Shown one piece after another: positions 1 through 64,000 of a stretch of 64,000 nucleotides of DNA. Position 1 is the first letter of the stretch; each line of letters opens with the position of its first letter. The position numbers were made by a program, and so were the translations under genes. This DNA is from Blastocladiella emersonii ATCC 22665. Lineage: Eukaryota > Fungi > Blastocladiomycota. The stretch spans positions 744,001 through 808,000 of the forward strand of contig JANHCV010000014.1 in the NCBI GenBank assembly GCA_025594325.1, given 5' to 3'. Under the pieces are notes generated by a model. It was not told where the DNA came from and ran no database searches. It was given only the letters and a program-made list of their open reading frames with translations.

Positions 1-140
1 GGCACACGAGGCATCACAAACATAGCGTATCTAGAAACCAAAGTCGTTGAAGTTGAGGAAACGAAATCGATATAAACTCGGCGGTCGCTCCCGCGCCACA
101 CTGAAGAAATCACACTCGATGCCCGCTCACTGCTCACTGC

Positions 141-2593
141 TCACTGCAGCTCGAGCGAGACGAACAGCGACTCAACCGCACCGGCCGTGGTCACCGGAGC
201 AACATGACGGAGTTCACAGAAGACCGCGCGCGCTGTGTCCGCGTCGAGCTGATGCTTGGTGCTCCGCGCCATCTTCATGAGCCACTTGGCGTCCTTGACG
301 CCGTCCAGCGCGCCATCGGGCACAAGTTCCCAGAAGTCGAGCGGGAGCACCGTGTCGGGTCCAAGCTCGGCAAGCGATGCCGCGGGCTCGGCACGAAACA
401 GAAACCGGAACGCCTGCTTCAGGCGCGGAACGACCGGGACGCGGCACCGCGGACAGACGCCGTTTGGGTACTCGGCGAGCTCGTCGTCAGTGCGGCCCTG
501 CAGCCCGCTGCGGCCCTTGGCCTGCGCAATAATTCGAACAGATCCCGCACGGTCCGGAGGGAACCACCCGGTCGGCGTGTAGGCCGAGCCCATGACCTCG
601 CGGATCAGCCGGTGAAGTTCAGTCATGGCAGCTGTCCAGGAAGCGTGGACCTCGAGCGTGCAGCGCTGCGATTCCTCACGCGGAGTTGGCGAGTACAGCG
701 TCTTGGTATGGCTGCCAACGATATGGTTGAGCAGGATAGAGAGAAACATGCGCGCCGTGGTCGAACCCTTGGCGCGGACCTGCTGAAGCGCCGCGTCACG
801 CATATTCGGGTCGTTGAGAACAATGGCAGGGAGCCAAGCCAGAACGTGCAAATCATGCATGTTTGGCGAACGAGCGACAGCGAGAAATTCGTTGGCCAAG
901 CAGAACAGGAGCCACGGGCTGAGTCGACGTTGCTCGCTGCACCCAAATATGCAGTTTAGAGTCAGCACAATAAACCGCGAGACCGAGAGCTGATTTTCTG
1001 CCGCCTCCTCCATGACGGCAAAGTCGCCCTGCAGTGCTGCCGCAAAGTCGGGAAGCGCGGCTTCAAACTGCTCGCGCCCAAGCTGACGGTAAGCGTGGAC
1101 CAGGATGTTGGTCGCGCTGCGGCCACCCTCGTAAATGCCGAGAACACTTACTCGGAATGCTACAAGAGGAGCGAGAATATGTCACCACAGGTCGACTGGA
1201 GCACTCGAGCTACGCGCATACCTTCGACGAGTACAAGAGCAAGCCGTGACTCAAGATGCTCGGCCACAAATACTGAGAGATCGCTGGTACCCGTGCTGTC
1301 GTCCTCCGCCAGGCCCTTCAAGAGAATTTCCGCCCACGTACCTTCGTTAAACACACCGTGCTTGTCGAGGAGAGCGAGCAGCTCCGCATCGAGGTGCTCG
1401 TACTTCCACTCTCTGACCTGAAGTCGGACGTTTCGCAAACCATTTTCCTCGATGCCTTCGGCGAGACAGGCCGGGTGGTGCTCCGCGACAAAACGTACAA
1501 AGTCACGCGGGATCGGCGCAAGCAGATAGTTGATGAGATGGAGTCAGGCGGGCGACCACATGCGGCCGGGTCTGCGCTTGCGCAGCAGCCAGTCCAAGAT
1601 TGGTATGTAATTGGCAGCTGGGCGCGAAAAGTCTTGTTTGGGAAGGGTCGCGAGCGCAAAAGGCGCGACCGTGTTTTCGCCAAATGCATGCGCTAGCCCC
1701 ATCATGTCGATGCGGAAGCGCGGGTCGATGAGCACGCGGAACGAGTTGGGACACCACATGACAGCCGAGAGCAAGCACATGTGCTCGAGCAGCGAAGTGG
1801 GTTGAAGTTTGTTATCATGGGCGTCGCCTAAAACCGCAAGAATGCAGGAATTGCTGAGCTCGAGCTCACCCTCCAGTGTTAAGGCGAACCATTTCGACGG
1901 CGGCAGGGCTCGCTTCAAAACGCTAGGAAGGTCTCGCTCAACAGCGGCGAGCAAGTCAGTGAGCAGGTCGGCATCGTCCATGTGCACAGCGGCACAGAGT
2001 AGAAGGTACGGCGCAGCAAGATGCGGGTGCAGGACCTGGTTCGACCGCGCTCTGGCAAGGTCGCCAACCGGATCCACTGAGGAATAGAAAATATCCGCTA
2101 ACGCCCAAGCCGTCTCGCGTCTGAGGGTCGAAGCGTGCTTGCGCGCGTACTGGCGCTGGTCGAAGAGGAACCCGGTCATCAGCGCGCGCATAAGCTGCGC
2201 ATCTGGACCAAGGACGCCTGGGAGCGGTGATTTGAGCGTCGAGTTAAAGTATGTCTGGCTGAGCAGAAACGTAAGCTCGTGAAACACGCGCAGTCCGCGC
2301 GAATTTTGCTTGTACAAGTCAGCGAGCTGCGGGCGGAAGGAGCGGCGGAGCACGATCGGCGCCCAAATCCGGTTGATCGAAGGCTCGCAGGCGGGTCCAA
2401 TGATGCAACGAGAAGCAACACACAAGATTGAGCGCGGCCGCGCAAGCTGTAAGACCAGCGTCAAGATGGCGTCCGGCAGCGCCGTGACGGGTGCAACGAC
2501 AACACCAGGTTCCGCGGCCGGTGCCACCGACGGGATTTCGGCCTCCTCTGTGGCAGTTTGCAGCGAGTTATGACGGGAGTCCATTCGATTCAT
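141..2593 (-). pseudogene. Large F-box-like protein (family Z copy 1), one intron (1160-1221) and one in-frame TGA (1544-1546)
   Basis: ORFs 1544..2638, 1160..1438 and 141..1013 join into one frame. The TGA sits in-frame (SPA*LHLINYLLAPIPRD vs SDRGAHILDVLLNPLPRD in copy 2), and a GTATGC...TTGTAG intron links the last two ORFs. N-terminal VTALPDAILTLVLQLA is F-box-like; the C-terminus has a CPRC motif. Collinear with 2965-5411. Confidence 0.75.
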
Positions 2594-2964
2594 GGTTGGG
2601 AGTGCGTTCGCGGCGGGAGCTTCGACGGTTCGCTCCACCCGGTCAGCTTCCCATGCGTCCTGGGTCGCTCGAATCTTGATGTTTCAGCACGTGTTCTTCT
2701 TCTCATGTGGACACAGAATCGACATCCCGAGCACCCACAACAGAACATGGCCGGATGTGCTCAAAAATGTGGTGTCAGTCACATCACATGACTGTCGCGT
2801 GATTGATCGACGCGTCTCATGTCTCCTGTCTCGTGCCGCGAGAGGCTCCATGCGGAGCGACTTCGGTTTTCCTCAACATGTGTGGAATGCAAGAGAATGA
2901 CCTTTAGTGACTGAATTCAGACGGCGACGCTTGCCAGGACGGTACCGACCAGGCCGCTCGACTG

Positions 2965-5411
2965 CTAAAGCGTGAAGGTCGCAAGCAGGAACTTGACAGC
3001 GCCAGCCGACGTCGCGGGCGCGACGCGATGAAGCTTGCGAATGATCGCGCTCGCCGTGACCTTGTCGAACTCGCGGATCGAGGTGCGCGCCATGGTCACG
3101 AACCATTTCGCGTCCTTGGCGCCGTCGAGCGCACCATCAGGTACAAGCTTCCAGAAGTCAAGCGAAAGCGCCGTTTCCGGGTCAATCGCTGCGAGCGATG
3201 CCGCGGGCTCGGCGCGGAGAAAGAACCGGAGCACCTGCTCCATGGGTGTGATCACTGGCGCATGGCACAGCGGACAAGTGGCGTTCGGGTGGTCGAGACG
3301 TTCGCGCTCAACGTGGCCGTGGAGTCCGTCCTGAAGCGTGTCCCGAGCAAGATTGCGGATGGACTCGGCGTAATCAGCACAGATACTCGCATCCGCGCAG
3401 CTGGGCGAGCTAGCGCTTTCGCGAATCAGCCCGTGCAGGTCAAGCATGGCAGCCAACCAGGATGCGTGTGTCTCAGGCGCGCAACGGTGCACTGGCGCTT
3501 CGCGCGAGTCCTGCGGGGGTAAAGTCGACTCGTCGCTGGTGTCCGTCAGGATATGGAGAAAGAAGGAAAGGTAATACACCGCGATCGCGGCACCTTCGGC
3601 GCGGACATGTGAAAGCGCAGCCTCGCGTGTATCCGGGTCGCCAAGGGCAACAGCAGGGAGCCACGTCATACAATGCAAGTCATGCGCCTGTGGATTGGGG
3701 GTGATAGTGAGGAACTTGTTGGCAAGGCGAAACAACAGCAATGGGCTGAGCTGGCGCCGCTCGGCACGACCGAAGACCCGATCAAGTGCCTGCGCGATGG
3801 CTTTCGAGAATTCGATTGGGTCGGCCACACGTTGCCGCAAGGAAACGAACGCGCTATGCACTGCCATGGCGAGTGCAGGCAGCAAGGTCACAAACCGCTC
3901 GTGCCCGAGCTGGCGGTGTCCGTAGTGCAGGATGCGGGATGTGCAACGGCTGAAAGTTCCGGTCGCGAAGATGCTGCAATAAAACGCTATTACAATGGAG
4001 TGTGTCAGGGTTTGTGGTTTCCAGGATCAGGTTCGAACGCACCCAGAATGAAAGCTTCCGTGAATCGCTCCCCAAGCCGCTCGAACACAAACGAGGGCAG
4101 TCTGCTGATTCCAGTGTTAACTTCCTCGACCATGCCAATTCCGAGAATGCGTGCCCACGATTTGCAGTTCATAAAACCCAGCCCGTCCAGTCGCGCAATC
4201 AAGTCCAAGTCGACGTGTTTTGGCGCCCCCCACTTGAAAATCCGGATTCGAACCGCTTCAACATCGCGCTCCTCGGTTCCCTCGGTAAAGCAAGCCGGGT
4301 AGCGCTCGAGCGCGTAGCGCAGGTAATCGCGCGGAAGTGGGTTGAGCAAGACGTCGAGGATGTGCGCCCCGCGGTCTGACCGAAGCGCGCCAGGCTTGCG
4401 CGTGCGTAGAAGCCAGTCGAGAATGGGGATGCGGGCTGCGGGCGGACCAGAGTGATTTTGATAAACCAGGTTGACGATGGAGAGCCGTGCCATGACGTTG
4501 TCGCCAATCGAGTGCGCGAGAGTCTGCATATCGATGCCAAAACGCGAATTGCTGAGAACGCGGAAAGCGTTACCGCGCCACAGGGCGGCTGAAAGCAGGA
4601 CCAGGTGTTCGATAAACGGCATGGATAGGAGCTTGTTCGTTTCCGGTCCCATGTGCGCGAAAGAGGCGTACATGTGCGTGACCATCAGTCCCTCGATGGT
4701 TAGCCCCCACCATGCAAACATTACGCGCATCGAGAGAATGACGGGGAGATCCCGCTCGACGAGTGAGAGCAGGCGCTCGAGCAACTCGGGGTCGTCCATG
4801 AGTACGGCAGCAGCGAGGATGTAAAAGGGCACGTGGAGGTGCGCGTGAGTAGCGTAGCTTGGCCGAAGCTTTTCAATGGTAGTAACTGGGTCGGGAGCCA
4901 TGTATAAGCAACGTTTTACGGCCCAAAACAGCTCTTTCTCGATTGTCGCGGCCCTCCGACGTGCGTGTTGGCGCTGGTCGAACAAGAAGCCTTTCATGAG
5001 TGTCTCGAGCAGCTGCGCATCCGGACCAACGATTCCGCTCACGGGCGTCTTAAACCGCGCGTTAAAAGTCATTTGATGCAGAACGAAGCCGATCTGGGTG
5101 AAGATACGGTTGGGGTACGCTTTCTTGTACAGCTCGACAAGGACCGGGTTCATGAAACGGCGAAGGACAACGGGCGCCCATATACGGTTGATCGAGAGCT
5201 CGCGAGCGGCAACAGTGAGAAATTTAGAAGCAGTGGAGACGGTCGAACGCGGCCACGCCAGTTGCAAAGTCGAGGTCACGACGGCGTCGGGCAGCTCCGT
5301 GAAGCGTAGGGCAGCAGCGACGGGCTCCACTGCTGCTGCCACGGGCTCGACGTCGACACCATATACAGCAGATTGCATCAAGTCGGGATGCGTTTCCTTC
5401 ATTGAATCCAT
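2965..5411 (-). CDS. Large F-box-like protein (family Z copy 2), one intron (3987-4042)
   Basis: ORF 4005..6071 from MDSMKE (FTELPDAVVTSTLQLA, F-box-like) splices GTGCGT...AATAG in-frame into ORF 2965..3891. Tandem paralog of 141-2593. The start codon is uncertain. Confidence 0.75.
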
Positions 5412-5611
5412 GTTTGGCGGTTCGATCGGAAGAGAGCGCGTTCGGCGACGCGTCGCGTCGCGTTTCGCAGCATGGGAACGCGAACACGTGCGCCTGATCA
5501 ACGCGACGTGCATGCGGATGCGAGGCTCGTTTTGGTTTGCATAAGATGAAAGACTGGCAAATTCTGAATCTATTTCTCGCATCGAATGACCCCTTGAAAT
5601 ACACAATAGCG

Positions 5612-6784
5612 CTACTCCTGACCCGCAAAGTAACCTGGAGCGAGAACCGACGCCTTCCACCACGCGACAACCTTGCGGAACCCGAGCTCGGCGGCCTTGT
5701 CGATCGCGCCCGTGTCGACTGGAAGCGTCACACCCGACCGAAGCCGCCACCAATCGAGCCGTGCAAGAACCTGGTCTTCGTCGTCGCCGCTGTTCACGTC
5801 CGCCCACGTCGCGGGGCAGATAAACTGGTGGCCGTACAGCGACTGCGAGAGCCAGGTAAGACTGTTGATCTTGTTGTGGCGGCTGGCGAGCGCGATGGGT
5901 TTGGGCCAAAGCGGTTTGCCAAAGTAGTTGGTTGTCAGGTCGGCGCCGAATGCGTCGGCCTCGGACATGATCCAGTCGAGCGACTTGGTGTTTTCGGCGG
6001 CGAGCAGATCCATGATAAGATCCTCCCAGTCGATGTTGGACAGCCACGAGCGCCACACCTTGCTCTCGCACATGGTCATGAGCATGTCAAAGCTGCCCGC
6101 CTTGAGCGCCATGTGCGCGAGGTCCTCGGGCTCGCCGACGCTAAGGCCGCTGACGCGCTCGAGCCAGTCGATGATACCAAACTTGTCCTGCTGGATAGCC
6201 GCCTGCACCGCGCGGTCCGTGAACAGCGGGCGATAGCGCGACCGCATCCATCACTGGACTGTGTGCCAGTGGCCGCGGCAAATGACCTCGTCGAGGGCGC
6301 GCGTCGAGTAGCCCTTGAACAGCTCGTTGGACTCGAGCCACTCCAAGACGTCACACTGGCCGTGCGCCGACGCCTCGTCGACGAGCTCCGCCGCATCGTA
6401 GTACCGCGGGTTCGAGTTGAGCCACTCGTCGAGCAAGTCGGTATAGCCCGAGGCGCAGAGTAAGTGCGCGTAGAACTTGGAGCGGACCGGGTCCTCGAAG
6501 CCGCGACCCAAATCGTCGCCCGGCCCGCGGCACTGGATCAGCCGGTCGCGAAGCAGCTCGTTCTCGGGCTTCAAAGCGTAAGCCCGGAAGTTGGGATGAA
6601 TGGCAAGCCGCAAGACAAGTCGGCGGAGCCGATTCAGGCCGGGCGCAACGGCGAGAAGTGGCAGCGGATCGACGCGGGTAAGCGACGGGTCGTCAAGGAA
6701 GACGCGGATCAAAATGTCCTCGACGATCGAGAGCGCGAGAGTCGGCTGACTCTGATGCATGGAGTGGTCTTCATTGAGCTTCAT
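5612..6784 (-). pseudogene. Ankyrin-like repeat protein (family W copy 1) with a single in-frame TGA at a conserved Trp (6251-6253)
   Basis: ORFs 6251..6784 and 5612..6247 are in frame: CAG TGA TGG where paralogs have WW. Repeats such as LVDEASAHGQCDVLEWL and AIDKAAELGFRKVVAWW. Confidence 0.8.
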
Positions 6785-6951
6785 GGTTGAGCGTGATCTA
6801 GCGTTGGGAAGGAGAGGGAGAGTGGGCGGCGGCGATCAACGAGTTGCGTGAATGCAGGCGATCGCCGCTCCGCTCAAACGTGATGTGGCGTGGCGCGTTG
6901 CCGCTGTCCGAGGCCTTCAAGACGAGAGATCGAGCTCAGCAATGTGATGTA

Positions 6952-9811
6952 CTAGGGGTGTGTGCGTTGCACACTCTGTCTCAGCAGTAGGCGACTCGGC
7001 TGGCCGGCAAATGACTGAACATCAAAGTCGAGTTGACGGGATGTGGTCCGTCTTGTGAGGGAAGCAGTTTTGCTAAGTCGAGCATGTGCCAGTCGCTGTC
7101 GCCCTGACCGCTGCTCTTAACAACGAGCTGCCGCCAAAGGAGTGGTCCGGTTGTGGAGGGCTTGCGGACGAGATCGACGCACTCGAGGTCAAAGATTTCG
7201 TCGGGTTGGAGACCGAGGCGACGCGCGTGTTTCGCGGCGGCCATCGAGTTCCACGCGTCGCGCACCGAGTTCTGCGCCGTGATGAGGACCTGGTCGCCCC
7301 AGTCGTCGAGCTGGCCTGAGTGCTGGCCCAGTACGACGTCTGCTCGCCGCGAGCCGAGGTACTCGATCACGCGCTGCGAGACGATGCAGTTGCGCAGGTC
7401 CTGGAGCAAGTTGAGGAAGCTCGCGTCGCCCGACTGCCGCATCTGCTGCACGAGAAAGAAGACCGAGTCGAAGGCGAGCCACCGATCGCGACCAATGTTG
7501 GCGTCAGTTCGAGTTCTGCTGACCGCTGGCCGCTCCTTGCGCTTGGACGCGCGCTTCTTCTGCTGCTGCCGAGGCTCGCCGTCGACCTGCATCGGGTCTC
7601 CATCATGAACCGCGTCGATGTCCGCCTCGGGCTCGGTCGCCTGTTCCGAAGGGATTGTGAGCGAGCGGGCCATGACGGGCTCGAACTGGAAAAAGTCGCC
7701 AAACGCGAAGACGTGCAGGCCGCCAAACGGACGATGGTCGCGGCTCGGGTATAGCGCGTCGAAGCGCAAGTGCATTGCGGCGAACAGCTCGGCGCCGACC
7801 ATGGAGATCGAGGCCTCGAGCTTGGCCTAGGCTTTGTCGCTCATCAGCTTGGTCGCCGAGACGATGGTGCCGATACCGCACATCAGCGTTGCCACGCTTG
7901 ATGGCATTGAGCGTCGACTCGACGTGCTCGACGACGCGGCGCTCCTCGACGTTGAGCCCTTGAAGGTACGGAGCGAGTTGCTCCTGTCGCGCGAGCTGCT
8001 CCCGGACGGCTGGCGGTGCGACACCACCGTCTGCTTGAACGAGTCGAGCGCGAGGTGGCTCCGCCGAGCGTTCTGCTGCAAACCGACGGGCATCCTCGTC
8101 GGCCTTCCTGGCCAGATCGGCGTAGTTGGCGAGTTGCGCGAACCACGCCGGATCCGAGTCGACCTTGAGCAGCTGCTGGCGAAGCTCGAGTGGCAGAGCA
8201 GGCACGGGCGCGTTCGAGTTTGAGAGCAGTCCGTAGTGTACTGCCGACATGAGGAGCATGACCGCGTGCTGGTCGTTCTGGGAGATGATCGAGAGGATCT
8301 CGTGCAGGAAAGCGTCGTTGCCGTGAGCTTCTTGCGCGATGCCGACGGGCATGATCTCACCGTCAGCCTCGTCGTCGTTACCCATGCCAGTACCGCCGGC
8401 GCGTCGAAGGTCGACCTGCTCGGGCGTCGCGCTGTTGTCGGCCTCCGAATCGTCGACCAGCTTGCCGGGTGACGTGTTCACGTAGTTGCGGAAGTTGTTG
8501 ATCCACCGGAGCCGGTCGCTGCCCTGCTCGAGCGTGCTTTTGAAGAGATCGAGCGTCTGCGACCACGTCTCGCCGCGAGCCGGAGCCACCTCGTTGATGG
8601 CGCGGAACGGCTTGAACAGGATCATGGAGATCATGGCGCGCGACTCGGTGCTGCCGATATCGGACGACTGGCTGACCTGCTTGTTGAACAGCGGCACGGG
8701 AACGACCTTGGTCGCGCGCATCGCGACGACGAGCTTGCCGACTGCAGCATGGGTGCCGCGGAACCTGTACCGCGGCTCGGCGTGGCGACCGCGCTTGGCG
8801 CGCGGCACGTTGCCGTCGTCGGCATTGTCGTCGGGCACGGACTGCTGCGAGCGGTTCGTCGTGGACTTGATGGGCTCCACGCGACAGCACCAGACAAAGT
8901 CGTAGAGCGAGATCGACTTGAGCTCGCTGGGCCGGTGAATGTAGTGGTCGCTGATGGTGACTTTGTCGGTGATTGGGCGGTTCTCGAAAGTGATGCGCTC
9001 GTCGTCGTTCTCGTCGTCCTCCTGCTCGAGCTCGCGTTCATCGTCGACTGCCGCGGCGCCGTCCTCGCCGACGCGCTGCGCGTCAGTTGTGTTGCCTGAT
9101 GCGTCCGAGCCCGCCGCGTTTGTGACCATGCGCAGGAACTGGTAGAGCGGGCCGTGGGCGAAGATGTACGTCGTGGAGACCCACGTCTCCTCGCCCTTGC
9201 GGATCAGGTCAAGCGCGATCTGCTGCCCGTTGATCTCACGCGACGTGGTCAAGCGGTTGATGAGGCCGCGCAGAATGGAGCTGACGGAGAGCTGGAGCGT
9301 AACTTCTTGGCGCGCTCGAGGGGGGCGTACGTGCTGTAAGAGTACGGCGGCACCTTGGCGACGTAGTTGGTGATGTAGTACATGACGTTTGCGGGGTTGA
9401 AGCCAAGAAGCGGAAAACCAGATCTCAGGATTCCTTCAGAGGTCCATGTAACGCGAAGAAAATGGACACAGAGCGCTTTAAGAGAAGGATATCTGAGCAA
9501 AAAAAAACAGTCAAAGAAGTCAATTCACGATTGTGATGAACACGGGGGTAGGGAAGAAGGCGAAAGACAGAAGTGGATCAAATCGGTCATGACTCCGCTA
9601 GATGATGCTTTCTATGGTGCCAACCTTGTTGCATAGAGTTACAGGATAGATTGTATCAGAGTATTTACAGAAAAGTGAGGAGAAGATAATTCGAGCGCGA
9701 CCGAGACGCGTCGCGACGCGTGTTGATGGGAGTGGCAGAAAAGTCAGGCGTGCCAAATGGCCCAGCTTGAGCGCGAATTCAGCTCCACAGAAACTCAGCC
9801 TACTGCTGAGA
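6952..9811 (-). mobile_element. Helitron, internally deleted non-autonomous copy 1 (both termini present)
   Basis: Rep tyrosine motif YYITNYVAK (about 9355-9385); interdomain motifs HRPSELKSISLYDF and MILFKPFR; PIF1 helicase SMVGAELF...FGGLHVFAFGDFFQFEPV. 5' end TCTCAGCAGTAGGCTGAG at 9811; 3' end hairpin GTGTGC-AAC-GCACAC plus CCCCTAG at 6952. Walker A region deleted and an in-frame TAG at 7827. Confidence 0.9.
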
Positions 9812-9845
9812 ATAATCAACAGCGGATGTGAAGGCGCACTCCAAC

Positions 9846-11030
9846 TCACTGGTACACTGGCACGAGGCCCGATCCCATCCACCACTCGAACACGCGGTTG
9901 TACCCGAGTGCGACCGCCTTGTTGAGCGCCTGCAGGTCGACTTGCAGCGGGACGCCGGCCTGGAGCCACCAGTTGAGTCGCGCAACGACCTGGTCCTCGT
10001 TGTCGCCCGGGTTCACGTCCGCCCAGCTCGCGGGACACTCGAACCCGTGCTTGTGGAACGTCTTGGCGAGCCAGCCAAGACTCGCGAGCTTGTTGTGCTT
10101 GCTGGCGCACTCGACGGCCTCCTGCCAGAGCTCGCTGTAGTAAGACATATCCTCGAGGTAGAAGCCGTAACCCTCGGCCTCATAGTACACCCAGCGGAGC
10201 GACCGCACGTTCTCGGTCTTGACGAGGTCCATGACGACGCCGTACCACTCGGCCTCGCGGATCCAGTGCTTGTACAGCTTGTGCGTCGACAGCCGCTCGA
10301 CAATCTCGTAGCTGCCAGCGACGAGCGCGAGCTGCCCGAGCTCATGCGGGTGGCCGATCCCGTTGTACGGGTGGCCCATGGCGCCGCGCGGGCCTTCGCG
10401 GTCCAGCCACTCGATCAGGCCAAAGTCGTCGCGCTCGACGAGCGCAGGGAAGGCGCGCTTTGTGAACTTGGGCGTCAAGCCGGACCGCCGCCACCAGTCA
10501 ACGGCGTCCCAGCTCCGCGAGCAAAAGGCCTCGTCCAAGGCGCGCTCCGAGTACTCTTCGTCCTCGATAAAGTCGCTCTCGCGGAGCCAGTCCAGCGCTT
10601 CGTCGTTGTTGTGCGCAGAAGCCACCTCGATGAGCCGGGTGGTGTTGCGCAGGCGGGGCGTAGACTCGATCCAGTCGCCCAGCTCCTCGGGGCCACGCGA
10701 GGCGCAGAGCAGCGCGCCGTAAAATTCGGAGCGTGCGCAGTCCTCGTTGTCGAACTGGTCACCCTCGGCAGCAGGCTCGCGCGACTCAATCAGCCGCTCG
10801 CGCAGCGAGGACTGGTTGCGCTCGAGCGCCAGGTCGCAGAAGCGCGGGTGCATGGACACGTGCAGAACGAGGCGGCGAAGGCGAGCAAGGCCGGGAGCAA
10901 CGCGCAGGAGCGGGAACGGGTCCGTGCCGCGCGAGTCGGCGAGGACGGCCTGCATCAGGATCTCCTCGACGATCGACTTTGAAAGAACCGGTAGTTTGCG
11001 TTGCATGGAGTTGTATTCATGTGAGTTCAT
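9846..11030 (-). CDS. Ankyrin-like repeat protein (family W copy 2), intact, 394 aa
   Basis: Uninterrupted ORF, collinear with the other W copies (LSKSIVEEILMQAV...DPFPLLRVAPGLARL; ankyrin-like A..GH..L.WL repeats). Confidence 0.8.
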   Translation of the reverse strand: MNSHEYNSMQRKLPVLSKSIVEEILMQAVLADSRGTDPFPLLRVAPGLARLRRLVLHVSMHPRFCDLALERNQSSLRERLIESREPAAEGDQFDNEDCARSEFYGALLCASRGPEELGDWIESTPRLRNTTRLIEVASAHNNDEALDWLRESDFIEDEEYSERALDEAFCSRSWDAVDWWRRSGLTPKFTKRAFPALVERDDFGLIEWLDREGPRGAMGHPYNGIGHPHELGQLALVAGSYEIVERLSTHKLYKHWIREAEWYGVVMDLVKTENVRSLRWVYYEAEGYGFYLEDMSYYSELWQEAVECASKHNKLASLGWLAKTFHKHGFECPASWADVNPGDNEDQVVARLNWWLQAGVPLQVDLQALNKAVALGYNRVFEWWMGSGLVPVYQ

Positions 11031-11157
11031 CTTTCTAGCTTTTTAGGGGCGGGATCAGGGAGAGAGAGGGCGGAGCGCGCAACAACGTGCGCCGAGTTCA
11101 CCGAATCCACACGTGATGTCTCGCAGACGTTTAATACAAGCTGTATGCATGAAGAAA

Positions 11158-11758
11158 TCACTCGCCGACCGCGGCCACAACCATTTCAATCGCCCCACAG
11201 CTCGCCGCCGTCGCGATCCGCGTGCCCGCGGCGAGAATCAGCGGGATCAGGCTCAGGTCGAACATGTCGAGTAGCGGGAGCCCGTAGCGTTCCGGATCGT
11301 ACTGGAGCACCGCAAGCAGAACGGCTGACACGAGCACGACAGCCGTCGCCGCCACCTCGGCGGTCCGCTTGCCCTTGCGTGCCGCGAATACGGCCCACGC
11401 GTAGACAGCGAGCTGGACTGCGGACGCCGCCAGAATCGCGGCGCGGGCCGCCCACCGCGCGTGGTGCAGCTTGATCACGGCGTCGAGGTTGAGCTTCTCG
11501 GGCGCGGCCTCGGCCATCCACTTGATGGACTGGAGCTGCGACGGGCCGTTGAGCAGTTGCTCGGTCACCCACGCGAGCATGACCAGGCGGCCGATCTAGA
11601 AGACGGCGACGTGAGATTAGGCGGAACTCAGGGACGAGGCGGAGTGGGCGTACGATCGCGGCAAGGTCGAGGAAGCCCTGGAGGAGCTTGACGGCCGTGT
11701 TGGGCTGAACAGCCGCGGTCGTGGGCTTGCCGGTGATCGGGTCCTTGGAGACGGGCAT
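11158..11758 (-). CDS. Small multi-pass membrane protein (paralog of 60450-61053), intron 11596-11653
   Basis: Exon 1 MPVSKDPITGKPT...LAAI splices GTACGC...TTCTAG to IGRLVMLAWVTEQLL.... Several hydrophobic segments; both exons match the paralog near 60.5-61 kb. Confidence 0.8.
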
Positions 11759-12321
11759 GTTGACGTAGTAGGAGGTCTGATCAGAGTGTGCGGAGAGCGA
11801 GAGCTTGGCCGTGGGAGGACCGGTGCTTTCAAGGACCTGCGCGCAGGCGAAACCGGGGCGTGAATCCGGTGGCCGTCCGTCCCCTGATCGGACTGACGTG
11901 GCGCCTCCACGTCGGCTACCGTGGCCGTCGCCACGTCAACATGTACCACGTCGACGTGTTTTAAGGGAGTGCGTCTCAATCTTTCGAGTGCTGACGTGGG
12001 AGACAACAATTGAGTTGCGGGGGTTGCCGAGCATTGCCCGCCGCAGTGCCTCGCGAGGTCGAGGGGTGTTTACAATCTAATCTTCACGTTGCATCTAGTC
12101 TTGCATCGCAGGAGGGTGCTTGGTTGTGCGTGCGCTTGAGAGCGTCGGGCGCAGAGTTGGTGATGCTGGTGGTGGCGGCGGTCGGTCACTCAAGCGGCGC
12201 CACCGGCGCCACATCACGCCGTGGCGCGACACGTCCTCTTCGGGCAGCCGCCGCTCAAAGCGAGAGCGTTTTGATGGGATAGCGCTATATTCATGATGAA
12301 TCGGATGTCTCATGACTGCGA

Positions 12322-13494
12322 TCACTCCTCCGAGGCGACACGACTCGGAATGAGGCCAGAGCGCTTCCACCACGCAACAACACGCGTATGGCCGAAGTTG
12401 GCGGCCGCATCGACAGCAGTCGTATCGATCTTGAGCTGCACACTCGACTTGACCCACCAGTCAAGCCGCGCAATAACCTTGTCCTCGTCGCTTCTCGCAG
12501 AAACGTGCGCCCAGCTGTTTGGGCAGGCGAAGCGGTCTTCGGGAAGATTTGCAAAAAGCCAATCTAGACTCTTGAGCTTGCTTTTGTAGCTGGCGTCCTC
12601 AATGATCTCCTCCCACAGGTTGCTGCACAGGCCGTAGCCATCAAGCTCGACGCCGTACGCCGGGGCGTTATAGTATACCCAGTCAAGCGTGTCCGTGTTC
12701 TCAGCGGACACAAGGTCCGCGACAATTTTACCCCAGTCGGCGTCGTTGAGCCACTCGCGCCACATCTTGGACTCGGACATGATTGTGAGGACGTCGAAGC
12801 TGTCTGCCATGAGCGCCGTGTAGGCGAGATCACACGAATCACCAGCATCCCCGATGCCGTCGCGAATTAACCATTCGACGATCCCAAAGTCATCGCGCTC
12901 AATGGCGGCGTCGACCGAGCGTTTCGAGAACAACGGCCCAAAGCGCGACTCCATCCACCAAGCGACGGTCGAGTCGTGGCCAGCGCACATGGCCTCGTCC
13001 AAGGCGCGTGTCGTGTAGTTGTTAATAATATCGCGCTCGTCGAGCCACTCGAGGACATCTTCGTGACCGTGCGCGGACGCCTCGTCGACGAGCCAGGTCG
13101 AGCTCCAGCAGTACGAATTGAACGCAAGCAACTCCTCGAGACCCGCGATGTCGCCCGTGGCGCATAGGAGCGCCGCGTAAAAGTCGGCGCGGAGGCAAGC
13201 CGCGTCCTCCTCGTCGTTGCTTTTGCAGTCCTTGTCGGCGCAGCGGATTTGAATCAGCCTGGTCCGAAGCTGCGCATTCTTACGCTCCATCACGGCACGG
13301 ATGAAGCGCGTGTGCACAGACCAGCGGAGCACGACTCGATGGAGCCGAGCGAGGTTGGGCGCGACCCGCAGCAGCGGAAACGGGTCGGTTCCAATTGGGT
13401 CGTCGAGGACGACGCGGACCAAGATATCCTCGATGATCGACATCGGGAGCACTGCGGGGTGCGATTGCATCGAGTTACATTTATGAGAATCCAT
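12322..13494 (-). CDS. Ankyrin-like repeat protein (family W copy 3), intact
   Basis: ORF from MDSHKCNSMQ (ATG 13494), collinear with the other W copies. Confidence 0.8.
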   Translation of the reverse strand: MDSHKCNSMQSHPAVLPMSIIEDILVRVVLDDPIGTDPFPLLRVAPNLARLHRVVLRWSVHTRFIRAVMERKNAQLRTRLIQIRCADKDCKSNDEEDAACLRADFYAALLCATGDIAGLEELLAFNSYCWSSTWLVDEASAHGHEDVLEWLDERDIINNYTTRALDEAMCAGHDSTVAWWMESRFGPLFSKRSVDAAIERDDFGIVEWLIRDGIGDAGDSCDLAYTALMADSFDVLTIMSESKMWREWLNDADWGKIVADLVSAENTDTLDWVYYNAPAYGVELDGYGLCSNLWEEIIEDASYKSKLKSLDWLFANLPEDRFACPNSWAHVSARSDEDKVIARLDWWVKSSVQLKIDTTAVDAAANFGHTRVVAWWKRSGLIPSRVASEE

Positions 13495-13710
13495 GGTTGC
13501 GTGCTTCGGGGCCATGACGAGGGAGATGCGACGCGACGCGTGGTGCGCGGCTACTTCGCTCCACGCGCCGTTCGTTCCGACCACTCTGTGTGTAGGACGA
13601 AACGAAATAGGGAGGGTTTGCCTCGAAAAAATGGACGCAAGGTTGTCAAGAAGATATATTCACATGTGGGGAATGCTTGCGGAACCACAGTCGGAGCAAT
13701 CAGGCGAGGA

Positions 13711-14901
13711 TCATCGCCGTTCCTGTTCTGATTCCGTAACAAAGTACTCGTTTGCGAGACCAGAGTCCTTCCACTAGGCAACGATCCGATGGAAACCAAG
13801 CTCAACAGCCTTTGAGATCGCAGTCGTGTCAACGGGAAGCAATTTGCCGGACTGAAGCCACCACAAAAGGCACGCGACAACCTGGGCTTCGTCCTGGCAG
13901 GTGCCCACGTTCGCCCAAGTTTTGGGACAGGCAAAGTGATCCTGAGGAAGCGACTTGGCGAGCCAGGTGAGGCTGACCATCTTGTTTTGTACGCTTGCGT
14001 GAGCGATGACGGCTGTCCAAAACACGCGTTCTGCGCCAGCGACAACAATTGTGAGGACTTTTGCTCGCGACTTGGTAAGAATCCAATCAAGCGACGCCGT
14101 GTTCTCGGCAACGATCAAGCGCTTGATGAAATTAATCCACCTGATTTGGGACACACAGCGAATCGACGAATCAGTAGACGTCATGCCTTGAAGCGTGGCG
14201 AAGCTGCCAGCCATAAGCGCTATGGTTCCAAAACGACCAGCCGCGGCTGGCAAGAAACGAGGTTCCCTCACGATCCATTTGAACGTTTCGAAATCGTCGT
14301 GCTCAATGATACCCTTGACGGCGTGAAACGTGAAGTCGAGGGGGATGTGATGGTCCTTCCACCACTGGACTGCCGCCCAATGCCCACCACAGACAGCAGC
14401 TTCAATTGCGCGATCCGCAACTTGGGAACGATAAACTTTGCTGTCGAAGAGCCACTGCAGAACGTCTTGATGGCCGTATGATGACGCCTCAAAGTACAAC
14501 ATGCTTTGGCCGCGCTTGAATGTGTTTGAGTCAAGCCACGCTTCCAGTGCACGGACATCACCAGCTGCACAAGCCAGGCGGGCAACGAAGTTGAATTGAC
14601 GATGGCATTCATCCTCTCCGCTCTTGTTGTGAGACAGGTCCGCAGGCTGTCGAAGCTCGTAGACTTGGTCGCGCAGCGACACGCTGTTTGGCTTCAACAG
14701 CATTCGATAGAAGCCGCCGTGAGTCGACCACCGGAAGATGGCACAACGGAGCTGAGTGAGCCCGGGAGCAACGCGCAAAAGCGGGAGCGGATCCACGCCG
14801 CGGGGGTCGCCACGAACGACCTTGACGAGAACGGCCTCAATGAGCGAGAACGGCAGGATTGGCAGCTGCAGTTGCATGAAGTCAATTTCGTTTGAATTCA
14901 T
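13711..14901 (-). pseudogene. Ankyrin-like repeat protein (family W copy 4) with TAG at a conserved Trp (13774-13776) near the C-terminus
   Basis: GCC TAG TGG AAG GAC TCT GGT (IVA*WKDSG) vs VVAWWKRSG in copy 3; the frame continues to a TGA at 13711. It may still make a nearly full-length protein. Confidence 0.75.
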
Positions 14902-15668
14902 TGCGATATGCGCTTTCTGACGTGCTGGAGAGAGCCTTGTCTGCGAGCGAGCAATGCAATGAGTGGCGATGGTGCCACTTAGGCTTGGCGTCAACTCGAA
15001 TGCATGCATGCAACGAGCGCATTCCATCGGACGATGAGCTGTGAACTAGGTGCAAGAAATCCCTCGCTGTGCGTCTGCGCAAAAGGTTCGAGAGCAGACG
15101 CGAGCTTGGGGCGTCGCGGCGCGCGTCGTTGAGGATCGTCTGTGCCGGTACTCAACGTTGCGGCGGCCCGTCCACTCACCCGCATTTATGAAGGAACGAT
15201 CAGAGAGAGGAAATGCGGGGGTCGGAGTCGCGCATTTCGGGCGGTGCGAGACAGCGACGCGTTTGTCACGTGCGTTTCGCGAGACAAAGTGACGGACGCG
15301 TCTCGCCCGCTCGCGCGCGCTTCCACCGGCTCGTGCATCGCATCATCCCGGAAGTATTCTCTCTCCGCTACATGCTATATGCAACGCCACTGTGTGCATT
15401 GGCGAGGATGGATCATGGGTCGTTGGCCAACGGCTCCTCGCCGCCGGGACCTCATGCATCGAGGAGGCTCCATCATCGCTACGATCCGTGCCGGAGATGC
15501 CTGAGGAGTGACCTCCGCGGAGGTGTTGGCGGCGACCCGCCCTCGGTGCCCCGCATCCAGTGCATCCGGTATTCGACGCCACAACCCTTCCCTTCAGCTG
15601 CGCCTTCGCTCGCGCTCTCTCCCTCTCTCCCTCGCTCGCCGACCGCATCGGGCACTTGACGCACCACC

Positions 15669-18600
15669 ATGCAAGCTAATGCAATTGCCGCAGCGGACGC
15701 GGCGATGGGCGGTGGCGGAAGCGCGCACTCGCGCTCTCGAGTCGTCCTCTTCCTCGCCGTCGCCGTCGCCGTCGCCGTTTTCGGCTCGTACGGCGCCGGG
15801 CTGGTCGTCAGCTACTTTCGCTCCGGCTCCAAGGCTCGCAATGTGCCCGCGAAGCCCATGTTTGGTGGAACACTTTCGGGTACGTCCCCGCTGCGCGGAC
15901 GGAACGACAACGGGCCCTTAACCAAGATCCCGCTGCGTAGATGCCGACCTCAACCTGATCCGCGACGCTTTCATGAACCTCGACGGCGCAGCCGAGACCG
16001 AGCTCGTGCTCCGTGCCAGGGAACTGTGCATGCAGCTTGATTCTTCGGGTACGCCACATGCATCGCCGACTCCTGCAGGCCAGAGCGAAGCTCACGCCGC
16101 TCCGTTGTAGACGACGATCTCAACGCGCCGCTTAACGCGCTCGGCTCCAAACGCAGCCCTTCCCGCGCTGCTGCCGCCGTCCTACTGCGCGGCGTGATTG
16201 AGAAGCGTACGCTTGCCTCGAGAGACTCTCCTCTTGCACAAACCGACTCACGAAACTAGCCGCCGTGTAGCCGAGTATGCAGCGTCGCTCGCGGACCCGC
16301 TGCTTAAGCGCATCGTTGCTGGCCTGCCGACCGAGTCGAATCCGGCCACCAAGACGCTCATCGTCAGCATGCTTCCGGTGCTCATCCTCCAGGGTACGGT
16401 GCGAAGTCGGACCCGCGCGCGCACACGTTCGCTCGCTGATCTCACCCAACCCTTAGACTCGGTTGTCGCGCAGCTTTTGAAAGAGAGCGACACGGTGAAG
16501 CTGCTCGTCCAGCTCGCCTTTAAACCCGCGGTTGACGCGCCTGCCCTGCGCTTCCATGCGTGGAACTCGACCATGCTCCTCCTTCAACGCGGTACGCGCG
16601 ACATCTGTCCATTCTGGGCGTGGATAGCTCACCATGGTCAGACTTGTGTAGCGCCTCCGCCGACCCTTCCCCATTCCCTCCTTCTCGCCGTCATGCTACG
16701 CGTGGTCCCCGCCATGTCCAACGTCCGCGAGGACTCGACCTGGCGCGCCCGCTATACGGCCATGTTCGAGTACGCTGCCGCGCGGACGTGCGACGACACG
16801 GAGTGGCCCAATATCTTCTCCGCGTGGGTCTTCTCGGGCATCAACGCCATGAACGACGCCTTCCGCCTCCTCACCAACGACAAGGTGCAGGCTCCGAGCA
16901 CCGCGTACATCCTGTTCGAGGTGCTCGCCCGAAACCCCGTCGTTTGGCGCGACGAGATTGAAAAGTGCTCGGAGAAGCTCGTAGACGGGATGCTGGCTGC
17001 GTCGAGCGGTGGGACCGCGAACCATTTCGTGGACACGCTCGTGTCGATGCTCGTCAACTGCAGTGCATTTTCCCTCACTGCTACCCCTGTCTCGGACGGA
17101 CGCCACTCACACGCTCCATCTCATGTAGACCGCGTGGCCAAGCACCTCGTCGAGATGGGCAAGCTGCACCAGTTTCTCGTCAGAAGTAAGGACGCGTTGA
17201 CCGCGCCAAACGCGCCGGTGTGCGAGCTGCTGGTGGCCCTGACCGCCTTTGACATGAACTACGGTACGCGTGCTTCGTCCTCCCTCCCCTCGCGCCTGCT
17301 AACCACGACCGTCCCACTATAGCCATCGCCACGTCCGAACTGCAGAAGACGTTCGTCATCGACTTCGCGTACGAGCGGCTCGCCGAGCAACCGGACTACA
17401 TGATGTTCCTGCTCCGCCACGGTCCCGACACGGACCGCGTCCCCCGCGAGCTTGCCGCATCCGTGGCCTCGTTCGCCAAAGCTGACACCTTTTCCAGCAA
17501 CCGGGAGCAGGAGACCACACTGCTGTCCGCCGCGCTGCACCTGCTTGGTGCCTCGCCCAGCTCCGCGGCCGAGCTGACCGAGAACGGAAACCTCATGACC
17601 CTGATCCAGCGGTTCGCGCGCGACCCGCGAATGCGCGAGCGCCCCGAGTTCTCGCGGCTCGTCGCGCTGCTCACCGACGCGCGGCCCGACCTGCTTGACT
17701 CGCTCATCGCCACCGTGTACGACCCGCTCCTCGCACAGCTGCACGCCGCGCTCGCCGACTCGGTCGAGCCCGCCCTCGCGACGCTGCGCGCGGTCCGCGA
17801 GACCCGCGGGCGGTTCGATGCGGACACGGTCAGCATGCTCAACGCGCGGCTCAAGGGCGTCGAGTCGCTCGCGTCTGCGTTCCTGTGCCATCTCAGCCCC
17901 GTCATCGTCACGGCCGCGTCGCGCGACTCGCCCGCGGCGCGCCACGCCATGGCCGACATCCTCGCGCTGTGCGAGCGCGTCCTGCTCGCTGTCGTCACGG
18001 ACAACGACGGCCGGTTGTTCTCGATCCCCGGTTTGTTCTCCGTGCTCGAGAAGTTCTCCAAGCACCGTGGGCTCGAGCTGGGCGGCGCGGCCAGCGAGTT
18101 CCACGTCGACGCGGCATTCGCGACCAAGTCGCAGCTCCTCCCGAACCTCCTCGGCGTACCGTACACCCTGCTTGCCGCGCTCGTCCAGTACGACGAGCTG
18201 CGCGGCCCGATCCTCGACCTACTCCCGCTCATGGCCCTCGCCGCGGCGCGGTTCAAGCTCGACGCCCCCTTCGCCCACTTTGCCGCCGTGTCCCTGCATG
18301 CGCCATGCGACGCGCAGATCGCGCTCGACGGGATCGCCGAGACCATGTACCGCACGGCCGTCGCCAGCAACAGCGGCAGCATTCCGCATCCCGCCGTGCA
18401 CGAGTTCCTCAGCCGCGCCATCGTCCGCGACGCTGTGCTAGACGCGGTGCACTGGGCCGACGTCACGGGCAACGCGCCGACGGGCTGCCGCGGAACCACG
18501 ATCCTCAACTCGGCCCACACTATGAACACGGCGCGCGCGTCGCACGGCGTCGTCAAGGGGCCGAACAGCGGCAAGTTCGCGTTCCCCGTCGAGCGGTCGA

Positions 18601-19931
18601 GCGCTGGAGTGCTGCTGATCGGGTGGACGGTGCACGCGGGCCCGCTGCGCGGCAACGACTACTCGCTCGCGCTCGCCGGCGAGGACCACGACACGTACCT
18701 GGTTGACTTTCACGCGATGCACGCGATTCACGCGGGCAAGACGCGGTACCTCGGCGGCAAACCGGCGGCGCCGCTCGACACTCGCCCGCTCGTCGTCACG
18801 CTCGATCTCGAGACGGGCGAGATGTCGGGCGCGCCGGCGCTCGGCAAGCCGCTGGTGGTCCTGTTCCGCGGGCTCGACATGAGCAAGACCTGGTACCCGG
18901 TCGTCGTGCAGCGGCCCAACTCGTGCTCGGCCGCGCGGTTCGACCTCGCGCCGCCCAAGTTCACGCCCGTCGCCGACGCCGTCGCGCGCGGCACCGCGGT
19001 CCCCGTGCGCCCGCTCGCTGCCGTCGAACTGTCGCCGCCCTTCCCCGAGTCGCTCCCGCTCTTCGCGTCGTTCGGCGCCAACCCGAACAGCACGTTTGGC
19101 TCGGACTGGCTGTACTTTTCGGCGTACTACGAGACGGCGCTCGTCGCGGCGCGCGCACCGTGCACGGCGACCGGCCTTCGCGCAGCGAGCGGCGCGCACT
19201 ACCTGTGGGTCGCCGCGGCGAACGGCGTCGAGTACTCGGTCCAGTTTGTCGTCGGCCACCACCCGAGCCTGCCGCCGCACGGGCGCGCGAGCGCGGTCGA
19301 GGACTCGGTCGAGTGGAACGAGTGGGTGCCCGCAGTCGCCGAGTTCCTCGCGACGAACCCGGCGCGGCCCGCCGGCGTGGCTCATCAGGACCCGCTCATC
19401 GTCACGTTCGCGCTGCGCGAGGGCTCCGACAAGCCGGGCAAACGCGCGTGGGTCCTGTCGTGGGCGTCGGTCGGCGACGCGACGAGCAACGACATCCAGG
19501 GCATGTTCCTCGTGTCCTCCTACGTGCTCCCGCCCACGACCCCCGCGGCGGCGCAAGAACCCGCGCAGCCGGTGCGCATGGAGCTCGGCGTCGCCGGCGG
19601 CCGCCCGCGGCTGACGCGCGCGCAGCGCAACGACCCGGAGAAGAAGGCGCTGGTCGAGACGATTTTCTTCCTCGCCGTGACCAAGGGCCACCGCGGAACC
19701 ATGGCCCCGGCCGACCTCGCGATCCACTTCCGCATCCACAGCGCGGCGGGCGACGACGAGGCCCTGATCCCGGTTATTCTCGGCGCGAGCAGCGTCAGCC
19801 TCAACCTGCGCGTCACCGAGGACGGCAGCGCGGCGGAGGGGCCGCTCGGCCGCGGGAACGCCAAGCTCGCGCGCGGGGTGATGCGTCGATGGGGAGCGCT
19901 CGATGGCGATGAGACGGATGATGGCGAGTAG
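15669..19931 (+). CDS. Multi-intron protein: N-terminal hydrophobic anchor, helical (ARM-like) region, SPRY/B30.2-like domain
   Basis: Introns such as 15880-15940, 16049-16110 and 17264-17322 (GTACG...TAG) join the ORFs in frame. SPRY-like segment GKFAFPVERSSAGVLLIGW...YLVDFHAMHAIHAG...VTLDLETGEMS...WYPVV (about 18550-18910). Strong GC3 bias. Confidence 0.7.
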
Positions 19932-20044
19932 ATCTGATGAGTGTATTGTGGACCAAAATTTTAGAGAGTTGCGTTCATGAATGCAAGGTGAGACGTAAAG
20001 TGATGCGTCGTTTCTTATCCTCGAGATTGTACTTGAGAGTCCGA

Positions 20045-20600
20045 TCAACAGAGCCGCTGAGGGCCTGCGCGGCGAGTGATTTTGCGAAGCCAGGTCACGA
20101 TCTTGGTCTTGTTGTCCGCGCGGGCATACTCGAGGATCTCGGACCAAAACTCGTTGTCAGAGTGTGGTTTGGGGATGCCGAAGCCGCCTTCCAACGCCGT
20201 TGAGTACACCCAATTGAGCGAGACCATGTCCTTGGCGTCCACGAGGCACTCGACCAGCTCGAGCCAATCGATTTCGCAGACCCAGTCGTTCCAGCACGAA
20301 TCCCGTTCCTTGAGACTGTTCATCATGCCGAGGTTTCCCGACACAAGCGCCGCATGCGCGAGCTCGGTCGTATCGCCCAGGGTGCTTGGATCGCCTTGCG
20401 CAAGCCAGTTCAAAAGTTCGAAATCGTGTCGCTCAGCGACGAACTTGACAGCACGGTCCGAGAAGCAGGGCTCGACTCGCTTATCAATCCACCATTCGAT
20501 TGTCTCGCCGTGTCCGGCGCACAGGGCCTCGTCAATTGCACGTTCTGTGTGCTCCGCGAGCAAACCGTGGCCTTCTAGCCACACCAGTACGTCGGTCTGG
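20045..20600 (-). pseudogene. Ankyrin-like repeat gene fragment (family W copy 5), 5' half lost at the Helitron junction
   Basis: GQTDVLVWLEGHGLLAEHTERAIDEALCAGHGETIEWW matches the middle of family W. The upstream sequence is antisense Helitron and the C-terminus is degenerate. Confidence 0.8.
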
Positions 20601-21965
20601 CGCGGTCGCCACGCCGAGCCGCGGTCCAAGTTCCGCAAGACGCATGCTGCAGTTGGCAAGCTCATTGTCGCGATGCGCGCGACCAAAGTCGTTCCCGTGC
20701 CGCTGTTCAACAAGCAGGTCAGCCAGTCGTCCGACATTGGCAGCACTGAGTCGCGCGCCATGATCTCCATGATCCTGTTCAAGCCGTTCTGCGCCATCAA
20801 CGAGCTGGCCCCGGCTCGCGGCGAGGAGTGGTCGCATACGCTCGATCTCTTCAAGAACACGCAATGTGCGGTATCGGTACCGCACTCTCGGCGACCAAGC
20901 CGGTGAGTGACAAAGCCAAGGCCAAGCTCGAGGTGTTGTTCCGAACCGTCAAGTTTGTCCTCATTGACGAGATCTCCATGGTCGGCGCCGAGCTCTTTGC
21001 CGCCATGCACTTGCGCTTCGACGCGCTGTACCCGAGCCACGACCATCGTCCGTTTGGCGGCCTGCACGTCCTCACGTCCGGCGATTTCCTCCAGTTCGAG
21101 CCCGTCATGGCCCGCTCGCTCACGGTTCCATCCGAGCAGCTGGTCGAACGCGCACCCGAACCTGAGGTGGATGCTGCTCATGATGGAGACTCGATGCAGG
21201 TCGACGGCGAGCCTCAGCAGCAGAAGAAGAAGCGCGCATCGCAGTGTAAAGAGCGGCCAGCGCTCAGCGGTCAGCAGAACTCAAACTGACGCCAACATTG
21301 GTCGCGATCAGTGGCTCGCCTTCGACTCGGCCTTCTTCCTCGTCCAGCAGATGCGAAAGTCGGGCGACGCGAGCTTCCTCAACGTGCTCCAGGACCTGCG
21401 CAACTGCGTCGTCTCATTGCGCTTGATTGATTGAGTACCTCGGCTCGCGTCGAGCAGACGTCGTGCTGGGCCAGCACCCAGACCAGCTCGACGACTGGAG
21501 CGACCAGGTCCTCGTCACGGCGCAGAACTCGGTGCGCGACGCGTGGAACTCGATGGCCGCCGCAAAACACGCGCGTCGCCTCGGACTCCAACCTGACGAG
21601 ATCTTTGACCTCGAGTGCGTCAATCTCGTCCGCAAGCCCTCGGCAACCGGACCACTCCTATGGCGGCAGCTCGTTGTTAAGAGCAGCGGTCAGAGCGAGA
21701 GCGACCAGCGCATGCTCAACTTCGCAAAACTGCTTCCCTCAAGCAAGACGGACCACATCCCGGCTACCCTCAAGCTGTGTGCTGGCGCGCGTGTCATCGT
21801 GACGCGAACAATCAACATGCTGTACGTCGTCGCATGACGTTGACCGATTCTTCAACGAGCCCACTAAGCACTAAGTATCAACGCCAAGCTTCTCCGCCTC
21901 CAGGCATTGCTAGCCAGTCTAGTCGCCTACTGCTGAGACAGAGTGTGTAACGCACACACCCCTAG
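20601..21965 (+). mobile_element. Helitron copy 2, 5'-truncated and internally deleted
   Basis: Near-identical to segments of copy 1 (MILFKPF; VKFVLIDEISMVGAELF...PFGGLHVLTSGDFLQFEPV). Same 3' terminus GCCTACTGCTGAGACAGAGTGTGTAACGCACACACCCCTAG|T ending at 21965. No 5' terminus found. Confidence 0.9.
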
Positions 21966-21991
21966 TCCTTTCATCAATCACGGTTACTCAT

Positions 21992-23579
21992 TCACTTCAT
22001 GTTCGCGGGCATCACCCGCGCTGCATTGAGTCCGTTCAAACGGCATGCCTCGAGGAAAAACTCGCGGAAAGGATCCGTGGCCATCGTTGCTAGGGCAGTT
22101 GTAACGATTTCCGCAATCGATTCGCGGCCAGCGCGGGTGTCCAGTCGCCGATCTCTCACCTGCAGCATGACCAGGTATACTGCAGTTTGGAGCAGAGTCA
22201 ACGGACAGTTGTGATCAAGCGCGCCAGGCGGAATCATCCGCCACACGCCCCGAGGACTGTCTGCGGTGACCCGGAGATATTCGTCACGCAATACCCTGGG
22301 TGAAGCGCGGTACAGCTGCTCGATGATCCACGCACGTTCCGTTCCAAGGCCACGCGTCCCGTTCGCAAGTTCTGCGCGGCGCCGCGAATCGGTCTCGATC
22401 AAGGCCGCCTCGGAAAAGAGCACGTCGCGCGCTCGCCCGGTAATCGTTGAAGCACACAGTCGGAATTTGGTCACCTTGGTGAGAATGAGATGAACAGCAA
22501 ACTGCCACAGGTCCCAAGTCGCGTCAGGAAGATCGGCAGGCGGTACGTTCGCGCACTCCATTGGGCGAAACGGGATAAGCTTCCTGGACGCACCCGCACC
22601 ATCCGCAGTTGAGACAAGCGCTGCTGACGAAGTTTGGGCTGGTACACTGCGACCAATGCGGTACCTGTGAAACGCATCGATGAGCTCATCCTCGGAAGGC
22701 ACAGCTGGGATAACGATTGCAGGCAACTTGAGACGCGCGTCTCGCGTGAACACTTGCAGCGGAAGCGGATTGATGGAGGTGCTCAAGCACGTTGGGCCGC
22801 CACCACTTGAGCGCCACGAGCACAAGATAGTCAATAGAGGTTGAAGATTGGATTTCCTCTGATAGTGAAGTGGAGAACGAGGAGCTTGAAGCACGCCAGT
22901 CCGGGTCAATGTTCGACCAAAAGTCAAACTTGATTTCGCTGGGCGTGGCCGGGAACTTCAAGAGTACATCGAGGACGTAGGTCAGCTGATTTATGCGGCC
23001 CTGCGCGACAAACACCATGGCGAGCTGGGCCAGGCCAAGCAAGTGAGGCGAAACTGGTCGCGCTTCTGGCGATGTGCCGAAATCTGCTCCCGGAGTGTTG
23101 GGCGCAGGGATCGGCTCGAGCGTGTGATTAAAGTAGTTCTCAATGAGTCGGGCAACAATGGGTTCGTCAAACACATCGGCCGATGGAAGGCAGCGCACAC
23201 GGTCAGTCTTGCGGCGTGATGCCGCATCCCGCTCAAGGCAAGCAAGATGGTGTAGGTAAGGAGCAAGTGGCATTTCCGACGACCGCGGGGTGACGGGGTG
23301 GCGATAGTCATGACGGTCACACGGGCACTTGTCTGCGGCGCACGGATGCACGGCGCCCCACTCGCACAAGTCGGGCCGGAAAAGGTAGGTGCATCGCCAA
23401 ACCCACTGGTTGGCAGATTCAAGGGCGATTTCAGCAAAGCCGCTTGCAGCAAGTGGGATGGCGAGCCGAGGGACAGAAAGCCGCAGGACGTGACCGACGA
23501 GTTCCGCGGGAAGGTCCGAAAAGCCAAACGAGTCAGATCCCTCGAGCATATTGCAAGCAGTTATTTCATCCGGTTCCAT
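21992..23579 (-). CDS. F-box-like protein, distant family Z member (probably spliced; exon structure not resolved)
   Basis: N-terminal FSDLPAELVGHVLRLS (F-box-like). C-terminal VWRMIPPGALD resembles FWELVPDGALD of Z1/Z2. Shares upstream sequence CACATCACATG...TTGATCGACGCGTCTC with Z1. Confidence 0.55.
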
Positions 23580-23959
23580 GATGCAGTACTCCCCAGGTCG
23601 TCGAGAGGACCGGACTCCTCCCGGACGAGCGTGCGAAAACGAAGGCATTTGGCGGCGCCACGCGAACCACAACAGCGCCACACATCACATGGTTGATCGA
23701 CGCGTCTCCGAGCCGCTCGCGCTCCGACCCGGCGATTGCGAGTACGCAAACTGGTGGTGAAGTACCTTAGAGCTTCCGATTGTGCGCTTTTATCTTCCTT
23801 AACGAGGTTCCGAGTACGCAAAGCGCGCCCTGCTCAACCGAGTGTCGCGAGAAGTTTCACGCGTTTCAGCTGGTCTCACAGCAGCTCTCAGCGGCCATCG
23901 ACACGCTGAGATCATCGTCGCAACTGATCGGAGAGGAGTACCCGAAGAGCAAAAGGCAC

Positions 23960-25074
23960 TGAGGTGTCAGTTGTATTGTGCGATTGGGGAAAATCCCTGA
24001 GTTGTGCAATTTCCATCGTCTCGCTCATCATGCTCAGCACCGCGGCAAGCAGTAACCGCGATTTCGTCCACCAGTCCACGCGTCATCGAGCGGTATTAGG
24101 TGGAACGGCCGAGGAGGCCAGGGGGAAGCGTATCCGTAAGCCAGATCAGACTCGCAACCTTGTTATTGACACGGGTATGCTCGGCGACCCCGGACCAGAA
24201 CGCGACTTTGGTGTAGCGATGGTTGAATGCGATGCCGTCCTTGATCCCCTGCTTGTATGCCCAATCCAGCGCGGCCGTGTTTTCGGCGTCCACCAAGCTC
24301 TTGAACGTGTGGAGCCACTCGACGGTGCAGGTCCAGACCCTCCAATATTGGTGCGTCTTGAGGCTGTCGAGCAAGTTGAAGCTGCTCGCCGACAGCGCCA
24401 TGGGCAAAAGCATTCCCGGGGACATGAGCGAAGTGGGCTGGCCATCTGCAAGCCACTCGAAGGCCTCGACGTTGTCCTGCTCGATGGCGGCCGTGACGGC
24501 GCGCTTTGAGAACAAGGGCGATTCGCGCGACTTGATCCACCACCGAACCGTGTCGCGATGGCCGGCGCAGATGGGTCCATCGTGAGCGCGGACAGTGTAG
24601 CGGTAGCCAAGTAGGTCATTATCGAGGAACCACTGCAAGATATCATGATGACCATTCGCCGATGCTTCATCGATGAGCGGCGGCACTAGGGTGACGCACG
24701 TGCACCGGAGAAACCACTTCTCGAGCGCGCGAAGGTCGCCAGCAGCGCAGAGAAGCGTGGCGTAGAAATTCGAGGCGTGGCAGCACTCTTTTTCGGAGTC
24801 GGAATCGTCATTGGAATGGTCGTCCGAGTTGTCGCCTCCACTCAAAGCGTGAGCGAGTTCTGGTTTGGCCGCAGCCTTCGGCCGACCAACCTCGTGCACG
24901 GGCATGGTCGAACGGCGGACCTGGATGAGCATGTCGCGAAAGTACGCCTTCTTCGGATCGAGAGCGGCCTGGAGCAGCCGCGTATGAGTCGAGTACCGGA
25001 GCACGACGTAGTGAAGGCGAGCAAGGCCGGGCGCGACGCGCAAGAGCGAGAACGGGTCGGTGCCGCGCGGGTCG
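23960..25074 (-). pseudogene. Ankyrin-like repeat gene (family W copy 6), 5' end replaced by a retroelement, frameshifted near the 3' end
   Basis: DPRGTDPFSLLRVAPGLARL through VASLIWL in ORF 24096..25397. The family motif RVDWWTKS follows in another frame. Confidence 0.75.
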
Positions 25075-26300
25075 CGTGGGTCAAGGGCCACAGCGGCGAC
25101 CTCGGCAACATGGCGGCTGATGTGTTCGGCGCAGCGGAGCACAGCCGCGGCGAAGATACGGTGCGCGTGCACCCGGGCATGCGCGAGGTCGTGACGCCGT
25201 CGCACGCGCTGCACTTCATGGGCGTACCCGTGTGCTCGGACCCGCGCGCGTTCGTGGTACGCCGACTCGAGACCGAGTGCGCGACGCGGGCTGCCATGGT
25301 GCTCGCGCTGCAAGCGGACGTGGTCGGCGGCGGGCTCCAGGGCGTCAACGCGGTCCTCGACAGCGCGGACTGGCTGGCGACGTCGCCCGCGATCCACTGC
25401 GGGACCAAGCCGCTCGCGCAGGACACGTCGCGCGCGAGCAGAACGGCATTTCGGGCGTCCCGCTCAAGGCCTCCTGCCGTCGCGCCAAGGCCTGCGCGCG
25501 CTGTACCCGACGCGGTTCGTGCACGGTGACAAGTGCACGTGCGGCGCCGTCGACTCGCAGTCGCCGCACTACACGTCGTGTCCCGACCACCCGCCCGGCT
25601 GCGACGACGAGCTCGTCGGCGGCGGCGTCTGCGCGTCCGTCAAGACCAAGAACACCTCGCTCCTCGGCGTCTCGGTGCCCGCAGCCGAGCGGCGGCCAGC
25701 GCAGGACCCGATCGGCGGCCTCATCGCGGGCGGGCCGACGCTCGACCAGGCCGTCGCGACGGGCGGCGGCGCGGATCGCCGAGCAGCTCGTGCGCCCCGA
25801 CACGCTGCACCGGCTCATGGCGTTCGTCGTGCTCAAGGGCGACGTGGACCAGTACAAGGCGCTCGTGCACGCCGAGCTGCCCGAGCATACGCCCGAGACG
25901 CTCGAGCAGGAGCAGCATCGCCGCGCCGCCGACGCCGCGGACACGGCGGTCCAGGCCGCCATTGAGGCCGAGCTCCCGCGCCGCGAGCCGCCGTCGCCGC
26001 GCACCGTGGTCGCGCAGGTCGTGTTGCTCGCGGGCCAATTGACAACGCTGACACGGGCGCCGGCTAGCAAGGCGTCGGGGCAGCCGCGGTGTGCGCCCGG
26101 TTGGGCTCAAGTGCATCGTGGCCGTGCCCGCGGCCGCCGCCGCCACCGCGGCTGAAAACGAGTTCCAGTCCGCGATCGGCCCTCGAGGCGCTCAAACAGT
26201 TCCGCAACGCCGAGGCCGTCCGCGTACGATCGCTACTGCGGGACTCGCCGCTGCCTGAGCGGCCCGATCATCATCCTTCTTCTCCCTCACCCGTGTAGAC
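25075..26300 (+). mobile_element. Degenerate 5'-truncated non-LTR retrotransposon fragment (RNase H C-terminus plus CCHC finger)
   Basis: WVKGHSGDLGNMAAD is the C-terminal RNase HI motif (WVxGHxGxxGNExAD type). Downstream RLYPTRF...KCTCGAVDSQSPHYTSC is a Cys/His finger typical of non-LTR ORF2 ends. Several frameshifts; 3' boundary approximate. Confidence 0.65.
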
Positions 26301-26744
26301 CAAGTGCAAGCCCTGGAACGAGCGTGCGCACGCGCGCCGAGTTCCCGTCCTGTCGATATTCTGTCCCTCCCTCGTCGTTCTCGCTGCCCCACTATACACC
26401 TATGATTTGTGAACGGGATATTGGTTGCGTGTGAGGGTCAGGGAAAGGGCCGAGAGGCTGAGCGGCGGCGTAGCAACGCATCACACGCCGTCACATGTCC
26501 GCGCGCCGTCGCGTCCGGTCCTCGCTCTCCCCCCGAGGTTGCTCGAGCCCGCCGTCGTGACGCCGGCTGGTATGACCATTTTCGCATGCAGCACAGCGCA
26601 ACGACACGCCGACCGACGAGACACACGCGCTGACCGCTCCGCCTTCCCTTCACGCGCCGTGCGTCTCCCCCGACTATAGTCCGATTCTCCCTCCCACTGG
26701 TCCCTGACGCCCCGCTCCGTTCGCAGCGTAGCGTAGCAGCGACC

Positions 26745-29700
26745 ATGGAGATTGTCGACTTTTGCCTCGACCTGCGGGGCCCCGTCCGCGCCGTCTTGGC
26801 CGCCACCGCCAATGTGACGGATGCGCGCGGCCCCGCGGCCATCGCCGTCACCAGCAACCGCGGCCATGACGCCCTCTCCACCCTCGCTTCCCTCTTCCCC
26901 GAGTCGAACCCAACACCGCTCGACCGCCACGCCAAGGAGGCCGCGCTCACCGCGCTCGCCGCCGTGCTCGCCGACCCGCGCTTCACCCGCGCCGTCGTCG
27001 CCGCGTGCCGCCCGCTCCTCCTCGACCTCGTCGCACGCATCGTGCACGCTTCCCCGCAGACCGAGTCGCTCTCGCGCAGCCCCGCCAAGTCGGCTCCCGG
27101 CAAACGCCGCCGGAGCTTTAGTGGAGATGCATCCGAGGATGCCAACGGTACGCACCCTTTGCCGCGCGCGCACGGAACTCGTCGCTGATCCCCGAATTCG
27201 ACCTTCCGTGTAGCCATGGACGTGGACACCGCGCCGCCGACCTCCCTCGCCGCGCTCTCCGCACACGAGTCGACGTGCGTTGCGCTCGCGACCATCGTCC
27301 TGATCGCCCCGCAGTCGCGCCTGTTCGTCGCCCGCTACTTTGCCGCGCACCCGCCGCCGACCGACCGCCTCGCCCTGCACCTCCTGAACGGCGACTCCCC
27401 CAACCCCAACACCCTCATCCCCGTCGCGCACGCCAACATCGAGGCCGTCCTCCTCGCCACCCACCGCCTGCTCGCCCACGTCCCCGCGGTCCGCGGGACG
27501 TGGAACCTGCACCCGCTGCACGCGCTCGTCGACGCGCCCGTCCTCGCGCCGCGCGCGCGCGTGGTTGTCGCGCATATCCTCGCCGAGTATTTCGCGGTCG
27601 CCGACGCCGAGCGCGCCGCGATCGTCCGCCGCGCGTCCGAGACCGACGCGTTTTTCGCGCTCGAGGAGCTCGCCGTCGTCCGGGCGCTCCAGGACGAGCT
27701 CGCTGCGCCCGCGCCCGCACATGCGGTTGAGGCGGCGGGCGAGCCCGTGACGGTCACCGCCGACTACCTGTCGCCGTACGTCGTCGACGTGTGCGGGATC
27801 CTGCTCCCGACCGACGCTGCGCCGGCTGCGGACCGCGTGTCGACGCTCGTCGAGACCCCGACCACGCGCCGCAACATCTGCGCCATCGCCATGGCCGCAT
27901 CGCTCGGCTCGCCCGTCCTGCTCGAGGGCATCACGGGCTCGGGCAAGACGTGCCTGATCGAGGACCTCGCCGCGCGCCTCGGCCGCGCCTCCACCCTGAC
28001 CAAGATCCACCTCGGCGACCAGTCGGACGGCAAGACGCTGCTCGGCACCTACGTCGCGACGTCGACGCCCGGCCAGTTTGCGTGGTCGCGCGGCGTCCTG
28101 ACGCGCGCCGTCATGGACGGCCACTGGCTGGTCCTCGAGGATATCGACATGGCGTCCAAGGACGTGGTCTCGCTGCTCGTGCCGCTGCTCGAGAAGCGCA
28201 CCCTGTACGTGCCGCAGCGCGGGCAGGAGATCACCGCGCACCCGAACTTCCAGCTGTTCGCGACGACCGCGCTCGACCCCTTCACCCTCGCCCCGCGCAT
28301 GTCTGCCGCGCAGGGCCTCGGCGCGTCGCTCTGGACCCACGTCCGCATCGCGCAGCTCGGCCGCGACGAGCTCCTGCACGTGCTCGCGCGGCGGTTCCCG
28401 CGGCTCGCGCCGCTCACGGACCTGCTGGTCGCCGCGTTCGAGCAGGTCGCGCACTTCTACCACGACCCGACGTACCGCTCGTCGTACCAGTCGGGCGGGC
28501 GGTACATGTCGACGCGCGACCTGATCAAGTGGTGCCACCGCGCGCAGATCCTCGTGGCGCCCGGCACCGATCTCGCGTACGACGCGGTGACGCGCGACGA
28601 GAACGTCGTCGAGCCGCTGCTCAAGGAGGCCATCGACGTGTTCGTGTGCATGATCCCGAACGCCGACCTGCGCCGCCGCGTCCTCGGCGTCCTGTGCGAC
28701 GCCCTCGACGTGCCCGCGGCCAAACGCGACTACTTTGCGACCCAGTACGCGCCCGAGCTCGAGCTCGGCGACACCACGTTCGCCGTCGGCCGCGTCGCGC
28801 TCCCGCTCCCGCCGCACGCGCACGGTGGTGCGGGGCGCAAGTCCTCGCGCCACCCGTTCGCGACGACCGGCCACGCGAAGCGGCTCCTCGAGCGCATCGC
28901 GGTCGCGGTCGCCATGACCGAGCCCGTCCTGCTCGTCGGCGAGACCGGGTGCGGCAAGACGACCGTCGTCCAGCACCTCGCGCGCACGCTGCACAAGCGG
29001 CTGCACGTCATCAACCTGTCGCAGCAGACCGAGTCGTCGGACCTCATGGGCGGGTTCAAGCCCGCGTCCATGGCCGCGCACGTGGCGCCGCTCGTCAAGG
29101 AGTTTTACGCGCTGTTTGCGGCGACGTTCTCGGTCAAGAAGAACCAGGCGTTCCTCGACGCCGTCCGCAAGGCCCACGCCAAGTCCAAGTTCGAGCCGCT
29201 CGTCGTCCAGTTCATGAAGGCGCTCAAGATGGCGCAGGACCGGTTCGACAAGGCCGACGTTTCGGGGGCCAACGCCAAGGCGATCCCGCCGCAGGTCCGC
29301 CAGGACTGGAAGGAGTTCGGCGCCCGCGTCGCCGACCTCCGCAACATGCTCGGGTCCGCGGCCAAGCTCTTCTTCTCGTTCGTCGAGGGCACGCTCGTGT
29401 CGGCGATCCGCAAGGGCGACTGGGTCCTGCTCGACGAGGTCAACCTGGCCTCCGCCGAGACCCTCGAGTCCCTGTCGGGCCTGCTCGAGCAGCACGGGTC
29501 GCTGCTCCTCACGGAGCGCGGCGACGAGGAGGTGGTCCCGCGGCACCCCGAGTTCCGCATCTTCGCGTGCATGAACCCGGCGACCGACGTCGGCAAGCGC
29601 GACCTCCCGATCGGCCTGCGCAACCGGTTCACCGAGATCTACGTCGAGTCGCCCGACAACTACCTCGACGACCTCACCCTGATCGTCGGGTCGTACCTCG

Positions 29701-32700
29701 CGACGCTCGCGCACGCCGACGCCAACGTCGTCGGCGACGTCGTCCAGTTCTACCTCGACGCGAAACGGCTCGCCGAGTCGAGTCTGTACGACGGCGCCGG
29801 CACCCGCCCGCACTTCTCACTCCGCACGCTGTCCCGCGCGCTGAGTTTCGTGGCCGCCGTCGCGCCCATGTTCGGCCTCCGCCGCGCGCTGTTCGAGGGC
29901 TTCTCCATGACGTTCCTGACGCTGCTCGACCTCGCCTCGCAGCGCACCATGCTCGACGTGATCCACACCACGCTGCTGCGCGGCAACGCCAAGCTGCTCA
30001 AGCACCCGACGCCCGCTCCCGCGAACCCCGACGACTACGTGCAGTTCGAGTCGTTCTGGCTCCGCCGCGGCCCGCACGAGTACGCCGGCGAGCCGCCCGC
30101 GTACATCCTGACGCCGTCGGTGCACCGCAACCTGCTCAACCTGGCGCGGTCGGTGATGACGGCCAAGTACCCGGTGCTGATCCAGGGCCCGACGTCGTCG
30201 GGCAAGACGAGCATGATCGAGCACCTGGCGCGCGTCACGCACCACCAGTTTGTGCGCATCAACAACCACGAGCACACGGACCTCCAGGAGTACCTCGGGT
30301 GCTACGTGTCGGACGACACGGGGAAGCTCGTGTTCAAGGAGGGCGCGCTCGTCACGGCGCTCAAGGAGGGCCACTGGATCGTCCTCGACGAACTCAACCT
30401 CGCGCCCACGGACGTCCTCGAGGCCCTCAACCGCCTGCTCGACGATAACCGCGAGCTGTTCATCCCCGAGACCCAGCAGGTCGTCCGCCCGCACCCGCAC
30501 TTCATGCTGTTCGCGACGCAGAACCCGCCCAGCTACGGCGGCCGCAAGGTGCTCTCGCGCGCGTTCCGCAACCGGTTCCTCGAGCTCCACTTTGACGACC
30601 TCCCCGACGACGAGCTGCACACGATTTTGGCGGGTCGCTGCGCGGTCGCCCCCTCGTACGCGAAAGCCATCATCGCCGTGTACCAGGAGCTCCGCAAGCG
30701 CCGCATGGAGTCGCGCCTGTTCGACGGCAAGGCCTCGTTCGCCACCCTCCGCGACCTGTTCCGCTGGGCCAACCGCCCCGCCCAGACGTACCAGGCCCTC
30801 GCCGAGAACGGGTGGATGATTTTGGGGGAACGCGTCCGGTCCGCCGCCGAGCGCAAGCTCGTCATCGAGGTGCTCCAGGGGATGAAGAAGGGCATCGTCA
30901 TCGACCCGCCCGCGCTTTACGCCCGCACCTTTGACCAGTTCCGCGCCGCGCTGCCCGATACCGTCGTGTGGAACAACACGATGAAGCGGCTGTTCGCCCT
31001 CACGGTCGCGTGCATCCAGCACCACGAGCCCGTCCTCCTCGTCGGCGAGACCGGGTGCGGCAAGACGACCGTGTGCCAGGTCCTCGCCCAGCTCTTCGCC
31101 ACCCCGCTCGTCATCGTCAACTGCCACCAGCACTCGGAGACGTCTGACTTTATCGGGTCGCAGCGGCCCGCACGCGGTTCCGCCGGTGACCATGACGCCG
31201 AGGGTGCCGCGAACGAGAAGCTGTTCGAGTGGCAGGACGGCCCGCTGATCCAGGCCATGAAGCACGGGCACTACTTGCTCCTCGACGAGATCTCGCTCGC
31301 CGACGACTCGGTCCTCGAGCGGCTCAACTCGATCCTCGAGCCCGCGCGCACGCTCCTCATCGCCGAAAAGGGCGGCGACGTCGAGCAGGTGACGGCCGTC
31401 GACGCGTTCCGGTTCCTCGCCACCATGAACCCCGGCGGCGACTACGGGAAAAAGGAGCTCTCGCCCGCGCTCCGCAACCGGTTCACCGAGATCTGGACCG
31501 ACCAGGTCGACGACTACGCGGACCTGCACGAGATTGTCGCCGCCAAGCTCCGCGGCGACGCGGCCACGGCGGCCACGATCCTCGACTACGTGACCTGGTT
31601 CAAGGACCAGTGCCGCCACGATCACGTCGCGTGCGTCATCTCGATGCGCGACCTGATCGCGTGGGCCGAGTTTGTCCTCGCGTCCGCGCCGCAGCTCGGC
31701 CGCAACAACGCGGTGCTGCACGGCGGCGCCATGGTCCTCCTCGACGGCCTCAAGTCGCCCGCGTTCGCCGCGCGGTGCCTCGCCGAGCTCGAGGCGCGGA
31801 CTGGTGCCGCCGTTGAGAGCATGACGGACGTCGTCGACGCCGACGGCCGGTTCGGGATCGGCGCCTTCACCATCGCCCACGGCACGCACCCCGCCAAGCC
31901 CGCCCGCCACACGCTCAACGCGCCAACGTCCCGCGAGAACCTCCTCCGCGTCCTCCGCGCGCTGCAGATCCCCGCCAAGGCGATCCTCTTCGAGGGCAGC
32001 CCCGGCGTCGGCAAGACGTCCCTCGTCTCCGCCCTCGCGCAGCTGTCGGGCCACGCGCTCGTCCGCATCAACCTCAGCGAGCAGACGGACCTCATCGACC
32101 TGTTTGGCAGCGATCTGCCCGTCGAGGGCGGCGCCGCCGGCGAGTTTGCGTGGCGCGACGGCCCGTTCCTCGCGGCCATGAAGGCTGGCGACTGGGTGCT
32201 GCTCGACGAGCTCAACCTCGCGTCGCAGCCGGTCCTCGAGGGGCTCAACGCGTGCCTCGACCACCGCGGGTCCGTGTACCTCCCCGAGCTCGACCGCAGC
32301 TTCGACAAGCACGCCGACTTCCGCATCTTCGGCGCGCAGAACCCGCTCGAGGAGGGCGGCGGCCGCCGCGGTCTCCCGAAATCGTTCCTCAACCGGTTCA
32401 CGCAGGTCCACGTCATGCCCCTCACCGACCACGACCTCATGACCATCGTCGCCGACATGCACCCGAACGTCGCCGGCGACGCCGTCGTCCGCCAGATGCT
32501 CGAGTTCAACTCGCAGCTCCACCACAAGACCATGGTCGCCCGCGAGTTCGGCATGGCCGGCTCGCCGTGGGAGTTCAACCTCCGCGACGTGCTCCGCTGG
32601 CTCGAGCTCATGGCCAAGACGGGCACGGCGGACCCCGCCGCGTTCCTCGACGTCCTCTACCTCCAGTGCATGCAGTCGGACGCCGACCGCGCCAAGACGC

Positions 32701-35700
32701 TGGCCCTGTGGAACGCCGTCACCGGCGCCGACCTCGTGCCCGCCAACCCGGACCTGCTCGTCACCCCCGAGTCGGTCGCCGTCGGCAGCGTCACCGTCCC
32801 GCGCGCCACCGGTGTGGGCGCCGGCGCGGCGTTCCCCGCCCAGCACGTGCTCGTCCCGCACTCGATGCTGCGCCCGCTGCACGCGCTGCTCACGAGCGTG
32901 CACGCCGGGTGGATGTCGATGGTGATCGGTCCGTCGGGCTCTGGCAAGACGGAACTCGTCCGCGCGGCCGCCGCGCTCACGGGCAACGCGCTCGTCGAGT
33001 TCGCCATGAACTCGTCCGTCGACGCCCTCGAGCTTCTCGGCGGGTTCGAGCAGGTCGACCGCACCCGGTGCATCGAGCAGCTCACGCGCGCGCTCGCCGC
33101 CGACTCGCGCCGTGTTTTGGCAGTGGTTTCGGGCGTCGCGCCCGCGCTCGCCCAGAACGTCGAGCGCGAGAGTCTCGCGCAGCTCGCGGCCTACGCGCAC
33201 GCCGAGCATTTGACGGTCGACCAGCTGCGCCACTGGACCGACCTCCTCGCGTACGTGTGCGCCGCCACGGGCCAGCCCGACCACAAGCCGCACCACGCGC
33301 GGCTCGTCGCCAAGTACGAGCAGCTCGCGAGCGTCGCGGGCAAGTTCGAGTGGGTCGACGGCGTGCTGCTGGATGCGGTGCAGAACGGCAAGTGGATCCT
33401 CCTCGACAACGCCAACCTGTGCTCGCCGTCGGTCCTCGACCGGCTCAACCCGCTGTTCGAGGCGTCCGCGCACCGGCACCTGCTCATCAACGAGCGCGGG
33501 CAGACGGACGACGGCGAGTTTGTGACGGTCGAGCCGCACCCAAACTTCCGCATGTTCATGACGCTCGACCCCAAGTTTGGCCAGATCTCGCGCGCCATGC
33601 GGAATCGCGGTGTCGAAATCTCGCTCGTTGACGGGCAGTGGATGCGCGACGAGCACGTCCTCGCGCAGCTGCTCGAGGTCAAGGGCATCCGCGATGCTGG
33701 GTTGCGCGAGACGATGCTCGCCCGGTTCGCCCGCGCCGGCCACCACTCGGCCCGCGAGTTTGTCATGGCCACCGACTACGTTGCCGACATGCTCCAGCGC
33801 GGGTTCGACGCCGACCACGCCGTCGCGTTCGCTGCGCACAACACCCAGGCCGACCTGCACGCCGTCGTGAGCGGGTTCGCTGCCGTTCCCTCTGCACCGG
33901 TTTCGGACGGCCCGATCGTCCCGCACCCGCCGCTGCTCCTGCACCACTCGCTCGCGTCGCTCGTCGAGGCCAAGTTCTCGTACCTGACGTCGCAGCTCGT
34001 GCCCGACGCGCACCTCGCGCCCGCCGCCGACTGTTTCGTGGAACGCGCTGACGTCGCCCAGTGGCGCCCGCTCCTCGCGGCGTGGATGGACTGGCGCACG
34101 CAGAGCCCCGCGCTCGCGCCGCTCCGCGTCAGCGGCGACCACCTCGCGGTGCTCCTCGACCGCATGGCCGCGGCCGATTTTGCCCGCGACAACCACGTGC
34201 TCGCCAAGGCGGTGCTGCTGTTCATCAAGCTGCAGCTCGCGCAGGAGTCGGTCCTTGACCAGACGGCGAACCTCAAGCTGTCGAAGATGAACGTCGTGCA
34301 GCGGTCGCACTGCTTCACCGCGTTCCCGCACCGCGTGTCCAAGGTCGAGATCCCGCCCGTCGTCGTGCCGCTGTACCCGCTGCTCGGCGCGCTCGAGGCC
34401 GGCATGGCCGCCGCGATGCTCGATTCCGCGGCGTCCGCCGAGACCGCGCTCCCCGTCCTCCTGTGGGCGTGGTCCATGTGGTCGCAGTGCCTCGTGCAGC
34501 ACGAGCTCAACCTCGACCTCCTCGACGCGCACGTGTCGCAGCTCATTGACGCGACCAAGGCCGCGCCCGCGTTCGCGCAGCTCCACGCGCACCTCGTCCA
34601 GCTCCAGCGCGTGTACGCCGGCGACATGGAGGCGTCGCAGGCCGTGTGGGTCCGGCTCCACCCGTGGGCCGTGCGCACCGCCGAGCTGTACCAGCACGTC
34701 CACGACCTACTCGCCGTTGACGTGCGCCGCCTGCCCGTCGACCTGCGCAACCTCGCCGTCGACGCCCTCACCAACGTGTTCCTCGGCGACGCGACCCAGC
34801 AGGCGTCGCTCAACGAGGACCTCCCGCGCCTCGTCGCCCTCATCGAGCCGCACCTCGCTGCCGCCGCCGCTCCCGCTCCCGTTCCCGAGCAGCTGCCGCG
34901 CGACGCCGACGATCTCATGGTCGTCGACCAGCAGGCCGCCGAGGAGTCGGTCCGGTCGCTCGTCAAGGCGGCCTTTGACGCCGAGACGCAGCGGTCGCAC
35001 GCCGTGTCCAAGTGGGTGTGGTCGTCGATCATGGTCCAGGGCCTGCTCCGTGCGCACCGGTCCGGCGCCGTCGCGTCGCCCGCGACTGTCCGCCTGCTCG
35101 AGGCCCACACGCCGTCGCTTGCCGAGGCCGTGCACCTGCGCCTGCTGCAGTGGTCGCTCGGCGAGAACCACGCCGCCGAGTCGGCCGACCGCAGCTGGAA
35201 CATGCTGTACACGGACGTCCAGCGCGTGTTCCTCGACCAGTCGCTGTGGCGCCCGCAGCCCAAGGCACTGTCGGCCGAGCTCATTGCCGCGGCGCCCGAG
35301 GCCTCGGTCATCGCCATGGAGACCATCACGGCGCGCCTCAAGTCGACGGCCATGCTCATGCTCGACCACCAGGACCTCCTGCAGCTCGACCTCGCCGCGC
35401 TCGAGCGCGACCTCGTCGCCGCCCGCATGCACCTGCTGCGCGACGTTCCCGCGACGCCCCACGCGGCGGCGCGCATCGCGAGCGCGACCGAGATCGTCGC
35501 GACCGAGACTGCGAACCTCGAGCAGCTCGGGCTCGCGTGGATCCACCTCCGGCTCGCGTTCATGGAGCTCGCGGTGCCGACGTCGCCGCTCGACCCGGCC
35601 ACGCGCTTCTCGCTCGTCCACCACTACACGCGCCAGCTGCAGGGCAACCTCGAGCTCGAGCTGCAGATCTCCGCGGGCTCGCGGCCACGGCGACGACGAT

Positions 35701-35750
35701 ACCCGCTCAACAATAACGTCGCTGACCGCGCCGGCAAGGACGCGGCATAG
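26745..35750 (+). CDS. MDN1: Midasin (Rea1/MDN1) AAA ATPase, C-terminally truncated (about 2979 aa, no acidic or MIDAS domain); intron 27148-27213
   Basis: Six Walker A motifs in midasin order: GITGSGKT, GETGCGKT, GPTSSGKT, GETGCGKT, GSPGVGKT, GPSGSGKT. Also LLDEVNLA/MNP/RNRF motifs and linker motif LAVPTSPLDPA. The exons join as GCC AAC G|CC ATG. Confidence 0.93.
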
Positions 35751-36150
35751 CGCCTGCCCGACGCCAAGTCGTGCTTCACGAAACCCACGCTGACATCCGC
35801 CGCATCGCCAACTTCTAGATCGGCGGCGACCCGCGCGAGCTCATGCGCGACCGCGGCTGCGCCCATGCCGTGTCCCTCGCCACGGTGGCCCAAGGGCGTG
35901 GCGCTTCTTGCGATCGCGCCGCGGCAGCCGCCGCCGCCCCAGCCCGAGTTTGCTCCCGTCCAGGACTGGCCCACTGTCGCGTTCGTGCTCACGGCCTGTC
36001 GCGTTTGCGATCACGGCCAGTCGCGCCCGCTCGTGCGCCGCACCTCGCGCATGTAGCGCAAGGAGCCTGCGCACCGCCTGTGCGTGTTTGCCAGCTAGCC
36101 GCCGCGCCGCGAGCCGCGCGCCGTTGGACGCAGTCGGCCGTATCGAGGTA
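35670..36150 (+). pseudogene. Frameshifted remnant of the midasin linker continuing past the ORF stop
   Basis: Midasin-like peptide pieces in shifting frames (RPTPS..FTK.HADIRRIANF) with stops. No further midasin-like sequence after about 36.15 kb. Confidence 0.5.
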
Positions 36151-36599
36151 CTCATTCGCGGCGACGCCCACACTCACCCTCGCCCTCGCACTCGCTGCTG
36201 CCGACGGCCAGTCGGTCGGCCGCGCCGCACACAAGAATCCCCGGTTCAGCGGCCAGCGTCGGTATGGTCGACATCGCTGCTGCGACTCCATCGTTGTCGG
36301 ACTCGGCCGACGAGTTCTCCGCGCGGCAACGCGCGCGTCCCACTACGGGTGCGCCATCATCACTGCTGCTTATGTACCACCAGGCCTCGCTCACGTTCGC
36401 CGACCTGTGCGACCGTATCCGCCATGGCTTTGCTCGCCCGACCCTCCGCGCGCTCGCTTGCCGCCGCCCCGTGCCGCTTCGCCCACCATCACGGCGGCAT
36501 CTGCAAGCTCTCTCCTTCCACGCCCACGGGCTCAATACAGAATCTTCTTCATTCTTTGCAACACGTCTGTCGGCCGGCCCAACAAAGTTGACTAGACGA

Positions 36600-37569
36600 T
36601 GCGTGGACGCGGAGCGGAGGTGAGTTGGTGAATGCCCGTACCGGAGCAGCATGTACGCGCCCTTGGTCCATTTCGTTGCTCGGCGGAAAAGCTCAGCAAG
36701 GAACGGATGCAGGCGACCCTCCTCGCTACCGTCGGCCGGCGCCTGGAGCATCCAGTGCAAATTGAAGGCAAGCGTTCGGCACTGGTCAGCCGACTCGATG
36801 GAAGGCAGATTTGGACGAAGATGGGCCAACTCCTGGTCCTTGAGAATCGCTTTCGCAACAGCGAGGATGCACGTGTGGTTGTCGCGGAAGATTGCGGTGA
36901 ACCGGGTCTGGTACTAGAGTCACATCGAATGGATCAGCGCGAGCTACAGCAAACAAGGCGCATGAGCGGGTACCTCTTGAAAGCTCAGTACCGACTCGTC
37001 ATCGCCGAAGACTTCGAGATAATCGGCATAGTAGTGCGCTTCGAGGGTGGAAGCGTCGACAAACGGCCCGTACACGAACCGGCTAACCCGAATTTGCACT
37101 TTGACGCGCAGAGGAATATTGCGCAGTGGGATAGCTGACTGCCGGCGCCTGCGCGACGAGCTACACATGATCGAGACAATGGATCAGATTGTAGATTGGA
37201 CGAACTTGGGAAAGCGAATCGCAAGGCGTACCCGCGGACTTGAACGTCCTCCTCATCGTGTTTGCCCTCGTCAGCCTCAACCTCCGCCTCTTCCGCACTT
37301 CGGTCCGAAGCAGCATCGTCCGAGTCCAGGTCGCGCTCGCTGCAACCAGCTGCGCTCGACCGCTCGTCGCCGCCGAGAGCTTCCTCAACATCCAATGTCT
37401 GCGATACATCCGGAAGCGCAGCACCGTGCCGCCCAGCACGGCGGCGCAGGCGAGGCCTTGGAGCCGCGTCGGCGGCAGGTAGCTCCAAAGACGCAGTCTC
37501 GGTCTCGGCCTCGGTCATTTCGCGGATACGCTTGCTCCGCCGGACCAGTTTCATTGCATCAGGTTCCAT
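36600..37569 (-). CDS. Family Y member 1 (acidic N-terminus; VYGPF..A.TL.AH.Y.DY and LHPF..L.RR...W motifs); 3' exons not identified
   Basis: ORFs 36985..37569, 36944..37168 and 36152..36829 carry successive family motifs separated by GT-AG introns; homologous to the 44.8-49.4 kb genes. Confidence 0.6.
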
Positions 37570-37851
37570 GGTGTTGAGTCAATTCGGCTGCTCCGTTGAA
37601 GGGAGGGAGCGTGGTCGGCGGAAACCGAGCGACCGCTCTGATGTTTCACCCGCGTCAGCTGAGTGGCGCAACGCGTTCGATGGAAATCGCCCAGCGGGTC
37701 CGCTACGTACAGCCTGCCTCTACGCTTGCGGATATATTGCTTGCGTCGGACCGTTCCGGGTGGCACGAGTTCCATGGTTCAAAAGTTAACGTGTTTGAAA
37801 CGGGCTGCGGGTACGGCTTGTCCTCTCTGATCTAGTCTCGCCTGATCCTAG

Positions 37852-38118
37852 GCGAGCAACAGCGTCATTGCGCACCTCAAGGTCGACCACCGATCCGTTC
37901 CGCCGCCCGTGCAACTGTACCGCGAGCTAGTCGATGCGATTGCTGACCCTGCTGGCGCCCTCGGAACCGAGTTTGCTGCTGACTTGCGGGCGCTCGTCGA
38001 CTGGCTGCTCGAACGGCCGGTTGTCGCTTATATTCACCTCGCGTCGGGCCACTCACACGCATGGCGCACCGCACGTCGAGCTGTCGAATCGGGCGAAAGG
38101 CGTCGATGCGACGGTTGA
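37852..38118 (+). pseudogene. Orphan terminal exon of family Y
   Basis: After the acceptor CCTAG it reads ASNSVIAHLKVDHRSVPPPVQLYRELVDAIADPAGALGTEFAADLRALVDWL, matching the last exon of the other Y genes. No matching upstream exons on this strand. Confidence 0.6.
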
Positions 38119-38222
38119 CGTTTCGAATCCACGAGAGTCGACCGAGCGAACACGGAACAAATCAGATGAGAATGTATTTGTTCAAAGGAGAGCCACACGC
38201 CGAGCAGGGCTCGAGCGTAACT

Positions 38223-39351
38223 CTAACGGATGCTACTTGGTCTCAAGAGTCGACTGCTCGGTAGAATCAGGTCAAGCTTGATCGGTCGCGAGTGAAGCGT
38301 GGCACGGCCACATGGGATCGCCGCCGTTCTTGTAGAAGAACCAGTTGCATCCGAGCCCGCGAACGCGAGGGGCGCAAGCCGCGCAGTAGAAAGCGCGGTA
38401 CGAAGTAGGCGAAGCGTGGCCCTCGCGCTGGCAAACATTTTCGAGCGGGGCGCAGTTCGAGGAGAGCTTGCGGCAGGTTCAGCACTGATGCTTCGGCGGC
38501 TGATTCGCGTCGCGAGTCCGATCGTTTTGGTGCTCGTCCGATGAACAGCCCGAACAGCGCCAGCCGACTATGTCTCCAAGTACTGCTCGCAACGCACAGC
38601 CCGAACACGTAGTAACAAGTGCGAAGCGGGGCACGTTCCCAATGAGCCATTCCATTCCAGCGCCGGCCCAGAACTCCGAGGCCCGATGAGTGAAGCGCAT
38701 AGCATCAGCTGAATCGGGTTTGAGACTGATCGGTTGAGCGCGCAGCATCAAAAGCGCGGTCGTTACGGGCTCCTCGAGCAGCGACATGTCAGCCGTAAGG
38801 TGTTTCGGATTGAACATGGTTTGGATGGAGTTGATGAGAGGGTAGAGAGCCGAAAGAACTTGCTCGTCGTCCAACCGTGGCTGGCACTGTGCAGGCTGCG
38901 GCAAGAGTGTAAGATGAATCGGCGGGCAGGGAAGCCGGAATGTGTTGAGATGTTGGCGAAGACCCCCGAGAACGAGTGCGAGGCTCCCGGAGAGTAATCT
39001 TCTCACGCTAAGCTCGGGTCGATCGGTCCCGTAAGGAAGGGACAACACCAGATGGACGCTTGGGAGGTACACGGACGGATGCTTGATTGACAAGACACGT
39101 AGCGTTCTGTGGGCCCTGGTCAATACCAGAAAAGAACTAGGCCCTGCGTACTCGAGAACTGCTTGTAAAATGCTCGCGAGAATGTCTTGCGGGAGGTCCA
39201 GGAACTGAAGCGGTCGCGCAGAGGCGGTTCGAGGTGACGGCGGCGCGGAGGGCGACAATGGCGACAGTGCAGGTTTCTCGGGTCGGTAGTCCACGGGACT
39301 AAGTTGCTCAAGCGGAACATGTTGCAGGGAGTCGCTTTCATTCGATGCCAT
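38223..39351 (-). CDS. F-box-like protein, paralog of 49588-50757; Helitron inserted 3 nt upstream of its ATG
   Basis: MASNESDSLQHVPLEQLS...FLDLPQDILASIL vs MASDENDSLQHVPLKQLS...LLDLPQDVLARIL. The 3' structure is unresolved. Confidence 0.6.
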
Positions 39352-39354
39352 TTT

Positions 39355-40661
39355 TCTCAGCAGTAGGCTGAGTTTCTGTGGAGCTGAATTCGCGCTCAAT
39401 CTGGGCCATTCGGCACGCCTGACTTTTCTGCCACTCCCATCAACACGCGTCGCGACGCGTCTCGGTCGAGCTCGAATTATCTTCTCCTCAATTTTCTCCA
39501 AATCCTCTTAATAAATCTACCCTCTCACTCTATGAAACTCAACTAAAATCGTCTGGGGCACAGTTCGACGTCGGAATACTCTCCGTGTACCTGACCTCTC
39601 ACTCTTCCCGCTCCTCCCGCGGCCACTGTGCATATCCTCTACATTTCCTCCGTCCTTCATGTCCTACGTGGGCATCCACACGCTTCCCTGACGCTTTGAT
39701 TTAATTCACCGCTTGCGCGTATTGTGTCTCGCGTTTTTTGTCTCGCGTCTCCTGTCTCGCACTCGTGGCGTGCGCGAGACACATCGCGTCTCTTGTGTCT
39801 CACTAGCACGAGACGCGCACGCGCGTTGCCAGACACGCGCGTGAGAGCGCGTTCGTTGCGCGGACGGCAAATTCCCACGCGTCTGGACGCGTGGGAGCGC
39901 GTGTGTGCGCGACGCGTGTGTGCGCGACGCGTTGGCACGCGCGTGACGGCGAATTCCCACACGTCGACACGCGTGCGAGCGCGTCTGGTGCGCGGACGGC
40001 AAAATCGCTTGCTTCTTTCTTCCGTGCTTTCTCACGCGGCATCGTCAACGGCGTCATTGGCCGTGTTGAAGGCTTTGCCACCGACGCGAACAACGACATT
40101 GATGCAGTCATCATCCGGCCCAACAAGGATCTGGGTCGCATGCCCAAGCTACCCGGGATCCCCGACGGCTGCTTCCCGCTGCGCCGCGAGATCGCCTCGT
40201 TCCGCCTCAAGAGCGAGGTGGCCGGCACATCCAAGACGATCCATCAAGCCCAGTTCCCGCTCGAGCTCGCGTACGCGCTGACGGCGCACAAGGCCCAAGG
40301 GATGACCCTCGAAAAGGTCATCGTTGATCTCGCCGACATGACGCGTGGATCGTTACCGTGGCGCTTCCTGTACATGATCCTATCGCGTGTACGGCGCGGT
40401 GACGACATCCTGATCCTGCGTGATCCAGGTATCCAAGGCCTGAATCAAACACAGGATCAACATTTACTTGCCGAGTACGCTCGACTGCAAAGTCTGGCGG
40501 AGGCAACCACTACCTAGTCCTTAGCTCATTAATACATGGCGATTTCGACACGTCATTCACTACTCGCCTTTCAACGCGGACGGAACTTGACGTCCAGCAT
40601 ATTTTCAAGTCAGCCTAGTCGCCTACTGCTGAGACAGAGTGTGCAAAGCACACACCCCTAG
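39355..40661 (+). mobile_element. Helitron copy 3, 1307-bp non-autonomous element with both termini
   Basis: The 5' about 130 bp match the copy 1 terminus. PIF1 C-terminal motifs FPLELAYALTAHKAQGMTLEKVIVDL and LYMILSRVR (to 40517). Same 3' hairpin-CTAG end. The joined flanks match the empty paralogous site at 50741-50752. Confidence 0.93.
39820..40010. repeat. Imperfect CGCGTG-rich tandem repeats inside Helitron copy 3
   Basis: CGCGTGTGTGCGCGACG twice in tandem, plus duplicated GCGCGGACGGCAAA and AATTCCCAC. Confidence 0.6.
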
Positions 40662-40839
40662 TGCTTCATGGTTTGCCGATTGGTGGGAGCGTGAGCGCGA
40701 AGCGACGCGTCGCGTCTGACGTCACGACGCGTGGGAAATCCGCCGTGGCCTGCCTCAAGCCTCGATCGAGCCTCTAACCCCATCACTGTATGATCAACCA
40801 AAACGTGTTAAATCTTTCCAACCTTGTGCTGAGCGCACG

Positions 40840-42569
40840 GCGCTCAAGTAACGATAGATCGACGTGGGTGCTCTTGCAGTAAACGTTGAATTGTTTCACT
40901 ACATATCAAGCGGAAAGTCGGACCAGACTTTGCACACATCCAGCTTCTCGTTTCGAGCCAGAAACATGATCGAACCCTCGGTGATTTGCGTGCCACCGAG
41001 TGAGATGCTCGCCGTGGAATCCCGCGAACTCGCGAAATTATCAAGCGGCCAGTAGGGCGCGTCTGAAATCGGATTGGCTTACAGTACCAGCGATCGCACG
41101 GTGCTCGGCAGGGCTTTCAGAAGTTGCTCCAAATCAGCATCAGTCATGCCGATTGCGCCAAGCCACAAGTGCTCAAGCTGAACCGGTGCACCCGCCGCTC
41201 GTACTAGTTCGCGACGGCCTGGCGCGTTGAAGAAACGAAGTGCCCCGAAATGATTCGGTCAAAGCAGCCTCAAAATCACGAGAGAGCTCGGAAGGCTGCG
41301 TGCGAGGCCTGTAAGGTCTTCGTCTGACAGTGCGCAAGACATGAGGTTCAGGACGCGCATCCCTTCATGAAGTTGGGGAGCGAGCGCCGTCATTGAGCCG
41401 TTCGAGATTGAGTTGTCGGATAGATCGAGCTCTTCGAGGGTAATGGGGAGGCGGTAAGCGAGCTCGCGCACGTCAGCAAGTGTAAGCCCACAGTTGTTGA
41501 ACGACGGAGACGTGATAGATTGGGGCAGCGAGCGCACAAATGCGATGAATGCGAGAGCCGGACTTAGAGCGTCGGCGGCCGGTTGCAAAGCATCAGCATC
41601 AAAGTAACACCATTGAATGTGTAACATTTCGAGAGTCGCTGGGAGATACGTGAACAGCGTGGTCGACTCGTCGAGCAGGCTGAAATCGCAATAGCGAAAC
41701 GTCAGAGATTCGAGCTTTGCTGAGAAAAGGCTGCCAAGCTCACCCGCGCCACGAGGATCAACATACGAGCGGGAGAAGGAAAGACTGGTCACCGAATCGG
41801 CAAGCGGATCGTGACGCATGCTGGTGAATGCGAGCGAGCGGACAGTCGACGGGCTAAAGAGCGATCTCACAAGCTCGGTGGTCATGTTACACGCGCCAAA
41901 TACATGTCTTGGACGGATTGACCAGGGTTTGAAAGGTGAGCATTGAGTGCGTTGATTCCATTTGAAGTCAAGCGGCCGCTGTTGAATGACAAATACCCGC
42001 AGTTGCCATTAGCTTTGTTCGGAAGCCGCTGTAACATGTCAGCGTCGCCCGGCTCGATAGCGTTGGGGGAGGAGACCTAGCATCGCACAATGCAAGAGTT
42101 AGACGCGGCTCAGTTTCTCCTTCTCGTTCACTCGGCTGCGCACACGTACGGGTAGCTTTTCGATCATCTCAGCGACAGCGCGAGCTCCGATGACGCCAAC
42201 GATAGGCGAGCGTTCACGTGAGATCGAGTACGCCTTGAACGGCGGTAGCGGAAGTCCCGAGTCGCGCCACCAGTCCAGGACCTGGAATTGACACCTCTGG
42301 CCGGCCTCGACAAGCGCGTCGATCGAGTATGTCAAAGAAAGCCGTGACGCGCGCCAGGCATCAAGCGCGGCCACATTGCCCCGCCTGGTCGCTTCGCTCA
42401 TGGAGAGCAGCGAGCAGCGGCGCAAAATGGCGCGAGTGACACCTGGAATGCCGGCGCGCCGCTTCACCCGCGCGTACTGCGCGAGGCCGACGCGGTCGTT
42501 TGGGTCGTCGTGCGCCTGGACGGCGTAGCAGAGCAAATGTTCAATAAGTTGCGGCAAGTTAAATCCCAT
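40840..42569 (-). CDS. Ankyrin-like N-terminus plus RNI-like LRR protein (spliced, possibly disrupted)
   Basis: ORF from MGFNLPQ (SMSEATRRGNVAALDAW, VLDWWRDSGLPL), followed by the LRR ORF 41259..41885 (LPITLEELDLSDNSI, LPSSLVILRL). The junctions are not fully resolved. Confidence 0.6.
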
Positions 42570-42747
42570 GTTCGTTCCATTAGCTTTGCGTTCTTGGGGG
42601 AGCAAGGCGAACGGACCGCCAGCGCGGTGATCGCGCGTCGTGGGCGCCTCGAGTGACCTCACGCTGTGGCGCTCCCAGTCGCCCAAGGCCAAGGCCGGGC
42701 GGACCCCCGAGTCGGTTCCCGCTCCCGCAGCGCATGTGAAGCAAATA

Positions 42748-44470
42748 ATGTTATCTGTCGCGGGTCTCATTGGGGACATCTTACTCCGTGCAATCGAGCT
42801 TCACGACGATCCCGATGACGTGCACGGGCTGGTGCAGTACGCACGGGTGGCTCGTGAGCGCGATATTCCGCAGGTCCACCGAGCCATCTTGCAACACGCG
42901 CCAAGCCTTTCCATGGACGCTGCGAGTGGATGCGGCGCTGTTCCCGTCCTTGTCAAATGGGTGGCATCGGGGCTTCCCCTTGTGTATACGAAATCGGCAA
43001 TTGCTACTGCAGCTGAGAATATGCAGCTTGAGTCGCTCGAGTGGTGGTGCGACTCGGGCCTGCCACTGGAAATTCCCATCACCATTCGAGAAGAACAACG
43101 CGTCCCATTGGGCGCACAGTACGAGTCTTCACTACTCCGGGCGGGCGGGCTGAACATTGTCGAGCATCATGTTCACTCATTTCTCGCTAGGCTTCATACT
43201 CTCTCCCACATTGTTCCTTGAAGGTACGCATCCCCTTGACTCGAATCTTTGCAAAACTGTCTCTAACCTGAGCCGAGATCCGCAATAGAACGAACCGCCG
43301 CGCGTCATCGACTCGGCAATCCATTCAGCTGTCGTTGACCTCGCTGAGGGTCGCATCACCGATTTCACCCTTGACCATGAGCCGATCCGCATGGCGAGCG
43401 TTCTGGCTCTCAACGAATCGCTCCAGAGCCCAATGCAGGCGCTCGGGTCTCTTTACATCAACTGTTGCACCATCAATTTGCACCGCTTTCTTGCAGTACG
43501 CCTGCCCCACACAGTGACCTCGCTCACATGGATATCCGGTTGGCCCTCACGCGTTGCTGATCCAGCACAACTTCCCAAAATGCTTTGGCCAGCACAGCTG
43601 GAGAAGCTCACGCTTTCATCCGATCATCTCGGCGAGCTTGCACCCGCGCTCTTGCGCGACTTGCCTTCGAGTCTGACCGAACTCGAGCTCTCTGACGAGC
43701 TCAATGACGATGCTTTGGTTGCCGTCGCCACTCAACTCCCGCCCAATCTTCTTTTGTTGGATCTCGCTTGGAATCCGCTCACTGCAGCGGGACTGGCAGA
43801 GCTTGGCCCACTCCTCCCCTCCTCGCTATCGCGTCTCGAGCTCTCAGTCTCGAATTTCTTTGTACCTGGCGATCGCGTGGACGTCCGCTGGAAGCTGCCT
43901 CCTGCCCTGTCCGAGTTGATCCTCATAGGAAATCTCGAATCCGACGATCCTTTCACCAATGCCGACGGGCCTTGAGTGGACGTATTTGCCAAAGCTCTCG
44001 CCGATTGTCTTCCCCAAACACTTGCCTTGCTCAAGTTCTCGGGAATTGCTCTTACCAAAACCGCGCTGACCACGCTCATGGCTGGCCTCCCTGCTGGTCT
44101 TGCCTCGCTTGAACTTTCGGAAGCGCGTCTCGACACCGCGGCCAAGGTCAAGTGCTTGGTGCTTCCGAATTCCTTGCGCTCGCTGAATCTTTTGGCCAAC
44201 CGTTTCCAAGGTGACAGCCTGCGCGCGCTGGCAGAACGTCTCCCGCCTAGTTTGGAGTCACTCAGCCTCGAGCGAGCGCTCATTAGCGATGAGATGGCGA
44301 TGCTGCTCGCGCCGCTTCTCCCAAAATCGCTCAAGTCGCTCGAAATCGGCATGAACTCACTCTGCCGTCGAGCGGAGCTCATTGCGGCCATCGCTCCACC
44401 CGAAGTCAAGGTTGTATTACCGGTTCTGGTCCCGAAGAACGCGCTGAGGACGCATATTCGCCGCTATTAA
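42748..44470 (+). pseudogene. Ankyrin-like N-terminus plus RNI-like LRR protein, head-to-head paralog; in-frame TGA at 43973-43975
   Basis: MLSVAGLIGDILLRA...SMDAASGCG...LEWWCDSGLPL; intron 43224-43288; LRR ORFs 43391..43975 and 43976..44470 in the same frame (LPSSLTELELS, LPNSLRSLNL). An earlier frameshift is likely. Confidence 0.65.
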
Positions 44471-44842
44471 CGACTACCGGTGGTGGTGGTGGCGTTTGAT
44501 CCTTTTGTTTCAAGTCACGCGGCGGCGCAACGCCTGCACATGAATAGCGCGTCCTCCCCTACTCTTCTTTCAGTCGCTCCTGCTATATTTAATCAAATTT
44601 ACGGCCATTGTACGTCCATTTCACACGGCGAGGAAAGCGCGGCGCCACTCATGCGACAGCGCCGCGACCGCAAACTTAAGGTTTGAGGCGCGTAGTTGGC
44701 CACGGTCAATCCTGATAAGCGACGCGTTTCGCACTCCGCAAGACAAAATCCGTTCAAACCAGCACGTTGCCGTGCAGCAATAATTGTGGAACAGAGATTT
44801 GTATAGAGCCGGATACAGAGAACAGCGAAGGACTCGGAACTG

Positions 44843-46232
44843 TTACCCCTCGGGCCGCGGGATAAACGCGGCGAGCGGGAGTCCCGTCGAGGAATTGCGA
44901 AGGGCGTTAACTTGGCCCTCATGGTTGCCTGCGGCCACCCGGAACTTGTCTAGGAGAGCGTAAGCGTCGCTAGCGAACTGATGACCGAGTGGCCCGGCAG
45001 AATCGTGAAGCGCAGCCAGGAACTGAGCGTACAGAGTTTCGAGCGAAGGACGGCGGCGAATGTGGGCTCTAGCGCTCACCGCGACACCGCCGCTTGCCTA
45101 CAAAATTGGGATTTGAATGAGATTTCCGTCGCGGAAGAGAACGCATGCAACGGATGCACATACGAGCGTTGCGATGACAATCAAGACGCACGGGGCAATC
45201 TGCTGCAAAGTGACGGACGGTGCGTTGGCAACCATGTTCCGAATCAAGCGCGCGTTGAGTCGCTCGAGGTACGCTTCGATGCCCTTAACCCAGTGTCCTA
45301 TAGCCAGCCAAAATTTGCAAGTGAGGTTAGATTGTTCCCGGTCCAACAGAAAAGGCGGAACGCGTACCTTCGCGCCAGTTGGTGCCCCGCTTGATGACGG
45401 CGAGAAAGAAGGGGTGCAAGTGGAGCGATCCGCGGACATCAGGCTGGTGGTCCTCAAGCATCCAGCTCAAGTTGAAATCGAGGGTGAGAGTAACGCCAGT
45501 CGAATCAAGAGCGGGAAGTTTGGGGTGAATTTGAACAGAGCGTCTGTCCTTGAGAATCGCCTTTGCGGCATCCGAAAAGCGGCTTCGAAGGCTCTTGGAA
45601 ACCATGTGGTAAAGGTCCATGTACTGTTCGTGCAGGTGGTGAGCTTTGGTATCGTGCACGCAAACCAAACGAGGACCGTACCTTGCGGAAATCAAGGACT
45701 GGCTCTTCCTCGCCTACGAGCTCGAGGTAGTCGGCATAGCAATGGGCTTCCAAGTCCTTGGCGTCGAGGTACAAGCCATAGACGAGAACGCTTACGCGCA
45801 GCTGCATGCAGAGCTGGGGTGACAGGCTGTCTGACTTGACAGCTGCGGGGCGATGGCGCTTGGCCTTGGGTCTAAATGTGTCCCGTTAAAATCGCTCGAA
45901 ACAATAAACGGCAAGGCAGAAACATACTCACGAACATGGTCGTCAGACCCTTCGTTGCGGTCCTCCTCCTCTCGATCGCTCTCATCACGCTGGTCATATT
46001 CCTCGTCTGAAGGTTCATCACTGCTGGGCAACTCAGAAAGCTCCTCATCGTCGACACACTCCTCGACCTTGACAGCGACTGGGCTAGCTCCAACGTCCGA
46101 CCGTGTGGCGCTCGGGCGCAGATGGGGCCACGGGCCATCGGTGGGAGCTCGCTCCACTGGCGCAGACTCGGTCACGACCCGGTCGCGGATGCGTTAACTA
46201 CGCCGTGTCGAGTCCGTTGCATGAAGTTTCAT
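44843..46232 (-). CDS. Family Y member, 5 exons, open except for TAA at codon 13
   Basis: Four GT-AG introns join ORFs 45792..46175, 45505..45807, 45327..45695, 45098..45457 and 44843..45079 in frame. ATG AAA CTT...AGT TAA CGC ATC. Confidence 0.7.
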
Positions 46233-46385
46233 GGTTTCGTTGTGCGTCACATGCGCTGCGTTTGGGAGAGCGGAGGAGGAAGGGTCGGCGGTTGCGCGTT
46301 GCGCCACTTGGCACTGCGAACTCGCACGCCTGGTCGCACGCTCTCAACCTGTTGATCCTGCGGTGTCACGGCAACCAACGCCGCC

Positions 46386-47697
46386 ATGGAACCTAATGCA
46401 ACGGGTCCCGCCCGCCGCAGCTAGAGTATTTGGAAGCGCGTCGCCGCCGCTGAGCGGGTCCCGCCGCCGCGCGTGCCCGATGCTGCTCCGCGAGCGCGGC
46501 TGCGCCCGAGGAGTAAAGCTGGGTCTGCTGCATCGCCTGCCTTGATTGGCGAGGAGGGCGGTAGCGGTGACACTAGTGAGTCGAGTGCGCCTGCTAGCAG
46601 CGACGCTGAGCGCGAGGAAGAAGACCTCAACGAGCCAGAGGTAACTGGCGGGTACGGTTCCGCTCGATCCGTCCGCCCGCCCGAACATGTCGCTCGTGTC
46701 TCACCTATGCGATGGGACTAGTCACACTCACAGGCGGTGGTACCGACCTATCCTGGCGCACGTGTCACCGGCGCTCAAGGCGCAGATTCGCGTCAGCAGC
46801 CTCATCTACGGGCCCTTCGCGGACGAGCGAACCGTCCGCAAGCACTGCTACTCCGACTATCTCGAATCTTTCCGCGGGATCGAGCCGCTCATGGAGTTCA
46901 ATTACGTAACACCTGAAGGGCTTCGCAGGTGATAATGGGTTGCTCATTTCGTTCGCGAGCTAGTACCATGCTCTGTTCATCCACGCCGCCGGGAACTTCC
47001 GCAAGATCCTGAGCGCTGCGGCCGAGCGTATGCTCCAAGGCAAACGCTCCGACTCGACCCGCCTTGACTTGCCGACCAACGTCTCGGCTGTGGCTTCGCG
47101 CGGCGTCGAGTTCAATCTGCGCTGGATGGTCAAGGCGTGCGCCGACGGCAGCGGTGCGTTTGCGATGCACCCGTTCGTCGACCAGCTGGTCCGTCGCGCC
47201 ATGAACTGGCATGGAGGTGCGCTTGGCGCATCGGTCATTCGTCGTTTGCTTGTGCTCTGAGCACGACTCTTTAGGGCACGGCATTGTCGACATAGAGCCG
47301 TACCTCGCACGGCTCAACGAGCGCACCGCGCGGACCGCCGGCGCCGAGGCCAAGGTCGTGACGGTCCACCAGGTCGCACCGCTGATCGTCGTTGCTATCG
47401 CGGTGATGGTACGATTCACCCGGAGCACCGCACCGTTATTGACGAGCGCTACTCACTTTCCACTTGGATCGCGTAGGCGAGCTGCGGCGTCGCGCTCCAC
47501 TTCCAGGCCGACCGCACAGGCATGCCGCCGATGGAGCTTCTGTATAACGGGATGCTCGCGACGTTCAACGATCGACACGGAACGCTCGGCGACCGGTTTG
47601 CCGCGGAATCGTGCGCTCTCATCGACCTGCTGCTCCGTGATGCCGCTGCTCAAGGGCAGGAGGTGAGTGACGATGATGCGCCAGGAGACGCGGATTA
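46386..47697 (+). CDS. Family Y member, 5 exons, open except for TAG at codon 13
   Basis: GCCGCCATGG start, MEPNATGPARRS*SIWKR. In-frame splicing through IYGPFADERTVRKHCYSDY, MHPFVDQLVRR and YLARLNER to the last exon PMELLYNGMLATFND. Confidence 0.7.
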
Positions 47698-48025
47698 GAG
47701 ATTCACACTTGCGACGCGCGCCGAGCGCGAGGAGTAGAGTGAGTTGGCGTATATTCATGTCAATGTACCTTCGTGCCTGATTCACTTCTACTGTTCGCGC
47801 GTGGTGAGCAGACTGAACACCGTAGCGCGGCCGTGGACGCGTTGCGCCACCCACGTGAGCGGTGGACCTTCCTTGAACCTCACGCTGATAGTCCGAAGTA
47901 AGCGTGACGTCCTGGTGAGCTCAAGCCGCAGGTCAAACACTAGGAACATCATCCGGGACAGGGAACCAATTGGAACAGATTCCCCATGTCATATGCGTGT
48001 CATTTACAAAAAAGGAGAGTTCAAA

Positions 48026-49384
48026 CTACTCCGAGCTACGGTCGAGGAACGCCACGAGCGGGAGCCCGGTCACCGCGTCGCGCGGAAGCTGGTCCGAGCT
48101 CGTACACGTGGCGCGAAGCTCGCGGGCCAGCTCTTCGAGGAGATCGCGCGAGTCCGCGGCAAACTGCTTGCTGAGTAGTCCGTCTTCGTCGTCGAGCTCA
48201 GCCACGAGGTTGTTGAATAGCTTCTCGAGCGGCGGGCGAGATTTGCCGTGTACACCGTGGTGCGTGATGATGCTGCCGCTCGCCTAAACGGCGGGTTAGC
48301 GTACGGCGGCGGGCACGGCGGGTGGGAGCGACGCGAACGTGCGAGCGTCGCGACGGAGACCACGATGAGCGGAGCGAGCTGCCGCAGCGAGACGACGTCG
48401 GCGTGACGGTCCGCGGTCCGCGTAAGCCGATCGTTGAGTCGGGAGATGTACAGCTGGATCTCAACAACGCCGTTGACTATTCAAGGCGCCGGTGTGGTAA
48501 GTCTTCACTCCTCAGCAAGGTGGCGAGCGGCACACGTACCGCCGCGCCAACTCATTCCGCGACGGAGAAGGCTGGTAAGGAACGGGTGCATGCGAGGCGA
48601 TGCAGAATCGTCCGTCTCCTGGACTATCCAGACGCGATGATAATCGATGCCGCGGATATCGTCATCCGCTTGAAGACAAGAGAGGTCAGGCTTGGAAAGG
48701 GAAGCGGTTTGGTCACGGAGGAGCGCGTTGGCCGTGTCAACAAAGAACGTGCGAGTGTTGTGAACTTCGGTCTTGAACAGCTCGAGGTACTATACGCGGT
48801 GCGTCAGCGTGCGTGGAGAATGGAAAGCGGGGCAAGCGCACAGGGACCGCACCTTCTCAATCGGAACCACCAGCTCGCCCTCGTCGCACGTATAAACGTA
48901 ATCGGCGTAGCAATGGGCCCGAAGCGTCTCAGCGTCAGCGAACGGACCGTACACGAGGACGCTGGCGCGCAACTGCGTCCGGAGGGCCTGTGAGATTTAC
49001 AGTGCACTTGGGTGCTTGCGGGAAATTCGCCGCTTCCTAGACGACTCACCGGTTTAGTGATACATGGAGCGCGTTTCTGCGTGGGCTTGAGACGTGCCTC
49101 TGAGCTCCGCCGGAGCCCTGGCCCGCCCCGCTGGCACTGCTCACACGAGCCGGCGGCTCAACGTCACTGCTGCTCATGTCGGACAGATCGTCACCGCTCG
49201 CGAAACCAGCATCATCGAGTTTCATCGACACGGCACGAGTGAGAGCCTGCTGATCCGGTGCGAGAGCCACGCGCTGCAGCGAAGCTCGGGCGACTGACGG
49301 CACTGGCCGAGTGCTGCTGCTGGCCGCGGCGAAGCTGGTACGACGCCGTTTGCGGACCGCTGGTTCCGTTGCATGAGGTTCCAT
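48026..49384 (-). CDS. Family Y member, apparently intact; last intron is GC-AG (48284-48342)
   Basis: MEPHATEPAVRK; VYGPFADAETLRAHCYADY; MHPFLTSLLRR; LRQLAPLIVV; last exon PLEKLFNNLVAELDDEDGLLSKQFAADSRDLL...LPRDAVTGLPL. Confidence 0.7.
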
Positions 49385-49587
49385 GGAGACTTTATGTAAG
49401 GTGATCTGTTAACGGGAGAGAAGACTGCAGCGCGCGGGCAGAGTGAAACGGATCTGCGTTTGCCCACATGAGTGGCGCAACGCGTGGTTCAAGTCAATCG
49501 TTTTTCTTGCCTGTCCACATCACGTCCGAAGAGAACAATCAGGGTGGTATTGAATACATGCGAGCGCTAAAGAAGCGAGTCTAGCAC

Positions 49588-50757
49588 TTACTCGTCGCGC
49601 TCAATGAACATGGCGAGCGGCAGCCCCGAGTGCGCGTCGCGGGGCACGTCACCAATACTTCCGCTCGGCTTGGGTGTCGAGTTGCGCAGCTTATCGATAA
49701 GCGCGCACGCGTCCTTGGCAAACTGGTTCCCGAACATGCCATTTTGGTCGTGGAGGGCAGCGACGATCGCGTTGTACAGGTGCTGGAGGGGCGCGCGGTG
49801 GGCGCACGCGGCGCTGAGATGTGCGACGACGCCAACGTTCATCTACCGTAATTGGGATTGGTCGGAATAGTCCGGAAGCGATGTTCGGCGAAGATCAGAT
49901 CGTACAATGGTGGCGACAGTCACGACAAGGAGCGGCGCAAGCTGGCGGAGCGTGGCGGGTTTGACCTCGCGCCCGCGCGTCTGCGCCATGCGCTGGCTCA
50001 CGCGCTCGAGGTAGGCGTCAATGGCGTCGATGCCGCTTACTGCCAGGGTGCAACGGGCGATGAGTTAGCTCGTGCGGGATTTGGACGACGCGTAGTGGCA
50101 CGTACTCTCACGCCAGTTCAGGAACCGCCGGACGAGCTCGGCGAGGAACGGGTGCAAGCGGTACGGGTCGGCGTGCGACAGGTCAACCGTGAGGCGCCGC
50201 GTCCCAAGTGTCTTTCGGATCCAGTCGATAAGAGTGTAGAGGGTCGATGAGCTGTCTCCGTCGCTCAACGGCGGCTGGCACTGGGCAGGCTGCGACAGGA
50301 GAGTGAGATTAAACGGCATGCAGGATAGCCCAGGCGTGTTGGCAAGCGTGCGCAGGAACGCGAGAACGGTTGTGAAAATCGCAGGAACGAACGTTTCAAT
50401 CGAAAGGTTGGGATTCGCAGCGCCGTACGCCGGCGAGACAACCAAATGAACGCATGGAGAGTATAAGGCTGGATCAGAGCGCGCAAACGAATGAAGCGTC
50501 CGGTTGGCCGTTGCAAAGGCTCGAAAAGCACCCGGACCCACATTCTCGATGACTGCGTGTAGAATTCTCGCGAGAACGTCTTGCGGGAGGTCGAGCAACT
50601 GAAGCGGTCGCTCCGCAGCTGGTCGAGGTGACAGCGGCGCAGCGGGCGCCTGCGGCAGCATCCCAGCTTCCTCGGGGCGATCGTCCACTAGGCTGAGTTG
50701 CTTGAGCGGAACATGTTGCAGGGAGTCGTTTTCATCCGATGCCATTTTTGCGTTCAT
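49588..50757 (-). CDS. F-box-like N-terminus fused to the family Y C-terminal domain, 3 exons, intact
   Basis: LLDLPQDVLARIL; LHPFLAELVRRFLNWR; intron; IDAYLERVSQR...LRQLAPLLVV; intron; PLQHLYNAIVAALHDQNGMFGNQFAKDACAL...PRDAHSGLPL. Confidence 0.75.
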
Positions 50758-50961
50758 GAGCCTCAAAGGTGCGTCGCGAGTCGCGGTGACCGCGTTTCGT
50801 CTTCGCTCGCTCGCCTCGATCACGTTGTGGCGCAACACGAGTCCGCCCAGTCGATGGGGGGCGTGATTAGTCTCAGAGTATCCGCGGAGCCACGGCCATG
50901 GAATGGGCTGCGTCGACCACGATTTATCAATGAACGCGGCGCAAGACATAAGGAATATTCA

Positions 50962-51445
50962 TCAGTCCTCGCGCTTTTTGTACAGAGTGCACAAAAGCCC
51001 TGTTTGAGCATCGCGAGGGACGCGGCGCGACGCGGAGGGTTGGGCCTCCGCTGCACCATGCCTGGTCGAGCGGCAACGCAGGCTCTCGACGAGAGCGCAT
51101 GCGTCGTCCGAGAACTGCGTGCCAAACGTGCCGTCCGCGCTGTGAAGGGCGTCCATTGCTTCCTGATACAGTTGGCCAAGCTTTGGGCGGCCAGACATCG
51201 TGACGCCGAAATGAGTCGCGACGCTGCCGCTCGCCTACACGGCAAACGCAACGGGTTTCAGTAAGCGAGACGCGAGTGTGGAGCGGTGCGACGCGAGTGC
51301 GGAGCGGTGCGATGGAGATTGTACAAGAACGACAACCGTTTCGACCAAGGTTGGCGCGAGCTGCTACAGCGTGATCGCCTCGACCTCGGTGCGGCTGGCG
51401 CGTGCCACGCGCTTGTTGAGTCGCGCGAGATACTCTTCAACAGCA
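50962..51445 (-). pseudogene. 3' fragment of a family Y gene (last two exons, internal TAG)
   Basis: EYLARLNKRVAR...ITL*QLAPTL, then an intron, then ASGSVATHF...PKLGQLYQEAMDALHSADGTFGTQFSDDACAL. The 5' part is absent. Confidence 0.65.
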
Positions 51446-51578
51446 CCGCTTGCCCACGCTCAACGAGACGCTCGCGTGATCGATGACCTCACATCACAAG
51501 AACAGCAGAGACTGGGATCAACACACGTCGCGAGGACACAAAACGCGTCGATTTTATCAGGGAATCGATGCGCGGACT

Positions 51579-51600
51579 ACACACACACACACACACACAC
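51579..51600. repeat. (AC)11 microsatellite
   Basis: Directly visible. Confidence 0.95.
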
Positions 51601-52247
51601 AAAATTGAAAGCCCAAACCACCTACTTGGATGCGGGCGCGGACGTGGTGGGCAGGTACAGGATGGTGTCGTTGTCGCTCTCGCGCTTGGGCGGCGACAGG
51701 GCAGGCGGGAGATACAGTTCCTCGGGCGCAGACTCAAGCGAAGCGGGGCGCGGAGCAGGCTTGTCCTGGACTGTGGGAGGCGAGCGGTGGCGGCGGCGGC
51801 GGCGGCCAAGGAGGAATGCGGCAGTAGCGAGCAGGAGCGCAATGGGGATCGCGATGCCAAGGAAGAGGGGAAGCTGGGACGTGGGGATGGGAGAAGGTGA
51901 AGTGGTGGGGATAGGGGTGGGGCAAATAGTCGTAAGGTTTTTCAGAGCAGCGTTGTCCTTCTCAAAGCACCTTCCTTCGCGCGTTGAACCTGCAAAGCAG
52001 GTAAACTTGTTCTGCTCGGACTCTCCATACAGGATATTGCACGAGGCCCTACGCAACTTACTGAGTTAGAGGTCCTGTGGAGGAAGGTGGGAGAAGCACG
52101 TACAGGGTAGGAGGGAGCTGGGGAAGCGGGCCGCTGAGCTGGTTGGCGTACAGGCCCCTACACAAATCCAGCACACAGTCAGCCACGTGTGGTGGTGCAG
52201 TCAAGGCGTGGTCGAGTGGCAACGTACAGATGTTGGAGGTTCACCAG

Positions 52248-52502
52248 TGCTATTCTACTCAGGCACGGGGGAAGCGGGATACACGCGACGTACAGTGACA
52301 GGATGGTATTGCAGGGGAAATCAACCAGTGTATCAAACAGGAACAGCTTCATTCATCCTCGAACAGGAACCGAGCGCGAGAGTGCGCCGCGCGTTGGGCT
52401 GCGGCGGAGGCGTGGGAGGCGGCGTCGGTGGGTGGCGTGATCCACACCTGACCTCGACGCGTGCGTGTCTCGCATGTCTCGCACGCACGCCCCACTACAG
52501 CA
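52248..52502 (-). repeat. 3' LTR of the copia element
   Basis: Direct repeat of 58558-58812, ends TGCTA...CTACAGCA. Preceded on the minus strand by the PPT-like GCGGGAG (52503-52509). Confidence 0.97.
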
Positions 52503-52528
52503 CTCCCGCATGGATCTCGGCACCCGGA

Positions 52529-55500
52529 CTACTTGGTCTTGACCGGGACGACGTCCTCGAGCTTGACCATGCCCATGGCCTTGAGCGTCTCGATGAACTG
52601 GTCGCGCGGCACGACCTTGGTGAGGTAGTCGGCGAGGTTCTTCTTGGACGGCACGTACTTGAGCTCGACGACCTTCTCCTTGACCTGCTCGCGCAGGAAG
52701 AACACGCGCACCGAGACGTGCTTGACGGACCGGCGCATGTCGCTCGTGGTGGCAAGGATGCACGCCGCGTCGTTGTCGATGAACGTCGGCACCATGTCGA
52801 TCTTCTTGTTGAGCAGGTCGGACGTGAGCGTGTTGAGCCAGGCCACGTCGCGGATCGCCTCAGTGGCGGCGTTGAGCTCGGCCTCGGTCGTTGAGAGCGC
52901 TACCCACGACTGGCGGCGCGAGCACCAGGTCGTCGCGCTGCCGTTGATCAGCGTGACGAACCCCGTGGTCGATCTGCGCGTCGCCTCGTCGCCAGCGAAA
53001 TCGGCGTCCACGTACGCGGACAGATCGACCGACCCATCGGCGGACCGGTGGTACATGATGCTGAGCGAGACGGTGCCCTTGAGGTACTCGACGATCGCAA
53101 TGAGCGCGTCCATGTCCATGGTCGTCGGGTTGGCCGCGTTCCGCGACACGACGCTGGTCGCGTACGCAATGTCGACGCGCGACACGGTCGCGAGGTGCAT
53201 CAGCCCGCCGAGCAGCGACAGGAACCGCTTGCGCTCGCCCGGGTTGAGCGGCACCGCCTCCTTGGCTGAGCTGGTGGCGACCCTGGGCGTGCTGCGCGTT
53301 CTGGGCGAGTCGCCGCCGAACTCCTTGATCAGGTCGCGCGTGTACTGCGGCTGGCCGATCCAGATCCCGTCCTTGGTCTGGATCACCTGCATGTTGAGGT
53401 ATTTCGAGGCCAGGCCCAGGTCCTTGATCTTGAGCTCTCGCGCGAGCGCGGCCTTGACAGCGGCGACCTCCTTCTCGTCGGTGCCCGCGATCAGGATGTC
53501 GTCGACGTAGGCGATCAGGTACGTGACGGACGTGCGCGTACGCCGAATGTACACGCAGCAGTCGGCGGCGCTGGCAATGAACCCGTTCTTGATGAGGATG
53601 GCGGCGAGGTGGTTCGACCACTCGTGGCCAGCCTGGCGCAGACCGTACAGCGACTTCTTGAGCTTCAGGACGTGGCCGTCCTTGATGTCCATGCCCTCGG
53701 GCGCGCGCATGTACACCGTCTCCTTCAACGACGCGTGGACGTACGCGCTCGTCACGTCCATCGAATGGACGGGCAGGCCCTGCGCGGCGGCGATGGCGAA
53801 CAGCGTGCGCGCCGATCCGTGGGCGACGGCGGGCGCAAACGTCGCGTTGAAGTCGCGGCCCTCGATCTGCTGGTTTCCGTGCGCAACGAGACGCGCCTTG
53901 AAGCGGGTCACCTCGCCCTTGTTGTTGCGCTTGAGCGCGAACACGAACATGGACGTGATGACGTGGGCCATGCGGCCGTCGCCGCGCACTGGCCACTTGA
54001 CAAACTCGAACGTGTCGTTGTCGATGAGGGACTGGAGCTCCTCCTTGATGGCCTGGACCCACTCGGCCCACTGCGCGCTGGACATGGCCTCCTTATACGT
54101 CCGAGGCGTCAGGATGTCAACGAACTCGCCGAGGAACGCGGCGGCCTTGTCGTCCAGCAGCGCCGCGATGAACCCGTAGTCGAGCGTGTACTCGTCACGC
54201 GCGCTGCTGTTTCGCGCAGCGTCGTCCGTCGGATCAATGGTGGTGTCCGAGTCCTTGAACTTGGCCGGCAGCTGGCCGCGGTTTGAGCGGGCCGGGTTGG
54301 TGCGCTTCGGCTCGCGCTCCAGATCAGGCGCGGGAGATGCAGCACGTTTCCGAGCCGCGACGCCGTGATCACCGATGGGCACCAGGTCCGTAGCGCCGTA
54401 ATCGCGATCGGGACCGGCGACATCGCAATGCGGTGCTGAGGCGGCTTCGCCGCCCGCACCCTCCCGCCGCGCAGCGGTGGACACGGCAGCCGGAGCTCCC
54501 GCCGACTGCGGCGCAGCAGCTTCCGCCGGCTGCGGCGCAATGGCTCCCGCCGACCTGGGCGCGGCAGCTCCCGCCGACTCGGGCTTGGCAGCTCCCGCCG
54601 ACTTGGGCGCGGCAGCCCCCGCCGACTCGGGCTCGGCAGCTCCTGCCGACTCAGGCGCGGCAGCCCCCGCCGACCGCCGGCGGAACGACCGCTCCATGAC
54701 GCGGGTCTCGTCGAACACGGCCCAGCTGGTGGTGTGGATCTCCTGGGTCTCGAGGTCAACAACAATGTACGCGGCACCGCCGTTGGTGTAGCAGAGCAGG
54801 CGCATCGAGGAACCACGCGGGCGGATCTTGCTGATGTTGTCGCGCGGGGAACGGACAACCACGTCCGCCGACCACGCGCGGAAGATGCCAAGATCCGGCG
54901 CCTCACCCGACCACGCCTCGTGCGGCAAGATGTGGTAGCGGCCCTCGGGCTGCTCAAGCGCGGTGCTCGGGAGGCAGTTGCAGACGAAACACGCGGCCGT
55001 GAACGCGTACGGCCAGTACGTCTCAGGCAGGTCAACGGCGGCAGCGATTGACGCGTGGGCCTTGACAGTCACGTCCTGCACCAGCCGCTCGATGCGCCCG
55101 TTGGCGTGGTGGTTACCCGGCGGCAAGAAATGCCACTCGATGCCCTTGGCGGCGGCCCACTCGGTGAGCGTCTTGTTCTTGAACTCGCCGCCGTTGTCCA
55201 AGCGGAACCACTTGACAGTGGTGTCGGTCTCGTTCTCGAGGCGGTTGACGAGCTTCATGATGAACTCGGGCGCGTTGGACTTGGCCTCGAGGGCAAACGC
55301 CCAGGCCTTGCGCGTGTAGTCGTTGAGCACGAGCAGGATGCACGTCTTGTCCTTGACGGCGGCCTTGTTGACAATGGCGAGGTCGAAGCGCAGGCACTCG
55401 AGGCGCGCCTTGGTCTTCTCGCCTGTGGGGCCCGCCAACGGGCCGCGCTGGATATTGGCCGTGACGCATGACACGCAGATGCCGCCCACATCCTCGTCGC

Positions 55501-57868
55501 CGTGGTTCCCAGTGCATTGACGGGCAAGGTTGACCAGCTTGTACGCCGGGTCCGCGAGGACCGCCTTGATGACGTGGGCGCCTGGGTGACCGAGCCGCAT
55601 GTGCGCGACGTGCTGCGGCGAGTAGTTGAGCGTCGCGTCGGCAAACGTGTGGAACGCGGCGTCGCACGCGCCGGCCTTGGGGACAGTCGCGCACGCCACC
55701 AGCGCCGTGTGCTGCGCGTTGGTCTCCTTGCCAATCATGTCGGCGAACGACTGCTTGTTGATCTTGGTCATGACCTCGACGGCCACGGCGCGCTCCTTGT
55801 TGATGGCCTTCTTCATGTCCTCATCCAATGGGCACGCCCAGAAACGGACGTCGGGGTGCGGCCCCGCGTACGTGCCAAGATCGGCGACCATCATGGCCAA
55901 CTCCTCCGTTGGGCGGTGGAAGTGGGCCTTCTCGGCCTTGGGCACCCGCGCCTGCGCGCGAGCGGGCAGCGCGCCGACAAGCGTCAGGAGGCGCCCATGG
56001 ATCGCGCCCTTGATCTTGCGGCCGCAGGCCAGCTCCAGCGTGAAGGTGGTCTTGTTGGCGGGGAACGTTGATGTCACGCCATCACGCTGCAGCTGCGTTG
56101 TGCTGATCAAGCGACGCGCCAGGTCGGGCGCGTACAGGACGTCACGTAGGATGATCCGGGTGGGCCGACCCTCAGTGTCAAGGGGCTGGATCTCGACCTT
56201 GCCAATGTGGGTCCCGTACACCGCCATCTGCAACTTGCCCACGGCAATGCAACGAGGGGTGTCGAGCTTGGTGAGCGAGGTGAAGTCATCCTTGTAGGGC
56301 GAGAGGTGCGTGCTGGCGCCCGAGTCAAGGAGCCAGGTCGACTGCTTGGACCCGTCGCCGTGCATCGTGGTGAGCAGGGCGTGCTCCGTGATCTCGTTCT
56401 TGTTGAGGTCGACCATGCACACGTAGGTCGCGTCCTTTCGCAAGCCACCCGCGCGGCGCTTCTCCTTGTGCGCCCGCGCAATGTCCTCCTTGATCTGGAA
56501 GCCCGCCGGCGCCGGGAACTTGGCCATGTCGTGGTCGCGGTCGTGCCAGCACCCGTCAATTACATGAGGCCAGCCACACAGGCACATCACCTTGCGGCGC
56601 CTGTTGCGGCTGCGGCTACAGCTGCGGTACCGCAAGCGCCAGTCGGGGGTGCAGCTACGACTGCGGTAGCTGCCCCGGTGGCCACCATCACAGCTGCGGC
56701 TGCAACTGCGACTGCGACTGCGGCTACGGCTGCGGCCACGACCCTTGCCGCCCCTGCGCCTGCGGTTGCGCCCGCCCTTGTCACCGCCGTTACCCATATG
56801 GCGATCGTCGGCAAGGAACGCCTGCTGCACCGCCACGTTGGCACGCTTGGCCAAGGTGGTGGCGTTGGCTGCGTGGGTGATTGCTGGGCGATGGCGCGCA
56901 AAGTACTCAATGATGACCTTGTGGATGTCCAACATGGTCTTGGCCTTCTGGAGCTCCTCGTCGAGCGAGATGAACGGCGACAGACCGGTGATCGTTGGGT
57001 TGAAAGCGGCCGGGATCTTGATGCCCACCTCGGTGTGGAACATGAAGAAGGCGGCCTTGCTGCCCATGTTGTGGGTACCCTCAGCGGACCCCATGGCGGT
57101 GGTGTAGTGCATGATCTTGTTCTGCAGGTCCACAAGGAACGCGGGCAGGTTGTTGAGGTTGGTCGAGTCAAACTGGGTGGCATTGAGCTGGCGCTTGAGC
57201 TTGGGCATCTGGGCCGAGTGGGTACGCTGCATGTAGCGGTACATCTGGAGCATGATCTCGATTGGCTGGTCGTTGTGGTTGACGGCGGCCTTGAGCCCGA
57301 CGGGGAGCAAGTCACGGATGGCAAGGTTCAGCTGCGTCGAGTGCGACGTGAACATGTTCTCGGTCCCCTTGGTCTTGGCGATCCACTCGGTCTCCGTGAA
57401 GAAGAGCGCCGACGCAATGCTGGCGCCGCGGGCCGCCATTACAACGTTGATGACCCATGGGTCAATGTTGATGCCCTCAATCGACTCGTGCTTGGCAATC
57501 TCGAGCTTGAAGGGCGGGATGCGCTCGATCTTGAGGTTGGGGACTGGGATCGGCATGTACGCCGCGAAGAGCAACTCGCGCGTCTTCTTGAACTCGTCGA
57601 CCAACATGCTGAGCTTGGCTGCCAGCTGCAGGTCAATGGTCGCCACAATCGGGCCGCTGCCGCTGCCGCTGCTGGTGGGCGTCTCAGGTGGTGGGCGCAG
57701 CGGGATCTCGGGCGCTGATTTGATTGTGTTGGAGTACTGGAACATGGCGTCACCAATCTGCAGGTTGACAATCTGCAGGCAGGCAGTTGGCTTGTCAATC
57801 TTGCCCTCGAGGAGGTCAGCAATGACCGCGTTGGCCTTGTTCTGCTTGTCCGTGTCGACGTCGGTCAT
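52529..57868 (-). CDS. Copia Gag-Pol polyprotein, single intact ORF (about 1779 aa from ATG 57868)
   Basis: Protease WLLDSGASTH; HMRLGHP/CVSC zinc site; integrase FD...RLDNGGEF...NGRIER; RT MDVTSAYV and YVDDIL; RNase H YVDADFAGD, TEAELNA, NLADYLTK. Confidence 0.95.
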   Translation of the reverse strand: MTDVDTDKQNKANAVIADLLEGKIDKPTACLQIVNLQIGDAMFQYSNTIKSAPEIPLRPPPETPTSSGSGSGPIVATIDLQLAAKLSMLVDEFKKTRELLFAAYMPIPVPNLKIERIPPFKLEIAKHESIEGINIDPWVINVVMAARGASIASALFFTETEWIAKTKGTENMFTSHSTQLNLAIRDLLPVGLKAAVNHNDQPIEIMLQMYRYMQRTHSAQMPKLKRQLNATQFDSTNLNNLPAFLVDLQNKIMHYTTAMGSAEGTHNMGSKAAFFMFHTEVGIKIPAAFNPTITGLSPFISLDEELQKAKTMLDIHKVIIEYFARHRPAITHAANATTLAKRANVAVQQAFLADDRHMGNGGDKGGRNRRRRGGKGRGRSRSRSRSRSCSRSCDGGHRGSYRSRSCTPDWRLRYRSCSRSRNRRRKVMCLCGWPHVIDGCWHDRDHDMAKFPAPAGFQIKEDIARAHKEKRRAGGLRKDATYVCMVDLNKNEITEHALLTTMHGDGSKQSTWLLDSGASTHLSPYKDDFTSLTKLDTPRCIAVGKLQMAVYGTHIGKVEIQPLDTEGRPTRIILRDVLYAPDLARRLISTTQLQRDGVTSTFPANKTTFTLELACGRKIKGAIHGRLLTLVGALPARAQARVPKAEKAHFHRPTEELAMMVADLGTYAGPHPDVRFWACPLDEDMKKAINKERAVAVEVMTKINKQSFADMIGKETNAQHTALVACATVPKAGACDAAFHTFADATLNYSPQHVAHMRLGHPGAHVIKAVLADPAYKLVNLARQCTGNHGDEDVGGICVSCVTANIQRGPLAGPTGEKTKARLECLRFDLAIVNKAAVKDKTCILLVLNDYTRKAWAFALEAKSNAPEFIMKLVNRLENETDTTVKWFRLDNGGEFKNKTLTEWAAAKGIEWHFLPPGNHHANGRIERLVQDVTVKAHASIAAAVDLPETYWPYAFTAACFVCNCLPSTALEQPEGRYHILPHEAWSGEAPDLGIFRAWSADVVVRSPRDNISKIRPRGSSMRLLCYTNGGAAYIVVDLETQEIHTTSWAVFDETRVMERSFRRRSAGAAAPESAGAAEPESAGAAAPKSAGAAKPESAGAAAPRSAGAIAPQPAEAAAPQSAGAPAAVSTAARREGAGGEAASAPHCDVAGPDRDYGATDLVPIGDHGVAARKRAASPAPDLEREPKRTNPARSNRGQLPAKFKDSDTTIDPTDDAARNSSARDEYTLDYGFIAALLDDKAAAFLGEFVDILTPRTYKEAMSSAQWAEWVQAIKEELQSLIDNDTFEFVKWPVRGDGRMAHVITSMFVFALKRNNKGEVTRFKARLVAHGNQQIEGRDFNATFAPAVAHGSARTLFAIAAAQGLPVHSMDVTSAYVHASLKETVYMRAPEGMDIKDGHVLKLKKSLYGLRQAGHEWSNHLAAILIKNGFIASAADCCVYIRRTRTSVTYLIAYVDDILIAGTDEKEVAAVKAALARELKIKDLGLASKYLNMQVIQTKDGIWIGQPQYTRDLIKEFGGDSPRTRSTPRVATSSAKEAVPLNPGERKRFLSLLGGLMHLATVSRVDIAYATSVVSRNAANPTTMDMDALIAIVEYLKGTVSLSIMYHRSADGSVDLSAYVDADFAGDEATRRSTTGFVTLINGSATTWCSRRQSWVALSTTEAELNAATEAIRDVAWLNTLTSDLLNKKIDMVPTFIDNDAACILATTSDMRRSVKHVSVRVFFLREQVKEKVVELKYVPSKKNLADYLTKVVPRDQFIETLKAMGMVKLEDVVPVKTK
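54485..54675 (-). repeat. 24-bp tandem repeats encoding (SAGAAxPx)n in the integrase-RT linker
   Basis: About 8 copies, visible in both DNA and protein. Confidence 0.9.
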
Positions 57869-57920
57869 CTGGTAGCGCGCGTGAAGCCATGTCAGGTCAG
57901 CTTCTTGTCCATGGTCATCT

Positions 57921-58097
57921 CCTTGGTGCTTCAGCTCCCTCGAGGGGCGAGCAAATCTCCTTGGTGCTCCAGCCCCCTCGTGGGGCGAGCAAAGCTCCTT
58001 GGTGCTCCAGCCCCCTTGTGGGGCGAGCAAAGCTCCTTGGTGCTCCAGCCCCCTCAAAGGGCGAGCTTTGGTGCTCAAGCCCCCTTGTGGGGCGAGC
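57921..58097. repeat. About 5 tandem 38-bp repeats in the copia leader, each with a GCCCC-N5-GGGGC hairpin
   Basis: Unit CCTTGGTGCTCCAGCCCCCTCGTGGGGCGAGCAAAGCT. Confidence 0.9.
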
Positions 58098-58235
58098 GAC
58101 CAGCATGCTCTACACCTTCCGGCGGAGCCTTCTACCCCTGCTGTCCTCATGACAGCTCAAGGTTGCTGGTTACATCGAAGACATCTCCTGCGTCTTCTTG
58201 AGCTGCGGCGAGAGGCTGCACCAGGGCTCATAACC

Positions 58236-58353
58236 TGCTATGATGTTAAGTGGACAAAACGGATCCGCCATGACATTCCTGCTACCTACAGCACTTGCTA
58301 TGATGTTAAGTGGACAAAACGGATCCGCCATGACGTTCCTGCTACCTACAGCA
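58236..58353. repeat. Two tandem 58-bp mini-LTR-like units (58236-58293, 58296-58353) separated by CT
   Basis: Each begins TGCTA and ends CTACAGCA, like the 255-bp LTR. One mismatch between units. Flanked by a second PBS (58222-58235) and a PPT-like tract (58354-58362). Confidence 0.85.
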
Positions 58354-58543
58354 CTCCCCCGCACTCAAGCATCACAGCTCGCTGGTCCATCAGGCTTCTG
58401 GTCTCTTGGGGCGGGCATTTTTCCTTCTGCATTTATCTCCATTTAGCGTCGTAAGCCTTTTTCACAATGGTGAGTGCCAGAGTCATGCTGTAGTCCCGCT
58501 CCCCCGAACTATAAATTGTTTAGCGCAGAGGATTGAACTCCGC

Positions 58544-58557
58544 CAGGGCTCATAACC
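58544..58557 (-). promoter_or_regulatory. Primer-binding site complementary to the anticodon-arm half of initiator tRNA-Met
   Basis: GGTTATGAGCCCTG directly after the 5' LTR. The plus strand CAGGGCTCATAACC matches the fungal tRNAiMet anticodon stem-loop, the half-tRNA priming known from copia-type elements. Confidence 0.9.
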
Positions 58558-58812
58558 TGCTATTCTACTCAGGCACGGGGGAAGCGGGATACACGCAACG
58601 TACAGCAACAGGATGGTATTGCAGGGGAAATCAACCAGTGTATCAAACAGGAACAGCTTCATTCATCCTTGAACAGGAACCGAGCGCGAGAGTGCGCCGC
58701 GCGTTGGGCTGCGGCGGAGGCGTGGGAGGCGGCGTCGGTGGGTGGCGTGATCCACACCTGACCTCGACGCGTGCGTGTCTCGCATGTCTCGCACGCACGC
58801 CCCACTACAGCA
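58558..58812 (-). repeat. 5' LTR of the copia element
   Basis: Direct repeat of 52248-52502. Confidence 0.97.
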
Positions 58813-60449
58813 ACCAGTTTATCAATCAAGGTGGGAATTGAGCCGCTGAGCTGGTTGTTGAACAGGTACCTACACAAACCAAGCGCACAGTCAGCCACGT
58901 GTGGTGGTGCAGTCAAGGCGTGGTCGAGTGGCAACGTACAGATGTTGGAGGTTCACCAGTTTATCAATCGAAGTGGGAATCGAGCCGCTGAGCTGGTTGT
59001 TGAACAGGGACCTACAACAAACCGAGCGCACAGTCAGCCACGTGTAGTGGTGCAGTCAAGGCATGGTAGGGTGGCAATGAACAGATCGCAGAGGTTCACC
59101 AGCTTCTCAATTGAGGTGGGAATTGAGCCGTTGAGCTGGTTGGCGTACAGGCCCCTACACAAATCCAGCACACAGTCAGCCACGTGTGGTGGTACAGTCA
59201 AGGCGTGGTAGGGTGGCAACGTACAGAGTTTGGAGGTTCACCAGCTTCTCAATCGAGGTGGGAATCAAGCCGCTGAGCTCGTTGCCACCCAGGGACCTAC
59301 AACAAACCGAGCGCACAGTCAGCCACGTGTAGTGGTGCAGACAAGGCGTGGTAGGGTGGCAACGTACAGAGTTTGGAGGTTCACCAGCTTCTCAATCGAG
59401 GTGGGAATCGAGCCGCTGAGCTGGTTGAAGAACAGGGCCCTACACAAGTCCAGCATAAGTCCGATCCCGAGGGCCCATCCTTGCACCACGAGACGCACAG
59501 TTCCGTCAAGCGGCCACTCGCATCGCACTTGTTATGACGCCACTTGCAGCAGTCCGGATCCGTTGGCTTCCTGCCAGGCGGCCACTGGAAGTCATTGATG
59601 ACGACGGCGCAGTCGGCGCTTGGTGACAGCGACAACGACGACATGGATGGCAGAGTGCGGGACAGGGGCGCAAGAGCGCGGACTGGCGGCGGGGGCGCTC
59701 GGCCGATGTGCTGCACGAGGGCGGGTCGGGTCGGCCAAGCCGTTTGCACGCTCCGCCCGCCCGCCTGGATAAGGACGGCGGCGCCCATGTGGGCGCACTT
59801 CGCTGCGGTGGCGCTGTCACGCCTTCTCCGCGTGATGTCTCGCACCGCCCGCTTCCCCGCCACGCGACGCGACGCGCCGCGCCACCACGTGCGCGCACGG
59901 GCCCATCTTTGCCCGCGCCGCCGCCAGGGTGCAGGCCAGGAGGGCTCGGTGGCGCCGCTCCGCCCCTCTCGCCGCCTTCCCCCGTCGCTCCGCCATCTGC
60001 GCCTCTCCTCCATGAATCGATCTCATTGACTTGCTGCATTCTGCCCGCCAGGCCTTCGGCAACATCAGGCCGCCCGGCCCCGGGTCGCCAACCGTCACGG
60101 CGGCGTGGTCCGACCCGCTGGCACACTGTGCAGCCGGGCGTTTGGTCACTCTCGCGGCGGGCGGCGGGCGGCCGACGAATTCGCAGCCGAGGAGAACCCC
60201 ACTGATGACGAACCCACTCCCTGCAATCCCTTCATGAAGCAATTGAGAGTGGCCACGGTTGCGGTCCGGGGCCAGTTGGAAAAGATGCTCCACTCGATGG
60301 GCCCCTCGCCTGGCCAAAACACAAACTACTAACCACCGATGCACTCTGCTCACCGCGGGCGTCGATACATCATGACGATGACCGTCTCCTGTCAGGCACG
60401 AAAACTCATGTATTACTCGCTACCCCAGCTCCATCACCCCCCAACTCAA

Positions 60450-61053
60450 TCACATCACGACGGGCCCACGCACCGGCCGCCCCGCCCCCGTGAGCGCGCG
60501 CACGCCCGCAGCGAGGATGAGCGGGAACAGGCTGAGGTCGAACATGTCGAGGAGCGGGAGCCCGTACCGCTCCGGTGTGCGCTGGATCTCGGACAGGACC
60601 GTGGCCGAGAGAAGCACCGCGACCGTCGCCTTGCGCGCGACCGCCTCCTTACCCGTGCGCGCCGCGTACATGGCCCACGCGTAGACGACGAGCTGCACCG
60701 CCGACGCGGCGGCGATCCAGGCGCGCGCGGCCCAGCGCGAGTGGTGGAGCGCGATGAGAACGGAGCCGTCGGCGCGGCCACTGGCCGTCAGTGACTCGGC
60801 CATCCAGGTGATCGACTTGAGCTGCGACGGGCCGTCGAGCAGCTGCTCGGTCACCCACGCGAGCATGATCAGGCGGGCGATCTACGAGAGGCGGCGTGTG
60901 AGGTTGGAGGGGTAGAGTGGAAGTGAGAGCGGGCAGGCGTACGATCGCGACAACATCTAGGAACGTCTGGAAGTACGAGTCCTTGCACACGACACTCGGC
61001 TCCGCCGCCGCGGTCGGCTTGCCGGTCACTGTGTCCTTCTTGATGGTCGCCAT
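60450..61053 (-). CDS. Small multi-pass membrane protein (paralog of 11158-11758), intron 60882-60942
   Basis: MATIKKDTVTGKPT...VVAI|IARLIMLAWVTEQLLDGPSQL...ERYGLPLLDMFDLSLFPLIL; same intron position as the paralog. Confidence 0.8.
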
Positions 61054-61890
61054 GGTTGATTGAGTTCGCGTTGCGGGAGCGAGAGCCGGGTGCGAGCGAA
61101 CCTCAACGTTTTGAGCTTGCGCCCCCACGCCCGCGCATGAATCGGGGGCGAGTACCTGGCACGCGCGCGCCCCCGTGCAGAAGGATCGAAGGTCACCCGC
61201 TTCGCGCAGCCACGTCACCGAGTGCCACGTCAGCGAAACGCGCGCGCGATCTGCGCGGTGGCCGTGGTCGTGGCCGTGACCGTCGTGGCTTCTGTTTCCA
61301 CTCTTCACGATCGTTGACACGAGATTCTCTCGCCGCGCGTCTGACGCTCAAGCCCTTCGCCAGAGAAACGCGTGCGCGATATGCGAACGCGGTGGCTGCG
61401 GCCACGGCCATGGTGGTCGTGAGCTTCACTCGCATGTCTCGCGATCTTTGACGTGCGGAGGACTCGTCTCGCGAGCGAGAGAAACGGCCGAACCGAGCCG
61501 ATGTTGAGGGAGCGAGCCGTTCTCGTCCTCGTCCAACATCTCGCGGTCAACGATGTTCGCGTAGCTCTCGCTGAACTCGCGCGAGAGCCTCAGAGCGCGA
61601 GAAGCTGATGGTCGAGAGCGAGCGAGGAGTCGATCTTGGGTGAGACCAGGCTGATCAAGCGAAATGAGCAAGCTGAGCGAGCGAGAGACAAGAGCGAGAA
61701 CATTTGATTGAGCAGAGCAATATATCACGCAAAAACTACTAGTAAGAAAGAGAATAAGAGAACAACAAAAGAGGGGAACCATGGACGAGCGACACCAGCA
61801 GCCGCGAGCGGAGCGGAGCGAGCGAGAGCGCGAGGGCGGTCGGACAATCCCACCCTCACATCCGCGCGACCCGCGCGACCCGACGCGCGC

Positions 61891-64000
61891 TTAGGCCGAC
61901 GACTTGCCCATGACGAGCGCGAGGAGGGCCATGCGGACGTAGAGCCCGTAGCGCATCTGGCGGAAGTACGCCGAGCGGGCGTCGTAGTCGACGTCGGGGC
62001 TGATCTCGTTGATGCGCGGGAGCGGGTGCATGACGATCATGTGGTCCTTGGCCTTGGCCATCACGTCGTTGGTGATCACGTACGCGTCCTTGACGCGCTC
62101 GTACTCGGCGAGGTCGGTGCCGAACCGCTCCTTCTGCACGCGCGTCACGTACAGGACGTCCGTGGTGGCGATGAAGTCGTCGAGGTTGGTCGACGACACC
62201 TGCTTGACGCCGGCGGCGCGGAGCTCGGCCTGGATCTCGTCGGGCATGGCGAGCGACGCGGGGCTGCAGTAGTTTAGCTTGACGTCGTACATGGCGAGCA
62301 GCTTGACGAGCGAGTGGACCGTGCGCCCGTTCTTGAGGTCGCCGACGAGCGTGATTGTGAGCCCGTTGACGGACCCGAGCTCCTCGCGGATCGTGTACAC
62401 GTCGAGGAACGCCTGCGTCGGGTGCTCGCCGACGCCGTCGCCAGCGTTGATGACCGGGATCTTGGCCACCTTGGCGGCCAGAGACGCCGAACCCTTCTCG
62501 GGGTGGCGGAGGACGAGGCAGTCCGAGTACGCCGCGAGCGTGCGCACCGTGTCGGCAAAGGACTCGCCCTTGGCAATCGACGACGTGATCTGGTTGACGG
62601 CGAGCACGTTGCCGCCCAGGCGCTGCCACGCCGACTCGAACGAGCAGCACGTGCGCGTCGACGGCTCGTAGAACGCCGAGCACATGACGCGGCCCTGGAG
62701 GAAGTTGACCGCCTGCCCGCGCTCCACGAGGTTGCGCATCTCCTGCGCCACGTTGAACAGCGTGTGCAGCTCGTTGCGCGTGAACTGCTGCACCGAGAGC
62801 ACGTGCTTGCGGTAGAAGGGCGACTTGACGAGCGTCGCCGAGGCGGTCGCCGAGGCCAGCGTCGACGGCGTGGCGACCGAGCCCGACGTCAGGTACGACG
62901 TCGACCCGGCCTGCTGCGCGGCCGCCGCGAGGAGCTGCTGCTGCTGCGCCTGCGACGACGAGATGCGGCGCTTGCGGAGCTCGGCAATGTCGAGCACGTC
63001 GCCGTCGAGCGAGTCGAGGGCCATGGCGGCGGGCGTCGCCGCGACGGCCGTGGTCTTGGCGAACCGGGGCGACTTGAGGCCAGCAGCAGCGGCAGCCGCC
63101 GACGCGGGCGCCGAGGCGGGGACCGCGACCGAGCCGGGGGTCGTCGGGACCTGCGGGACGGCCGACGAGGTGACGGCGCCGACGTGGACGAGCGACGGCA
63201 GCGTCTCGGCGAACGTGCCGTCGAGGAACAGGGTCTTGTCCTGCATGAGCACGCGCGACACGACCGCGTCGGGGCGGTCCTCGAGCTCGATGGCCGACTC
63301 GACCTGGACGTCGAAGATGCGCTTGGGCGCGTAGTAGATCTTCTCGACGAGCTCGTCCTCGGACATGCCCTGCTTGTGCATCACGTCGAGCAGCTGCGAC
63401 AGGGCGTCGCGCTCCTCGCCCTTGCGGACGCCGAACGCGTCGACGACGTCGAGGTACTTCCAGTACATGGACCCGGTCGACGGCGCGGCCGCCGCGGCGA
63501 GCTGCGAGATGTGCGCGTCGCAGGTGACGTGCACGCCGCGCTCCTTGGCCATGGACACGAGCTCGACGTCGTCGGCGCGGAGCGCCGTGACGTGGACCGC
63601 CTTGTTGTGCATTGAGCACAGGAACAGGAGCGACGCGAGGGCGGCGCCCTGGGCCGACGTGACGAGGGGCTTGACGGCGGTCGAGATCTTGCGCGAGACG
63701 GTGGCGAGGTCGTTGGTGACCTCGGCCGACGTGACAGCCGTCGCGTCGACGCACGCCACGATGCCCGAGGCGAGGCACGTCTTGGCGTCGCGGGCGGGGT
63801 CGAGGACGATCCAGCCGGGCAGGCGCAGCGTCTTGTAGGACGTCTGGAAGTCGAGGGCGAGCACGTCGAACTTGGACTCGGGGTTGCGGGCGAGCGCCTC
63901 GATGAACAGCTTGGCGCACTTGACGTTGGTGATGAGCGGGACCGCGAGGTCGACGGCCATGCGGCGCGACCGGTACCCGCGCGACATGTACGACGCCGGC
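61891..64000 (-). CDS. URA2: URA2/CAD-type multifunctional pyrimidine enzyme, 3' part (end of CPSase MGS domain, inactive DHOase-like domain, ATCase)
   Basis: RRMAVDLAVPLITNVKCAKLF (CPSase end). ATCase motifs FYEPSTRT, HPTQAFLD, GDLKNGRTVHSL, MHPLPR, YFRQM. The DHOase region lacks the DxHVH metal motif, as in fungal Ura2. Runs off the window edge. Confidence 0.95.
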   Translation of the reverse strand, partial: PASYMSRGYRSRRMAVDLAVPLITNVKCAKLFIEALARNPESKFDVLALDFQTSYKTLRLPGWIVLDPARDAKTCLASGIVACVDATAVTSAEVTNDLATVSRKISTAVKPLVTSAQGAALASLLFLCSMHNKAVHVTALRADDVELVSMAKERGVHVTCDAHISQLAAAAAPSTGSMYWKYLDVVDAFGVRKGEERDALSQLLDVMHKQGMSEDELVEKIYYAPKRIFDVQVESAIELEDRPDAVVSRVLMQDKTLFLDGTFAETLPSLVHVGAVTSSAVPQVPTTPGSVAVPASAPASAAAAAAGLKSPRFAKTTAVAATPAAMALDSLDGDVLDIAELRKRRISSSQAQQQQLLAAAAQQAGSTSYLTSGSVATPSTLASATASATLVKSPFYRKHVLSVQQFTRNELHTLFNVAQEMRNLVERGQAVNFLQGRVMCSAFYEPSTRTCCSFESAWQRLGGNVLAVNQITSSIAKGESFADTVRTLAAYSDCLVLRHPEKGSASLAAKVAKIPVINAGDGVGEHPTQAFLDVYTIREELGSVNGLTITLVGDLKNGRTVHSLVKLLAMYDVKLNYCSPASLAMPDEIQAELRAAGVKQVSSTNLDDFIATTDVLYVTRVQKERFGTDLAEYERVKDAYVITNDVMAKAKDHMIVMHPLPRINEISPDVDYDARSAYFRQMRYGLYVRMALLALVMGKSSA

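Follow-up and report, generated by a model that had tools for sequence, protein, structure and literature searches.

Terminal-repeat retrotransposons in miniature (TRIMs) and the SMART elements of grasses, the latter about 290 bp long, are small, non-coding LTR elements, and the physical interaction of TRIMs with their helpers has mostly been deduced from common termini. Circles with two LTRs (2-LTR circles) are an ordinary by-product of retrotransposition and, like other cDNAs with joined ends, are considered dead ends. An internal part of the initiator tRNA-Met (tRNAiMet) serves as primer for Drosophila copia and yeast Ty5, and half-tRNA priming through the anticodon stem-loop region of this tRNA is known from Drosophila copia. 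The accepted mark of a circle that arose by joining of the ends of a linear cDNA is an LTR-LTR junction at which a few bases have been added or lost (PMC9324142). Complex LTR retrotransposons have been attributed to template switching (PMC1950507) or to recombination between cDNAs before integration (bioRxiv 10.1101/452573). Here we describe a locus in Blastocladiella emersonii at which a mini LTR element lies, in permuted order, in the leader of a Ty1/copia element.

The host element is located on the minus strand at positions 52248-58812 of the window (the whole stretch of 64,000 nucleotides that was analysed) and is bounded by the TSD CTGGT. It possesses TG...CA LTR ends, the 5-bp TSD and a tRNAiMet PBS. 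The domains Pol_BBD, rve (934-1013), SH3_retrovirus and RVT_2 (1380-1622) are found in the 1873-aa ORF, with the integrase upstream of the reverse transcriptase in one polyprotein, which is the Ty1/copia order. The large LTRs, 255 nt each, differ at four positions, all of them CpG sites. Joining the copia flanks leaves an LRR exon uninterrupted, which reads LFNNQLSGSIPTLIDKLVNLQHLY. The insertion in this exon (window 58813-59454 and 52101-52247) splits a unit between ...IDKL and VNLQ...; the LRR gene is composed of repeated units, each with one 72-nt LRR exon and an intron of about 70 nt, giving a period of 142-143 bp. About five tandem 38-bp repeats, at 57919-58104, separate the leader from the recognisable gag region; they sit within the long ORF though 38 is not a multiple of 3. 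This array is a family trait, the sister copias being equal in total length.

Table 1. Features of the composite element, in the order of the element strand except for the downstream TSD copy, which is listed beside its upstream counterpart
Feature	Window positions	Strand	Basis or remark
Upstream TSD copy on the element strand, CTGGT	58813-58817	(-)	same 5 bp at 52243-52247
Downstream TSD copy, CTGGT	52243-52247	(-)	matches 58813-58817
Copia 5' LTR, 255 nt, TGCTGTAG...ATAGCA	58558-58812	(-)	repeat finder and sequence comparison
PBS1 GGTTATGAGCCCTGG, 15 nt	58543-58557	(-)	14 nt complementary to initiator tRNA-Met nt 26-39
Mini-element internal region, non-coding, 180 bp	58363-58542	(-)	colinear with five free minis, 94-97% identity
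Mini-element PPT GCGGGGGAG, AG at end	58354-58362	(-)	precedes 3' mini-LTR in every free copy
Mini-LTR copy 1, 58 nt; 3' LTR of the mini in linear order	58296-58353	(-)	
AG dinucleotide, junction of mini-LTR U5 end and U3 start	58294-58295	(-)	read from sequence
Mini-LTR copy 2, 58 nt; 5' LTR of the mini in linear order	58236-58293	(-)	
PBS2, second PBS copy, copia leader next	58221-58235	(-)	
Copia leader	58151-58220	(-)	
gag-pol, single ORF, 1873 aa	58150-52529	(-)	
Copia PPT TGCGGGAG	52503-52510	(-)	
Copia 3' LTR	52248-52502	(-)	repeat finder and sequence comparison

The order of parts given in the initial annotation (copia LTR, PBS, an internal stretch, PPT, two mini-LTRs separated by AG, a further PBS, leader and gag-pol) proved correct to the base, although the internal stretch, put there at about 190 bp, measures 180 bp. 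A direct repeat of LTR end plus PBS had also been reported, and is present at the spacing claimed (322 bp), though as a 21-mer and not a 20-mer; its copies, at 58221-58241 and 58543-58563, are exact, and each consists of the last 6 nt of the LTR (ATAGCA) followed by the 15-nt PBS. The cassette lies exactly between these two copies and represents one complete mini element, circularly permuted, with its opening at the PBS and its closure where the end of one LTR meets the start of the other. The composite holds two PBSs, two PPTs and two internal mini-LTRs, and the helper is otherwise intact-looking. The two mini-LTR copies are identical at 57 of 58 positions, the single difference being a CpG-to-TpG change in copy 2.

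A mini-retroelement of roughly 320 bp had been postulated from the window, together with a search for free copies in the order mini-LTR, PBS, internal region, PPT, mini-LTR. When the cassette was used as a query against the genome to which the window belongs (32.65 Mb, 21 contigs), five full free copies of 320-322 bp were found in this linear order, four of them with perfect 5-bp TSDs (GTTAC, GGGCG, GGCGT and AAGGA); the most diverged full copy has no TSD. The cassette is not a product of chance, since other loci of the genome have the same 320-bp unit as a free element flanked by TSDs. The mini-LTRs of the five full copies are direct repeats of 58-59 nt (TGCTG...TAGCA), with the PBS right after the 5' LTR and the PPT right before the 3' LTR; the 180-bp interior has no coding capacity. 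The genome further contains at least 13 solo mini-LTRs with perfect 5-bp TSDs and two internally deleted derivatives, both with TSDs and one of them within a segmental duplication. Old, diverged members are also present, namely a copy on contig C20 at 94% identity and one degenerate solo LTR. The TSDs at independent loci demonstrate mobility, and the mini is therefore a repeatedly mobile, non-coding, TRIM-like LTR element at the small extreme of that kind.

The segmental duplication just mentioned (C11:761450 and C11:624578) is 99.5% identical over at least 2.75 kb, its copies are 137 kb apart, and the internally deleted mini that it contains is about 124 bp long with the TSD CCCCA. No tRNA gene was found inside the mini by ARAGORN, and no Rfam match to a known RNA family at E up to 1. 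The predicted RNA fold of the interior is no more stable than that of shuffled sequences (z = -0.28). A tRNA-like element was considered and rejected, the T-arm-like hairpin beside the PBS being better read as a complement of the tRNAiMet D-arm.

The mini-LTRs and the large LTRs have common termini but not a common interior, as the initial annotation had stated; both start with TGCTGTAG and end in ATAGCA, with nothing alike in between. What the mini and copia have in common is the first 8 and the last 6 nt of the LTR and the PBS; the PPTs are near-identical (TGCGGGGGAG in the mini, TGCGGGAG in copia), and the 21-mer is the only sizeable sequence found in both. Judging from the common LTR termini, the half-tRNAiMet PBS and the near-identical PPT, we regard the mini as a parasite of the copia family. 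The PBS is complementary to nt 26-39, the anticodon stem-loop, of the genome's initiator tRNA-Met, which was located and read in this genome. Downstream of the PBS both elements show extra complementarity to the 5' half of tRNAiMet, in different sequences: the mini has 10 nt (58523-58532) complementary to D-arm nt 10-19, and the copia leader has 7 nt (58190-58196) complementary to acceptor-strand nt 2-8 and a D-arm-like stretch at 58207-58215. This complementarity may provide extended contact with the primer. The initiator tRNA-Met gene is repeated at least nine times in C1:4810-63783 at a spacing of about 7.37 kb, with tRNA-His and tRNA-Pro genes beside it in the one unit scanned; the arrangement resembles a large tandem array that includes tRNA genes.

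The junction in the cassette reads ATAGCA-AG-TGCTGTAG. Complete LTRs abut here, U5 end to U3 start, and the extra bases can be traced to an unprocessed cDNA end, as in the junctions of 2-LTR circles. In every mini copy AG stands immediately before the 3' mini-LTR, and its presence at the junction is as expected for joined, unprocessed cDNA ends with a plus strand starting 2 nt upstream of the integrated end; this suggests that the mini cDNA carries a 2-nt AG extension at its U3 end only. The cassette occurs once, and nowhere else in the 32.65 Mb of the genome is its mini-LTR/AG/mini-LTR junction found. No other LTR-LTR junction, whether of the mini or of copia, was found genome-wide with the pattern ATAGCA, 0-12 nt, TGCTGTAG. 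With no second LTR-LTR junction in the genome, a donor in the form of two tandem minis on a chromosome is ruled out.

Both mini-LTRs of the cassette have a rare CT-TAAC variant, whose sole other occurrence is the 5' LTR of the free mini C5:932426-932745; the remaining mini-LTRs all read CTCTCAC. Because of this common variant and their 57/58 identity, the pair fits an origin from one reverse-transcription product and not from two separate insertions. The C5 copy itself has a TSD and unlike LTRs, of 58 nt with CT-TAAC at the 5' end and of 59 nt with CTCTCAC at the 3' end. Such a pair is not given by reverse transcription of one template, and points to recombination or intermolecular strand transfer.

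Divergence is similar within the two LTR pairs, 1/58 for the mini-LTRs and 4/255 for the copia LTRs, and all of the differences are CpG decay. In the cassette (58236-58542) five of 17 CpG sites have decayed, compared to 22 of 526 in the copia body (52529-58220; Fisher p about 0.001). Either the cassette came from an older or separate mini lineage and not from the young copies of today, or decay proceeds faster in it than in the host. With respect to acquisition before or after integration, the LTR-pair divergences agree, yet the interior of the cassette is more decayed than the host.

Sister copias with and without the cassette had been proposed as a check. A genome search with the whole element as query returned six, four of them full-length (6242-6243 bp) and two deleted; the window copia without the 322 bp is 6243 bp long. 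In all six the LTR and PBS are joined directly to the leader, and the cassette is present in one of seven copia copies. Two copias (C8:120887-127129 and C8:146331-152573), in opposite orientation and 19 kb apart, have identical flanks and only five differences, and are an inverted segmental duplication including the element.

Given the cassette-free sisters and the free minis, the 322-bp cassette is, by sequence comparison, a secondary acquisition by copia. The reverse reading, an ancestral leader duplication in which the cassette is the original leader of the family and the free minis are derived from it, is refuted by the cassette-free sisters (six of six) and retains practically no probability; free minis and solo mini-LTRs are moreover many, some of them old and diverged, and the cassette shows derived CpG decay relative to them. 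For a structure that occurs once and is seen in assembled sequence, an error of assembly might be suspected, or else an ordinary nested insertion by integrase with rearrangement afterwards. We consider this very improbable. The cassette has seven private differences from all free minis and a junction found nowhere else, and was therefore not stitched from reads of other loci; in an assembly that we take to be PacBio HiFi (PMC9730499), reads would span the whole element. Nested insertion should have left outer mini-LTRs with a 5-bp TSD, and these are not seen: as the initial annotation had argued, the permuted order does not derive from normal integrase insertion, which is ruled out by how the parts are arranged and by the lack of any inner 5-bp TSD. 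We hold it highly probable that the cassette represents a mini cDNA in permuted order, the ends of which were joined and which underwent exchange at the PBS. The simplest topology, which we would rate at about even chances, is a 2-LTR mini circle and one exchange with the helper at the common 21-mer. A linear mini cDNA would carry the 2-nt AG extension from plus-strand priming at its U3 end, end joining would close it into a 322-bp 2-LTR circle, and a single exchange at the 21-mer would put the whole circle into the leader of the helper. This exchange may have been by crossover or through break repair that copied once around the circle; its partner could have been a chromosomal copia or an unintegrated copia cDNA. 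A crossover of this kind at the PBS was the original proposal, and the free minis, cassette-free sisters and unique junction that it predicted were all found, while the circle itself we infer from its product. Several points speak against the circle: only the product is seen, and from a single event; homologous recombination would have had a short match of 21 bp to work with; and duplex DNA of 322 bp is close to the smallest sizes that circularise readily. The heavier CpG decay of the cassette is predicted neither by this model nor by its rivals. The PBS is also used in normal plus-strand transfer, and a reverse-transcription route therefore explains the same boundaries.

The main rival, which we consider doubtful, is such a route, namely reciprocal intermolecular plus-strand transfer between co-packaged copia and mini. 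Each plus-strand strong-stop DNA would anneal via the common PBS to the minus strand of the other element, yielding one chimeric cDNA with copia LTR, PBS, mini internal region, PPT and mini-LTR, and a second with AG, mini-LTR, PBS and copia leader through to the copia LTR. Integrase would then join both outer copia ends to a single target, leaving the inner mini-LTR ends to be sealed by host end joining. The exchange is placed exactly at the PBS, the mediator of this obligatory step, recombination on 21 bp is not required, and both elements end in the same integrase-recognised termini; the similar divergence of the mini-LTR and copia LTR pairs fits acquisition at integration. The unlike LTRs of C5:932426-932745 are obtainable by intermolecular plus-strand transfer, a hint that it happens in this family, though gene conversion could also yield them. 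Against this rival are the several unusual steps that it needs (intermolecular transfer, a two-molecule intasome and end joining) and the absence of a lone half-chimera from the genome in searches with the cassette and with the whole element. That one virus-like particle was the site at which the composite was built, through reciprocal plus-strand transfers at the PBS, and that an intasome bridging two DNA molecules then inserted it, is in our opinion unlikely. Copy choice between RNAs gives the same topology: a longer-than-unit mini transcript, from a 2-LTR circle or a tandem, would be co-packaged with copia RNA, and reverse transcriptase would switch templates twice at the PBS. Complex LTR elements are known to arise through template switching (PMC1950507), but two switches on the same 21 nt and read-through of a whole LTR are required here, and a template with an LTR-LTR junction would still be needed, whereas the genome has no chromosomal tandem; we regard copy choice as decidedly unlikely.

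The locus, the product of a single event, is a genomic fossil of a rare kind, in which joined ends of retrotransposon DNA were exchanged at a common PBS. It preserves in a chromosome the LTR-LTR junction of a parasite, and a direct join of parasite and helper at their common primer-binding site. The locus offers a testable case of the re-entry of circles into genomes or, alternatively, of TRIM/helper co-packaging, within the limit of one event in one genome. If the single-particle reading is true, it is a natural record of TRIM-helper co-packaging and of integrase joining the ends of two molecules in vivo. There is no sign of later spread of the composite, which is found at one locus in the genome. 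The idea, put forward in the initial annotation, of a parasite riding inside its helper is unsupported; with the composite at one locus only, nothing shows a benefit to the mini from its place inside copia. In a literature search that was not exhaustive we found no described permuted element with a parasite LTR-LTR junction fixed at the PBS of its helper.

Like TRIM and SMART elements, the Blastocladiella mini is non-coding, with two short direct LTRs having TG...CA ends, a PBS and a PPT, and it has a 5-bp TSD, solo LTRs in the genome and dependence on an autonomous partner. It differs from these in its size, which with LTRs of only 58-59 bp and a total of about 320 bp is at the small extreme, in its half-tRNAiMet PBS, and in that its helper can be identified in the same genome through common termini, PBS and PPT. 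The PBS pairs with an internal part of tRNAiMet and not with the 3' end of the tRNA, as in Drosophila copia and yeast Ty5; unlike those, the Blastocladiella mini and copia add short complementarity to the D-arm or the acceptor 5' strand downstream of the PBS.

The junction resembles that of the 2-LTR circles of retroviruses and LTR retrotransposons (PMC3148978; PMC9324142), where complete LTRs abut U5-U3 with a couple of extra bases and the LTRs are alike. Those circles are normally extrachromosomal dead ends, whereas the present junction is chromosomal, lies within another element, and was entered at the PBS and not via integrase. As in complex LTR retrotransposons, a composite of two elements lies within one TSD and derives from replication intermediates. 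The complex elements have the structure LTR-internal-LTR-internal-LTR, with a common middle LTR, and belong to one family (PMC1950507; bioRxiv 10.1101/452573). A shared middle LTR is absent here, the inner LTRs abutting and the outer LTRs belonging to a different element; the composite instead unites two different elements, parasite and helper, through an LTR-LTR junction and an exchange at the PBS.
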